Of a stretch of DNA of 31,229 nucleotides, positions 1 through 31,229 are shown in pieces. The stretch is from a virus. Lineage: Duplodnaviria > Caudoviricetes. Position numbers and translations under genes: made by a program. Where the stretch lies: the IMG/VR virus record IMGVR_UViG_3300017716_002651, positions 1 through 31,229 of that record. One strand, 5' to 3'. The notes beneath the pieces were generated by a model, which saw only the letters and a list, made by a program, of their open reading frames with translations, searched no databases and had not been told where the DNA came from. Every line of letters starts with the position of its first letter. Positions within the stretch are counted from its first letter, which is position 1.

Positions 1-18
1 AACCCCTCGGATGCTAGG

Positions 19-408
19 TTGCTAAACAAAATGGTTGATATGGTAGATAAGAGCCCAATCGAACAATGGATTGAGGAAAAATCCAATAAAGAAACTAAAA
101 TATTAAGGGCTGCCTATATTACATGCGTACAGTCAGTTTTAAGGTATCTAGGACTACAAGACCAACCTGACCCTAAGAAGTGGGTAATAGAAGCTAAACT
201 AGCTATGGCTAAAATTGAAGCCTTTAAAGCAATAGAAGATTGCAAAGAAGCTCACTCAAAAGTTAGGTGGAACGGGCCATCAGAAGTTGAGCAACTACAA
301 GCCGAAAACGAGCAATACAAAAAAGCAATCGCAGAGCAGGCTATTGATTATCAAAAAACAATCGATAAATTAGATGCTGAAATTCAAAGGTTGAAAGAAC
401 TTGGTTGA
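19..408 (+). CDS. Hypothetical protein with C-terminal coiled coil (5' end uncertain)
   Basis: 129-aa ORF at the window edge; heptad-like C-terminus EQLQAENEQYKKAI...LDAEIQRLKEL. Confidence 0.6.
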   Translation: MLNKMVDMVDKSPIEQWIEEKSNKETKILRAAYITCVQSVLRYLGLQDQPDPKKWVIEAKLAMAKIEAFKAIEDCKEAHSKVRWNGPSEVEQLQAENEQYKKAIAEQAIDYQKTIDKLDAEIQRLKELG

Positions 409-457
409 AAACTTGTTTTTTCATTATTTTAATTTTAAATAATATTTGTAAAGTAAT

Positions 458-564
458 AGTCAGGTGGCGGAATGGTAGACGCATTGAGGAATCTAAACTT
501 GATAACATTTGTTAGATTTAATAATAATCCTCCTTCCTTACAGGTTCGAGCCCTGTCCTGACTA
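458..564 (+). ncRNA. tRNA-like element 1 (Leu-type D-arm, no canonical anticodon arm)
   Basis: Acceptor AGTCAGG/CCTGACT+A, D-arm TGGCGGAATGGTAGACGC, T-arm ACAGG-TTCGAGC-CCTGT; anticodon and variable region replaced by ~57 nt with GAGGA/TCCTC and ATCTAA/TTAGAT pairing. Confidence 0.75.
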
Positions 565-634
565 CTGACAATAAGAACTCTGGGGTAAGGGTTTTGTTGC
601 GCCGAAAGGTGGTGTTTTCAACGGTTCGAGTCCG

Positions 635-732
635 AGTCAGGTGGCGCAATTGGTAGACGCTCATAAAAGGTGAATTAGGCATTACATTGATAAAATAAGT
701 CCTAAATACAGGTTCGATTCCTGTCCTGACTA
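635..732 (+). ncRNA. tRNA-like element 2 (same acceptor and T stems as element 1, unrelated middle)
   Basis: AGTCAGG-TGGCGCAATTGGTAGACGC...ACAGG-TTCGATT-CCTGT-CCTGACT-A; middle has a TTAGG/CCTAA stem but no 5-bp stem with 7-nt loop. Confidence 0.75.
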
Positions 733-745
733 CAAAAATAAAATT

Positions 746-814
746 ATGAAAGTAACATTTGAAGGAAAAACAGAGCTTGGTAAAGATGAGTGGCTTACTC
801 CCCTACATAAATAA
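746..814 (+). pseudogene. Possible N-terminal remnant of a phage N6-adenine (Dam-like) methyltransferase
   Basis: MKVTFEGKTELGKDEWLTPLHK*; DEWxTP resembles the N-terminal motif of phage Dam-family MTases; stops where the G-poor block begins. Confidence 0.35.
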
Positions 815-892
815 TCGGTTTAACAGGTATCGCTGAAACAGGCTTAACAACACCATAAGTGTTCAACCACTCATCCTCAAAATTTATCATAA

Positions 893-1297
893 TCATTTCT
901 TTAATTTATACCTATACCATGTCATCCTACTTATCCCCAATTCCCTACAAACCTTTGCAACACTCACACCCAACAATACCATCTCATCTCCCCTACCAAA
1001 ATCTATTTCCCTACTCGGCCTTCCTACAACAGAATCAGACAAACCACTCTCAACAACTACTTCCTTAGAGCCTACATCAACAACAGGATCTTTAACAGCC
1101 AAACCACCACCATAAAGCCTTCCCCACTCCCCATCAACATCTATCCCATCAGGAAATGGCCACGCCATCAAACCAGATGTACCCACATATCGCTTATACG
1201 TTTTCCTATCCTCACCCAACAACCACTCCCACTTCCCTATTGTCTTTACTAATTTCATACCCACAAATATAATACTTTTGTTACACTTCTGTATCAT
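893..1297 (-). CDS. Hypothetical protein with C-terminal Hin/resolvase-type HTH
   Basis: C-terminus GVSVAKVCRELGISRMTWYRY; true start probably the MKLVK ATG near 1258. Confidence 0.6.
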   Translation of the reverse strand: MIQKCNKSIIFVGMKLVKTIGKWEWLLGEDRKTYKRYVGTSGLMAWPFPDGIDVDGEWGRLYGGGLAVKDPVVDVGSKEVVVESGLSDSVVGRPSREIDFGRGDEMVLLGVSVAKVCRELGISRMTWYRYKLKK

Positions 1298-1349
1298 TAT
1301 TCCAATAAAAAGTACCTTATAATATAATTTTGTTACACTTCTGTATCAT
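1277..1349. repeat. 22-bp direct repeat, candidate operator pair
   Basis: TTTTGTTACACTTCTGTATCAT at 1277-1298 and 1328-1349, at or upstream of the start of the minus-strand HTH gene. Confidence 0.8.
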
Positions 1350-1458
1350 ATATACCCCACAAAAAATTCCGTAAGTGTTAAGGTTTGATATAACCGCCCC
1401 CTTCTAGGAACTTTGCCCGACATTAGAAACAAGTACCCCCTCATTCCAGTGTGCCGCC

Positions 1459-1489
1459 TTGTTTTTTTCAAATCATTTGCCTATATTTG
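1459..1489 (+). promoter_or_regulatory. Bacteroidota-type promoter
   Basis: TTG-N20-TATATTTG. Confidence 0.5.
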
Positions 1490-1709
1490 CATAACTAATT
1501 AATTATCAAATGAATATAGAAACTAAAACCCATGTTAGGTATGTAATACGTCCGTTTCACATACTTAAATATGTTCCTTTGGCAGCCTTTACTACCTCAA
1601 AAGACTTTAATTTTTAGACGATCCTAAAAAATATTTTAGTTTCCCTGTAAAAGTGAACAATTACAAGCCTAAATAATCATTTTCACCCATCTAAATTGTA
1701 GTAGGTAAT

Positions 1710-2051
1710 ATGAACCACACTTTTAAGAGTTATATTTTTGATGAAACATTGACAAATGACAGCGATTTAATATTGTTTAAGGCATTTTTAGACGATTTGT
1801 GTAGTACTTTATCAATTAGCAAATATAGGATGTTAAAAGAGGCTAATTTACCAAGTTATTACTATCAAGATTTAAAGAGGTGCATTAATCATACAACAAA
1901 CTATCGAAAGACTATTAAATTAAGTTTAATCCTTCATATTGGTAATGTATGGCAGTTTCATTTTAATGCTTATAAATACATTCATTTGTTAGAGCCAAAG
2001 TCTTTGGATGTTTCAGCGAATACCATTGAATCAAATATCAATAAACCTTAA
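1710..2051 (+). CDS. Hypothetical protein, possible HTH
   Basis: 113-aa ORF; ISKYRMLKEANLP segment is weakly XRE-like. Confidence 0.5.
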   Translation: MNHTFKSYIFDETLTNDSDLILFKAFLDDLCSTLSISKYRMLKEANLPSYYYQDLKRCINHTTNYRKTIKLSLILHIGNVWQFHFNAYKYIHLLEPKSLDVSANTIESNINKP

Positions 2052-2172
2052 TTAAGCATTTTACACTGGTATTTTTTTAGTCAATTCCTGGTTTATTTTA
2101 TACTATTAAATCATTTTTTAAAAATTATTATCTTTGAATATCAATTGTTTATATAGATATTTAAAATATTTC

Positions 2173-2204
2173 TTGCTTTATATATTGTAATAGATTTACA
2201 TTTG
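2173..2204 (+). promoter_or_regulatory. Bacteroidota-type early promoter
   Basis: TTG-N21-TACATTTG preceded by very AT-rich DNA, heading the early-gene run. Confidence 0.65.
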
Positions 2205-2244
2205 TACTCAGATAACAGCAACACACACTTAAAGACTTTTAGTT

Positions 2245-2451
2245 ATGAGAGTAGCAACACACACAACAGAAGAAAGGATTTTAATAGGTAGATTAACCGA
2301 ACAAAGACAATTGTTTTTGTGGGCTATTGTAGAAGATTATAATAAGTGCTATGAAGATTCTTTTTGCGTTCTGTACTCTTTGCCAGTTTTAGGCACTGAA
2401 TTAACTTGGTTTAGGTTTCAATATTTCACTAAAATATCTAAATCATGTTAA
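2245..2451 (+). CDS. Hypothetical early protein
   Basis: First ORF after the promoter. Confidence 0.5.
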   Translation: MRVATHTTEERILIGRLTEQRQLFLWAIVEDYNKCYEDSFCVLYSLPVLGTELTWFRFQYFTKISKSC

Positions 2452-2549
2452 ACATATTTTTATCAATCTTATTAGGGTTGGCAGTTGTTAACCTTATAAA
2501 CGAAATTAAAAAACACTTTTAAATTAAACACAATAAACACATAAAAATT

Positions 2550-2921
2550 ATGAAATCATTTAAAATTAATTCATTAAATGCACCATCATTTATTAAACAT
2601 TTAGATGTAATTAGCAAATTATCAGGTTCAAATTATCCTTATCCGTTTGATATTGTAAACGAATTAAGAAACCTTGAAATAAGGGCAAACAGAATTTGCG
2701 CCCACGATTGTAACGGCACAATTAATTCAGATTTGGCAAGTAAGCAATTACAAAAAATTAAAGATAAAGTAGTTCAATTATTGCCAAATTTACCTGAAAA
2801 TAGCTTTTTTATTAATGGGGATCCAAGGGGCTACACTCTAAAATTAAAGGAAGATTCTGCCAAAAAATTAGGTATTTATACAGATATGGGAGGATATGGT
2901 ATTTTAAGCCCTGATTTTTAA
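2550..2921 (+). CDS. Phage hypothetical early protein
   Basis: 123 aa, A-rich leader, motif FINGDPRGY...DMGGYGILSPDF. Confidence 0.7.
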   Translation: MKSFKINSLNAPSFIKHLDVISKLSGSNYPYPFDIVNELRNLEIRANRICAHDCNGTINSDLASKQLQKIKDKVVQLLPNLPENSFFINGDPRGYTLKLKEDSAKKLGIYTDMGGYGILSPDF

Positions 2922-3007
2922 ATATGTGTTTCGGTTGCAAGTCCGTAAAATTGTGAGCATAGCCTGTAAAAAGGCTATAAACAAACAACACATAAAAAAA
3001 CATTAAC

Positions 3008-3508
3008 ATGAAAAACACAAATTTTGACGTGACTATTAGTTACATGAATGAGGATTTCACTATTAGTTTATCTTCAGACAATTGCACAAATGAAAGCCTA
3101 TTGAAACAATTACAAGAGTTGAAACAAGAAAGATTTGAACAAGAAAGTGGAGAAGATTTTGAAGGAGAATTTGAAGAGGATTTTGAAATTACAGATTGGC
3201 AAGATATTCCAGTTTGGTGTCAAGATTTAGAAATATTAGCAGATTTATTTGATAATTCAGATGATTATTATGAAATAGAAATTTATGAGGCTGCATATTC
3301 ATTAGATATTCCTTTTTCAGATGTTGCAGAGGCTTATTCAGGTGAATTTAACAGCGATGAGGATTTTGCGGAAAATTTAGCTAATGAGTTAGGCTTATTG
3401 CAATATTCCAAAAATTGGCCTTATACCTGCATAGACTGGGAACAAGCTGCAAATGAGTTAATGTATGATTATTGCACCGAAAACAATTACTATTTTAGAA
3501 ATTTATAA
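3008..3508 (+). CDS. ardA: ArdA-family antirestriction protein (acidic DNA mimic)
   Basis: Very D/E-rich; C-terminal YSGEFNSDEDFAE...WPYTCIDWEQAANELMYDY...YYFR matches the ArdA C-terminal pattern. Confidence 0.8.
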   Translation: MKNTNFDVTISYMNEDFTISLSSDNCTNESLLKQLQELKQERFEQESGEDFEGEFEEDFEITDWQDIPVWCQDLEILADLFDNSDDYYEIEIYEAAYSLDIPFSDVAEAYSGEFNSDEDFAENLANELGLLQYSKNWPYTCIDWEQAANELMYDYCTENNYYFRNL

Positions 3509-3519
3509 AAATACTTTGT

Positions 3520-3563
3520 GTGTGTTTTGCCCTGACTTAAATATTAAGAAGGGGCAAACATAC
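3520..3563 (+). terminator. Intergenic hairpin (terminator or processing site)
   Basis: GTGTGTTTTGCCC...GGGCAAACATAC inverted repeat; followed by an A-run rather than a T-run. Confidence 0.4.
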
Positions 3564-3591
3564 CAAAAAATTAAAACCACAACACAACACA

Positions 3592-4218
3592 ATGAAAACT
3601 TTAGAAATACAAATTTTTTCTTTTGAAGAGTTAAAAGAAGAAAGCAAAAAAACTGCAATTGCAAACTACCAACCAATTACTGATTTTATTTGGGAAGATG
3701 CAAAAAATACAATTATTGCAGCTTGTGAATTTTTAGGTATCAAAACAGGTAGAAATAGTTTTTTTGATCCATACCTGGACAATATAGACGATAATATTAT
3801 GCAATTATCAGGATTAAGATTAAGAAAGTACTTCCTAAATAATTTTGAGTTATACAAAGGCAAATATTACAATGTAAAAGCAAATAAGCCAATTAAGCAT
3901 AAAAGAATCGTGAATTTAGGGCCTTATAAATCTGGTAACTATTTTGTAGGCTATTACAGCGCAATTCAAAAAGAACATAGTTGTATTTTAACAGGTATGT
4001 GTTACGATGATGACTTTTTAAAACCAATTTACGATTTAATTGAATTTAAAAATCCATTGTTAAAAAATGTAACTTTTGAGGATGTTATAAATGACTGTTT
4101 CCATAATCTTAAAAAGGTTTTGGAATCTGAAGAGGATTATTATAATTCAATTGAAGGAAGAACTGAAGAAATAGAAGCCAAGGAATTGGAATTTTTAGAA
4201 GATGAATCTATTTATTAA
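3592..4218 (+). CDS. Phage hypothetical early protein
   Basis: 208-aa ORF, FSFEEL...AI and LTGMCYDDDFL motifs. Confidence 0.75.
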   Translation: MKTLEIQIFSFEELKEESKKTAIANYQPITDFIWEDAKNTIIAACEFLGIKTGRNSFFDPYLDNIDDNIMQLSGLRLRKYFLNNFELYKGKYYNVKANKPIKHKRIVNLGPYKSGNYFVGYYSAIQKEHSCILTGMCYDDDFLKPIYDLIEFKNPLLKNVTFEDVINDCFHNLKKVLESEEDYYNSIEGRTEEIEAKELEFLEDESIY

Positions 4219-4236
4219 CCATTAAAAATAAATATT

Positions 4237-4461
4237 ATGGAATCATTTATATTGAAAGAATCAGTTTTAAACGATGATATATTAATGTTGTCAGATAAAA
4301 ACAAAGTTTTTAAAGGTGGATTTGTTGCTATTGTTAAATACTATAAATTTCAAAACTCATGGTGTAATAGCGAACATATTAAGAAATTTAGAAATATTAA
4401 ACGGCTAAAAGATTTTTTAAATAAAAATTATAGTGACTTCGATTTAATTGGAGAGTGTTAA
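4237..4461 (+). CDS. Hypothetical protein
   Basis: ORF in co-oriented run with A-rich leader. Confidence 0.6.
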   Translation: MESFILKESVLNDDILMLSDKNKVFKGGFVAIVKYYKFQNSWCNSEHIKKFRNIKRLKDFLNKNYSDFDLIGEC

Positions 4462-4562
4462 ACATTATGGAAGAAAATTACTTCGGTGAAAATTGCACTG
4501 AAACAATCGAAGAAAATTGTGGAAATGAAGCATTTTATTAACCATCATTAAAAAATAACATT

Positions 4563-4916
4563 ATGAAAATCGTAAAACAAAAGGATAAATTGAACCAGTA
4601 TAATATTGAAAATTTAACCCTAGCAAGGTTGCTGCAAATAAATTTAAGCCTGGAATATACTAAAAAGCATGGTTTGTTAACCTTTGCAGGAAACCGGCTT
4701 TTAGAATCCCTAAATAATCAAATAAAATCAAAGTCATATCTTAAGCCTGAAAAGGTGAAAGATTACCTCTGCCAATGTAATAACTGTGGAACTATTTGTA
4801 TAGATACAAACCCACAAACAACGGCAAAAAAGAAAGTAATTACAGGGGATGAACCTAAATTATTTGATAATTCCTGCCCTATCTGCTTAACTGATTCTTA
4901 TTTAACTGATTTATAG
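4563..4916 (+). CDS. Hypothetical protein with C-terminal zinc ribbon
   Basis: CNNCG...CPIC. Confidence 0.65.
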   Translation: MKIVKQKDKLNQYNIENLTLARLLQINLSLEYTKKHGLLTFAGNRLLESLNNQIKSKSYLKPEKVKDYLCQCNNCGTICIDTNPQTTAKKKVITGDEPKLFDNSCPICLTDSYLTDL

Positions 4917-4918
4917 TT

Positions 4919-5128
4919 ATGAACATTGACCAAAAAATCAATTACAGGGCAAACGCCTATTTTCACCTAACATGGGCGCAATTTTCCCAACTGGTTAAAT
5001 TAAAAAAACTTGTTTTAGCTCCTTATTACCATCAAAGGCTAATAGAACAAGGTAGAATAGTAAAACAAAACGAAGATTTTAAAGCCACATTTGGCAAATC
5101 CAAGTTTGAATACGAAAATAATATTTAA
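4919..5128 (+). CDS. Hypothetical protein
   Basis: Tightly packed ORF. Confidence 0.55.
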   Translation: MNIDQKINYRANAYFHLTWAQFSQLVKLKKLVLAPYYHQRLIEQGRIVKQNEDFKATFGKSKFEYENNI

Positions 5129-5138
5129 TAAATCCATT

Positions 5139-5498
5139 ATGAATATAACAAAATATAAAAACGATAAAAATTTGTTTTTGAATCGTTTAAAAGAAAGGTT
5201 ATCAGATTTTAACCAAAGGGAAAGGATAGTAATAAATATGCCTTTTGGATGTAACCTTAACAGGTTAGAAATATATTGCAGCGAAACTGCACCCAATGAA
5301 AACACAGGTTTTTTTGGTGAAAAATTTAGAGGGATAGTAACTCTTCAAACATTTACAGACTATACAAATAAAGCTGCAAATAAAACATCCTATTCATACG
5401 AAACTGAACTTTTGAAATACCTACCAGAATTAGTTAATAAAATATTTATTGTAGCTTTTAACGAACAAGCAAACATCCATGCAAGTAAAACCATTTAA
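5139..5498 (+). CDS. Hypothetical protein
   Basis: ORF track gives 5091; the MNITK ATG at 5139 avoids overlap. Confidence 0.6.
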   Translation: MNITKYKNDKNLFLNRLKERLSDFNQRERIVINMPFGCNLNRLEIYCSETAPNENTGFFGEKFRGIVTLQTFTDYTNKAANKTSYSYETELLKYLPELVNKIFIVAFNEQANIHASKTI

Positions 5499-5591
5499 AC
5501 CACTAGGCAATAGAGTTAAGCCTGGCAAAGTTCTAAAACCAAAAACCAAAATTCAAAAAATTGACAAACTTATTAAATTACTTTTTAAAAA

Positions 5592-5789
5592 ATGAAAAAT
5601 CAAACTGAATCAATCGCAATTTCTCAAAAAAACCCTAATGTTTTTTACCTAATCACTTTTGCAGATGATGGCAATAAAATTAAAGCTGTCAGAGAATGTG
5701 AATCACTAGCAAAAGCGAATTTTTTCGCATCACAAAAACCAAAATCTAATAATTGGATTTTAAACAACGGAGTTTTAAACCCTGCATAA
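5592..5789 (+). CDS. Hypothetical protein
   Basis: 65 aa, A-rich leader. Confidence 0.55.
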   Translation: MKNQTESIAISQKNPNVFYLITFADDGNKIKAVRECESLAKANFFASQKPKSNNWILNNGVLNPA

Positions 5790-5799
5790 CTTAAAAAAA

Positions 5800-6309
5800 A
5801 TGAACACAGAAAAAACAATCGTTTGTTTCCACGTTGGACGTGGTGGCAGATTCCACAACTCAGGTCACAAAACCTATTTAAGCTACACAAAGCCTGAAAA
5901 ATTGGTTGAAGATGATTCAAACCACTGGTTTTTTATCAACCCTGAAAATTATCACGAAGTTAAAAATAAGCTAGGTGATAGGCCTAATTTACTCGAAAAA
6001 TTCGACCAATGTATAAATGATAATGACTACACTTTTTTTGAAAATCTTGGCTTCGATATGGGTGAGGATTATTATTTTAATGGTTCTGGAAATGCTCTGG
6101 TAAGTGTTGAAGAAGTTGAAAGCGGCATTTTTTGCATAAACCATGATGGAGATTATGATACAGATTATTCCTGCTATTTAGATGACTGTGATGAGCATGA
6201 ATTACAACTTATAGTTGATGATGGCAGGGACAATGTAGAAGAAGCTAGGCAGCTCCTAATTGATAATTTCGATAGAACTGATTTAATTTTAGAAGAAAAG
6301 GAGAATTAG
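5800..6309 (+). CDS. Acidic hypothetical protein
   Basis: 169 aa, FHVGRGGRFHNSGH motif, D/E-rich C-terminal half. Confidence 0.7.
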   Translation: MNTEKTIVCFHVGRGGRFHNSGHKTYLSYTKPEKLVEDDSNHWFFINPENYHEVKNKLGDRPNLLEKFDQCINDNDYTFFENLGFDMGEDYYFNGSGNALVSVEEVESGIFCINHDGDYDTDYSCYLDDCDEHELQLIVDDGRDNVEEARQLLIDNFDRTDLILEEKEN

Positions 6310-6311
6310 AC

Positions 6312-6530
6312 ATGAAAGAGATAAGAGAATTAGAAGCTCTACAAAATGCTGCAAATGATTTAGGCATTGAAATTTATAGTAAAAACCAGGAAGATAAACG
6401 TAAAACTGTAAAACTTTACTTTGCCCATAGTAACGGATCAACTGTTAGTCCTGTTTTGGATTATGAGAACATGAACCATTTTTTATTAGGCTGGAGAAAC
6501 TGCCTAAAAACTTACGAAAAAGAATCATAA
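6312..6530 (+). CDS. Hypothetical protein
   Basis: Tightly packed ORF. Confidence 0.6.
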   Translation: MKEIRELEALQNAANDLGIEIYSKNQEDKRKTVKLYFAHSNGSTVSPVLDYENMNHFLLGWRNCLKTYEKES

Positions 6531-6556
6531 ATTTTTAACATCAATCAAATAAACAC

Positions 6557-6955
6557 ATGAAAAACAATACTAGAAAAGTACAGATTAAACCGGCAGGTTC
6601 AAAATTCATCCTCTGGTGCTTAAAATTTGATAGCAATTTTCAAACAGAAAAATTCAACTCAGAAGTTGAGGCAAAGGATTTTATTAAGAAAAATAAAATG
6701 ATATTAGTTCCAAACGATCCACCTACAAAAGTTAAATTCCTAATTGAACACGATGAAAGTGGGGATGTTTTTGCTTTTTTCCCTTATGTAATTGCAGATA
6801 ATAATGGTAATAAAATGAGTTACAGCCATATTGGCCAGCATTCTGCTTGTCATCCTGATTATGCCATCAAATGTAAAACAGCTCCTAAAGAAGATTACCA
6901 GCCACTTTTGAGAGAATTAGAATCAATTGGCTATACACTGGAGGTTATTAAATAA
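6557..6955 (+). CDS. Phage hypothetical protein
   Basis: VFAFFP...SYSHIGQHSAC...YQPLLRELESIGY motif. Confidence 0.7.
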   Translation: MKNNTRKVQIKPAGSKFILWCLKFDSNFQTEKFNSEVEAKDFIKKNKMILVPNDPPTKVKFLIEHDESGDVFAFFPYVIADNNGNKMSYSHIGQHSACHPDYAIKCKTAPKEDYQPLLRELESIGYTLEVIK

Positions 6956-6977
6956 AAAACGCTATAACTAAAAAGTA

Positions 6978-7221
6978 ATGGAAGTTTGGAAAGAAATTCC
7001 TGGTTACAAAGGTTATGAAGTATCTAGTTTTGGAAATGTTAAGTCAATAAGATTTAATAAACAACGTATTTTAAAAGCTGGTAAAAATACTGATGGTTAT
7101 TTGCTATAAAAATAAATGGTTAGCAAGATATAAAGGTAAATATGTTGGTATATTCAATACAGAACTCGAAGCCAACGAAGCCGTTCAAAACTACATTTTA
7201 AACTTAAAAACACAAATATGA
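6978..7221 (+). pseudogene. Internally deleted NUMOD4-HNH-AP2 homing endonuclease
   Basis: MEVWKEIPGYKGYEVSSFGNVKS...TDGYLL* followed out of frame by NKWLARYKGKYVGIFNTELEANEAVQNYIL, matching the two ends of 14352..15008; HNH core absent. Confidence 0.85.
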
Positions 7222-7463
7222 AAAGACTAATTTTAACTGTATCAGTTTTATTGGGAATGAAACAAACTGATAAGACACCAACTAGAGTTGTATTCTTACC
7301 TGATGGTCGTAGAATTACTATCCCAATTCACCAAAACAAAATACAACTTGCATACTCTGTTATACCTGAAAAAGCAATGAGTTATTCAGACTGGTGGACT
7401 TATGTTAGGCAAAGAACAGAAATAGATCCTGAAGGCCTAACCATTACCAAATTCTATTTATAA
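7218..7463 (+). CDS. Hypothetical protein
   Basis: ATGA overlap with the pseudogene stop. Confidence 0.55.
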   Translation: MKRLILTVSVLLGMKQTDKTPTRVVFLPDGRRITIPIHQNKIQLAYSVIPEKAMSYSDWWTYVRQRTEIDPEGLTITKFYL

Positions 7464-7654
7464 CCTTTAAAAACCAAAATCATGTTAAAATTAATCTTCA
7501 AAACAATCGAAAACAGCCCTATTCTCATTGCTTTATGCACTCTAATTATTTGCATTGTAATTTACTATGTTATCATTGGAGTATTTTCTGCCCTTTCCTA
7601 TTATGAGGATTTAAACAACCCTGAGAACAAAGAATAACTTTATTTGAAATATCA

Positions 7655-7685
7655 TTTGTTTATATAAAAAATACGATTAAATTTG
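7655..7685 (+). promoter_or_regulatory. Bacteroidota-type promoter
   Basis: TTTG-N19-TAAATTTG. Confidence 0.7.
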
Positions 7686-7868
7686 TAGTCACAAAACACA
7701 TGAAAATACAATTAGACACACCAATTGAGGTAAATAAATCTCAATACGATTCTATCCAGCAACATTTACAGGGCTATTGTGCCTTCCAAATTAAAGATGG
7801 TAAGTATTTTGTTAAGGTATGGCATCCAAACGCTATTGAAAAAGTTAAAAATATAATTAAAGCATAAT

Positions 7869-8078
7869 ATGGCAAAAATAACACCAGAAATACAAGTTGT
7901 AGAATCTATTAAAGATGAAAAACAACAGAAAGAAAAGGCTTTAATTGCTAATGAAGGTAAGGTTAGGCAAAATAACAGAAAGAAAACCAAGGCAAGAAAC
8001 CACATTCAAGTAATTTGGTATCAAGATGGTTCAACCTTTCCACCTGTTTTAAGAAAAAAAATCATTAAACACATTTAA
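7869..8078 (+). CDS. Small basic hypothetical protein
   Basis: 69-aa K/R-rich ORF. Confidence 0.5.
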   Translation: MAKITPEIQVVESIKDEKQQKEKALIANEGKVRQNNRKKTKARNHIQVIWYQDGSTFPPVLRKKIIKHI

Positions 8079-8082
8079 AAAC

Positions 8083-8415
8083 ATGAAAAAACAAATAGAA
8101 TTCGACTTCGCTAAATGGGGTCAAAAAGGGATAAGTATTAAGTACAATAAAATACATGACGTTTCGGCTATAATGAAGTCATCTATTCAGTATTTATATG
8201 TTATAGAATATATAGGCTATTTCAGCTTAGGTAAAAAGAATTTAGCTTGCGCTGACAGATGCGACTTGGTTATGTATGAAGAAGTAAAGCCTAGAGAGTT
8301 TTGGGTGAATGTTTATGAAGATGGTTTTTCATTTTTATATGATAGGAAAGCCGAAGCTTACCTGTGTCTTGATATAGGTGGTAAAACTATTAAACTAGTG
8401 GAGGTAATAGAATGA
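8083..8415 (+). CDS. Hypothetical protein, paralog of 8520
   Basis: Shares MKKQIxFDFAKWGQxGIS and EEVKPREFW with 8520..8915. Confidence 0.7.
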   Translation: MKKQIEFDFAKWGQKGISIKYNKIHDVSAIMKSSIQYLYVIEYIGYFSLGKKNLACADRCDLVMYEEVKPREFWVNVYEDGFSFLYDRKAEAYLCLDIGGKTIKLVEVIE

Positions 8416-8519
8416 TAGTAACAGGAACGCAATGCCAGTTAATGGCACAATACTTACTGCAATTACATCCAAGCTAAATTCAAGATTCCATAACCAAAAC
8501 AGATTTAACTTTAATTAGA

Positions 8520-8915
8520 ATGAAAAAACAAATTGATTTCGACTTCGCTAAATGGGGTCAAGAGGGGATAAGTGTAGAATATAACAGGAAAACAATTTTA
8601 ACATTGCACATAAACCCCTTTAACAACGAATACTATTATGGAATAATAAATGAGAATTTGGCGTTTATTGCACCTGCTACACCCTTAACAATGTTTGAAG
8701 AAGTAAAACCTAGAGAGTTTTGGGCACAATACATCATTGCTGATTTAACCGACAAAGCAAATGAAGCAACAGAACTATTTGAGATTGAGGCTTTAAAATT
8801 AGAGGCTCAAAGATTAGGATTGGAGATTGACTTCGATTCTATCTGGGATGAATCAGTAAAACAATTTGTGCAATTGCAACGTGACCAATTATACTTTAAT
8901 ACCTTTGGCATATGA
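8520..8915 (+). CDS. Hypothetical protein, chimeric paralog of 8083
   Basis: Homologous up to EEVKPREFW, then an unrelated C-terminus. Confidence 0.7.
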   Translation: MKKQIDFDFAKWGQEGISVEYNRKTILTLHINPFNNEYYYGIINENLAFIAPATPLTMFEEVKPREFWAQYIIADLTDKANEATELFEIEALKLEAQRLGLEIDFDSIWDESVKQFVQLQRDQLYFNTFGI

Positions 8916-9145
8916 GCACTGAAACACTTGAAGAAGCTGAAAAAGTTGCAAAACTAAAATATGGAGCTACTATATATGGTTTAGAAAGGGTAAATGCTTT
9001 TAAAGCAGGTGCTCAATGTCAAGCAGAAAGAATGTATAGTCAAGAAGAAGTTGAAGTAATAGCTAAAGATGCTTATACTATGGGTAGAAACAATATTCTT
9101 ATAGGAGTATTTAACAAATGGTTTGAACAATTTAAAAAGAAATAA
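8912..9145 (+). CDS. Hypothetical protein
   Basis: ETLEEA...FKAGAQCQAERMYSQEEV...WFEQFKKK; ATGA-coupled. Confidence 0.65.
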   Translation: MSTETLEEAEKVAKLKYGATIYGLERVNAFKAGAQCQAERMYSQEEVEVIAKDAYTMGRNNILIGVFNKWFEQFKKK

Positions 9146-9146
9146 T

Positions 9147-9380
9147 ATGACCGCAAAAGAAAAAGCAAAAGAGTTAGTTGATAAATTTTATCAATCACAA
9201 GTAGCAGTTTTATCTAAAAATGGAACTGCTCAATGGGATTTAATTGAATATGAAATAGCCATAAAATCAGCATTGATAGCAGTTGATGAAATAATAAATC
9301 ATCATTCACAAGAACAAGGATTGTATAGGATTGATACATATTATTGGCAAGAAGTAAAAAAAGAAATAGAAAAATTATGA
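9147..9380 (+). CDS. Hypothetical protein
   Basis: MTAKEKAKELVDKF...ALIAVDEII...YWQEVKKEIEKL. Confidence 0.7.
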   Translation: MTAKEKAKELVDKFYQSQVAVLSKNGTAQWDLIEYEIAIKSALIAVDEIINHHSQEQGLYRIDTYYWQEVKKEIEKL

Positions 9381-9664
9381 GCACTGAAGATTATATTAAA
9401 GATTTAGTATCTGAAATATCAGATAATGGATGTCTTATTCCAACAGATCTACTTACCCATAACCTACAAAACCTTGTTGACTTCGCAAAGGCTGAACAAG
9501 TAATTGAAGAAACTAAACGCTGGTCAGATGCTTTAGCGAAAGAAATAGAGCCTAAAAATATAATTTTAGACGAGCCTAAAAAAAAATTTAGAGTAGTCCA
9601 AAAAGGTATTTTAACCACAAATGAAAATGCCTATGGTGATGGGGCAGCAGATTTACCAAACTAA
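9377..9664 (+). CDS. Hypothetical protein
   Basis: MSTEDY start is ATGA-coupled to the previous stop. Confidence 0.6.
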   Translation: MSTEDYIKDLVSEISDNGCLIPTDLLTHNLQNLVDFAKAEQVIEETKRWSDALAKEIEPKNIILDEPKKKFRVVQKGILTTNENAYGDGAADLPN

Positions 9665-9666
9665 TT

Positions 9667-9945
9667 ATGATTAAAAAAGTGTTATCTTTTTCTGACTGGC
9701 TTAATTTTGGATTCACTCTTCCTAAAAATGATTCCTTTGCAAAATGGAATAAGGAAGGTAAGGAATTAAGGAAGTCAAGAATTGCTCAGATCTGTGATAT
9801 ATGTGATATTTCCAGCACCACTGTTATAAACATTGAAAAGGGAACATTCTATAAAGATATTTACGCTGAGGCAATTGTTAGTTTAGCTGAAATGCCATTG
9901 GTATTTAAACATAAAGAAAATTATTTTTTGGTGGATTTGGATTAA
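9667..9945 (+). CDS. XRE/Cro-like HTH protein
   Basis: IAQICDICDISSTTVINIEKG. Confidence 0.55.
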   Translation: MIKKVLSFSDWLNFGFTLPKNDSFAKWNKEGKELRKSRIAQICDICDISSTTVINIEKGTFYKDIYAEAIVSLAEMPLVFKHKENYFLVDLD

Positions 9946-9952
9946 CGCCCTA

Positions 9953-10025
9953 TAACGTTCCCACGATAGGGGCTGTTTTCCTATGCGGAAACCTACTTTC
10001 GGCAAATAGACCTTATCGTGTGTTA
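9953..10025. repeat. attC-like site S0
   Basis: TAAC-GTTCC-CACGATAGGGGCTGTTT...AAATAGACCTTATCGTG-T-GTTA. Confidence 0.8.
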
Positions 10026-10064
10026 TCAGCATACCACTAAATACTAATTTAAAAATAAATTCAA

Positions 10065-10358
10065 ATGAAAAATATAATGGATAGTTCGGAAACTTTTGAT
10101 GCTTATGCTGAAATTGATTTATGTTATTACTTATTAAAAATGTTATACGAAAATGTTTCAAAAGAAATCGCACCCATAAATAAAATGGTTGATGATGCTA
10201 CTGGAAAAACTCAATCGGAATTAACAGAAAATAGAAAAACTGCAATTAATTTACTTACAAGAATAATTACAGCAAAGAAGATAATTGAAGCTGACTATTC
10301 AGGTGATGAAACTATGTTATCAAAACTCCTGCTAATCGACAAAGTTGTGGGTTGCTGA
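10065..10358 (+). CDS. Cassette 1 hypothetical protein
   Basis: Flanked by GTTATCAGCATACCAC (10022) and GTGGGTTGCTGATAAC (ends 10362). Confidence 0.7.
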   Translation: MKNIMDSSETFDAYAEIDLCYYLLKMLYENVSKEIAPINKMVDDATGKTQSELTENRKTAINLLTRIITAKKIIEADYSGDETMLSKLLLIDKVVGC

Positions 10359-10449
10359 TAACGTTTTCGGGGCTTTGCGTAGTAGCCCTTAGTAGAAACT
10401 TAAAATTAACCACGACACTTGATAGGGATATTACGCAAAACCCTTTTTA
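10359..10449. repeat. attC-like site S1 (GTTA degenerate to TTTA)
   Basis: TAAC...GGGCTTTGCGTAGTAGCCCT...AGGGATATTACGCAAAACCC...TTTATGTGC. Confidence 0.8.
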
Positions 10450-10486
10450 TGTGCCGTTTTTATTCACAATTTAATATCAAACAAAA

Positions 10487-10714
10487 ATGTCAGAACAAGA
10501 ATTTTACCGAAAAACAGATGAATGTATTGCTCGTTTCAAAAATGGAAAAGAACGATACAGAAATTCAGCAACATTTAACAGAGTAGTTCAAATGCTTGTT
10601 AGAGATGCTGACCCTTACGAAATTATTGACCATTTATGTCAGATGTCAGATGACCAAACAAAAGCATTTGAACAATACATTCATCGTGATACTCGTCCGA
10701 TGGTGATGTCTTAA
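10487..10714 (+). CDS. Cassette 2 hypothetical protein
   Basis: 75 aa; ends in AAAATTGCACCTAAC. Confidence 0.7.
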   Translation: MSEQEFYRKTDECIARFKNGKERYRNSATFNRVVQMLVRDADPYEIIDHLCQMSDDQTKAFEQYIHRDTRPMVMS

Positions 10715-10723
10715 AATTGCACC

Positions 10724-10846
10724 TAACGTATGGTGCTTTGCGAAGGCGGGGCATCGAAGAACAAATGTTGAATTAACCACAAAAGATAATTAGATGCAGA
10801 AAGTTGAAAATATAGATAAAACCCCGCTTTTGCAAAGCACGTGTTA
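10724..10846. repeat. attC-like site S2
   Basis: TAAC-GTATG-GTGCTTTGCGAAGGCGGGG...CCCCGCTTTTGCAAAGCAC-GT-GTTA. Confidence 0.85.
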
Positions 10847-11528
10847 TAAGCAGCCTTTTCGGGTGTTGAATTGCTATGCAGGTATTGGAGGTAATCGTAA
10901 ATACTGGGATGGAAATATTGAAGTAACAGCCATTGAGTTTGATGAAAATATTGCAAGTGTTTATAAAGACTTATATCCAAATGATAATGTTATTGTTTGT
11001 GATGCTCACGAATATCTTTTAAACAATTATGAAAACTTTGATTTTATATGGTGTTCACCGCCTTGCCCTACTCATTCAGTAACTAATCATTTTTTAAATG
11101 CACAAGGAATTAAACGCTATCCCGATATGAAATTGTATCAAGAAATAATATTACTACAAACATTTTTTAAAGGGAAATACATAATTGAAAATGTGAAAAG
11201 CTATTATGAACCATTGATTAAACCGCAGATTAGTGGCAGACATTATTTCTGGGCAAACTTTAAAATTCCTTTGCTAAAATTTGAAAAACAAATAGGCCGA
11301 ATGAATGGAAAGAAAGCAGATTTAGGCGGTAAAATACAAGCAGAATTAAGAACAAACAACCATAAGAAGCTCGGATTTGATTTGTCTAAATATACAGGTA
11401 TTGATAAAGAAAAAGTTTTGAATAATTGTGTTGCTCCCGAAATTGGACTTGCAATATTTCAAAGTGCTTTGGATATTTATGATGCTTCAAAAGTCGAACA
11501 GATTGGATTATTTACGGAGCTCTCATAA
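10794..11528 (+). CDS. Cassette 3: small C5-cytosine DNA methyltransferase
   Basis: Motif I VLNCYAGIGG, motif IV SPPC, motif VI IIENV, late NNCVAP; ATG lies in the loop of S2. Confidence 0.85.
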   Translation: MQKVENIDKTPLLQSTCYKQPFRVLNCYAGIGGNRKYWDGNIEVTAIEFDENIASVYKDLYPNDNVIVCDAHEYLLNNYENFDFIWCSPPCPTHSVTNHFLNAQGIKRYPDMKLYQEIILLQTFFKGKYIIENVKSYYEPLIKPQISGRHYFWANFKIPLLKFEKQIGRMNGKKADLGGKIQAELRTNNHKKLGFDLSKYTGIDKEKVLNNCVAPEIGLAIFQSALDIYDASKVEQIGLFTELS

Positions 11529-11537
11529 GGTTGCTTA

Positions 11538-11664
11538 TAACGGTTTGCAGCTACCAGAAGGGCGGGATTTAGAAAACGAAATTATCAAATTAAAAATAAA
11601 ATTATGTTAGAAAACGAAAACATCAATGAACCACAGAACCCCGCCTTTTTGGTAGGTTCTGTTA
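11538..11664. repeat. attC-like site S3
   Basis: TAAC-GGTTT-GCAGCTACCAGAAGGGCGGG...CCCGCCTTTTTGGTAGGTTC-T-GTTA. Confidence 0.85.
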
Positions 11665-12026
11665 GTGGTAGTGCTTTTCGGCAATTGAAATCATTTTGCT
11701 GCGGGCCTACTCGATTTAAAATTGAAGAAGCTATTAATGAAAGACCAATAGATGTTGTTTCAATTACTGGCGATGGGAATGTTTACATTGTTTTTTATTA
11801 CGAAAAGCAATTCTTCAATTTTAAAGAAACTAAACCGCCTATTGGGGTTGAAGTAATGGCTCATTCAAAAAATTGGATACACGAAGATTATAACAAAACA
11901 GGCATAAGAGTTGGATTTTTGAATGAAGATGAAAACGGAGAATTTATTTCAGCAAAATGGGATAATTCAGGAGATACTTATGAGAATTGCGAAGAAGATA
12001 AGCCTGATGTGTGGTGGTATTTTTAG
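11604..12026 (+). CDS. Cassette 4 hypothetical protein (DUF551-like C-terminus)
   Basis: ETKPPIGVEVMAH...KPDVWWYF; ATG lies in the loop of S3. Confidence 0.65.
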   Translation: MLENENINEPQNPAFLVGSVSGSAFRQLKSFCCGPTRFKIEEAINERPIDVVSITGDGNVYIVFYYEKQFFNFKETKPPIGVEVMAHSKNWIHEDYNKTGIRVGFLNEDENGEFISAKWDNSGDTYENCEEDKPDVWWYF

Positions 12027-12035
12027 CATTACCAC

Positions 12036-12161
12036 TAATGGAGGATTATTTGCGTTTGGTGGGGCGTTACACCACCAAAGATTATTAAAAGCACAAAATT
12101 TTAAAATATGCAGACAGATTCTAAAAAGCACAAAACCCCCACTGACGCAAATAATGTGTTA
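12036..12161. repeat. attC-like site S4 (TAAC degenerate to TAAT)
   Basis: TAAT-GGAGG-ATTATTTGCGTTTGGTGGGG...CCCCACTGACGCAAATAAT-GT-GTTA. Confidence 0.8.
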
Positions 12162-12392
12162 GCGGCTGGTTTTCGTTCGCTTCGTGAGGCAAAACGATTT
12201 TCAAAAATGTATGCTTTATTACAAATTTTAAATAGTCAAGTCGATGCTATGAACGATGCTGCTACAATAGTAACAGATTTTCAAAGTGAATGGGCATACA
12301 CAGAACTTTGCCGAATGAATTTACCTGATGGATTTGATAGACTTGGAAGTTTTGATGAGGCATTACGGTGGTTTTTTCAAACTTGCCGATAA
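12108..12392 (+). CDS. Cassette 5 hypothetical protein
   Basis: ATG lies in the loop of S4; flanks GTTAGCGGCTGGTTT / AAACTTGCCGATAAC. Confidence 0.6.
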   Translation: MQTDSKKHKTPTDANNVLAAGFRSLREAKRFSKMYALLQILNSQVDAMNDAATIVTDFQSEWAYTELCRMNLPDGFDRLGSFDEALRWFFQTCR

Positions 12393-12468
12393 CGGTATCG
12401 GGCTTGGCGAAGTGGCTGAACCCGAATTAAAATAGAATTACTAAACTTAAAAATTAATCAATAATAAA
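12390..12468. repeat. Half attC-like site S5 (right arm missing)
   Basis: TAAC-GGTAT-CGGGCTTGGCGAAGTGGC resembles the left arms of S1 and S7; no complementary arm or GTTA before the ATG at 12469. Confidence 0.7.
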
Positions 12469-12711
12469 ATGGGAGCATCAAGAGAAACTTGCGATTTATT
12501 TTGGATACTGCAATTAGCAAAAAAGTATCCCGACAACAAACAGTATTATTACAACCGTTTTTGGTATGTGATAAAACATCAACCTAAACTTATGTTTGAA
12601 GATACTTTTTTGCAGATATGGTGCAAAATTGTAGGACATAAGAAATATGCACCTGATAACGATAATCCAAAAGAAATTGCTTGTAAACGGTGTCATAAGT
12701 GGGTGTCTTAA
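12469..12711 (+). CDS. Cassette 6 hypothetical protein with Zn-binding motif
   Basis: WCKIVGH...CKRCH; ends in AAAATAGCACATAAC. Confidence 0.65.
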   Translation: MGASRETCDLFWILQLAKKYPDNKQYYYNRFWYVIKHQPKLMFEDTFLQIWCKIVGHKKYAPDNDNPKEIACKRCHKWVS

Positions 12712-12720
12712 AATAGCACA

Positions 12721-12782
12721 TAACGGTTTGCAGCTAACAGATAGTTTTTGCTTTTCGCAAAAATTTTGGTTAGGTGCGGTTA
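12721..12782. repeat. attC-like site S6 (short)
   Basis: TAAC-GGTTT-GCAGCTAAC...TTTTTGC-TTTTC-GCAAAAA...GTTAGGTGC-G-GTTA. Confidence 0.85.
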
Positions 12783-12828
12783 GCAGATAGGCACGGTTCA
12801 ATTAGTAAAAATTTAATTATAAATACAA

Positions 12829-13134
12829 ATGGAAAACTCAAAACAAAGTGAAGTATTCTTTCAACTATTTACACAAGTAAGAAAAGAAGTTGCAGACGAA
12901 AACGGCTACCACTTAGCAACTGCAATAATGAAAACTTTTGATAGGTGGAATATGTGGCAAACGGGTATGCCTGAATTTGATGGCAAATATCTTGTGCTAA
13001 TTGAACACGAACAGGAATGTAAAAATGTTTGGAAGTATCAAGAAGTTGTTGATTGCATCTTTAATAATTGGGTATTGAAAGACAAGCAAAAAGTAATAGG
13101 ATGGAAAAAATTATCAAACGAAGACGGTCAGTAG
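12829..13134 (+). CDS. Cassette 7 hypothetical protein (DUF551-like C-terminus)
   Basis: WQTGMPEFDGKYLVLI...VIGWKKL; flanks GTTAGCAGATAGGCAC / GTGCTTTCTGCTAAC. Confidence 0.65.
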   Translation: MENSKQSEVFFQLFTQVRKEVADENGYHLATAIMKTFDRWNMWQTGMPEFDGKYLVLIEHEQECKNVWKYQEVVDCIFNNWVLKDKQKVIGWKKLSNEDGQ

Positions 13135-13144
13135 TGCTTTCTGC

Positions 13145-13270
13145 TAACGGTTCTCGGCTTGGCGAGGTTGGGGGTTTAAAAACACAATCGCTCAAATTAT
13201 TACTAATGTTTAATAAAAGTACAAATGTTTAAATTAGCACAAATGCCCCAATCTTGCCAAACCGATGTTA
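13145..13270. repeat. attC-like site S7
   Basis: TAAC-GGTTC-TCGGCTTGGCGAGGTTGGGG...CCCCAATCTTGCCAAACCGA-T-GTTA. Confidence 0.85.
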
Positions 13271-13926
13271 GTGGCAGTACGGTTTATTTAATGGACTGTA
13301 TCGCCCTAATGAAAGAATACCCTGATAAGTATTTTGATTTGGCTGTGGTTGACCCACCATATGGAATTAATGCTGATGTAAAAAACAGCACTGATAAAAA
13401 GCAAAGTAAAAAAAGTGCTTCCAACTCTAAAAAGTATGGTGAGCAAAAATGGGATGCCGATGTGCCGACCAAAGAATATTTTATTGAGCTTTTTAGAGTA
13501 TCAAAAGAGCAAATTATTTGGGGTGTAAATTACTATCCATTTGACTTTTTAGCTGGTGGTAGAATCTACTGGGATAAATGCGTAACGATGCCAACTTATA
13601 GCGATGGCGAACTTGCTTATTGTTCTTTACTAAATAGCATAAAATCTGTTAAAATAGCTTGGCACGGTATGATACAACACGATATGAAAAACAAAGAAAC
13701 AAGAATACACCCAACTCAAAAGCCTATAAAGCTATATGATTGGATATTCCAAAACTTTGCAAAGGAAGGCGATAAAATACTTGATACACATTTAGGAAGC
13801 GGAAGTAGTCGGATTTCAGCACACAAAGCAAAATTAGACTTTACAGCTTCAGAGCTTGACCCTACATATTTTGCAAACCAAGAAAAAAGGTTTAACGATT
13901 ATAAAAGTCAGCTCACTTTATGGTAG
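13225..13926 (+). CDS. Cassette 8: N6-adenine/N4-cytosine DNA methyltransferase (beta class)
   Basis: DPPY, HPTQKP, ILDTHLGSGS in beta order; ATG lies in the loop of S7. Confidence 0.9.
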   Translation: MFKLAQMPQSCQTDVSGSTVYLMDCIALMKEYPDKYFDLAVVDPPYGINADVKNSTDKKQSKKSASNSKKYGEQKWDADVPTKEYFIELFRVSKEQIIWGVNYYPFDFLAGGRIYWDKCVTMPTYSDGELAYCSLLNSIKSVKIAWHGMIQHDMKNKETRIHPTQKPIKLYDWIFQNFAKEGDKILDTHLGSGSSRISAHKAKLDFTASELDPTYFANQEKRFNDYKSQLTLW

Positions 13927-13979
13927 TCGGTAGTATTGCCACTAACAAGTTTATACACGCAATTCAATAAATTGAACCT

Positions 13980-14201
13980 ATGGGAATCAACGAAATACAA
14001 AATCAAATAGTAAATTCAGTTCAAAATAATGAACTAAGTAACGATAATTTGGTGCAAATAATTGAACTTTGCGGAACATTTTTGAACTTGCAAACTATTC
14101 CAAAATATGCCAAAGAACACAATCTAAGCTATAACGGAGTAAAGAAATGTAGGGAAGTAAAAGAGATACTAGGAGTTAAATTTGTAATTGATAATAATTG
14201 A
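13980..14201 (+). CDS. Small putative HTH/excisionase-like DNA-binding protein at the array end
   Basis: LQTIPKYAKEHNLSYNGVKK followed by a beta-wing-like VKEILGVKFVID. Confidence 0.6.
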   Translation: MGINEIQNQIVNSVQNNELSNDNLVQIIELCGTFLNLQTIPKYAKEHNLSYNGVKKCREVKEILGVKFVIDNN

Positions 14202-14230
14202 TGGAAATATCATTTTTATATTTATATTTG
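14198..14230 (+). promoter_or_regulatory. Bacteroidota-type promoter
   Basis: TTG-N22-TATATTTG. Confidence 0.6.
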
Positions 14231-14232
14231 TA

Positions 14233-14341
14233 GTGCTAATGTTTAATACTAAATCCATAAAAATAATAAAATAAAAATATTGCAGCTCTAATGGGGTTCA
14301 ACTCCTTTTGGTGTTAAACATTAGCACCCATTAGACTGCAA
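14233..14341 (+). ncRNA. Structured (pseudoknot-like) 5' leader of HNH gene 1
   Basis: 14233-14253 pairs with 14307-14327 (21 bp, two G-U); 14280-14295 pairs with 14327-14341; order A-B-A'-B'. Confidence 0.7.
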
Positions 14342-14351
14342 CAATACTATT

Positions 14352-15008
14352 ATGGAAGAAATTTGGAAAGATATTCCTGGTTACGAGGGTTTGTATCAGG
14401 TAAGCTCTTTTGGTAATGTTAAGTCTTTTAAACGTGGAAAAGAAAAGATAATGAGATTATCATTAACTAATGGTTATCTAAGAGTTAGATTATGTAAAGA
14501 GAACCAAAAAAATATGTTTTCATCCCACGTTTTAGTAGCTATGGCATTTCATGGTCACATTCCTGATGGGTTTAACATAGTTGTTGACCATGACGATAAT
14601 AACCCTTTAAATAATCGTGCTGATAATATAAAATTGATTACTCAACGTGAAAATGCCAGTAAGGATAAAAAAAACAAAACGAGTCAATATGTTGGTGTTT
14701 CATGGAATGAAAGGGATGGGAATTGGGTAACTAGAATTAGATTTGGGAAAAGATATATTCATTTAGGATATTTTGAAACTGAAATTGATGCATCAAATGC
14801 TTACCAAAAGGCTTTTTCAGAATGGGAACAAGGACTAGACTTGAATGTGTTATATCCTAAAAAAATAAATTCTAGCCAATACAAATATGTTTATTGGAAT
14901 AAAAATAAGTGTAAATGGATTGCTGAGTACAAAGGTAAATATTTAGGTCATTTTGATACAGAAATTGAGGCACACAAAGCAGTACAAAAATATATATTAA
15001 CATTATAA
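14352..15008 (+). CDS. NUMOD4-HNH-AP2 homing endonuclease
   Basis: EIWKDIPGYEGLYQVSSFGNVKS; VDHDDNNPLNNRADN; two AP2-like SQYVGV/LGYFETEIDA units. Confidence 0.92.
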   Translation: MEEIWKDIPGYEGLYQVSSFGNVKSFKRGKEKIMRLSLTNGYLRVRLCKENQKNMFSSHVLVAMAFHGHIPDGFNIVVDHDDNNPLNNRADNIKLITQRENASKDKKNKTSQYVGVSWNERDGNWVTRIRFGKRYIHLGYFETEIDASNAYQKAFSEWEQGLDLNVLYPKKINSSQYKYVYWNKNKCKWIAEYKGKYLGHFDTEIEAHKAVQKYILTL

Positions 15009-15009
15009 A

Positions 15010-16482
15010 ATGGCTAAAAAAGTAAGATTTTCAGGTATAGATGTGGGTGGTAAATTAGTCCCTCAGGATGTTTCTATTGAGGAAGCAATACTTGGTGTTC
15101 TTATGATTATTCCAAATTCTTTTGAGATTATAGAAAGTATATTAAAAAAAGAAGTATTTTATAAGGATTCACACCAAAAAACATTTCAAGCAATATCTGA
15201 TTTACACAAAGAAAAAGGTAAAATAGATATTTTAACAGTCACAGATAAATTAAGAAAAAAAGGTGAATTAGAATTAGTAGGAGGATCGTTTTTTATTACC
15301 CAACTTACCAATAGAGTAGCATCTTCAGCACATTTAGAATACCATTCAAGAATACTTGTAGAAAAATACCTTTCTAGGGAGCTTATTCGCATATCAGGAG
15401 AATTTCAAGTGAGAGCGTTTGATGATGAGGAAGATATTTTTGACGTACTAGACGAGTTCCATAGGGATATTGATGAAGTCAGAAACTATATGACTGATGA
15501 TGGTAACGATGTTCCATTAGGAGTATCAATTGATGAGCGAATTGAGGAAAAGGTTAAGATGGTTAGTGAAGGTATCACCATGACTGGGATTACTACTGGA
15601 AACCCTAAATTGGATAATTTAATTTCAGGATTCAATAAAGGTTGTGTATATGTATTTGGGGCAGCCCCTTCAATGGGTAAATCGGTTAAATCTTTAAACT
15701 ATGCTAAAATAGCGGCAGAATTAGGTAATAGAGTATATGTATTTTCCCTTGAAATGAGCAAAAGAGATTATATTGATAGATTTTTGAGCGAAGAAAGTAA
15801 AATACCATTGTCTGATTTCAGGGCTAACAGGTTAACAGAATACGATATTGAAAAAATGAGGGCAGCAGGTAAAGCATTCAAAAAACTTCCAATTTCAATA
15901 GATGATAACCCAAGCACAAATACAAATTATATTCGTAAAAAATTAAAAGCAGAAATTAAAAGATTTGGTGCAGTTCATCTCCTTATTATTGACTATGCAC
16001 AGCTATTAAAAGCTAATGAAAAAGCAAGTAGTAGGGAACAAGAAGTATCAAATACAGTAAAGGATATAAAAGTTATTGCTAAAGAATTTAACATCCCAGT
16101 AATTCTGCTTGCTCAAATTGGTAGAGGTATTTATCAGGTTTCGGATCGTAGGCCATCACTATCTTATCTTAGGGAAAGTGGAGAAATTGAGAACTCAGCA
16201 GATTTTGTAGGATTAATATACCGCCCAAGTTTCTATCACGACCTTGAAAAACACCCAGATAGAAACGATATGGGCAGTAAAATTGCTTCAATTGACCAAT
16301 TTGAATATGATTTACTATCAGAGCTTATAGTAGTTAAAAATAGAGCAGGATTGCCAAATGTTGTTCTTTATGAAAAGTTTTATGGGCAATTTTCTTGCTT
16401 TAGAAATGATAATTTATACAATAATACCGAGATATTTATTGATGAATCAGAAAATTCAGATATTATTCCATTACCATTTTGA
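15010..16482 (+). CDS. dnaB: Replicative DNA helicase DnaB
   Basis: N-domain PQDVSIEEAILG; Walker A GAAPSMGKS; FSLEMS; IIDYAQL; LRESGEIENSAD; KNRAG. Confidence 0.96.
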   Translation: MAKKVRFSGIDVGGKLVPQDVSIEEAILGVLMIIPNSFEIIESILKKEVFYKDSHQKTFQAISDLHKEKGKIDILTVTDKLRKKGELELVGGSFFITQLTNRVASSAHLEYHSRILVEKYLSRELIRISGEFQVRAFDDEEDIFDVLDEFHRDIDEVRNYMTDDGNDVPLGVSIDERIEEKVKMVSEGITMTGITTGNPKLDNLISGFNKGCVYVFGAAPSMGKSVKSLNYAKIAAELGNRVYVFSLEMSKRDYIDRFLSEESKIPLSDFRANRLTEYDIEKMRAAGKAFKKLPISIDDNPSTNTNYIRKKLKAEIKRFGAVHLLIIDYAQLLKANEKASSREQEVSNTVKDIKVIAKEFNIPVILLAQIGRGIYQVSDRRPSLSYLRESGEIENSADFVGLIYRPSFYHDLEKHPDRNDMGSKIASIDQFEYDLLSELIVVKNRAGLPNVVLYEKFYGQFSCFRNDNLYNNTEIFIDESENSDIIPLPF

Positions 16483-16507
16483 TAATTAAAATTTAGTGTT
16501 ATCTTTG
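16478..16507 (+). promoter_or_regulatory. Bacteroidota-type promoter
   Basis: TTTG-N18-TATCTTTG. Confidence 0.6.
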
Positions 16508-16511
16508 TATT

Positions 16512-16610
16512 GCACTTCCAGTTATGAAAATATTAAAAAGAAATTCCCGTTCCATACCATTGCCTAAGCATATCTTATGCGCTGGAGTGCCTTTGGTATG
16601 GTTCGGGGAA
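16512..16610 (+). ncRNA. Structured (pseudoknot-like) 5' leader of HNH gene 2
   Basis: GCACTTCCAG (16512-21) with CTGGAGTGC (16582-90); TTCCCGTTCCATACCA (16544-59) with TGGTATGGTTCGGGGAA (16594-610); order A-B-A'-B'. Confidence 0.6.
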
Positions 16611-16618
16611 CTTATTTA

Positions 16619-17161
16619 ATGGAAAATAAAATAGAAATTTGGAAAACAATTGATGGTTTTGAGGATTACCAAATCAGTAATTTTGGTAGGGTTAAGTCAT
16701 TCAAAAAATATGTAACCAACGAGAGAATATTATTACCACGAAAAAATAAAGATGGATATTTACAACTTGATTTATGCCAACATGGTAAACAAAAGAGATT
16801 TAAAATTCACATATTAGTTGCTATATATTATAAAGGTCATGTTCCTGATGGCACTATGAATGTTGTTGTTGACCATGATGATAACAACCCTTTAAACAAC
16901 CACGAGGATAACATAAAACTAATTTCCAATCGTGAAAATTGTAGCAAAGATGTAAAAGAAGGTACAAGCCAATACGTTGGTGTTTATTTTAGAAAAGATA
17001 GAAACAAATGGGTTGCACGTATTCAATTTAAAGGCAGACAAATTAACTTGGGTATGTTTAAACTAGAAATAGAGGCTAAAAACGCTTACGATAAGGCACT
17101 TAATGAATGGAAACAAGGGTTAGACCTTAATATATTATACCCAAAAAAAGTACAAAAATAA
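16619..17161 (+). CDS. NUMOD4-HNH-AP2 homing endonuclease (paralog of 14352)
   Basis: EIWKTIDGFEDYQISNFGRVKS; VVDHDDNNPLNNHEDN; one AP2-like unit; start moved to MENKIEIW. Confidence 0.92.
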   Translation: MENKIEIWKTIDGFEDYQISNFGRVKSFKKYVTNERILLPRKNKDGYLQLDLCQHGKQKRFKIHILVAIYYKGHVPDGTMNVVVDHDDNNPLNNHEDNIKLISNRENCSKDVKEGTSQYVGVYFRKDRNKWVARIQFKGRQINLGMFKLEIEAKNAYDKALNEWKQGLDLNILYPKKVQK

Positions 17162-17170
17162 AATAAAACC

Positions 17171-17668
17171 ATGAAAACAATTGATAAAGTAACAACAACT
17201 AACCTAGATTTGGCATTAAGAATGGCAGGCATCTACATTAATCCAAAAGACATTGATAAAATAATTGACATAGTAGATCTTATTGAAGAAAAAGGTGATG
17301 ATACCAGTATTAGGGATATTTCCAAACTTCAAGCAGAATGGGATTGGGATAAAGAAGCAGATACTATTATCAATGAAAATAAAAATACTGAAAATATCAA
17401 ACTTAAAGATTTGGTACAAAATGAGTGGTATCATTTAGAAGATGATACCTTTAATAATTATCATCTTATATTCAAATTCTGTTCATTGGATAAAATGAAT
17501 GGTGAAAATGATAGAATAAATTATTATTTAATGCTTGATCTAAATACACCTAGAGAAGATTTTTTTTCAAATTACTTTATAAGTTACAATGCGAGTTTTG
17601 ATATAATTCGTAAAGCTCCAAAAGAATTAGTCCTAAATTGTTTCCCTAACGAATTTGATGCCAAATGA
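17171..17668 (+). CDS. Hypothetical protein
   Basis: 165-aa ORF with A-rich leader. Confidence 0.65.
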   Translation: MKTIDKVTTTNLDLALRMAGIYINPKDIDKIIDIVDLIEEKGDDTSIRDISKLQAEWDWDKEADTIINENKNTENIKLKDLVQNEWYHLEDDTFNNYHLIFKFCSLDKMNGENDRINYYLMLDLNTPREDFFSNYFISYNASFDIIRKAPKELVLNCFPNEFDAK

Positions 17669-17892
17669 GTAATTTAACCGATACCGATACAGCATCTTAT
17701 CTATCTGATTTTAAGGATAACTACCTAAAGCCAATTGAGGCAGCACATAACAAATATCAAACTTTTAAAGAACTGCCACCAAAAGAATCTGCCAAGGCTG
17801 ATGATATTGCTAAAAAGTATGCTTTCCTAAGTAGCTTTGTTGCCTGTGTTGAAAAAACATTAGAAGAGAATTTTATTTTAAAACAAAAATAG
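17665..17892 (+). CDS. Hypothetical protein
   Basis: ATGA-coupled ORF. Confidence 0.6.
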   Translation: MSNLTDTDTASYLSDFKDNYLKPIEAAHNKYQTFKELPPKESAKADDIAKKYAFLSSFVACVEKTLEENFILKQK

Positions 17893-17895
17893 TTC

Positions 17896-17925
17896 TTGCA
17901 TTATTTATATAATATATTATCTTTG
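17896..17925 (+). promoter_or_regulatory. Bacteroidota-type promoter
   Basis: TTG-N19-TATCTTTG. Confidence 0.7.
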
Positions 17926-17960
17926 TAACCGACATTTAAAAACAATTAATTAATAAAAAC

Positions 17961-18863
17961 ATGAGAGGTGACATTCAATTAACAAATCCTGCGAACAGAT
18001 TTTTCAAATGGTCAGGATCTACTGGTAAATTATCTTATTATGATAAGGAAACAGAGGAAAATGTAGAGGTAGAAACACCTTTTACATTCCTAGTGTTGGA
18101 AACATACACAACATTTAAAGGCTTTGATAAGGCTGCTGATGCTGGTATTTATTCAAATGAGGTGAAAGATACTACCAAGCAACTTCTTAACGTAAGAAGT
18201 GGTAAAAACACCATCGAGATAGGGCTTTACCAAGACATTAAAGCAGCAGTAGTTGCCAAAGGTGGAAAGTATGCTTCTAGTGTATATGTGGCTTATAAAA
18301 ATGAAGTTGGTAAACTTGTAATTGGTAATATTACTTTTAGCGGTTCTTCTTTTGGTGGTGGTGTTCATGTTCCTGATGACAAAAAAATGAAGGATATTGA
18401 AATACCTGCATGGTTAGATTTTAGCAAAAAATATGCTACAGAAATACTTGCCAAAGCAGTTGTTTTAGAAGGTAAGGATGAGCGTATTTGTACCAATGGA
18501 AATACAAAGTTCTACGCTCCTAAGTTCAAACTTAAAGATATTACTCCTGAAACTGATGCTGAGGCTATTGCTTTAACACAAATTCTAAAGGAATACATGA
18601 CTGCCTATTTTGCAAAAACTCAGTCCGAAATTGTAGCCGAAACACCTGCTGCTGAAACAGAAGAAAGCGTAAAAGCTAAGATTGAAGAAAGCATCAAGAA
18701 ACAATTTGGTGGAACAACTGAAAACCTTACTGCCACAGAAAAAGCATTTATGGTTAAACCTGAGGTGGAAGATGCTGCACCTAATATGGGTGGTAATTTG
18801 CCTGGTGAGGAAGAATCTTCTTTTGTAGATTTTAATCCTGATGACGATTCACTACCTTTCTAG
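17961..18863 (+). CDS. Putative ssDNA-binding protein
   Basis: Beta-rich N-domain, disordered linker, SSB-type acidic tail PDDDSLPF; replication context. Confidence 0.6.
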   Translation: MRGDIQLTNPANRFFKWSGSTGKLSYYDKETEENVEVETPFTFLVLETYTTFKGFDKAADAGIYSNEVKDTTKQLLNVRSGKNTIEIGLYQDIKAAVVAKGGKYASSVYVAYKNEVGKLVIGNITFSGSSFGGGVHVPDDKKMKDIEIPAWLDFSKKYATEILAKAVVLEGKDERICTNGNTKFYAPKFKLKDITPETDAEAIALTQILKEYMTAYFAKTQSEIVAETPAAETEESVKAKIEESIKKQFGGTTENLTATEKAFMVKPEVEDAAPNMGGNLPGEEESSFVDFNPDDDSLPF

Positions 18864-18971
18864 CAGTGGAAAGGTCAAAGGATTTAGTTGAAGAGCAACG
18901 ACAGTGGGAACTTATTCAAGAGCCTACTGTCTTAAAAACATTAATAACAGAATATTTAACAGAGAGAAATT

Positions 18972-20252
18972 ATGGGAATAAAAATTCAAAAAGTAGCCAT
19001 CAAGAATTTCAAAGTTCTAAAGAACGTAGAGAAAGAAATTAATGGCAATTCAGTATTTCTAATAGCTGAAAATGGTAGGGGCAAAAGCTCATTCATGCAA
19101 GCTATTCAAATAGCATTGGGTAACTCTTCATCTATTCCCAAGGAAATGACTGGAGAAGGTGTTGTAGAATTAACTAAAAATGGTGAACCTTATACCTTTT
19201 CTTTTAAAACAAGTAAGGATGGCAAGCCAAAGTTAAGCGTAACACTTCCAAATGGCCTTAAAGATGATAAGAAAGGTGTTATTGCAGGTATTGTAGGTTC
19301 ATTGGACTTTGATATTGATGAGTTTGTAAAACTATCTGAAACAACTGTTGGCAAGAAAAAGCAAGTAGAAGAGTTTAAGAAACTTTTGCCACAAGAATTT
19401 ATCAATGGGCTTAAAGAATATGAACTGAAGATAAAAAACATCTATGATGAGCGTACAGAAGTAAATCGTAAGATTGAAACCTTGGAAGGATTTATTCGTG
19501 AATCACCTCTATTCGGTAACGATTTAAACACTCAACCTGTAGATGTAACAAATCTATCAGCAGAACTTGAAAAAGCTAATGCACATAATCAAAAGATTAA
19601 GGATGTAAAGCTAAGGTTTGATGAGAGAGCCAAAAGTATTCAGGCTAAAGTTGATAGAACCAATGCTATAAATGAAGAAATTGAAGCATTAAAGGCTGAA
19701 TTAATTGAATTAGATCGTACTTCTCAAACAGAGGCAACAGTACAAAAGCAAGCTGAAAAGTTTATAGCAGAAGCCAAAGTAATTGATACCAGCGAGATAT
19801 TGACTCAAATTAACAATGCTAGTGAGATTAATATTAAAGCTAGTAAGGCAGTTGACCATAAAGCCAAACTTAAACAATTAGATGGTTTCAAGGAGTCTGC
19901 TGGAGATTTAACTGTTCAATTAGAAGTTACCAAGCAAACTATAAGTGATGCTATTAAAGACTTTGATAGCCCAGTAGAAGGATTATCATTTGATGTTGAC
20001 CAATTAATCTACAATAATATCCCTGTTGATGCTGCTAGTCTTTCTACAAGTGAGATTATCCACTTAGGAATTAAGATGAAGATTGCTGCCAACCCTGATG
20101 CTGGATTATTATTCATAGAGCATGGTGAGAGTTTAGGTGCTAAAAGATTACAAGATATTCTTGAACTTGCTAAGAAATATGACTTACAAATGTTTATTGA
20201 GGAAGTTAAACGTGGTCAGGATGAATTACAAATTGAAATAATACCAGAATAA
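18972..20252 (+). CDS. SMC/Rad50-like ATPase
   Basis: IKNFK, Walker A AENGRGKSS, central coiled coil, signature LSTSE, Walker B-like LLFIE. Confidence 0.88.
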   Translation: MGIKIQKVAIKNFKVLKNVEKEINGNSVFLIAENGRGKSSFMQAIQIALGNSSSIPKEMTGEGVVELTKNGEPYTFSFKTSKDGKPKLSVTLPNGLKDDKKGVIAGIVGSLDFDIDEFVKLSETTVGKKKQVEEFKKLLPQEFINGLKEYELKIKNIYDERTEVNRKIETLEGFIRESPLFGNDLNTQPVDVTNLSAELEKANAHNQKIKDVKLRFDERAKSIQAKVDRTNAINEEIEALKAELIELDRTSQTEATVQKQAEKFIAEAKVIDTSEILTQINNASEINIKASKAVDHKAKLKQLDGFKESAGDLTVQLEVTKQTISDAIKDFDSPVEGLSFDVDQLIYNNIPVDAASLSTSEIIHLGIKMKIAANPDAGLLFIEHGESLGAKRLQDILELAKKYDLQMFIEEVKRGQDELQIEIIPE

Positions 20253-20255
20253 CCT

Positions 20256-20675
20256 ATGAGTAACGCAATGAGAAAAATGTATAGCATGGCATTGATGGCT
20301 GCTGCTATGAGTGGCGGACTTGGTGGTGGAATGCCTGGTTTTGGAATGAATGGCGATAACCAAGATGAAAGAAAACGCCCTATGCCAAAGTTCACCAAAC
20401 CAAAGCTATCTGGTGTAAATCACATTGGGTCAATTCCAAAAGGCTGTCAAGTGCAAAAGGCTGAGGTAATTGCTAGGAAAGAGAACTATCACATATCAAT
20501 TATCGTGGAAATAGTTGCCATGACCAAGAAGGCATTTAATCAGAAATTAGTGGCTAAAAAGAACGAGATAAGTACTTATATCTCTTTTACTCCTATTGCC
20601 GAATTACTTTTAGACAACAGATTTCTATTAACTGCAATGCCTGATGAAGTGGTCAATGAAGGATCTGAAGGATAA
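20256..20675 (+). CDS. Hypothetical protein
   Basis: M/A/G-rich N-terminus; in operon. Confidence 0.6.
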   Translation: MSNAMRKMYSMALMAAAMSGGLGGGMPGFGMNGDNQDERKRPMPKFTKPKLSGVNHIGSIPKGCQVQKAEVIARKENYHISIIVEIVAMTKKAFNQKLVAKKNEISTYISFTPIAELLLDNRFLLTAMPDEVVNEGSEG

Positions 20676-20782
20676 AGGAATATTTGTCAATCAGGATGGT
20701 GTTGGTAAGGTTTTAGTTCCAAAGGTTAAAAAGGAAGTTACAGAAGATCAAATTAAAAAGGTATTGGAGAAACTTAGAAAGA

Positions 20783-21121
20783 ATGATAAGAATAGAGGCA
20801 AAACCACTTAGCGTAAATGATGCTTGGAAGGGCAGAAGGTTCAAAACCGATGAATACAAAGCATTTGAACGCAAGATTCTTTTCATGTTGCCTAAGAAGA
20901 TTGATTTACCTCCAGCACCTTATGAATTACACCTTAAATGGGGATTCAGTAGTAGTTTAAGTGATTGGGATAACCCTATAAAGCCATTTCAAGATGTACT
21001 TCAAAAGAAGTATAAGTTTAATGATAAGATGATTAAAAGGGGAATTGTAGATGTAATTGAAGTAGAAAAAGGTAAGGAATTTATAGAATTTGAATTAAAG
21101 ACATTGAGCAGAGAGGTATAG
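20783..21121 (+). CDS. rusA: RusA-like Holliday junction resolvase
   Basis: KPLSVN...DWDNPIKPFQDVL...FNDKMI. Confidence 0.85.
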   Translation: MIRIEAKPLSVNDAWKGRRFKTDEYKAFERKILFMLPKKIDLPPAPYELHLKWGFSSSLSDWDNPIKPFQDVLQKKYKFNDKMIKRGIVDVIEVEKGKEFIEFELKTLSREV

Positions 21122-21400
21122 AATACCCTCCTATTAACAAGGCAAAGGTTAGGATGCTTTTGGGCGCAAAGATGAAATAGCGTGTGAAATAGGATTCACT
21201 GCTTTAAAGAAGCTGGCATGGTTGCCAATGGTTTCGACCAAGAATAAAACCTCATCAAGAATGGAGTGACATTCGGCCAATGCCCTTGGCAACAGTATAG
21301 GGTATAACACAATACAAGTGAACTATTGAAGGGGAGATGTAAAAGTCAAAGCCAATATGTTCTGGTTTTTGGTTCTTCTGAAGTACAAAGAAGATTTAGT
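21113..21400 (+). ncRNA. Candidate multi-hairpin structured RNA
   Basis: ~280 nt without a credible gene, containing about ten short hairpins including TGGT-TTCG-ACCA; directly precedes tRNA-like element 3. Confidence 0.5.
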
Positions 21401-21405
21401 TGGTT

Positions 21406-21462
21406 TAGGGAGTAGCTCAGTGGTAGAGCAAAGTGTCAGGGGTTCGATTCCTCTCTCCCTAA
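21406..21462 (+). ncRNA. tRNA-like element 3: 57 nt, anticodon arm absent
   Basis: Acceptor TAGGGAG/CTCCCTA+A, TA, D-arm GCTC-AGTGGTA-GAGC, 8-nt linker AAAGTGTC, T-arm AGGGG-TTCGATT-CCTCT. Confidence 0.85.
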
Positions 21463-21552
21463 CTATGGACAAAATGCTTATTAGGATAGCTGTATGGTTA
21501 CTAAAAAAAGTAAATCAAGACATAGTAGTTCACAAGAATTCATTTAATCACT

Positions 21553-21918
21553 ATGTTGGACAAATTGAATACACAGAAATACATGGATAAAGATATTTTA
21601 CACAAAGCCATTCTACACTATGGCATTGAAAGCCAACTCAACCAATGTGTTGAAGAGATGGCAGAACTAACTGTTGCAATCAATAAAGCTCGCAGAACTA
21701 GAATTGTTAAAACTTGGGGTATATCCCCACCTGCTATTGAAAGCAATATGAATGAGATTGAAGCGTACAACAATCTTTGCATGGAGGTAGCTGATGTTAA
21801 AATTATGCTTGCCCAAATGGAATTAATGCTAGATATTGGTAGAATTGACCTTTCAGTAGCAAGAAAGTTGAAAAGATTGAATGACCGAATTAATAAAGAA
21901 GTAGAAAATGGCAATTAA
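21553..21918 (+). CDS. MazG-like nucleotide pyrophosphohydrolase
   Basis: QCVEEMAELTVAI...EVADV. Confidence 0.8.
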   Translation: MLDKLNTQKYMDKDILHKAILHYGIESQLNQCVEEMAELTVAINKARRTRIVKTWGISPPAIESNMNEIEAYNNLCMEVADVKIMLAQMELMLDIGRIDLSVARKLKRLNDRINKEVENGN

Positions 21919-22162
21919 AAAACAAAATTTCACTTTTAAGATTTACAATGGTAGAATAAAAGTTTACGTTGATGAATGTGTTATGTTTTCATTCAATCAG
22001 ATAGACTTTTTAGGGTATTATTTTTTTAAGGATGATACCAAACTTTACGGAATGACATTACACTTTCTTAGAGAAAAAGCTGGTCATGCGGAAATGGATG
22101 TCTATTTTAAGGACAAAGAAACCTGGTTAGAGGTAAACAAACTACTAGATTTGAACTTGTAA
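21908..22162 (+). CDS. Hypothetical protein
   Basis: 84-aa ORF in operon. Confidence 0.6.
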   Translation: MAIKKQNFTFKIYNGRIKVYVDECVMFSFNQIDFLGYYFFKDDTKLYGMTLHFLREKAGHAEMDVYFKDKETWLEVNKLLDLNL

Positions 22163-22193
22163 ATCAATTAAAAAGTAGTTATTTTTGGGTATT

Positions 22194-23063
22194 ATGACAA
22201 TTAACAATAACTTTATAGTAGGTAATTTAGGAACAACTGTTCTTTTTTCGGATTTAACAGGGATTACAGCTCCGTATAGCTATGGTAAAAATGGTGTAAT
22301 CGCCTACTCAGCAGTTACCTTTTTTCGTCTTAAAATAGCTACAATTACTACCATAGATAACCCAACAGCACTTGTTGCAGGTGATGCTTTTGTACTTAAT
22401 ACAGAATATTTATGCACAAGTGGCACTGCTATAGTGGTTGACTCTAAAACTATGAGTGCTGGAGATTATTTTGTACCACGCATTACAGGTTTAACCGTAC
22501 CAGCAAATAGTACTTTCGTTGCTACAGGAAACTATATTTACATACCTACTTCTTTTAATGCCACCACAAACCTTCTTTACCAAGTAGCCACAACTCTATC
22601 TTTAGCAGAAATTAACCAAGCATTGAATACCTATGTAGAGGATAATTTATACATATTAGAGTATGAAATTTACTATTCGAGTGCTAGTACTACCACTAAT
22701 GCTGTAGATGGTCAAAGCTATATCGTAAATTCTGGAACAGCTACATTTAATGGAAGTGTTTATCGTCAAGGTGAGGTTTTTACCGCAAATAGTACTGGAA
22801 ACATAACCACAACAGGTGTTTTCTCAAAATTATATGCCAGAAAAACAACTTACTTTACTCTTGTTTGGAATATGCTCCAACTCCTATTCAGCATAATGGA
22901 ATCAAGCCAAGACGAATCAATTCAAGCACAATTATATGGAATCAGAGCAGAGTTAGAAGCCTTGCAGTTCAGTTGTGCTACTGGAAATGTTAGTTTTCTG
23001 TACGCAAGAAAGTTACTTGATAGATTAAGTTCAAGATTAACATATATTTACAGCATCACTTAA
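22194..23063 (+). CDS. Thr-rich beta protein, possibly virion-associated
   Basis: T/S/G/N-rich; internal repeat Y-x-x-x-SGTA...G-x-x-F; own promoter TTG-N20-TATTTTTG at 22157-22187. Confidence 0.6.
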   Translation: MTINNNFIVGNLGTTVLFSDLTGITAPYSYGKNGVIAYSAVTFFRLKIATITTIDNPTALVAGDAFVLNTEYLCTSGTAIVVDSKTMSAGDYFVPRITGLTVPANSTFVATGNYIYIPTSFNATTNLLYQVATTLSLAEINQALNTYVEDNLYILEYEIYYSSASTTTNAVDGQSYIVNSGTATFNGSVYRQGEVFTANSTGNITTTGVFSKLYARKTTYFTLVWNMLQLLFSIMESSQDESIQAQLYGIRAELEALQFSCATGNVSFLYARKLLDRLSSRLTYIYSIT

Positions 23064-23106
23064 AATAGTTATTGCATTTCTTATATAAATAATTATCTTT
23101 GTTGAT

Positions 23107-23766
23107 ATGGAAACAAAGTATGTTGGGTATTTTCGTGTGAGTACCAAAGACCAAGGAGAATCAGGTTTGGGGTTACAATCTCAGCGACAATCTGTAAATA
23201 AAATGTTTGGTGAGTGCATTGCAGAATTTACCGAGGTAGAAAGTGGCAGGAAGAAAAACCGACCTGAGTTGTTAAAGGCCATTGAAATGTGCAAACAGAA
23301 AGGTGCTACATTGGTAGTGGCTAAATTAGATAGGCTTTCTCGTGATCCGTTATTTGTATTTACTCTTAGAGATAGTGGTGTGAAGTTTATTGCAGCAGAT
23401 AATGTTCATGCCAATGACCTTACAATAGGTTTGTTAGCAGTTATTGCTGGTAATGAAGCAACATTAATAAGAACTAGAACAAAGGCAGCACTTGCAGTTA
23501 AGAAACAACAATTAGCACTAGAAGGGAAGCGTTTAGGCTGCCCAAATTTAACATCAACAGGCAGAACTATTCAAGAGGTAATCGCTGAGAATCGTAAATG
23601 TAGGGTATATTCCAAGCCTGATTCTGAAAAGGTAAGGACATTAAAGATTTTAAAGGATGCTGGACAGCCAATGGATGAAGTTCAAAGGGTAGCCACACAG
23701 TTATTTGGAAAGACAATTTCAAAAGTTACAATTTATTCATATTTAAAATCATACCAAGCAGTATAA
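23107..23766 (+). CDS. Small serine recombinase (resolvase/invertase)
   Basis: YFRVST catalytic Ser, ESG, RPEL, KLDRLSR, C-terminal HTH ISKVTIYSYL; promoter TTG-N19-TATCTTTG at 23072-23101. Confidence 0.93.
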   Translation: METKYVGYFRVSTKDQGESGLGLQSQRQSVNKMFGECIAEFTEVESGRKKNRPELLKAIEMCKQKGATLVVAKLDRLSRDPLFVFTLRDSGVKFIAADNVHANDLTIGLLAVIAGNEATLIRTRTKAALAVKKQQLALEGKRLGCPNLTSTGRTIQEVIAENRKCRVYSKPDSEKVRTLKILKDAGQPMDEVQRVATQLFGKTISKVTIYSYLKSYQAV

Positions 23767-23784
23767 TACCAATCAGTATAATTC

Positions 23785-23970
23785 ATGAGTAACGAAATAA
23801 GCAAAATAACCATCCACTACGAGAAAGATGGTAAGATGGAAGTAGCAACAAGAATATTTGAACCGCCAGTAGGTGAAGATAGCATGGCAGTTGTATATCG
23901 AGCTATAAAGAACTTTTACGATTTTAACCCAATTAACCCAAATACCAATGAACGAAGAATTGAGAATTGA
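23785..23970 (+). CDS. Hypothetical protein
   Basis: 61-aa ORF. Confidence 0.5.
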   Translation: MSNEISKITIHYEKDGKMEVATRIFEPPVGEDSMAVVYRAIKNFYDFNPINPNTNERRIEN

Positions 23971-24003
23971 TTATATCTTTTCACTTTTAGATCCTGAAGA
24001 GTA

Positions 24004-24246
24004 ATGAGCGTAGAAACTAACCTAAGGTACTATGCCCACCTTTACTTTACTGAGAAAGCTGAAAAGGCTACTGATAGAAGCGACATTGAACTGCTAATTA
24101 CAGGAAGTAACGCTTGTAATTTAGATTTAGAAGATGAGTTGAATGACATTTGGAAAGATAACTGCGAAAAGTTTATTGCCATAGAGCAAGAAAAGCAAAG
24201 CTATAAATGGTATGATTTTTTTAGTAAAACATTTTTAGGAAAGTAA
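24004..24246 (+). CDS. Hypothetical protein
   Basis: 80-aa ORF. Confidence 0.55.
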   Translation: MSVETNLRYYAHLYFTEKAEKATDRSDIELLITGSNACNLDLEDELNDIWKDNCEKFIAIEQEKQSYKWYDFFSKTFLGK

Positions 24247-24247
24247 C

Positions 24248-24454
24248 ATGGAAAAATTAAGTATTGAAGAAGCGTTCAAGCAAAAACTGTTTGAAAATGG
24301 AGAAGTTAGTATGAAGTTAGAAATTAAATTTATTGGATTTTATAAATTAAGAGCGTTGATGCTTTTTATCAATATTCTAAATTTAATTGTAATACCCAAA
24401 AGGCTATTAAATAAGAGTACTAAAGTAATAGATTGTCACTTTAAAATAAAATAA
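24248..24454 (+). CDS. Hypothetical protein
   Basis: 1-nt gap from the previous gene. Confidence 0.55.
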   Translation: MEKLSIEEAFKQKLFENGEVSMKLEIKFIGFYKLRALMLFINILNLIVIPKRLLNKSTKVIDCHFKIK

Positions 24455-24455
24455 C

Positions 24456-24932
24456 ATGAACGATAAAAAACCAATCAGAGAAGGTGACTTGATTGCCTTG
24501 CTAGAAAACAATGCTGTAAGAAGTATATCACACGTTATACCTGTTAATGACCTAATAGAGCATATAGAAGCCATAGATTGCCAATGTAAAGTATCACTAT
24601 ACATCCATGAAGAAGATGTACTGATACGCCATACACCACTTGACCAAAGGGACATGGTAGAAAAAGCCAATGAGGTACTTGGTAATGCAGGTAATAATGA
24701 TCCAAAAAAAGGTTGGGAAACTATTCTTATTGTAATTCCTGTACTATGCCAATGTAATGAGTGTCAAGAAGAAAGAGATGCTGGCCCAAACCTAGATCTT
24801 ATTCATTCAGTACTAAATTTATTGTGCAATAAGTGCGAACACATTCTTTCTGAAGAAGAGATTGAGGAAGTTAAAAATGCTCAATACCATATTAATGTTT
24901 TCACTGGTATAAATAACGATTCTGTTCATTAA
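24456..24932 (+). CDS. Hypothetical His/Cys-rich metal-binding protein
   Basis: HVIPVNDLIEH...CQC...RH; CQCNEC; CNKC. Confidence 0.65.
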   Translation: MNDKKPIREGDLIALLENNAVRSISHVIPVNDLIEHIEAIDCQCKVSLYIHEEDVLIRHTPLDQRDMVEKANEVLGNAGNNDPKKGWETILIVIPVLCQCNECQEERDAGPNLDLIHSVLNLLCNKCEHILSEEEIEEVKNAQYHINVFTGINNDSVH

Positions 24933-25769
24933 ATGGTTACTATAAATAGTTTATCAGGTGGTAAAACATCTTCTTATTTAGCAGTTCATTTTCCTGCTGA
25001 CTTTGAAATATTTTCATTAGTATGTAATGAAGATGCTAAATGTGGACACCCCGATAAATCAATAATGAAGTTTGCAAATGATAAACTTGCCAATTATGCT
25101 CCTTACTTTGGTGAATTTATTGGTACACCTGAGAATCCTATCATTTTAAAAACAATGATTGATTTAGAGCAAAAGTTAGGTAAAGAGATTACCTGGGTAA
25201 GAGGATTATCTATGGATAAGGTAATTGAGAACCACGATGCACTACCTAATCAAAACATGAGATTTTGTACTACTGAAACTAAAATGATTCCTATTTTTGA
25301 GTGGTGTTACATGAATACCGAGTTACCAGTTCTAATGAGGGTTGGCTATAGGTGGGATGAAAAGGAAAGGAAAGATAATTTTAATACTTACTTTAAATAT
25401 AGCCACGTTTGCAGGAAAAAGAATGTATGGCAACATAAATGGAAGGAAATACAGTGGAGAGTAGGTGAATTTCCTTTAATAGAAAATCTGATTCATACAA
25501 GTAATATTCAAAACTTTTGGAAAGATTCTGATATTGTTTTCCCAAAAGACTCAAATTGCCAATTTTGTTTTTGGAAAGATGCTCAACAAATTTTAAGAAA
25601 CTCAATTACCTGTTCACCTCAGATAAACTGGGCAGACAATATTGAAAAGAAAATGGGTAACAGATTTAGATTTGATATGTCAATTAACCAAATTAAAAGA
25701 CTTCCTATGCAATTAGACTTTTTTGAAACCGATGGTGCAAGCTGTCAGGCAGGAGAGTGTTTGCCATGA
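24933..25769 (+). CDS. PP-loop adenine nucleotide alpha-hydrolase (PAPS-reductase-like) protein
   Basis: SLSGGKTS PP-loop; RFCT; SNCQFCFWK; C-terminal CQAGEC. Confidence 0.8.
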   Translation: MVTINSLSGGKTSSYLAVHFPADFEIFSLVCNEDAKCGHPDKSIMKFANDKLANYAPYFGEFIGTPENPIILKTMIDLEQKLGKEITWVRGLSMDKVIENHDALPNQNMRFCTTETKMIPIFEWCYMNTELPVLMRVGYRWDEKERKDNFNTYFKYSHVCRKKNVWQHKWKEIQWRVGEFPLIENLIHTSNIQNFWKDSDIVFPKDSNCQFCFWKDAQQILRNSITCSPQINWADNIEKKMGNRFRFDMSINQIKRLPMQLDFFETDGASCQAGECLP

Positions 25770-26020
25770 GTATTATTGCTACTCTAAACCATTGCAATAT
25801 ACGCAAGGTTAAAGGTATTTTCTATGCTGATGTGAGAACCATAGAGTTAAAAGAATACCTTGAGAAACGTGCCTCAGAAAAAGGGATGGAATTGATAGTT
25901 ACTCACAAACCTGCTCCACATCACTTTAAAACCAAGCAGGATTACCTGGACTATACCATTGCTAACAATGAGAATTTTAATAATTTCGTAAAAGAATTGG
26001 GCTTAAAATTAAATGAATAA
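25766..26020 (+). CDS. Hypothetical protein
   Basis: MSIIA start is ATGA-coupled. Confidence 0.55.
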   Translation: MSIIATLNHCNIRKVKGIFYADVRTIELKEYLEKRASEKGMELIVTHKPAPHHFKTKQDYLDYTIANNENFNNFVKELGLKLNE

Positions 26021-26207
26021 CAGATTAGAAGATAGCAAGATTGAAACTATCATAAATGCTTTTGTAAATTGTGAGAACATACCAAAGTTAAGCAAGGAAA
26101 TAAATGTTAGCGAACCGATTTGTAATAAGTACATTCAATTGTACCTTGGAACAAAGATTAATACAACTATTAAAACAATACCAGCAACATGGACAACAGA
26201 TTGCTAA
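26013..26207 (+). CDS. Small HTH-like protein
   Basis: NIPKLSKEINVSEPICNKY. Confidence 0.5.
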   Translation: MNNRLEDSKIETIINAFVNCENIPKLSKEINVSEPICNKYIQLYLGTKINTTIKTIPATWTTDC

Positions 26208-26779
26208 ATCAAAGTAAATTTATAATGTACCTTTCTGAAAAGTTTGGATTTGATACTGATACTGAAATAGAAATATTTGAAAAAGAACAAAGAATAAAGG
26301 TTGAATTAATTATCCCTTCACAATTAGTAGATATAAATATGTTAATACTACTTGTAGAAAGAGAGTTTAATATCCCTGCTGGTTCGCTTAAAAGTAATTC
26401 TAGGAAATCTAGCATTGTGCCACTAAGATTTGTCTTATATCACCTTCTACATAATATTGATACTATTATATTCAGTAAAACGTGGTTAGGTAACGTATTC
26501 AATCGTAACCACTCATCAGTAATATTTGGTATAAATAAAGTAAATGATATGACTGATATTAATGATATTCAATATCTTCGCATAAAACAAACCATTTCTA
26601 AAATTATTGAAAACCATGCTGTTAAAAAAGAAGAAGTTATGCAAGACGTGCGAAACACTACAGTACATTTGGGCGAACGGAAATTGTTGGGGATGTTCCA
26701 ATCTTCCTATAAACAAAAAGAAACCGAGCAAATCCAAACTACTCAAAGATGGAATGAGCGTGAATTTGCACAATTGTAG
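26189..26779 (+). CDS. DnaA domain IV-like HTH protein
   Basis: LKSNSRKSSIVPLR...WLGNVFNRNHSSVIFGINKV. Confidence 0.75.
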   Translation: MDNRLLNQSKFIMYLSEKFGFDTDTEIEIFEKEQRIKVELIIPSQLVDINMLILLVEREFNIPAGSLKSNSRKSSIVPLRFVLYHLLHNIDTIIFSKTWLGNVFNRNHSSVIFGINKVNDMTDINDIQYLRIKQTISKIIENHAVKKEEVMQDVRNTTVHLGERKLLGMFQSSYKQKETEQIQTTQRWNEREFAQL

Positions 26780-27083
26780 TAAGCCTAGTGGTGAACTTGC
26801 ACTTTTTCAAAGTATTTGGAATAGCCGACCACACAAATGTTCTGTAACTAGCAATCCATTAGGTGAGTTTAATATCTGGTATTTTAGCCATATATTACCT
26901 AAAAGTATGTACCCAAAATTTAGGCTTTACGATAAGAATATTGTTCTTAAAAGTGCTGCCATGCACCATAAATGGGAAACTACCGCACATAGCGATTTAG
27001 CAAAAGACCCAAGGTGGATACCTATTCTTAAACTTAGAGAAGAACTACTTGATGAATATAATATCATAAGAAATGAACACTGA
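26607..27083 (+). CDS. NinG/HNH-like nuclease with N-terminal Zn finger
   Basis: CKTC...CWGC; FSHILPKSMYPKFRLYDKNIVL...HHKWE; likely start MLLKKK. Confidence 0.65.
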   Translation: MKTMLLKKKKLCKTCETLQYIWANGNCWGCSNLPINKKKPSKSKLLKDGMSVNLHNCSKPSGELALFQSIWNSRPHKCSVTSNPLGEFNIWYFSHILPKSMYPKFRLYDKNIVLKSAAMHHKWETTAHSDLAKDPRWIPILKLREELLDEYNIIRNEH

Positions 27084-27330
27084 ACACAAGCAAATAGTTA
27101 TATATAACTGTGAAACTAAGCAAGTAATCTACATATTTGTAGGATATGCTGCTTGTTCAAAGTTATTATTTCCAAAAGAATCTAAGCAGTATTTTACTAA
27201 AAAGATAAGATACCACATGGAGATTAAGAAAAAACTTATGTGTGATTTTTTAGGATTTGAAATTGCTATTAGAAAAGCCTCAGAGGCTCAAATTACTTTA
27301 TTAGGAACAGAAGATTATATTAAACTTTAA
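27073..27330 (+). CDS. Hypothetical protein (NUMOD1-like N-terminus possible)
   Basis: KQIVIYNCETKQVIYIF. Confidence 0.5.
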   Translation: MNTEHKQIVIYNCETKQVIYIFVGYAACSKLLFPKESKQYFTKKIRYHMEIKKKLMCDFLGFEIAIRKASEAQITLLGTEDYIKL

Positions 27331-27333
27331 ATT

Positions 27334-29448
27334 ATGGGAATAAATGTTTTATCATGCTTTGATGGTTGCAGTGGCGGAAATCAAGCATTAGAAAGAATAG
27401 GAATTAAAGTTGACAATTACTTTGCAAGTGAGATTGATAAGTATGCCATCCAAGTTACTATGGCTAATTATCCTAATACTATTCAATTGGGTAGTGTTGT
27501 TGATGTGGATTGTAGTAAACTACCTAAGATTGATTTATTAATTGGAGGTTCACCTTGCCAAAGTTTTAGCTTTGCAGGTAAGCGAAAAGGAATGTCAACA
27601 AAATGCGAAACCGAGATATTAACCCTAGAGCATTACTTGGAACTAAAATCAGATGGTTTTGAATTTGAGGGGCAGTCTTATTTATTTTGGGAGTACATGA
27701 GAATACTAAATGAAGTTAAGCCTAAGTATTTTCTGCTTGAAAATGTAGAAATGGGCGAAAAGTGGGAAAAGGTATTAAGCAAAGCTATTGGAGTAAATGG
27801 TATTCATATTAATTCTGCTTTGGTTTCGGCTCAAAATAGGAAGCGTATCTATTGGTTTAATTTTGGTATTCCTACAATAGATTTGTTTGGAGAAACTACC
27901 TATCACATACCTCAACCAAAAGATAAGGGTATTTTATTGAAAGATATTTTAGATAGTGAAGTTGATGAAAAGTATTTTTTGAGCGAGAAAATGTTAAAAT
28001 CATTAATGGCAGACAAAGACCTTGGTAATGGAGTTTGGAAAGGCATGGAAACAAGGGAACTTTTTGAAAAAGGACATACTATTACAGCTAGAATGGGCAA
28101 ATCTGATAATTACATTAAGATTGATAAAAAAGGAAATGTAAAGGATAACCAAGAAAAAGCATCTTGTTTCACAGCAGGAGGACATTCTGGTGGAAATCAT
28201 TCTGACATGGATTTAATTGTACACAATACAATGCCAAGAAGTAGTACAACAGGGAAAGGAGGAACAGGTCATTTAAGCAGAAACGATGGTAAAACTTATT
28301 GCTTAGATACTGGTAATACAAATGCTGTTGAGATAGTGGCAATGAGAGGCAGAGGTGAAAAAGGTAATATTGAGCAACAACTTAAAACCAATGGTACTGA
28401 TAAAAGTAATTCACTAACAACTGCTCAGAAAGATAACCTTGTAAGACAATTAAACCCATCAACAGAAAGTAATGGTAAGCAACCATACCAACAAAACAGA
28501 ATTTACGATATAGAAGGTATAAGTCCTGCTTTAATGGCTCAATTACCAAAAGGCAGTACAATGATTAATACTTCACGAATTAGAAGATTAACTCCAACCG
28601 AATGCGAAAAATTGCAGACAATGAATCCAGGATATACTAAAAAAGGTTTGGAAAATCATTTCCAATTATTTAACTTTACAGGAAATAAATTTACCTTATG
28701 TCAAAGATTTGTAAAGAAGAAAATTGTAACCAACCAATTTCAAGTAGAGAAACTGAATTATGCCACAAACACCATTATAGACTTATTAGAAACGGAACAA
28801 CTGAATTATCAAGATCACTTGTTGACCACTCTAAAAAATGTATCGTGGATGGTTGTGAACGAAAGCAACAATCTTCAACAGAAACGTGTCTTATGCACTA
28901 TAAAAGATGGAAAAGATATGGGGCATTTATTATTCCCGAAAGAATTAATAAATCAGAATTTAAATGTAAGTTTTGTGATACGAAAGTTGGAAGGTCAGGA
29001 AGCCTTGGAATGTGTAACAAACATTTCCAAATGTTCAGATTACATGGAGACCCATTACATACCGACCAAAGAAGGCTTGCTCCAAACGCATACGGATATT
29101 ATAGAGATACCGATGGAGTCGAATTTCACAGAAAAATTGCTGAACAAAAAATTGGTAGAAAACTTATTAAGGGAGTCGAAGTCGTACATCATATTGACCT
29201 TAATAAAATTAATAATAACCCAAGCAATTTACAAGTCCTTACAAAATCAGAACACGCCCGTACACATCAACAGCTTAATAAAATTGCAGGACAACTCATT
29301 AGAGCTGGAGTTATTGTATATAGAAACGGAGAATATTGTATCAATTTCTGATAGTATGCGTTACAAAATGATTGGAAATGGTTGGACAATTTCTGTGATA
29401 GCCCACATATTTAGTTACCTCAACCTATCTTCAGAAACAACTTCCTAA
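27334..29448 (+). CDS. C5-cytosine DNA methyltransferase with ~230-codon insertion between motifs IX and X
   Basis: VLSCFDG, GGSPCQ, LLENV, QNRKRIYW, repeated variable-region units, RRLTPTECEKLQT, then insertion, then SDSMRYKMIGNGW. Confidence 0.92.
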   Translation: MGINVLSCFDGCSGGNQALERIGIKVDNYFASEIDKYAIQVTMANYPNTIQLGSVVDVDCSKLPKIDLLIGGSPCQSFSFAGKRKGMSTKCETEILTLEHYLELKSDGFEFEGQSYLFWEYMRILNEVKPKYFLLENVEMGEKWEKVLSKAIGVNGIHINSALVSAQNRKRIYWFNFGIPTIDLFGETTYHIPQPKDKGILLKDILDSEVDEKYFLSEKMLKSLMADKDLGNGVWKGMETRELFEKGHTITARMGKSDNYIKIDKKGNVKDNQEKASCFTAGGHSGGNHSDMDLIVHNTMPRSSTTGKGGTGHLSRNDGKTYCLDTGNTNAVEIVAMRGRGEKGNIEQQLKTNGTDKSNSLTTAQKDNLVRQLNPSTESNGKQPYQQNRIYDIEGISPALMAQLPKGSTMINTSRIRRLTPTECEKLQTMNPGYTKKGLENHFQLFNFTGNKFTLCQRFVKKKIVTNQFQVEKLNYATNTIIDLLETEQLNYQDHLLTTLKNVSWMVVNESNNLQQKRVLCTIKDGKDMGHLLFPKELINQNLNVSFVIRKLEGQEALECVTNISKCSDYMETHYIPTKEGLLQTHTDIIEIPMESNFTEKLLNKKLVENLLRESKSYIILTLIKLIITQAIYKSLQNQNTPVHINSLIKLQDNSLELELLYIETENIVSISDSMRYKMIGNGWTISVIAHIFSYLNLSSETTS
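28647..28678 (+). promoter_or_regulatory. Internal promoter for the nested HNH gene
   Basis: TTTG-N20-TAACTTTA (one mismatch to TAnnTTTG), overlapping hairpin TTGGAAA-ATCA-TTTCCAA, 19 nt before ATG 28698. Confidence 0.55.
28698..29351 (+). CDS. HNH endonuclease nested out of frame in the MTase
   Basis: Three Cys/His repeats (C...C...C-x2-H-x2-R...G) and HRKIAE...VVHHIDLNKINNNPSNL...EHARTH. Confidence 0.9.
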   Translation: MSKICKEENCNQPISSRETELCHKHHYRLIRNGTTELSRSLVDHSKKCIVDGCERKQQSSTETCLMHYKRWKRYGAFIIPERINKSEFKCKFCDTKVGRSGSLGMCNKHFQMFRLHGDPLHTDQRRLAPNAYGYYRDTDGVEFHRKIAEQKIGRKLIKGVEVVHHIDLNKINNNPSNLQVLTKSEHARTHQQLNKIAGQLIRAGVIVYRNGEYCINF

Positions 29449-29974
29449 GGCCAATTCTTCCAGCATGGTATAGCAAGAAACAAGCTCCAATAATTGCAAG
29501 CCAATTTTTGAACTGTTCCCAAATCTTAACATACCACTTATCCTTTATAATAGGTGCTGGTTTAACAATTACTTGTGAATGGGTACTTATACTATCTTTT
29601 GATTTATAGCTTTGCAATTCGCTTGTAAGTGACTTAATTTTATAACTAAATCTACTTTCAATAGCAGATATATCAACGAAATACTTCACTTTATTGTCTT
29701 TAACAACTATTTTAATAGCAACATTTTCATTTTTGAACTTATATGTGCCATCCTCTGAGGTAGAAAGTTCACCAGAATCTTTTACCGCAGCAGTGTAAAC
29801 AATGCTATCTTTAGTAATAATAGCCACTGAATCTTTTATGATAGTTGAATCTTTGTAGGTTACTACTAAGCTATCTTTGGTAGTTGTAGTTCCTGGATAT
29901 TTTCGCTCACACATTTTTTGTGTTGCACAACTTCCTAGAAATAGTGATAAAAGTGCTATTAATATAATTCTCAT
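29420..29974 (-). CDS. Lipoprotein, probable unimolecular spanin
   Basis: Lipobox LFLGS-C, beta-rich middle, C-terminal TM WLAIIGACFLLY; follows the endolysin. Confidence 0.7.
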   Translation of the reverse strand: MRIILIALLSLFLGSCATQKMCERKYPGTTTTKDSLVVTYKDSTIIKDSVAIITKDSIVYTAAVKDSGELSTSEDGTYKFKNENVAIKIVVKDNKVKYFVDISAIESRFSYKIKSLTSELQSYKSKDSISTHSQVIVKPAPIIKDKWYVKIWEQFKNWLAIIGACFLLYHAGRIGLRKLFLKIG

Positions 29975-30399
29975 ACAATTGTCAAAGTTATTTTTTCAGT
30001 CTTTTCAACCTTCTTCAATTCTGCCATAAATTTAGTCATAGCTGCTACACTTGCACCCACAAAATTAACTGCCTTGGTTGTTCCTAGCAAAAGGCATCCA
30101 TGAGAATCTGCTGCTTTATTACCAGCGTGAATCCTAATTCCCTCAAATCCTTTTACATTTAATACCTCAGGAAGATATTTCTGAAAGCGATTAGAGAACG
30201 ATAGAATGACTTTATACGTTCCTTTTGGTATAGCAGTTAGTCCATAAACTTTCGCTTCACCTACATCATCTAAATCACCATCTTTGTTAATATCCCTATC
30301 AAAGTCCTCTAGGGTATAACAGAAAAATTTGCCATTAATTGACAACTCACCAATTGTTGAATCCTTCGTAAAGGTTGTTCTTTTAACTAATATTTCCAT
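29971..30399 (-). CDS. DUF5675-type putative endolysin
   Basis: STIGEL...YTLED...TAIPKGTY...GIRIHAGN...DSHGCLLLG; start moved to MEILVKR. Confidence 0.8.
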   Translation of the reverse strand: MEILVKRTTFTKDSTIGELSINGKFFCYTLEDFDRDINKDGDLDDVGEAKVYGLTAIPKGTYKVILSFSNRFQKYLPEVLNVKGFEGIRIHAGNKAADSHGCLLLGTTKAVNFVGASVAAMTKFMAELKKVEKTEKITLTIV

Positions 30400-30518
30400 A
30401 TTAACATTCCTATTATATAAATTATTAACCCTATAAACAAAAGTATCTCCCACCATTTAGGCTTGTTAGGCTGTGGTTTTTGAACAAATAGCTTACTATA
30501 AGGTGTTGTTGCTTCCAT
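30387..30518 (-). CDS. 43-aa single-TM protein (not in ORF track)
   Basis: MEATTPYSKLFVQKPQPNKPKWWEILLFIGLIIYIIGMLIWKY*; fills the gap between holin and lysin. Confidence 0.6.
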   Translation of the reverse strand: MEATTPYSKLFVQKPQPNKPKWWEILLFIGLIIYIIGMLIWKY

Positions 30519-30519
30519 T

Positions 30520-30816
30520 TTAATCTACTTTTATTTCTTTGTCTTTACTAAGCCTATTTGTTGCAATTAAAGCTGTTCCTATAGTAAGCATAGCCAATGA
30601 TTGCATTATGATACTTTGGAAAGCAGCAAGCACTGGACTATAATCTGTAGCATACTTTGATGTAAACCATAAAATAACTATGGTACTTAAGGCACAGATA
30701 AAGAAACAAAAAATTGCAACCATAGATGCTAATACACCTATAAATTTAGTAGGGCTTGTTACACCCTTTGAATCGTTAACCATTTCTGGCCAACTAAATT
30801 CGTTAATCTTATTCAT
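30520..30816 (-). CDS. Putative holin (2 TM)
   Basis: Two hydrophobic segments, charged tail, lysis context. Confidence 0.7.
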   Translation of the reverse strand: MNKINEFSWPEMVNDSKGVTSPTKFIGVLASMVAIFCFFICALSTIVILWFTSKYATDYSPVLAAFQSIIMQSLAMLTIGTALIATNRLSKDKEIKVD

Positions 30817-30980
30817 TTCTTATCCCAATTTCTTACCAACTTAACTATTGATAAAATCGAAAATATAAAGGCTGCTAATCCTGCAAACACTTGAACGATT
30901 GGCAAAACTGCTAAGAAATAAGAGGCTATAACGCCACCCCAAACTAAGATATTTTCAAATAAAAGGACTGAATTTTTCAT
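30813..30980 (-). CDS. 55-aa membrane protein, holin-like (not in ORF track)
   Basis: MKNSVLLFENILVWGGVIASYFLAVLPIVQVFAGLAAFIFSILSIVKLVRNWDKK*; ATGA-coupled to 30816. Confidence 0.65.
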   Translation of the reverse strand: MKNSVLLFENILVWGGVIASYFLAVLPIVQVFAGLAAFIFSILSIVKLVRNWDKK

Positions 30981-31024
30981 TACAACATTATTTTTTTTTG
31001 GTTTGAAATTTATTTTTAGGTAGA

Positions 31025-31229
31025 TTATGTATTAAATTTTATTACGATAAATCCTGTAGTACCTGTTGTCATAGACACTTGAATACTATCATTACTTACT
31101 TTATTAGTTAATAATTGAACATTTGGAGATTTCTCTACAATTATAACTGATTTTAAATTATTTCCATAGCCTACAAAAATTGTATCTGATGCAGTTATTG
31201 TATGGTAATCTATATAAAAATAAGTGTAG
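31025..31229 (-). CDS. C-terminal end of a beta-rich late protein (partial)
   Basis: Frame open from the window edge: ...YTYFYIDYHTITASDTIFVGYG...TGFIVIKFNT*. Confidence 0.5.
   Translation of the reverse strand, partial: YTYFYIDYHTITASDTIFVGYGNNLKSVIIVEKSPNVQLLTNKVSNDSIQVSMTTGTTGFIVIKFNT

Follow-up and report, generated by a model that had tools for sequence, protein, structure and literature searches.

In integrons, a cassette usually consists of a gene followed by its own attC site. Clusters of attC sites without an integrase are known as CALINs, and Xer enzymes are tied to one chromosomal resolution site. Integrons have been treated as bacterial or archaeal systems defined by IntI, and IntegronFinder 2.0 reports almost none in Bacteroidetes (PMC9024848). 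IntI recombinases carry an IntI-specific additional domain (PMC9668308), and in folded attC two single extrahelical bases lie on the same side with a spacing of about 6 nt (PMC3053210). Here we analysed a 31,229-nt phage contig (the window) that contains a mobile cassette array, probably excised and inserted by a small XerA-like recombinase from outside the contig acting on single-stranded hairpins. Our literature search, with incomplete coverage of subscription papers and bioRxiv supplements, found no paper describing such a system.

The array contains eight TAAC...GTTA sites and eight genes between 9953 and 13946; all features given here lie on the plus strand, and the cassettes read in the direction of phage transcription. 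Site S0 (9953–10025), a 73-nt hairpin with an 84% identical homologue in locus L306, heads cassette 1, whose gene (10065–10358; 97 aa) lies in a body (10022–10362) with intact brackets. S1 (10359–10449; 91 nt) has a mutated 3′ core, with TTTA at 10446 where its homologues have GTTA (two intact copies are in L217), and is followed by the cassette 2 gene (10487–10714; 75 aa), which had no match in Pfam or PHROG. Four sites contain the first ATG of the gene behind them: S2 (10724–10846; 123 nt), S3 (11538–11664; 127 nt), S4 (12036–12161; 126 nt; core TAAT) and S7 (13145–13270; 126 nt). These genes encode, respectively, a C5-cytosine DNA methyltransferase (cassette 3; 10794–11528; 244 aa; PF00145), a 140-aa protein (cassette 4; 11604–12026), a 94-aa protein (cassette 5; 12108–12392) and an N6/N4 DNA methyltransferase (cassette 8; 13225–13926; 233 aa; PF01555). 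S5 (12390–12457) retains only its 5′ half, the 3′ arm and GTTA being deleted, and its 68 nt are 91–94% identical to intact 120-nt sites of L379, L003 and L006; the cassette 6 gene (12469–12711; 80 aa) belongs to a truncated unit without a 5′ bracket. S6 (12721–12782; 62 nt) precedes the cassette 7 gene (12829–13134; 101 aa). The genes of cassettes 1, 2, 4, 5 and 7 have no assigned function. An attI-like site (13943–13979) closes the array; it has a TAAC core, no hairpin, and the inverted repeat TTCAA-N4-TTGAA just before the next ATG, which begins the gene of a 73-aa protein (13980–14201). The architecture was not revealed by a generic repeat finder, ARAGORN found no tRNA, and an Rfam search returned no relevant family.

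The initial annotation had described eight bracketed cassettes; this holds for the six intact units, and fails where one end is mutated (S1) and another deleted (S5). The six bracket pairs (10022/10362, 10843/11541, 11661/12039, 12158/12393, 12779/13148 and 13267/13946) were all present, as were palindromes of 62–127 nt, represented by the seven complete sites. We also confirmed that complementarity beyond the core holds across the gene rather than across the spacer (49/60 versus 17/60, counting 10 nt in each of the six pairs). The six across-gene pairings scored best of 720 permutations, the runner-up reaching 45, and only five of the 2,856 GTTA/TAA[CT] pairs spaced 150–1500 nt apart in the window scored at least 8/10, four of them being array brackets. 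In all seven complete sites the gene strand folds better (z −2.0 to −3.9). A covariance model whose training set included four of the eight array sites recovered all eight (E 2.7e-20 to 0.065), with only two weaker matches elsewhere in the 31 kb (E 0.12 and 0.46). Stem covariation was 0.55, compared with 0.14 ± 0.01 after shuffling, 87.7% of cells were paired, and G.T pairs were retained in 47/48 and 45/48 sites. One strand folds better in 329 of 392 viral sites, a bias that is partly built in because the site detector part-credited G.T pairs. The core is TAAC/GTTA, with the 7-nt consensus RYYYAAC/GTTRRRY loosely kept. In 138 of 163 sites, the 5′ arm carries a 3–4-nt bulge beside the core, and neither alignment nor pair counts revealed an attC-type pair of single extrahelical bases. 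Of the attC-site footprint proposed initially, the tandem core-bounded cassettes stand; standard polarity and attC geometry are not supported.

As had been noted, the window contains no tyrosine recombinase, Pfam and tblastn being negative over the whole contig. A co-occurring one was found in other phages: an array-linked XerA-like enzyme of about 270 aa (266–277 aa), which lacks the IntI insertion. Same-strand sites lie no more than 3 kb upstream of this recombinase in 53 of 56 phage loci, with none on the other strand, and sites downstream occur in 2/77. In the cultured Polaribacter phage Leef_1, sites precede the small recombinase, and Ingeline_1 has a single weak one upstream of its recombinase (E 0.038). 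Near bacterial relatives of the enzyme, sites occur in one of two fixed layouts in 15 of 20 loci, and no site was found near the recombinase in 5. The best structural relatives of the phage enzyme by sequence are the XerA/XerC/XerD-type structures 4a8e, 5hxy and 1a0p (E 5e-31 to 3e-24). The alignment of the L009 enzyme with VchIntIA (2a3v) is split in two, with 34 residues spanning 82; the bacterial relatives fall below the TIGR02249 cut-off, in two stretches, and have NF040815 as their top family. We infer that a XerA-like enzyme would catalyse recombination at the array sites. The IntI insertion has been thought necessary for hairpin substrates, and its absence from this enzyme counts against a hairpin model. 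The sole site-specific recombinase in the contig is a serine resolvase (23107–23766). That it serves the array is hardly credible, and we rejected it on distance (9 kb) and linkage: across phages the linked enzyme is a tyrosine recombinase, and hemulen6-1 has 15 sites and an annotation without resolvase or integrase.

The locus proved modular and shuffled, as the initial annotation had suggested: gene content and order vary among relatives, breakpoints coincide with the core and cassettes recur elsewhere, rather than showing the fixed order, off-core breakpoints and lack of recurrence it had named as counter-evidence. In a comparison of 12 cultured Flavobacterium phages, alignments end at 71 distinct points, of which 56 coincide with the TAAC core (3.8% would be expected there) and 13 lie inside sites or gene bodies (7 inside sites). 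In a separate count of pairs whose gene bodies share at least 90% identity, 25 have the same upstream site and a changed downstream one, 2 show the reverse and 36 have both sites in common. Many of the pairs behind both counts belong to a single phage group and do not represent independent events. Among more diverged gene-body pairs, both sites changed in 12 of 15; together with the 13 off-core ends, this indicates that other exchange routes also act. The cultured Flavobacterium phages show clean cassette deletions and one reordering, with the distal end of the array constant and the terminal end variable. Of the window's own cassettes, 7 and 8 occur elsewhere whole, and most of cassette 4 does up to its closing TAA. 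A contig from a sequencing run matches 12719–13148 (cassette 7, with relatives also in L168 and L169) with zero differences and different flanks on both sides, and L008 matches 13141–13946 (cassette 8) at 96% between different neighbours. Contigs from two runs match 11560–12038 (cassette 4) with 3–4 differences and diverge beyond; no relative of this cassette was found in IMG/VR. A match to cassette 1 in a run contig covers 10151–10362 and ends at TAAC, and matches to cassette 3 end at its closing TAAC (11542–11550) in five relatives. Cassettes 2, 5 and 6 had no tblastn match among the compared loci, and the joints listed, all from assembled contigs, included no clean cassette skip or excised circle.

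Such exchange might arise by homologous or microhomology recombination between repeated regulatory stem-loops, as in PeSLs, with no dedicated enzyme. The 7 ends inside sites would fit, as would two completely sequenced cultured phages that have active-looking arrays and carry no recombinase. However, the spacers differ in sequence, as noted initially (identity between window sites is 39–68%, and in 20 of 21 pairs no more than 10 nt are shared), the ends cluster at a 4-nt core, cassette-specific complementary ends are not a product of homologous exchange, and the recombinase is tightly linked to the arrays. We therefore regard this explanation as very unlikely.

Comparison of related loci shows the moving unit to be a site together with the gene that follows it, and the crossover lies on the gene strand at the 5′ TAAC. 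Because each gene moves with the site ahead of it, the polarity is the opposite of that in integrons: 43/43 phage cassettes are inverted, whereas 45 of 54 bacterial cassettes have the usual integron polarity. The first ATG lies inside the site in 111 of 272 cassettes, so that an upstream site supplies many cargo genes with their start codon. In 43/43 phage cassettes, the mRNA strand folds better. These last two counts, together with an enzyme that is nearest XerA/XerD and lacks the IntI insertion, would also suit a recombinase that uses a double-stranded TAAC core in ordinary Xer style, the hairpin being kept for RNA-level control of termination or translation of the downstream gene. An mRNA role leaves unexplained that, in 45 of 54 bacterial cassettes, the sites fold on the non-coding strand. 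Also against this alternative, sites keep bulge and stem while sharing almost no sequence past the core. In addition, promoter and terminator scans were at chance level (24 promoter-like matches versus 22.3 expected in a sigma-70 scan, which does not cover Bacteroidota promoter types; 3 terminators versus 2.7). We consider this alternative unlikely, and recombination on single-stranded hairpins remains our preferred reading.

The attI-like end site, and the conserved 73-aa gene that follows it, were absent from the initial description of the array. In other phages, a conserved non-hairpin end site precedes the recombinase by about 56 nt; here it precedes the 73-aa gene, which occupies the recombinase's slot. 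End sites of three classes have a common TAAC-T...ATA(T) pattern. From the variable terminal end in cultured phages, we infer that the 13943 site may be the insertion site. Members of the 73-aa family stand at the end of the array in 17 of 26 loci and were never found beside the recombinase; the family keeps the end site at fixed spacing. The modelled protein (pLDDT 96) has a predicted winged helix-turn-helix in its C-terminal half and an extra N-terminal helical pair. The top fold matches of residues 35–73 are RdfS (8dgl), Pukovnik Xis (4j2n) and BldC (6amk), with weak scores (best Z 3.4 against 4j2n, rmsd 1.9 over 39 residues). The protein had no Pfam family, no PDB sequence match and no Foldseek match at E 0.001; its atlas matches are all unnamed proteins, and a search without a positive control found it in 0 of 301 Bacteroidota genomes. 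It probably binds DNA and regulates either the terminal site or its own promoter, and it may play a part in recombination.

Given a contig without a recombinase, a mutated S1, a TAAT core in S4 and a truncated S5, we also considered an array built by an integron-like system in an ancestor and now frozen, with enzyme access lost and the 73-aa gene a mere neighbour. This seems very unlikely to us: copies in other contexts are identical (cassette 7) or nearly so (cassette 4), cultured phages that lack a recombinase still differ from one another by entire cassettes at >99% identity, and the 73-aa family keeps its fixed spacing to the end site.

For a mobile array, we propose that the gene strand would fold into a hairpin, which the enzyme would cut at TAA|C; the cassette would leave as a circle whose two ends rebuild one hairpin, and would re-insert mainly at 13943, so that the newest cassettes would lie at the 3′ end. 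The enzyme could come from a Bacteroidota host, a co-infecting phage or an unsequenced part of the phage genome. Phages would probably benefit by rapidly exchanging anti-restriction methyltransferases along with other accessory genes. Differences of a single cassette separate cultured Lillamy/Mumin phages, and one such cassette carries a methyltransferase. This would be the enzyme that lillamy and morran phages lack; the plating of those phages on one host was reduced (PMC7077304). More tentatively, it is possible that Bacteroidota phages run a second, IntI-independent, reverse-polarity integron system, in which a large class has swapped the recombinase for the 73-aa Xis-like protein on a docking site; this protein would recruit or steer a recombinase borrowed from the host or a co-infecting phage, and enzyme-less phages would so draw anti-restriction cassettes from a host-shared pool. 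Site-specific, programmed shuffling of accessory genes would account for some of the mosaicism of phages and for the odd N-termini common to many small flavophage proteins, and the system would serve as a test of whether the IntI insertion is required for hairpin recombination.

Compared with known systems, the array resembles integrons (especially sedentary chromosomal integrons and CALINs) in its tandem single-gene cassettes, structure-conserved palindromic sites with GTT/AAC cores, cassette-specific complementary ends, polarised variability and methylase cargo, and in the single non-hairpin end site, which in other phages lies by a tyrosine recombinase. By contrast, it is phage-borne, the folding strand carries its genes, each placed after its own site and often starting inside it, a 3–4-nt bulge by the core replaces the two extrahelical bases, the recombinase of 266–277 aa lacks the IntI insertion, and here the 73-aa gene takes that recombinase's place. 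XerA, XerC and XerD are the best sequence relatives of the phage enzyme, which differs from them in its linkage to cassette arrays and variable hairpin sites. The PeSLs of T4-like phages are also stem-loop modules between non-essential genes; they mark points of exchange and can yield small circles, but they are promoter–terminator units that recombine with each other (PMC2839356); the array sites are dissimilar, break at a 4-nt core, have matched gene ends and are recombinase-linked. Xis/RDF winged helix-turn-helix proteins provide the top fold matches of the 73-aa protein, although the scores are weak, sequence matches are absent and the N-terminal helical pair is extra. The locus works like an integron, with catalysis presumably by a XerA-like enzyme, and is not an IntI integron.

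All six pairs of self-complementary GTTA/TAAC ends that the initial annotation placed around single genes are present and form a diagonal in a match matrix. As it also held, complementarity runs across genes (49/60, the best of 720 permutations) rather than across spacers (17/60). By contrast, the array of eight cassettes, each headed by one of the TAAC...GTTA hairpin sites S0 to S7 (9953-13270, + strand), stood only in part: six units are intact, but the 3' core is mutated in S1 and the 3' arm has been lost from S5. A stem detector scored six window sites above 13, all inside the array and on the + strand; in six control sequences, its false-hit rate was 0.17 per strand at a score of 12.5 and zero at 13.5. 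As proposed at the outset, we also built a covariance model, here from 48 sites; it recovered all eight window sites, including four outside the training set. From 5' to 3', sites run from TAAC-G to GTTA, and most are 120-130 nt long. After the TAAC-G, the 5' arm carries three to four additional nucleotides (138 of 163 sites); the arms then form a stem of roughly 20 bp, capped by an A-rich loop that varies. Pairing held in 87.7% of cells in the 48 sites, a value partly built in by their selection with the stem detector, and covariation was 0.55, compared with 0.14 when shuffled and 0.09-0.14 when slid. Two G.T pairs were nearly fixed, and compensatory changes occurred at 18 of 25 stem pairs; thus, structure rather than sequence is kept in these sites.

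Consistent with the suggestion that genes are gained, lost or reordered at the core, 56 of 71 distinct alignment ends among 12 cultured Lillamy-, Mumin- and Hattifnattviruses, which are not independent events, fell within -6 to +12 of TAAC, compared with 3.8% expected. Of the other 15, 7 fell within sites, 6 within gene bodies and 2 at cores that the detection had missed. Cultured Flavobacterium phages showed clean deletions of one and two cassettes, and one cassette occupied a changed position in cultured phages, whose distal cassettes are constant and terminal cassettes variable. Cassettes also recur in other contexts: window 12719-13148 is present without differences in a contig of the public sequencing run X2, where both flanks diverge, and a related locus holds 13141-13946 at 96% with different neighbours on either side. 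Contigs of X2 and a second run, X3, match 11560-12038, and the match of another run contig stops at 10362. Among 63 gene-body pairs at least 90% identical, both sites were kept in 36, only the upstream site in 25 and only the downstream site in 2; in more diverged pairs, both sites differed in 12 of 15. On the basis of these retention counts, the breakpoints and the cassette deletions in relatives, a cassette is a site plus its downstream gene. The cut would fall between TAA and C, which fits the match that stops at 12038, at a core with the sequence TAAT in the window. For window genes 3, 4, 5 and 8, the upstream site contains the first ATG; the same is true of 111 of 272 cassettes overall, with all three frames represented.

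As the initial annotation stated, the window contains no tyrosine recombinase gene; the search it proposed for a co-occurring enzyme led to a small recombinase, closest to XerA, in other phages. In four phage loci (L009, L055, L113 and L137), this protein of 266-277 aa is encoded on the cassette strand, and in L009, L055 and L113 its start lies 42-56 nt past the TAAC of the last cassette. We fetched 80 relatives, 56 of them with 2 kb of upstream sequence. Same-strand sites lay less than 3 kb upstream in 53 of these 56 loci and opposite-strand sites in none; sites lay downstream in 2 of 77 loci. A conserved non-hairpin site precedes the recombinase start codon by about 56 nt. Relatives occurred in 34 of 101 Bacteroidota genomes at E 1e-45. 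Among 20 bacterial loci taken from the 39 matches listed, sites were downstream on the opposite strand in 10, upstream on the same strand in 5 and absent in 5. The small recombinase is missing from the window and from two complete cultured phages that were searched, and supply from outside is therefore plausible. The cultured Polaribacter phage Leef_1 has sites upstream of a small recombinase annotated just as an integrase; Bartlau et al. took the Leef integrase to indicate lysogeny (PMC8776804). Separately, related tyrosine recombinases lie close to sites in L176, L193, L222, L241 and L242, and in the last four an IS91-family transposase gene accompanies them, which may connect this recombinase family to single-strand transposons.

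The array ends in a non-hairpin site at 13943, similar to end sites of phages and chromosomes, followed by a 73-aa ORF (13980-14201) from a large family without a name (1,786 proteins). Upstream of this ORF, a TAAC and, 13-17 nt further on, an inverted repeat were found in 28 of 34 loci, some of them near-duplicates, and the TAAC closed a cassette bracket (at least 8/10) in 17 of 26 loci, compared with 10 of 788 control cores. In 37 loci of the family, the covariance model placed 43 sites, every one on the + strand and 39 of them upstream of the gene. None of the 80 recombinase loci yielded the 73-aa gene, nor did the small recombinase turn up in any of the 37 family loci or in any of 7 complete records carrying the 73-aa gene. 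The predicted structure (pLDDT 96) has a winged helix-turn-helix-like C-terminal half, and its top matches were RdfS and a mycobacteriophage Xis, at a Z of only 3.4; we hypothesize that the protein may have a regulatory or directionality role. Different small genes close other arrays, so the terminal position is not reserved for this family. A third kind, of 65 aa (hemulen6-1 gp004), ends the L001-L007 arrays of cultured Flavobacterium phages and may, by resemblance, be a ribbon-helix-helix protein.

Methyltransferases make up two of the eight window cargo genes, and methyltransferase cassettes are common in relatives. Nilsson et al. reported, without mention of cassettes, that phages whose plating on the host strain LMO6 was reduced lacked one methyltransferase (PMC7077304). 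The gene listed in the second column of Table S13 of that study is missing from lillamy, morran and stinky phages. It belongs to cassettes that stinky9-1 and lillamy9-1 have lost at TAAC, and we infer that it is the plating-linked methyltransferase. A locus labelled Nitrosotalea (L217) carries phage-like cargo in arrays on each of its strands, and its two S1 homologues are followed by different genes; it is probably a mis-binned phage.

The window spans an entire virus record of 31,229 nt. By Pfam, it encodes DnaB, three DNA methylases, NUMOD4-HNH genes and a serine resolvase/invertase (23107-23766; PF00239, phrog_125) that is not linked to the array. Neither a capsid nor a terminase was detected with Pfam, so the genome is probably incomplete. 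Among public sequencing runs, the one that best represents the window is a freshwater metagenome, possibly the sample from which it came. Similarity to Flavobacterium phages, together with related sites in mostly Bacteroidota genomes, would point to a Bacteroidota host. A weak ArdA antirestriction match (3008-3508; E 9e-5, below cut-off) and the third methylase (27334-29448) suggest several anti-restriction genes. Two tRNA-like genes have long anticodon-arm regions: 458-564 is scored as a tRNA by Rfam (36.4 bits), 638-734 has a cloverleaf-like fold, and ARAGORN detects neither. The paralogous small genes at 8083-8415 and 8520-8915 have near-identical starts, and the short ORFs at 8912-9380 have ends common to many contigs with many joints; 8083-9380 is possibly a second, repeat-free shuffling region. 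A broken NUMOD4-HNH-like remnant (6977-7200) resembles the intact gene at 14352-15008.

We found no published description of this system in the literature; related work for comparison includes PMC9024848, PMC8618304, bioRxiv 2024.07.02.601686 and PMC2839356. The locus is a mobile cassette array, likely moved by the small XerA-like recombinase from outside, acting on single-stranded hairpins. The initial description as integron-like with attC-like palindromes holds in that cassettes shuffle at the core and the system works in the manner of an integron, but not in three other respects. Whereas IntI reads two single extrahelical bases about 6 nt apart in attC (PMC3053210), these sites have three to four extra nucleotides on the 5' arm. 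The array-linked recombinase lacks the IntI-specific insertion, described as a defining feature of IntI (PMC9668308). Gene polarity is reversed in the phages, with the gene downstream of its own site on the better-folding strand (43 of 43 cassettes); in bacterial loci, 45 of 54 cassettes follow standard integron polarity. Because these three defining or usual features fail, the system is a variant of the integron rather than a member.

Follow-up and report, generated by a model that had tools for sequence, protein, structure and literature searches.

Hairpins ahead of phage genes as probable single-strand recombination sites of an integron-like system of Bacteroidota

A row of eight small genes in a Caudoviricetes genome (IMG/VR record IMGVR_UViG_3300017716_002651; the window, that is, the whole stretch analysed, comprises 31,229 nt) raises the question of why each gene is preceded by a DNA hairpin, one of them broken, and of what recognizes these structures. 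The first-pass annotation had proposed, from their geometry and G-T mismatches, that the + strand is recognized as single-stranded DNA or as RNA by a distinct recombinase. We consider it highly probable that the hairpins serve an integron-like system of Bacteroidota as recombination sites in single-stranded DNA. The cut is predicted at AA|C on the folding strand (here the + and coding strand), whose fold has a lopsided inner loop and two G-T mispairs at fixed positions.

The array, entirely on the + strand, comprises seven hairpins, the broken one and a hairpin-less end site at 13944. It opens with S0 (9954..10024, 71 nt; AAC 9954, GTT 10022), which pertains to the downstream cassette 1 gene (10065..10358, 97 aa). 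S1 (10360..10448; AAC 10360) reads TTT at the GTT position, 10446, is probably weakened, and precedes the cassette 2 gene (10487..10714, 75 aa). S2 (10725..10845; AAC 10725, GTT 10843) holds in its loop ATG 10794, at which the longest reading frame of cassette 3 begins, encoding a C5 cytosine DNA methyltransferase (10794..11528, PF00145). The loop of S3 (11539..11663; AAC 11539, GTT 11661) holds ATG 11604, the start of the cassette 4 gene (11604..12026, 140 aa); the products of cassettes 1, 2 and 4 belong to no Pfam family. In S4 (12037..12160; GTT 12158) AAT replaces AAC at 12037, and the cassette 5 gene (12108..12392, 94 aa) stops at the TAA within the TAAC of S5. The broken S5 (12391..12460, the end being approximate) retains the 5' arm and part of the loop, its 3' arm and GTT being deleted; in relatives at loci L380 and L381 an intact site stands at this place before the cassette 6 gene (12469..12711 in the window, 80 aa). 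S6 is a short hairpin (12722..12781, 60 nt; AAC 12722, GTT 12779) with an interrupted and shorter stem, followed by the cassette 7 gene (12829..13134, 101 aa). S7 (13146..13269; AAC 13146, GTT 13267) carries ATG 13225 in its loop, where the longest reading frame of cassette 8 begins, encoding an N6/N4 DNA methyltransferase (13225..13926, PF01555). The terminal half-site (13944..13962) consists of AAC, 5 nt and an inner-box motif, and is a predicted attI-like insertion point. S1, S4 and S5 are degenerate sites. All four relatives of cassette 6 end at the identical TAAC, as does the cassette 2 relative L370; four of the five cassette 2 relatives among those listed are plain genes that lack sites. 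For cassette 1, the relatives were too distant or too short. An Rfam scan of 8000-15000 gave three chance-level matches, none at the sites, and a generic repeat finder caught the 5' arms only in part.

The layout described by the first-pass annotation was recovered in the seven hairpins, as AAC followed by 5-7 unpaired nt and a stem ending 1-2 nt before GTT, together with the C-A mismatches of S1 and S7, the G-G mismatches of S3 and S6, two G-T pairs apiece in the outer stems of S2, S3 and S7, and the gene-flanking G-T pairs of cassettes 3, 4, 5 and 8; cassette 2 likewise has one. The arms are offset by +4 in S0, S3, S6 and S7, by +3 in S2 and S4 and by +5 in S1. When the 12-nt flank behind each GTT is set against the 12 nt that lead into the following AAC, 68 of 84 positions pair, a value reached by only one of 5040 permutations, the real order. 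Across ~360 loci, a geometry-free hairpin detector at its strictest cut-off assigned an offset of +4 to 300 of its 403 distinct sites, and gave four matches in total on reversed sequence; these loci were seeded by two site types of the window and are related to one another, which was corrected by dereplication only. Offsets of -1 to +1 occurred in 4 of the 403 sites, so the roughly symmetric central spacer of attC is not found here, while the AAC/GTT core and the complementary cassette ends are shared with attC. Short variants with near-symmetric loops were also seen by eye and enter none of the counts. Once folded, the site has two-fold symmetry, with an outer box formed by the cassette's own ends (~12 bp) and an inner box; in each, a G-T pair lies eight positions beyond a core triad. 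Between the boxes are 7-9 nt on the cut arm and, without exception, 4 nt on the opposite arm. The inner loop is ~5x1, with a 4-bp stem and a 1x1 mismatch.

The cassettes move. Isolate phage genomes gain, lose and relocate exact units of a hairpin plus its downstream gene at TAAC. Among eight Lillamyvirus isolates (seven pairs compared), four distinct clean indel junctions all overlap in TAAC, lack any duplication and connect unlike hairpins through only 6-12 common letters centred on TAAC; a 439-bp unit occupies a mid-array position in some isolates and the terminal half-site in lillamy9-7. S6 with the cassette 7 gene (12719-13148) recurs as an exact copy in a different context in sequencing run X2. 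These comparisons show that the unit moving between phage genomes is the hairpin with its downstream gene, bounded by a TAAC at each end, and the proposed use of the + strand in this phage is borne out by crossovers that fall at TAAC. A flank-wise test agrees, since the hairpin goes with its GTT-side flank in 22 families and with its AAC-side flank in none; the strict both-flank linkage test had three homologous pairs only among 195 cassettes. In 10 families (12 including intermediate cases), relatives of window cassettes 6 and 7 among them, the same downstream gene flank stands behind a different hairpin. The hairpin is therefore not permanently tied to its gene, and there must also be either a second, rarer exchange at G|TT or exchange by homology between hairpins. 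A second exchange that keeps the 4-nt spacer with the gene was rejected, as swapped hairpins differ right up to TGTT. Contigs of 8 of 24 sequencing runs, which drop rare variants, showed no joint excising a cassette at AAC. The hairpins likely act as swap points in the manner of integron attC sites.

Arrays open with a full hairpin and close with a hairpin-less half-site. In 60 half-sites the inner-box motif lies at offset 6 with a mean score of +1.2, all other offsets scoring -8.8 or less. A recombinase adjoins the half-site end in hosts and in some phages; as at attI, a hairpin-less site thus stands at the integrase end and, given the 439-bp unit at that site in lillamy9-7, is probably used for insertion. 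Phage genes point towards the half-site, so a Pc-type promoter there would be unable to drive them. The adjoining enzyme fits the expected distinct recombinase: it is an IntI-related tyrosine recombinase in which, compared with IntI1, the I2 insertion is absent in 14 of 14 relatives, with the catalytic R, K, H-x-x-R, H and Y invariant in all 14. Against TIGR02249, whose cut-off is 265 bits, the best of the 14 scores 213.8, so that none passes; NF040815 is the best NCBIfam model for every one, and 3 exceed its cut-off of 220. The enzyme has a Phage_int_SAM_4 domain, and the best folds are XerA 5hxy and VchIntIA 2a3v. Many host copies carry an additional beta-rich N-terminal domain of ~55 aa without a named family; a HARP-like identity found no support, the only matches being sub-threshold DUF5710 and unnamed Atlas clusters under 0.9.

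Read along the folding strand, the recombinase lies on the 3' side in all 25 rows, from 23 distinct contigs, of host and some phage arrays. In an unseeded test, sites were detected in 14 of 20 recombinase-centred regions (within ~10 kb) and in 1 of 19 control regions, with identical sidedness in 33 of 33 sites; the remaining 6 recombinase-centred regions gave no detected site. A related I2-less enzyme occurs in 71 of 201 sampled Bacteroidota genomes. The present contig, linear and 69% complete, contains no recombinase, the 4-5 kb examined at each of 218 site-bearing viral loci include one in only 9 cases, and no site was detected in the Freya and Ingeline phage regions, which carry related enzymes. 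A serine resolvase is encoded at 23107-23766, 9 kb from the array; judged by its family, its chemistry is of the wrong kind. This phage may borrow its enzyme from the host or encode it outside the assembled part.

The hairpins could instead be repeated expression elements (terminators, RNA stabilizers or translation starts), shuffled by homology or slippage without a dedicated enzyme. Loops that supply candidate start codons in 67 of 151 sense cassettes, chimeric or deleted hairpins (S5, L370, L380), near-identical hairpins preceding different genes and the lack of a recombinase in the contig all suit this explanation. We nevertheless regard it as unlikely, because the indels join unlike hairpins through so few common letters at TAAC, the 12-bp complementarity of cassette ends is useful only in an excised circle, and the sidedness relative to the recombinase is strict.

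On what would a dedicated enzyme rely? The G-T excess is not diffuse: a near-invariant G-T pair lies eight positions beyond the core triad in both recombinase boxes. Inner boxes carry it in 110 of 116 dereplicated sites from a search that scored Watson-Crick pairs only, and in 79 of 84 when seed-matched sites are left out; inner-box counts from the later polarity survey and unseeded test are not independent, because the profile rewards that pair. In the outer box, where the wobble position is absent from the detector's profile, the pair occurs in 128 of 140 cassettes with sense genes and in 34 of 35 with antisense genes. The window has the wobble in five of seven sites for each box, S4 and S6 lacking the inner one. 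On the folding strand, mispairs are G-T in 192 cases versus A-C in 9. Stem positions next to the wobble vary freely yet remain paired, which indicates that the fold rather than the sequence is conserved. Folding both DNA strands of the reconstituted junctions, as the first-pass annotation had suggested, favoured the + strand in six of seven cases by 5-8 kcal/mol, S1 being the exception (+ -14.6, - -15.2 kcal/mol), and the one-strand asymmetry held in the larger set, with the same strand favoured in 133 of 136 and 32 of 32 junctions. The recombined strand is hence the more stable and G-T-richer, as in attC; a G-T excess on that strand is a known trait of ordinary attC in the accessible text of PMC5027507. 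Two features are novel relative to attC: a G-T that keeps to a single position in each box, and the lack of bulges.

These data also bear on whether this recombinase works as Xer does, on double-stranded or cruciform DNA and with a normal second strand exchange, in which case the wobbles would be conserved base contacts only. The enzyme scores best against XerA-type models and lacks I2, which blocks the second exchange in IntI (PMC4792948), and a double exchange might underlie the hairpin swaps between AAC and GTT. Such a mode is nonetheless very unlikely, given the free variation of paired neighbouring positions, spacers of 7-9 and 4 nt that are incompatible with a symmetric duplex overlap, and the preference for one strand throughout.

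Gene polarity separates the fold from the transcript. With gene direction called from the longest ATG reading frame, phage genes are sense to the folding strand in 222 cases and antisense in 2 (14 unclear), whereas in bacterial contigs 45 are antisense, the integron polarity, and 6 sense (6 unclear). The suggestion that the G-T bias belongs to the sense strand accordingly finds no support: the wobble follows the hairpin's own polarity. Phage genes being sense, the hairpin leads the gene, which allows the loop to supply a start codon; a fixed reading frame across GTT was rejected (frames 1, 0, 2, 0 in the window, 42/7/18 overall). Recognition of the hairpins as RNA, or travel of cassettes through an RNA intermediate from the phage transcript, might be argued from the coincidence of folding and mRNA strands in phages, from RNA folds likewise more stable on the folding strand (128 of 136) and from units that end in a stop-like TAA in 42 of 151 cassettes. 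The pointer to RNA recognition is not borne out by the bacterial contigs, where the same wobble, unchanged in the outer box, accompanies the opposite gene strand; a fold independent of gene strand is not what a retroelement tied to its transcript would show. A crude motif scan of all loci found no reverse transcriptase, the TAAC junctions are clean and free of duplication, and the adjoining enzyme is a tyrosine recombinase, so that we consider an RNA route highly improbable, though RNA may still have had a part in the original making of the cassettes.

That a classical IntI serves these hairpins as the usual attC sites of a CALIN, read only in the opposite direction, is equally improbable and already largely refuted by the register test, for although the core, flank complementarity, G-T excess and attI-like end are integron traits and HattCI called one such site in phage P12002L an attC, none of 618 sites fits the canonical 6x5-spacer-and-bulge register 7/7 on either strand, and the adjacent enzymes lack I2 and miss the TIGR02249 cut-off. 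The claimed non-canonical geometry thereby stands: 530 of the 618 sites fit their own register 7/7, a bulge helps in 22, and no extrahelical bases lie opposite AAC in the canonical register, to which five class 1 control matches (4 distinct sites among ~8 cassettes in 4 loci) do conform. The attC arrangement, in which the site follows the gene and the recombined strand is antisense, is found in the bacterial contigs and not in the window or other phages. P12002L_attC1, a published site of this class, was the sole one of six not recombined by IntI1, according to the accessible text of PMC9892861. It reads AAC+7+GCT / AGC+4+GTT and, on the coding strand, stands upstream of the methyltransferase gene that belongs to it.

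We thus return to single-stranded DNA recombination. Each recombinase monomer would read one wobble-containing box, and the wobbles and lopsided loop would select the strand, the role that bulged bases play in attC, since a G-T becomes an A-C on the opposite strand; a single strand would be exchanged and the junction resolved by replication. The system is best read as a Bacteroidota sister lineage of integrons that is run reversed in phages. With the balance tipping only modestly in its favour, the joint reading is of an independent single-strand recombination code common to Bacteroidota and their phages, with an I2-less recombinase and strand choice set by one fixed G-T wobble per box and a lopsided loop: an overlooked integron lineage in about one third of the phylum's genomes, used in reverse by phages so that hairpins supply start codons, with virulent phages relying on the host enzyme to reshuffle their methyltransferase cassettes.

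The prevailing view is that Bacteroidota have hardly any integrons and that integrons require bulged bases and the I2 domain. If our reading is true, single-strand recombination has a second way of choosing its strand, the enzyme is a living candidate for the stage preceding the origin of I2, a large cassette pool has been overlooked by attC models, and flavobacterial phages have a mechanism of methyltransferase turnover. Cultured phages show cassettes moving, and cultured phage-host pairs permit testing. For Bacteroidota, the accessible text of PMC9024848 mentions earlier findings of In0 alone and also a single complete integron, that of Salinibacter.

The phage CALINs of Qi et al. 2023 resemble this array in being integrase-less, DNA methyltransferase-rich cassette rows of virulent phages, and their P12002L_attC1 belongs to the class described here; the accessible text (PMC9892861) treats the sites as attC, ascribes odd directions to mosaicism and describes neither a separate site class nor an enzyme. 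The XerA-type or 'integron-like' simple tyrosine recombinases (NF040815) provide the best model and folds. Xer enzymes act on double-stranded dif sites, whereas the enzyme here flanks hairpin cassette arrays and, in many host copies, has the extra N-terminal domain. In the integron-like subgroup of Smyshlyaev 2021, the IntI insertion is incompletely conserved (PMC8138268). With integrons themselves (class 1 and the sedentary chromosomal type of Vibrio) our system shares the AAC crossover triplet, a folded AAC/GTT site of single-strand type, complementary cassette ends, a hairpin-less insertion site beside a tyrosine recombinase with Phage_int_SAM_4, the G-T excess and lower folding energy of the recombined strand (accessible text of PMC5027507) and, in Bacteroidota contigs, gene polarity. 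It differs in that its sites have no extrahelical bases and replace the 6x5 spacer with the ~5x1 loop, 4-bp stem and 1x1 mismatch, that end complementarity is 12 bp, compared with 3-9 contiguous bp in three distinct class 1 controls, and that the enzyme lacks I2. The sites here also have a fixed G-T at +8 of both boxes, and in phages the genes lie on the recombined strand behind the site, with insertion at the 3' end of the gene row.

The eight short genes at 9954-13962 of the window, a linear virus record of 31,229 nt that is ~69% complete, all lie on the + strand, and two of them encode DNA methyltransferases. Seven of the hairpins S0-S7 that precede them are complete, S5 lacks its 3' arm, and the row closes in a hairpin-less half-site at 13944. 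Rechecking of the window coordinates bore out the site-by-site description of the hairpins in the first-pass annotation. The 12 nt that follow each GTT and the 12 nt that precede the next AAC pair at 68 of 84 positions, a value reached by 1 of 5040 permutations, and for the reconstituted (predicted) circle junctions DNA energies favored the + strand in six of seven. The hairpin array is real and lies well above chance.

Two patterns, derived from S7 and S3, provided a larger set of 123 and 110 viral loci and 122 genome loci, with long flanks fetched for no more than 80 loci per set. The site detector scored Watson-Crick pairs alone and left the offset (the arm-to-arm shift of a site) free; its reversed-sequence control gave four matches overall. 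Among 403 distinct sites, the offset was +4 in 300, +3 in 58 and -1 to +1 in 4. In the 116 dereplicated +4 sites, the paired stem bases covary freely, C-A occupies position 10 in 58 sites and G-G position 9 in 25, and the outer stem holds 192 G-T pairs against 9 A-C. This bias is mostly a fixed feature, because one position accounts for 110 of the 192 G-T pairs and another for 61, which leaves 21 versus 9 A-C. Eight positions out from the core triad, G-T occupies the inner box (the hairpin part) in 110/116 sites and the outer box (the cassette's own two ends) in 128/140 and 34/35 cassettes. No score by which sites were picked includes this outer-box position, although the cassettes had been selected for at least 8/12 flank matches. 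The pair is found in five of the seven window sites in each box. The folded site is symmetric when positions are counted outward from its core triads; the 3' spacer measures 4 nt and the 5' spacer 7-9 nt, and the outer box exists only once the two ends of a cassette join. Short site variants of ~50-60 nt, with a 5' spacer of 5-7 nt and a common short loop, occur at L003, L008, L009, L024 and L031 and in NC_028924 near 30058; some are near-symmetric in the inner loop and escape the detector.

The first-pass annotation had interpreted the strand bias as structure-specific recognition of the + strand, as single-stranded DNA or as RNA, by a distinct recombinase. Asymmetry persists in the larger set, where junction folding prefers the folding strand (that with AAC plus 5-7 unpaired bases, the + strand in the window) in 133/136 and 32/32 cases. 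Relative to this strand, genes on viral contigs are 222 sense, 2 antisense and 14 unclear, and those on genome contigs 6, 45 and 6 (by locus, 82/2/4 and 4/21/1); host regions found without site seeds hold 11 antisense versus 4 sense genes. Because fold preference and outer-box wobble are alike in the viral and genome groups, the asymmetry is a property of the site and not of the transcript. The asymmetry part of the earlier reading is thus retained, and its tie to the sense strand is lost; RNA recognition loses its ground, since the asymmetry follows the site whichever strand the genes lie on. One conceivable reason for the reversed polarity in phages is that genes would stay aligned with phage transcription; the cut strand may also come to lie on the lagging-strand template, an arrangement described, in the text available, as raising integron excision (PMC5371416). 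The gene of a viral cassette that is near-identical between contigs L267 and L279 runs antisense to its folding strand, like those of host arrays; the cassette was possibly captured from a host.

Eight Lillamyvirus isolates, compared as seven pairs, revealed clean indels. Each of them (439, 342 and 476 bp) corresponds to one hairpin and the gene behind it, with 6-12 letters in common at the junctions and TAAC always among them. The unit of 439 bp has a mid-array position in sniff9-1 and lillamy9-6 and occupies the terminal half-site in lillamy9-7. In a comparison of 609 site contexts, 22 families showed the hairpin traveling with the flank on its GTT side, and no family showed it traveling with the AAC-side one. 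For window cassettes 2, 6 and 7, similarity to those relatives that are themselves cassettes breaks off at TAAC, and S6 with its gene recurs letter-identical in sequencing run X2 between other neighbors. Integron integrases are reported, in the accessible part of the source, to cut within AAC (PMC5027507); given the AAC crossover on the + strand, that strand would be the one cut in the window if the chemistry is the same. The hairpin-gene tie is not rigid: one gene flank stands behind differing hairpins in 10 families, or 12 if intermediate cases are counted, as it does in relatives of window cassettes 6 and 7. This requires a less frequent exchange at the opposite end, or else homologous exchange from one hairpin to another.

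The recombinase is absent from the window contig. In 25 of 25 rows from relatives, which represent 23 distinct contigs and include a few low-scoring fragments, a tyrosine recombinase sits on the folding strand's 3' side. Fourteen array-adjacent recombinases keep the catalytic residues, lack the IntI insertion and fall short of the TIGR02249 cut-off; the portions of the literature available call that insertion a defining feature and place the bulged bases within it (PMC4792948; 10.1101/2022.02.06.479319). An N-terminal Pfam domain is common to IntI1 and all seven array recombinases scanned, and the predicted structure of one (pLDDT 85) has its best matches in XerA and VchIntIA. Many host recombinases (L201:1828-2871, L199, L190, L194, L186, L161) have an additional N-terminal domain (~55-100 aa) that is modeled as beta-rich, is missing from phage copies and belongs to no named family. 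The recombinase profile was positive in 71 of 201 Bacteroidota genomes, and sites were present in 14/20 recombinase-gene regions versus 1/19 regions 100-200 kb away. In sixty hairpin-less end sites, and likewise in that of the window, the inner-box motif stands at offset 6 and not at 9. Lillamyvirus phages would depend on a host enzyme, because a protein search of isolate phages for the recombinase (E 1e-30) matched none of them. A serine resolvase gene lies at 23107-23766 of the window, 9 kb off the array.

In phage cassettes, the longest ORF begins within the upstream hairpin in 67 of 151; 32 of the 67 have no in-frame ATG within 90 nt past GTT (GTG and TTG were left out of the count). Four window ORFs begin inside their hairpin. 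None of 36 antisense cassettes has such a start. Bacteroidota follow an A-rich start rule, and the frequency of A at -3 was 0.58 in loop starts (n=65), 0.26 in out-of-frame loop ATGs (n=42) and 0.76 in ordinary starts (n=72). On the non-folding strand, which is the coding one in hosts, 20/116 dereplicated sites contain TAnnTTTG, a Bacteroidota promoter motif, versus 8.1 in shuffles; the folding strand gives 4 versus 4.3.

The host of the window virus is probably a member of Bacteroidota, because genome matches of the site motifs are confined almost entirely to Bacteroidota plus a few allied genomes (by record titles in the genome collection), and the isolates matched are Flavobacterium phages. 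Elsewhere in the window, a 704-aa C5 methyltransferase ORF (27334-29448) fully contains, in another frame, a 217-aa HNH ORF (28698-29351), possibly a homing element or intron that was inserted there. Small genes at 8083-9380 share duplicated N-terminal and internal segments of 65 nt (86%) and 34 nt (94%), ~430 nt apart, a further indication of module exchange that involves no hairpins. Endonuclease-type sequences of the NUMOD4/HNH/AP2 kind occur at 14352-15008, at 16577-17161 and near 6981; the three are related and two of them are intact.

None of 618 sites fully fits the canonical attC register with one bulge on either strand; neither this comparison nor the strand asymmetry in the larger set refutes the first-pass reading. 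Real class 1 attC sites do fit, and these controls, picked by the same score, show only that the model suits attC. We found neither this site class nor its polarity described in the open full-text literature, which mostly excludes subscription journals. The accessible text of Nilsson et al. 2020 (PMC7077304) ties plating differences to methyltransferase content and does not contain the words integron, integrase or cassette. Qi et al. 2023 (PMC9892861) named a P12002L site of this class attC; it was, in the text available, the sole one of six that IntI1 failed to recombine, and it precedes its gene, on the coding strand. Comparisons give strong evidence for the unit, the crossover point and the linkage to the enzyme. 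Catalysis, use of a single strand and a role of the wobbles are predicted. As judged from sequence, this appears to be an integron-like Bacteroidota system that has a site code and an enzyme of its own and takes the reverse polarity in phages; its sites, by their defining features, are not attC and yet seem to act like attC. In attC, a G-T excess on the recombined strand is already known, at 1.24 versus 0.39 per site in the portion of the source available (PMC5027507).

Follow-up and report, generated by a model that had tools for sequence, protein, structure and literature searches.

The stretch of viral DNA analysed here (in the following the window: 31,229 nucleotides of a Caudoviricetes virus, IMG/VR record IMGVR_UViG_3300017716_002651) contains a row of genes alternating with palindromes, which raises the question of whether a gene moves with the palindrome in front of it or with the one behind, and of whether the former also encodes the start of the protein. 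In integron models, the recombination site attC follows the gene, and both an I2 insertion in the integrase and extrahelical bases in the site are needed for strand choice. A sequence-only reading of positions 10,724 to 13,280 had proposed an inverted arrangement, with four genes starting inside their upstream palindromes. The four hairpins and reading frames are real, but the array to which they belong is larger, extending from 9953 to 13946 and with seven complete hairpins, half of an eighth one and eight genes, two of which code for DNA methylases; it opens with a full hairpin and closes with the bare TAAC of an attI-like site. All features are located on the plus strand:

9953-10025 (+): hairpin H0, 73 nt, at the start of the array
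10065-10358 (+): cassette gene 0, 97 aa, no assigned family, own ATG behind H0, flanks pair 10/12
10359-10449 (+): hairpin H1, 91 nt, with TTTA as degenerate right core
10487-10714 (+): cassette gene 1, 75 aa, no assigned function, own ATG, flanks pair 8/12
10724-10846 (+): hairpin H2, 123 nt, ATG 10794 in the loop, four-C run in the right arm as frame setter
10794-11528 (+): C5 cytosine DNA methyltransferase, 244 aa (PF00145, E 4e-6; phrog_363)
11538-11664 (+): hairpin H3, 127 nt, ATG 11604 in the loop
11604-12026 (+): cassette gene 3, 140 aa, no assigned family, 20 codons behind GTTA without ATG
12036-12161 (+): hairpin H4, 126 nt, left core TAAT, ATG 12108 in the loop
12108-12392 (+): cassette gene 4, 94 aa, no assigned function, stop codon provided by TAA in the following core, further possible start at ATG 12207
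12390-12468 (+): half hairpin H5, reduced to left arm and loop, joined to the leader of gene 12469 through a deletion
12469-12711 (+): cassette gene 5, 80 aa, with a weak, sub-threshold match to DUF1660 / phrog_2670
12721-12782 (+): hairpin H6, 62 nt, without start codon
12829-13134 (+): cassette gene 6, 101 aa, no assigned function, own ATG
13145-13270 (+): hairpin H7, 126 nt, loop with ATG 13225, ATG 13243 and a reading frame of eight codons that starts at 13206
13225-13926 (+): N6/N4 DNA methyltransferase, 233 aa (PF01555, E 8e-11)
13943-13977 (+): terminal attI-like site with a bare TAAC, followed after 15 nt by a short palindrome; probable point of insertion
13980-14201 (+): 73-aa gene (phrog_18952), at the position occupied by the recombinase in other phages

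Six hairpins were called between 9900 and 14000, whereas 200 resamplings of matched composition gave 0.18 on average and never more than 2. The cluster is thus not a product of chance; the other 27 kb of the contig yielded a single call, all such counts being approximate since the caller overlooks some sites (H6, score 11) and makes false calls (L239). As in attC sites, the seven hairpins combine a foldable stem with cores of the YAAC/GTTR type, including one TTTA and one TAAT. The best partner for the upstream flank of H0 between 7500 and 9900 pairs at 8/12, which we do not regard as a match. No Rfam family came near its gathering score between 9000 and 15000, and Pfam and PHROGs left four of the eight cassette genes without family, with a sub-threshold match for 12469. 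Relatives of H5 with a full hairpin (L068, L113, L175, L310) and relatives of gene 12469 with their own GTTA flank (L418, L419) were identified, while none were found for gene 11604 among viral contigs.

The reading frames starting at 10794, 11604, 12108 and 13225 contain the peptides quoted for them, have their ATG inside H2, H3, H4 and H7 and remain open through the right arm and GTTA. Only these four of the eight genes use a loop start. The remaining ones (10065, 10487, 12469 and 12829) have no start whose frame would run across a right arm; three of them (10065, 10487, 12829) have a short hairpin (62-91 nt) in front, and 12469 has the half hairpin. Among genes without an ATG of their own, the preceding loop provides one in frame in 30 of 32 cases, where 15.4 ± 2.5 would be expected, and long hairpins do so in 61/109 cases compared to 35.0 ± 3.6. 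The frame also appears to be maintained by compensation, with a C run of four bases in two copies that need one frame and of five bases in 42 copies that need the other, and by a constant distance of 69 nt between ATG and GTTA in 28/28 loop haplotypes. Counter-evidence comes from the 46/109 long hairpins without in-frame loop ATG and from the frequency of adenine at position -3, which is 0.46 for loop starts and 0.79 for starts behind short hairpins. The encoded peptide itself is hardly constrained, since eight of its 13 codon variants are changing and five silent. A structure prediction of the C5 methylase leaves the hairpin-coded residues 1-17 unstructured (pLDDT <50), followed by a first strand at residues 22-27. 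From the statistics of the frames, loop starts thus look selected, and long hairpins are likely to also supply the start codon of the gene.

It would be unlikely, although not negligibly so, that the frame in the hairpin is incidental and that translation of an otherwise equal unit starts behind GTTA, at a GTG or TTG codon or at an ATG further on. As had been claimed, the C5 methylase lacks an ATG in frame from GTTA up to motif I, but codons that could replace it are present as GTG 10863 and TTG 10866; equivalent candidates are TTG 11685, ATG 12207 for gene 12108 and ATG 13291 for gene 13225, latter also containing ATGs at 13243 and 13309. Both candidate starts of gene 12108 are equally open and A-rich, and the weak adenine at -3 would equally be compatible with a later start. 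Conversely, for 10794, 11604 and 13225, the downstream codons are unconserved, A-poor and more paired, a GTG at the entry to motif I is found in only 2/14 homologues including the window, and a start at 10863 would cut into the first strand of the protein. The frame match, the single-base compensation in the C run and the constant spacing described above argue in the same direction.

The mobile unit was proposed to consist of the upstream hairpin plus the gene, with a crossover at the AAC behind the preceding stop codon. The co-segregation of homologous cassettes with either hairpin was examined in three ways, with the hairpin held fixed, between near-identical cultured phages and in other samples, all of which support the upstream hairpin. 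If a hairpin is held fixed, its upstream flanks differ in 45/46 cases, whereas the downstream flanks begin the same gene in 35/43, and among pairs of the H2 family upstream sequences are alike in 1/903 and downstream sequences in 614/903. In 17 cultured Flavobacterium phages, 73 of 82 junctions are located at YAAC, three begin at TAAC and fit both classes, six reside inside hairpins and none is found at GTTR alone (with random positions giving 5-7% for YAAC and 1.5-6% for GTTR), in a classification whose 80-nt block rule under-counts swaps at GTT. With 76/82 junctions at the AAC behind a stop codon, the usual unit would therefore be the upstream hairpin and its gene. Clean gains and losses between near-identical cultured phages (439, 342 and 1181 bp) span from one TAAC to the next and in each case comprise the upstream hairpin plus one or several genes. 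Record 14 of sequencing run X2 matches the window between 12719 and 13148, encompassing H6 and gene 12829, with 0 differences and diverges on both sides; run X1, as possible source of the window, was excluded as independent support. H7 and the N6/N4 methyltransferase recur between different neighbours in locus L076. Comparisons anchored on the gene provide only moderate support, with upstream arms alike in 20/105 pairs and downstream arms in 3/105, and at the level of clusters two favour the upstream hairpin, one the downstream hairpin and one is tied. An all-against-all comparison of cassettes (upstream alike in 21/32, downstream in 1/32) was not counted, as it is circular with many loci being selected by their hairpin pattern.

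These comparisons place the crossover on the strand that folds better, within its AAC triplet, presumably as AA|C, a position hinted at by contigs from three other runs that stop at 12038. An exact search for H4, whose TAAT core could pin the crossover base, gave 0 matches, and no joint at a cassette border or indicative of a circle was found among contigs of the sequencing runs.

Hairpins and genes do not stay linked permanently. The same C5 methylase body is found behind several hairpin families, and members of the H2 family are followed by six different flanks in addition to that of the window. Two swaps on the GTT side were detected among near-identical cultured phages and three pieces in other sequencing runs. 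Over longer times, hairpins also change genes at GTT. These observations, together with pieces of H3, H4 and H6 in other runs that consist of the hairpin only, might suggest that hairpin and gene body are independent modules recombining about equally at both cores, and held together only by the need for a common frame. We consider this quite unlikely, as short hairpins without start codon also travel with the downstream gene (H6 with 12829), recent events all took place at or just inside YAAC, and the sites show a strand asymmetry.

This asymmetry concerns the polarity of the sites. A G...T pattern is found on the coding strand of 138/143 viral hairpins and A...C in 22/22 chromosomal ones. The coding strand of phage sites bears the signature TAAC-G ... 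T-GTTA, which in chromosomal sites resides on the template strand, and a matrix derived from chromosomal template strands favours the coding strand in 142/143 viral sites and in 7/7 sites of the window. Similarly, the coding strand folds better in 117/143 viral sites (the template strand in 23/143), whereas the non-coding strand does so in 17/17 chromosomal copies. In chromosomes of Flavobacteriaceae, related sites are located beside a related recombinase in textbook orientation, and the phage genes are therefore inverted relative to their own sites, which supports the proposed inversion relative to canonical integrons. Instead of a gene followed by its own attC with the coding strand as top strand, the site precedes the gene and the coding strand carries the bottom-strand signature. 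In predicted folds of 141 viral sites, extrahelical bases opposite the putatively cleaved AAC are absent; the first loop is a bulge of 3-4 nt on the 5' arm in 98 of them, and later single-base bulges are located on the 3' arm in five and on the 5' arm in 25 cases.

No recombinase was found on the contig, which is 69% complete, and no integrase beside the array. A serine resolvase at 23107 was rejected as candidate, as it is 9 kb distant and the site is elsewhere tied to a tyrosine recombinase. In relatives, a tyrosine recombinase with a Phage_int_SAM_4 domain adjoins the arrays. Its length is 266 aa in the phage locus L077, and the chromosomal recombinase of L324 comprises 375 aa. The terminal site is located 25-75 nt before the recombinase gene in 71/76 loci (in a control stretch in 1/76), preceded by 66 different flanks in these 71, and hairpins accumulate upstream of the gene (169 in 178 kb) compared to downstream (28 in 220 kb). 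The terminal layout is also kept in 34/35 loci selected by the gene that follows it in the window, where the sequence upstream takes 30 different forms, and in the 17 cultured phages the site is fixed while eight different cassette ends precede it. By sequence comparison, unit borders lie at YAAC and the terminal site would act as primary insertion site of the attI type. The linked recombinase scores 147 bits in two stretches against TIGR02249 (cut-off 265) and its chromosomal relative 214 bits; it contains 35 residues at the place of 83 in IntI4 and thus lacks the I2 insertion. Plasmid matches are below 60% identical, and no close relative was detected among cultured phage records at E 1e-40. 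The enzyme is likely an Xer-like tyrosine recombinase without the integron-integrase insertion, supplied from outside the contig. The protein encoded at 13980 gave only sub-threshold, weak helix-turn-helix leads.

It appears very unlikely that no site-specific enzyme is involved and that the hairpins are RNA expression elements, shuffled by slippage or by phage annealing proteins acting at TAACG. Lytic cultured phages do have changing arrays without a close recombinase relative, and some junctions are placed 6-10 nt within left arms that resemble each other. Nevertheless, the equally repeated TGTTA shows no such junction, overlaps are as short as 4 nt, the spacing from the terminal site to the recombinase gene behind it is fixed in 71/76 loci, and the preferential folding of the non-coding strand in chromosomal copies fits DNA and not mRNA. 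Textbook cassettes, in which the gene would travel with the hairpin behind it by a crossover at G|TTA, would also alternate with palindromes containing GTT and AAC cores, show paired flanks, which are compatible with either arrangement, and account for the few swaps at GTT, but are dismissed by indels that remove the upstream and keep the downstream hairpin, by the absence of junctions at GTTR alone, by the rarely similar downstream arms and by an array starting with a full hairpin and finishing with a bare TAAC.

Our data thus argue strongly for an integron-like array of a phage of Bacteroidota type, whose unit is the upstream hairpin together with its gene. An Xer-like recombinase from outside would likely cut it at the AAC that follows the preceding stop codon, with long hairpins likely providing the start. 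In the mechanism that we propose, the coding strand would fold as single-stranded DNA and would be cleaved between AA and C. The cassette would leave as a circle, with its flanks of 10-12 bp lengthening the stem, and re-enter at the terminal site, and new cassettes would therefore join the downstream end of the row. The array would be read by transcription from upstream phage genes. A Pc promoter directed from the terminal site towards the genes is excluded by geometry. A Bacteroidota promoter motif occurs on the coding strand in 3/143 hairpins, without enrichment; its frequency on the template strand (23 compared to 13.9 ± 3.5, maximum 27, in matched shuffles) was not accepted as enrichment. 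In the mRNA, the A-rich loop would serve as landing place for the ribosome, and the hairpin would add about 15-25 unstructured residues as a tail. More rarely, the gene body behind a hairpin would change at the GTT side, where only in-frame combinations would survive. The benefit is likely a quickly changed set of anti-restriction methylases.

The array shares with integrons (Nivina 2016, PMC5027507; Bouvier 2009, PMC2727003) AAC/GTT cores, a single better-folding strand with more G:T pairs, a G behind AAC on that strand, a crossover at AAC, a terminal site that is not a hairpin and, in relatives, an adjoining tyrosine recombinase with Phage_int_SAM_4 domain. It differs by genes on the folding strand with the site in front, a terminal site downstream of the genes, a bulge of 3-4 nt in the AAC arm in place of extrahelical bases on the opposite arm, a recombinase without IntI insertion and a site that often carries the start codon. 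It is integron-like in its working yet lacks two defining features of integrons. Integrase-less arrays in genomes of lytic phages, with orphan methylases, were described as CALINs (Qi et al. 2023, PMC9892861), and P12002L_attC1, the one of six sites that IntI1 did not recombine, has the present layout on the coding strand. In the accessible text of that study, the sites are taken as ordinary attC, divergent directions are ascribed to mosaicism, and neither an inverted unit nor a loop start is described; we also found no description of inverted cassettes in literature outside subscription journals and bioRxiv supplements. In the reverse integrons of Treponema (Wu et al. 2013, PMC3607928), intI points to attI from upstream, a layout resembling the chromosomal arrays of Flavobacteriaceae, whereas in relatives of the phage array the recombinase is downstream of genes that are inverted with respect to the sites. 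As in ORF-11 and ORF-17 of attI1 and in short attC reading frames (PMC8876359), a recombination site would supply translation signals, although these frames serve as short leaders for coupling, whereas the phage site would encode start and N-terminus of the cassette protein and travel with it. The integration of CTX phage by XerCD (Escudero 2016, PMC4792948) similarly employs a folded single strand without extrahelical bases and a host-borrowed enzyme without I2, but at one integration site for a whole phage genome and not in a cassette array with dedicated recombinase.

With somewhat more confidence than doubt, we propose a so far unrecognised integron-like system, common to Bacteroidota and their phages and run by a recombinase without I2. 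Phages would use it mirror-wise, with one 125-nt element serving for recombination, for ribosome landing and as N-terminal code at once; the enzyme would be borrowed by lytic phages to retune their methylases, and the swap of gene bodies behind an existing hairpin would be a visible route to new cassettes. With site and gene in reversed order and I2 and extrahelical bases absent, units still turn over at one triplet, which would make the array a testable intermediate between Xer and IntI chemistry and a route into the question of cassette origin. Each step is open to experiment since cultured phage-host pairs exist. Hairpin-coded starts would explain odd N-terminal tails in many proteins of Bacteroidota phages, and cassette turnover would account for the differences in methylases among cultured Flavobacterium phages, which were tied to plating efficiency (Nilsson 2020, PMC7077304).

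The window is the complete, linear record (completeness 69% by CheckV) and encodes a DnaB helicase, HNH genes, methylases and a serine resolvase. For its array region, Flavobacterium phages are the closest cultured matches (36 of 61 records), from which we infer a Bacteroidota host. The hairpins of this array, numbered H0 to H7 in order, are bordered by TAAC (TAAT once) on the left and by GTTA (TTTA once) on the right. Six were called in 9900-14000 vs 0.18 (maximum 2) in 200 resamplings, and the 12-nt stretch that starts at each GTTA can pair at 8-11 positions with the one that ends with the next TAAC. The features, with genes named by their start, are:

9953-13946, all genes on the + strand: array of seven full hairpins, one half hairpin and eight genes
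Array 5' end: full hairpin without an upstream partner flank (best 8/12)
Four long hairpins, 123-127 nt: loops hold the starts of ORFs 10794, 11604, 12108 and 13225, each reading through the right arm
10724-10846: H2, in front of the C5 methylase gene 10794
Short hairpins, 62-91 nt: starts of 10065, 10487 and 12829 located behind them
13943, array 3' end: bare TAAC, the terminal site

All four ORFs for which the sequence-only reading had proposed a start in the loop exist, with frames open through the right arm. At 12390-12724, the half hairpin H5 is devoid of a right arm. A deletion at a short A-rich match has fused the loop with the leader of gene 12469, and this gene is therefore able to leave only together with cassette 4 (gene 12108).

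That reading had further proposed a mobile unit of upstream hairpin plus gene, with crossover at the AAC after the stop codon. A 19-nt left-arm pattern of H2 retrieved 48 viral loci, which, once one duplicate locus and one copy lacking upstream sequence had been set aside, gave 47 copies. Upstream of this family, 45 of 46 flanks differ (46 copies with 30 nt upstream), with the T of TAAC as first conserved position. In the 43 copies with a right arm, pairs 70% alike amount to 1/903 upstream vs 614/903 downstream, and the same gene begins downstream in 35. With the C5 methylase protein as anchor (29 loci, of which 14 with a called upstream hairpin, one call being false, were compared along with the window), similarity is seen in 20 of 105 pairs of upstream arms and in 3 of 105 pairs of downstream arms, which agrees in direction with the upstream unit, but the link is looser. 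Among 17 cultured Lillamyvirus, Muminvirus and Hattifnattvirus genomes (tant8-1 was excluded, having no array at that place), three clean indels of 439 bp (sniff9-1/9-2), 342 bp (snork6-1/6-2) and 1181 bp (hemulen6-1/stinky9-1) all run from TAAC to TAAC and include the upstream hairpin. The genomes are close kin, so their junctions are not independent events, and the 80-nt rule of classing under-counts exchanges at the GTT side; with this, 73 of 82 distinct junctions fall in the YAAC class (one of them a misassignment to a CAAC within an arm), three start at TAAC yet fit both classes, six lie within hairpins and none at GTTR alone. Merged by shared flank (n=33), the respective numbers are 28, 2, 3 and 0, with a random-position baseline of 5-7% for YAAC and 1.5-6% for GTTR. 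In other sequencing runs, one contig matches 12719-13148 with 0 differences and departs from the window on both sides, while contigs end at 12038 in three runs and at 10362 in two. The hairpin-anchored, gene-anchored, cultured-phage and other-run comparisons support the proposed unit, the gene going with its upstream hairpin in the indels, the H2 family and the other-run contig. Unit and crossover motif are highly likely to be as proposed.

Exchange at the GTT side is also found. The gene changes behind a hairpin at GTT in two cases in cultured phages (shared blocks of 54 and 39 nt), hairpin-only pieces of H3, H4 and H6 are present in other runs, and the C5 methylase is preceded by several hairpin families. 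H2 itself precedes six downstream flanks, which look methylase-like by their motifs. We read these exchanges as rarer events because they are mostly between diverged copies. One comparison locus (L032, positions 57 and 2086) holds in a single array two H2-type hairpins with the same methylase start, 2 kb apart.

In sequence comparisons the terminal site acts like an attI, yet it lies downstream of the genes. In cultured phages, eight different cassette ends stand in front of one terminal site. Among relatives of gene 13980 (35 of 37 loci, two short matches being left out), a loose pattern (YAAY, then 14-16 nt, then a short palindrome) lies in front in 34, with 30 different upstream flanks. This 73-aa family (window 13943-14201) is always found behind the terminal site, with the short palindrome before its start, and could serve in regulation or as a direction factor. 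In locus L077, a 266-aa tyrosine recombinase occupies its place. For 76 of 80 loci with recombinase relatives (four partial matches were left out), a YAAC site lies 25-75 nt upstream of the gene in 71, and a control stretch shows one in 1. There are 169 hairpins in the 178 kb upstream of these genes vs 28 in the 220 kb downstream. On TIGR02249 the recombinase reaches 147 bits (cut-off 265), and 35 of its residues take the place of 83 in IntI4; it is thus devoid of the IntI insertion, which extracts of Escudero 2016 (PMC4792948) tie to extrahelical bases. A tyrosine recombinase of this kind is the probable enzyme. It is absent from the 31,229-nt contig (69% complete), a close relative was not found in the cultured phage records, and it would be supplied in trans. 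Of 61 genomes sampled from the family of Croceivirga radicis, 14 have a 375-aa relative. In Flavobacteriaceae chromosomes (L324 7680-14654; L405-L417), the stop of the 375-aa recombinase gene is followed by an attI-like site, and the arrays, with sites of 120-190 nt, show textbook polarity. In L011, the sequence preceding the recombinase (1300-1355) recurs at 4097-4155 behind a two-cassette array, 2.8 kb away, which suggests that a rearrangement separated array from enzyme.

In 143 viral hairpins followed by a gene (72 loci from protein searches; 101 hairpins from recombinase loci), the better fold is that of the coding strand in 117 and that of the template in 23, there are 1.60 G:T vs 0.17 C:A pairs, and 138 carry the signature TAAC-G ... 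T-GTTA. In predicted folds, the AAC arm has a bulge of 3-4 nt, and single bulges are scarce on the arm facing it (5 vs 25). According to parts of Nivina 2016 (PMC5027507), the bottom strand of attC, which is the one recombined, folds better, is richer in G:T pairs and has its cut in AAC; extracts of Bouvier 2009 (PMC2727003) state that in most attC sites this AAC is followed by G. Chromosomal sites with either signature (13 regions, 12 genomes) carry A ... C on the recombinase strand in 22/22; 17 of the 22 lie behind a sense gene, with the template folding better in 17/17. A matrix built on chromosomal template strands favours the coding strand of 142/143 viral and 7/7 window sites, a preference persisting without core bases. 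One site family thus shows the textbook orientation in chromosomes and its mirror image in phages.

Long hairpins have an in-frame loop ATG in 61/109 vs 35.0 +/- 3.6 in shuffled pairs (maximum 47, 1000 shuffles) and no in-frame loop ATG in 46/109. For genes lacking an ATG of their own within 25 codons, the loop has an in-frame one in 30/32 vs 15.4 +/- 2.5 (maximum 24), and genes behind short hairpins have their own in 34/34. The right-arm run of the H2 family counts 4 C in the window and in L040, 5 C in the remaining 42, and fits each gene's frame (three ORFs are truncated at locus ends and one more is short). An in-frame ATG is present in 12/12 of the long hairpins that precede the C5 methylase. 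The alternative start GTG 10863 is kept in 2/14 homologues, has A-poor, more paired surroundings and lies within the first predicted strand (residues 22-27); the model leaves residues 1-17 unstructured, in part for lack of aligned rows. In Bacteroidetes, initiation does without a Shine-Dalgarno sequence and relies on adenines upstream and on little structure (Baez 2019, in part); A at -12 is at 0.79 in loop starts and 0.76 in ordinary ones, and at -3 only 0.46 vs 0.79. Loop initiation is thus likely at 10794, 11604 and 13225 and possible at 12108; loop starts overall are very likely judging from sequence. The loops at 13206-13232 and 10765-10776 contain extra ATGs in other frames with very short reading frames, relatives read the same loop sequence in another frame, and loops may be frame adaptors.

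The array is real, ordinary within its own widespread family and without description in the literature searched, where no account of inverted cassettes was found. As consulted in extracts, this included PMC8138268, PMC8618304, PMC8876359, a SALIN preprint and the IntegronFinder 2.0 paper, which reports just one complete integron in Bacteroidetes proper. The sections seen of Nilsson 2020 (PMC7077304) connect the plating efficiency of these cultured phages with their methylase content, with 0 occurrences of integron, cassette or integrase. Those of Qi 2023 (PMC9892861) catalogue 17 phage CALINs and ascribe divergent site directions to mosaicism; P12002L_attC1 therein, the one site of six without recombination by IntI1, has this array's layout, on the coding strand. 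In Treponema (PMC3607928, in part) the integrase is inverted and the genes are not, whereas in the phage array the genes are inverted against the sites. It is quite likely that the array works like an integron in its whole mechanism; by two tested features and polarity it is outside integron membership. The Polaribacter phage P12002L (L422, record 30008-40949) has about 10 sites of this family on the coding strand, against two tested in PMC9892861. Elsewhere on the contig, an HNH endonuclease frame (28698-29351) is nested in another frame within a long C5 methylase ORF (27334-29448), possibly as a mobile insertion, and 3008-3508 has a weak, below cut-off match to ArdA antirestriction protein (E 9e-5), a second anti-restriction lead.

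Follow-up and report, generated by a model that had tools for sequence, protein, structure and literature searches.

Overprinting of a likely homing HNH endonuclease gene in the open reading frame of phage C5 cytosine methyltransferases

How does an enzyme gene fare when a complete second gene, written in another reading frame, stands between two of its conserved motifs? The question is posed by a C5 cytosine methyltransferase (MTase) in 31,229 nucleotides of viral DNA (IMG/VR record IMGVR_UViG_3300017716_002651), the whole of which is called the window here. The original prediction, made from these letters without database searches, was that a homing endonuclease of the HNH type is tolerated by overprinting, with the MTase either carrying the shadow translation as a loop or bypassing it.

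The methyltransferase and the gene within it

At about 32% GC, the window looks like phage DNA; other methylases, a DnaB helicase and free-standing HNH genes are among its contents. The MTase ORF (27334..29448, plus strand) encodes 704 amino acids without interruption and matches PF00145 (E 7e-36). It has the conserved motifs of the C5 class and, in prediction, its fold, including a motif X that follows the insert. Among annotated phages, the top matches to the catalytic domain are methyltransferases of Bacteroides and Phocaeicola phages (60–66%), so the cellular host of the window phage is probably a Bacteroidota. The motif IX region (RRLTPTECEKLQT..GYTK; 28582..28641, plus strand), located by motif pattern and homolog alignment, forms the 5' flank of the insert. 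The motif X region (SDSMRYKMIGNGW) and the C-terminus occupy 29347..29448 of the same strand, as placed by alignment and predicted structure. The numbering of motifs IX and X is that of the C5-MTase literature. Positions 27960-28580 form a long, modular variable region, poorly conserved among close alleles, of which 210–255 nt are skipped in other contigs. Two further methyltransferase genes (10794-11528 and 13225-13926), one short and C5-like and one of N6/N4 type, bring the phage total to three. Two similar free-standing NUMOD4-HNH-AP2 endonuclease genes (14352-15008 and 16577-17161) lie on either side of the DnaB helicase gene.

Between the end of GYTK at 28641 and the start of SDSMRYK at 29347 lies an insert of 705 nt (28642..29346, plus strand), close to the roughly 700 nt first described. 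It lengthens the host frame by 235 codons, whose translation has no Pfam match. Alignment with insert-free homologs mapped the site: motifs IX and X are 30 residues apart in 98 of the 100 such homologs listed and 263 apart in the window MTase. The insert replaces some two to three loop residues of the empty alleles, in which loop length is slightly variable (the other two of the 100), and the exact junctions are uncertain within a few codons. Inside the insert, the HNH gene (28698..29351, plus strand) encodes 217 amino acids in the +2 frame and matches PF13392 (E 1e-11). Thus, a complete HNH ORF does lie in an alternative frame of the methylase insert, as had been read from the letters. The accompanying statement that both frames are open for about 230 codons holds for the host frame (235 codons) and overstates the HNH frame (217 codons). 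Within the 705 nt, the host, +1 and +2 frames contain 0, 31 and 2 stops respectively. The HNH stop, TGA at 29349-29351, overlies the host Ser-Asp codons of SDSMRY, which is where MTase homology had been said to resume.

The HNH protein consists of three Cys/His repeats, predicted to bind zinc, followed by an HNH_3 core at residues 143–188. H164, H165, N173 and N177 are invariant in 27 sequences and the PF13392 match is above its cut-off, indicating an intact catalytic motif. No close relatives were found among 50,697 annotated phage records (E 1e-5, 80% cover), and a fold search with the HNH model returned nothing at E 0.001 or better. A public contig is identical to 27200-29600 (0 differences, depth 124), although it may be the source of the window DNA itself.

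The absence of stops from the MTase frame had been judged very unlikely to arise by chance, and tests in the window agree. When the HNH was recoded with window codon usage, a mean of 15.1 host-frame stops resulted and 0 of 20,000 recodings were stop-free; shuffling its own codons under two schemes likewise gave 0 stop-free sequences in 20,000. Nineteen other window genes have 5.0–9.7 stops per 100 codons in the equivalent shifted frame. Avoidance of NTA codons before A or G, noted earlier in part of the gene, extends to all seven NTA codons of the HNH, which precede C or T, and none of its five NTG codons precedes A; in the other window genes, 305 of 451 NTA codons precede A or G. The open host frame in the window is strongly non-random.

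The host frame and the search for splicing across the family

A search with MTase residues 400–704 matched 202 proteins, the best 120 of which comprised the window's own, 19 insert-bearing and 100 insert-free proteins. Among these matches, at least 19 other proteins (32–92% identity) keep the host frame open across the insert; since such a search retrieves open-frame copies only, it does not test the open frame. Loci were also fetched by the HNH alone. A first viral scan supplied nine, the 352 metagenome matches and the 187 viral matches their best 80 each, and the genome matches all 16. Ninety-three of the 185 loci scored at least 100 bits with the HNH profile; L086, truncated by the end of its contig, was dropped, and clustering at 95% nucleotide identity left 74 non-redundant clusters. 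Motifs were found by pattern or by eye; in several cases the contig stops short of one of the two motifs, and in L072 motif IX is missing.

Seventy of the 74 clusters, among them L010, which is the window's own record, are at the motif IX–X site of C5 methyltransferases. Over the HNH, these 70 embedded clusters together lack any host-frame stop, where amino-acid sequence and local base composition would predict about 678. The host frame is thus free of stops across the insert in the family as in the window; relatives with stops there, which would have spoken against the overprinted reading, were not seen among the embedded clusters. The hosts are diverse, with motif X of the types GNAV (22), GNGW (21) and GNSI (13) among 68 scored. 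The HNH stop lies 25 or 28 nt before the motif X Gly-Asn in most loci and varies in identity (TAG 36, TGA 16 and TAA 14 of 66); it is therefore made of host codons. In three clusters (L055, L062/L064/L098 and L095), a motif I-like sequence follows motif X, which suggests that circularly permuted or split methyltransferases also carry the element. Other HNH lineages are overprinted in C5 methyltransferases at sites nearer motifs VI–VIII, with the host frame open (L108:526-1053; L115, L109, L124, L118, L141 and L147, at about 2080-2780).

The four clusters outside a C5 MTase (L028, L099, L100 and L102) have 5, 9, 3 and 14 stops respectively. In L028 (2498-3142), a free-standing close relative is followed, past its stop codon, by a remnant of the host C-terminus, and has gained 5 host-frame stops versus 17.8 expected at saturation; it looks like an escaped element. 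In L099 (2087-2971) and L100 (2072-3166), a PAPS-reductase-like gene contains a related HNH as an in-frame fusion (PF01507 plus PF13392). An (AG)n run follows the HNH, and the downstream host part is in different frames in the two loci. This arrangement suggests slippage or phase variation.

Lesions are found on both sides of the overlap. L064 and L098 have a stop inside the HNH and a host frame that is still open, and their sibling L062 is intact. In five of the 70 clusters, the host looks damaged by other lesions, the rest of the shifted frame being stop-free: a one-base shift early in the insert breaks both frames in L024/L170, short out-of-frame insertions lie in motif IX in L043–L045 and L065, a stop falls in motif X near the contig end in L069, and the 5' part is lost in L072. 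Recent damage or assembly error might explain why the remainder of the frame is still open in these broken hosts. The L043–L045 and L065 insertions, from two lineages, share their point of entry in motif IX; they start with TGA and are followed by an in-frame ATG, and could be a footprint or a natural split.

Split C5 methyltransferases exist, and the MTase might likewise be made in two pieces, its motif X peptide starting internally with the help of an internal promoter and assembling in trans. L043–L045 and L065, with motif IX severed from the open frame and an ATG just downstream, would fit such an arrangement. It would, however, need openness only after the internal start, yet the frame is open from motif IX to motif X wherever both motifs were scored in frame, and no in-frame Met is found among the conserved host-frame columns; a two-piece enzyme is thus very unlikely. 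A related proposal takes the insert-bearing methylase to be without activity or dispensable, its frame being open as a leftover or for translation coupling only. Orphan phage methylases can be dispensable, according to section 4.1 of PMC11855218 in its accessible form, and the broken hosts point the same way. An unselected frame accumulates stops, however, as the five in L028 illustrate, and the window MTase retains its catalytic and motif X residues, which are conserved among filled alleles, so that hardly any credence can be given to an enzyme without function.

No splicing element was expected from the first reading, and Rfam, Pfam, leader length and conservation agree. An Rfam search of 27300-29600 at E values up to 10 found no intron, its four weak matches being far below gathering scores. 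The HNH leaders are short, some of them about 35 nt, and dissimilar to one another; with such leaders, and the HNH stop lying on host codons, the space needed by a group I or II core is lacking. The 3' end of the insert has no conserved bases beyond coding needs, only two of 164 third-position columns being at least 90% conserved, and the insert folds no better than its shuffles (z 0.25). Group I R/S-like motifs, searched with mismatches allowed, occur together in one of 68 inserts, a count that carries no background control. At the sequence level, the conserved ribozyme core with ends outside the ORF that marks a group I or II intron is lacking. DNA contigs of four runs contain no joint across the insert, which, being DNA, has no bearing on RNA splicing.

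Removal of the insert from RNA by unrecognised splicing, or its skipping by ribosomal bypassing, with the open frame as a backup, would spare the enzyme 235 residues beside the SAM-binding motif X that could burden it. Both routes are unlikely given the missing intron and core, the unconserved 3' end and the folding result, and neither requires 0 stops in 70 clusters. As ribosomal bypassing needs no open frame, read-through is favoured, and of the two fates first proposed for the host it is the loop that is preferred over bypassing.

Excision from the protein, in contrast, would require an open host frame. A non-canonical, intein-like reaction could use the Ser of SDS, directly after the insert, as its nucleophile, and the same hint was raised by the ShiLan authors in section 3.2 of the available text (PMC11855218). 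The host-frame insert nevertheless has no Pfam match, no conserved terminal Cys/Ser and no conserved His-Asn/Gln; its last residues vary freely. The Hint domain with N-terminal Cys/Ser and C-terminal His-Asn/Gln that marks an intein is thus lacking. The Ser of SDS is present in empty alleles too, and only two host-frame columns reach 85% conservation, both read across conserved HNH codons. Protein excision is most unlikely. The layout is that of a hidden out-of-frame HNH with no detectable intron or intein.

Spread among alleles and proposed expression of the two frames

Host alleles with and without the insert are intermingled. In one protein (P0002), the insert is 92% identical to that of the window and the catalytic domain 76%. 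Across the 13 filled alleles in which the catalytic domain is complete, identity to the window in that domain is at most 77%, whereas the best of 96 empty alleles reaches 87%; empty alleles are common and closer to the window host than filled ones, as homing predicts. Filled alleles are scattered in a catalytic-domain tree of 14 filled and 28 of 88 distinct empty rows, and monophyly of 12 filled alleles versus the 28 empty ones, with two long-branch filled rows left out, was rejected (p-AU 4e-74). Contigs of two other runs match the insert and short flanks only (28600-29390, 41 differences; 28633-29412, 50 differences), beyond which they diverge. HNH and host identities are correlated (rho 0.40), which makes much of the element's history co-descent; part of the patchiness could also come from repeated loss or from domain shuffling. 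The disjunct distribution among host alleles fits homing by the HNH, as far as sequences can tell.

The HNH may be expressed from its own leader. The promoter-like sequence first seen in the insert has a counterpart in a predicted Bacteroidota-type promoter (28647..28678, plus strand), with TTTG at 28647, a gap of 20 nt and TAACTTTA at 28671, one mismatch from the consensus TTG-N17-23-TANNTTTG given in the accessible part of bioRxiv 10.1101/172254. It is not of the sigma-70 type, a sigma-70 scan of the window leader having found no site, and singly it is not above chance (seven matches in the window versus a mean of 4.3). Significance is reached family-wide only. Leaders were scanned in 60 of the 70 clusters, ten having no in-frame motif IX match and a few starts being mis-assigned. 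The sigma-70 consensus is matched at 10/12 or better in 16 of 60 leaders and the Bacteroidota consensus at 8/9 or better in 15 of 60. One motif or the other is present in 28 of 60 leaders versus one of 60 host segments of equal length, shuffles giving about 1.5 each.

Whether the shadow frame is made as protein can be approached through the silent sites of the HNH. Its third positions are the second positions of host codons, and A at a fourfold HNH site gives host Glu, Asp, Gln or His. At fourfold sites free of stop constraint, embedded elements have more A than neighbouring genes, by 0.186 (an excess in 62 of 63); for free-standing HNH genes the figure is 0.079 (an excess in 28 of 33; p 2e-6 between the two). 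This gap persists below 40% GC (p 0.001) and in GC-matched pairs (p 8e-5) but is not significant at 40–50% GC (p 0.24). The fourfold-A value of the window HNH, 0.65, is the highest of 20 genes, the window's free-standing HNH genes having 0.30 and 0.29. Compared with stop-free recodings, host-frame Glu, Gln and Asp are enriched 1.5–1.6-fold and Arg, Trp, Phe and Val depleted. Because embedded elements share ancestry, the bias towards polar host-frame residues is suggestive, not proof, of a translated shadow frame.

Constraint at individual silent sites is not clearly above the host baseline. A silent-site test gave p<1e-3 in 11 of 55 HNH tests, against a baseline of six of 54 for non-overlapped host codons, and the HNH Phe codon is TTT in 65 of 66, giving host Leu. 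The two host-frame columns that are at least 85% conserved are both hydrophobic and read across conserved HNH codons. A candidate metal clasp of two host-frame cysteines conserved in a smaller set, C456 and C560, was set aside: both residues read across an HNH ATG and its next base, at which A would give a host-frame stop, and neither is conserved in the wider set. An AlphaFold model based on 93 filled and empty sequences has a confident catalytic core, motifs IX and X at pLDDT 84–93, an insert mostly below 50 and predicted strands at both insert ends. Over the full DNMT3A domain, residues 1–700 of the model align with a Z of 28.1 (rmsd 2.1, 233 aligned), and with M.HhaI the Z is 23.6. The inclusion of empty alleles in the sequence alignment favours a closed core. 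The MTase fold is predicted to close around the insert as a surface loop.

Taken with the open frame across 70 clusters and the patchy spread, these data support the proposal of an overprinted homing endonuclease without a splicing element. The element is likely a homing HNH in the +2 frame of a C5 MTase that is probably translated straight through it, the 235 extra residues forming a predicted surface loop between motifs IX and X. The HNH would be made separately from its short, promoter-bearing leader and would nick or cut empty alleles near the motif IX–X junction, into which recombination repair would copy the element. Selection for a working methylase would then purge host-frame stops and favour polar host-frame residues. 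A broader reading, with a slightly better than even chance of being right, sets overprinting alongside introns and inteins as a third general way for homing endonucleases to persist in genes. The cassette would have spread through one loop of C5 MTases in many hosts, its shadow frame would have turned into a new protein segment selected for solubility, and other HNH lineages would have done likewise at other methyltransferase sites. Such a cassette would be self-contained, with its own promoter, its HNH and a stop codon borrowed from host motif X codons. If the read-through of the C5 lineage is right, a selfish nuclease can enter a gene with no means of splicing, new protein sequence hundreds of residues long arises as a by-product, and annotation that allows one gene per frame would lose either the nuclease or the full-length methylase.

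Comparison with known systems

Several known systems resemble this element in part. The HNH of the I-HmuI type, found in group I introns, also has an HNH_3 core with DNA-binding repeats, and I-HmuI ranked third in the HNH fold search, at a non-significant E of 0.24. The C5-lineage insert differs in having no ribozyme, an ORF that fills it to the 3' junction and an open host frame. A mobile insertion without an intron is reportedly tolerated in Aeh1 nrdA, where the host gene is fragmented, and T4 gene 60 is said to tolerate an insert without splicing by bypassing it. The window host ORF, unlike these, is continuous. Inteins with out-of-frame or antisense endonucleases share an other-frame endonuclease in an in-frame insert, but in the available text they keep splicing domains at both ends (bioRxiv 10.1101/2025.01.02.630785), of which none was found in the C5 lineage.

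The ShiLan domain, a hidden out-of-frame HNH in mycobacteriophage DNA methylases, was described with a read-through loop proposed without experiments (PMC11855218), and a hidden out-of-frame HNH also forms the insertion in mycobacteriophage Pacc40 gp60 (Gosselin et al. 2023, PMC9957025). In the accessible parts of these papers, both share with the C5 element an HNH that occupies the third (+2) frame of the methylase insert, a stop-free host frame, an HNH stop at the 3' end of the insert, no intron or intein signal and a patchy spread. However, ShiLan gp65 is an N6/N4 methylase (PF01555) and the window host a C5 enzyme (PF00145), and the two HNH proteins have the core alone in common (43% over 47 amino acids). 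In the strict sense, then, this is not a ShiLan domain, given the different host class and a match limited to 47 core residues; it is ShiLan-like in its working and outside the ShiLan sequence family. For ShiLan, no RBS was found and leaderless translation was proposed, in the text at hand (PMC11855218), whereas promoter motifs stand in many leaders of the C5 lineage. No paper on the C5 lineage turned up in the literature searched; the GitHub hit lists of the 2025 paper and subscription papers lay outside that search and may include C5 hosts.

Simple read-through of such inserts was left open by Arsenault, Gosselin and Gogarten in 2025 (PMC11855218, accessible text). With 70 clusters, many of them AT-rich, selection on the open frame is measurable in the C5 lineage, a test of which the accessible part of that paper (PMC11855218) has no equivalent. 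The C5 lineage bears on read-through at the level of populations, through 0 versus about 678 stops, a decaying escaped copy and an HNH that is dead while its host frame stays open, and its natural empty and filled alleles make it a clean test system. By its sequence, the C5-methyltransferase element is a separate, widespread lineage of the layout published in 2025 (PMC11855218).
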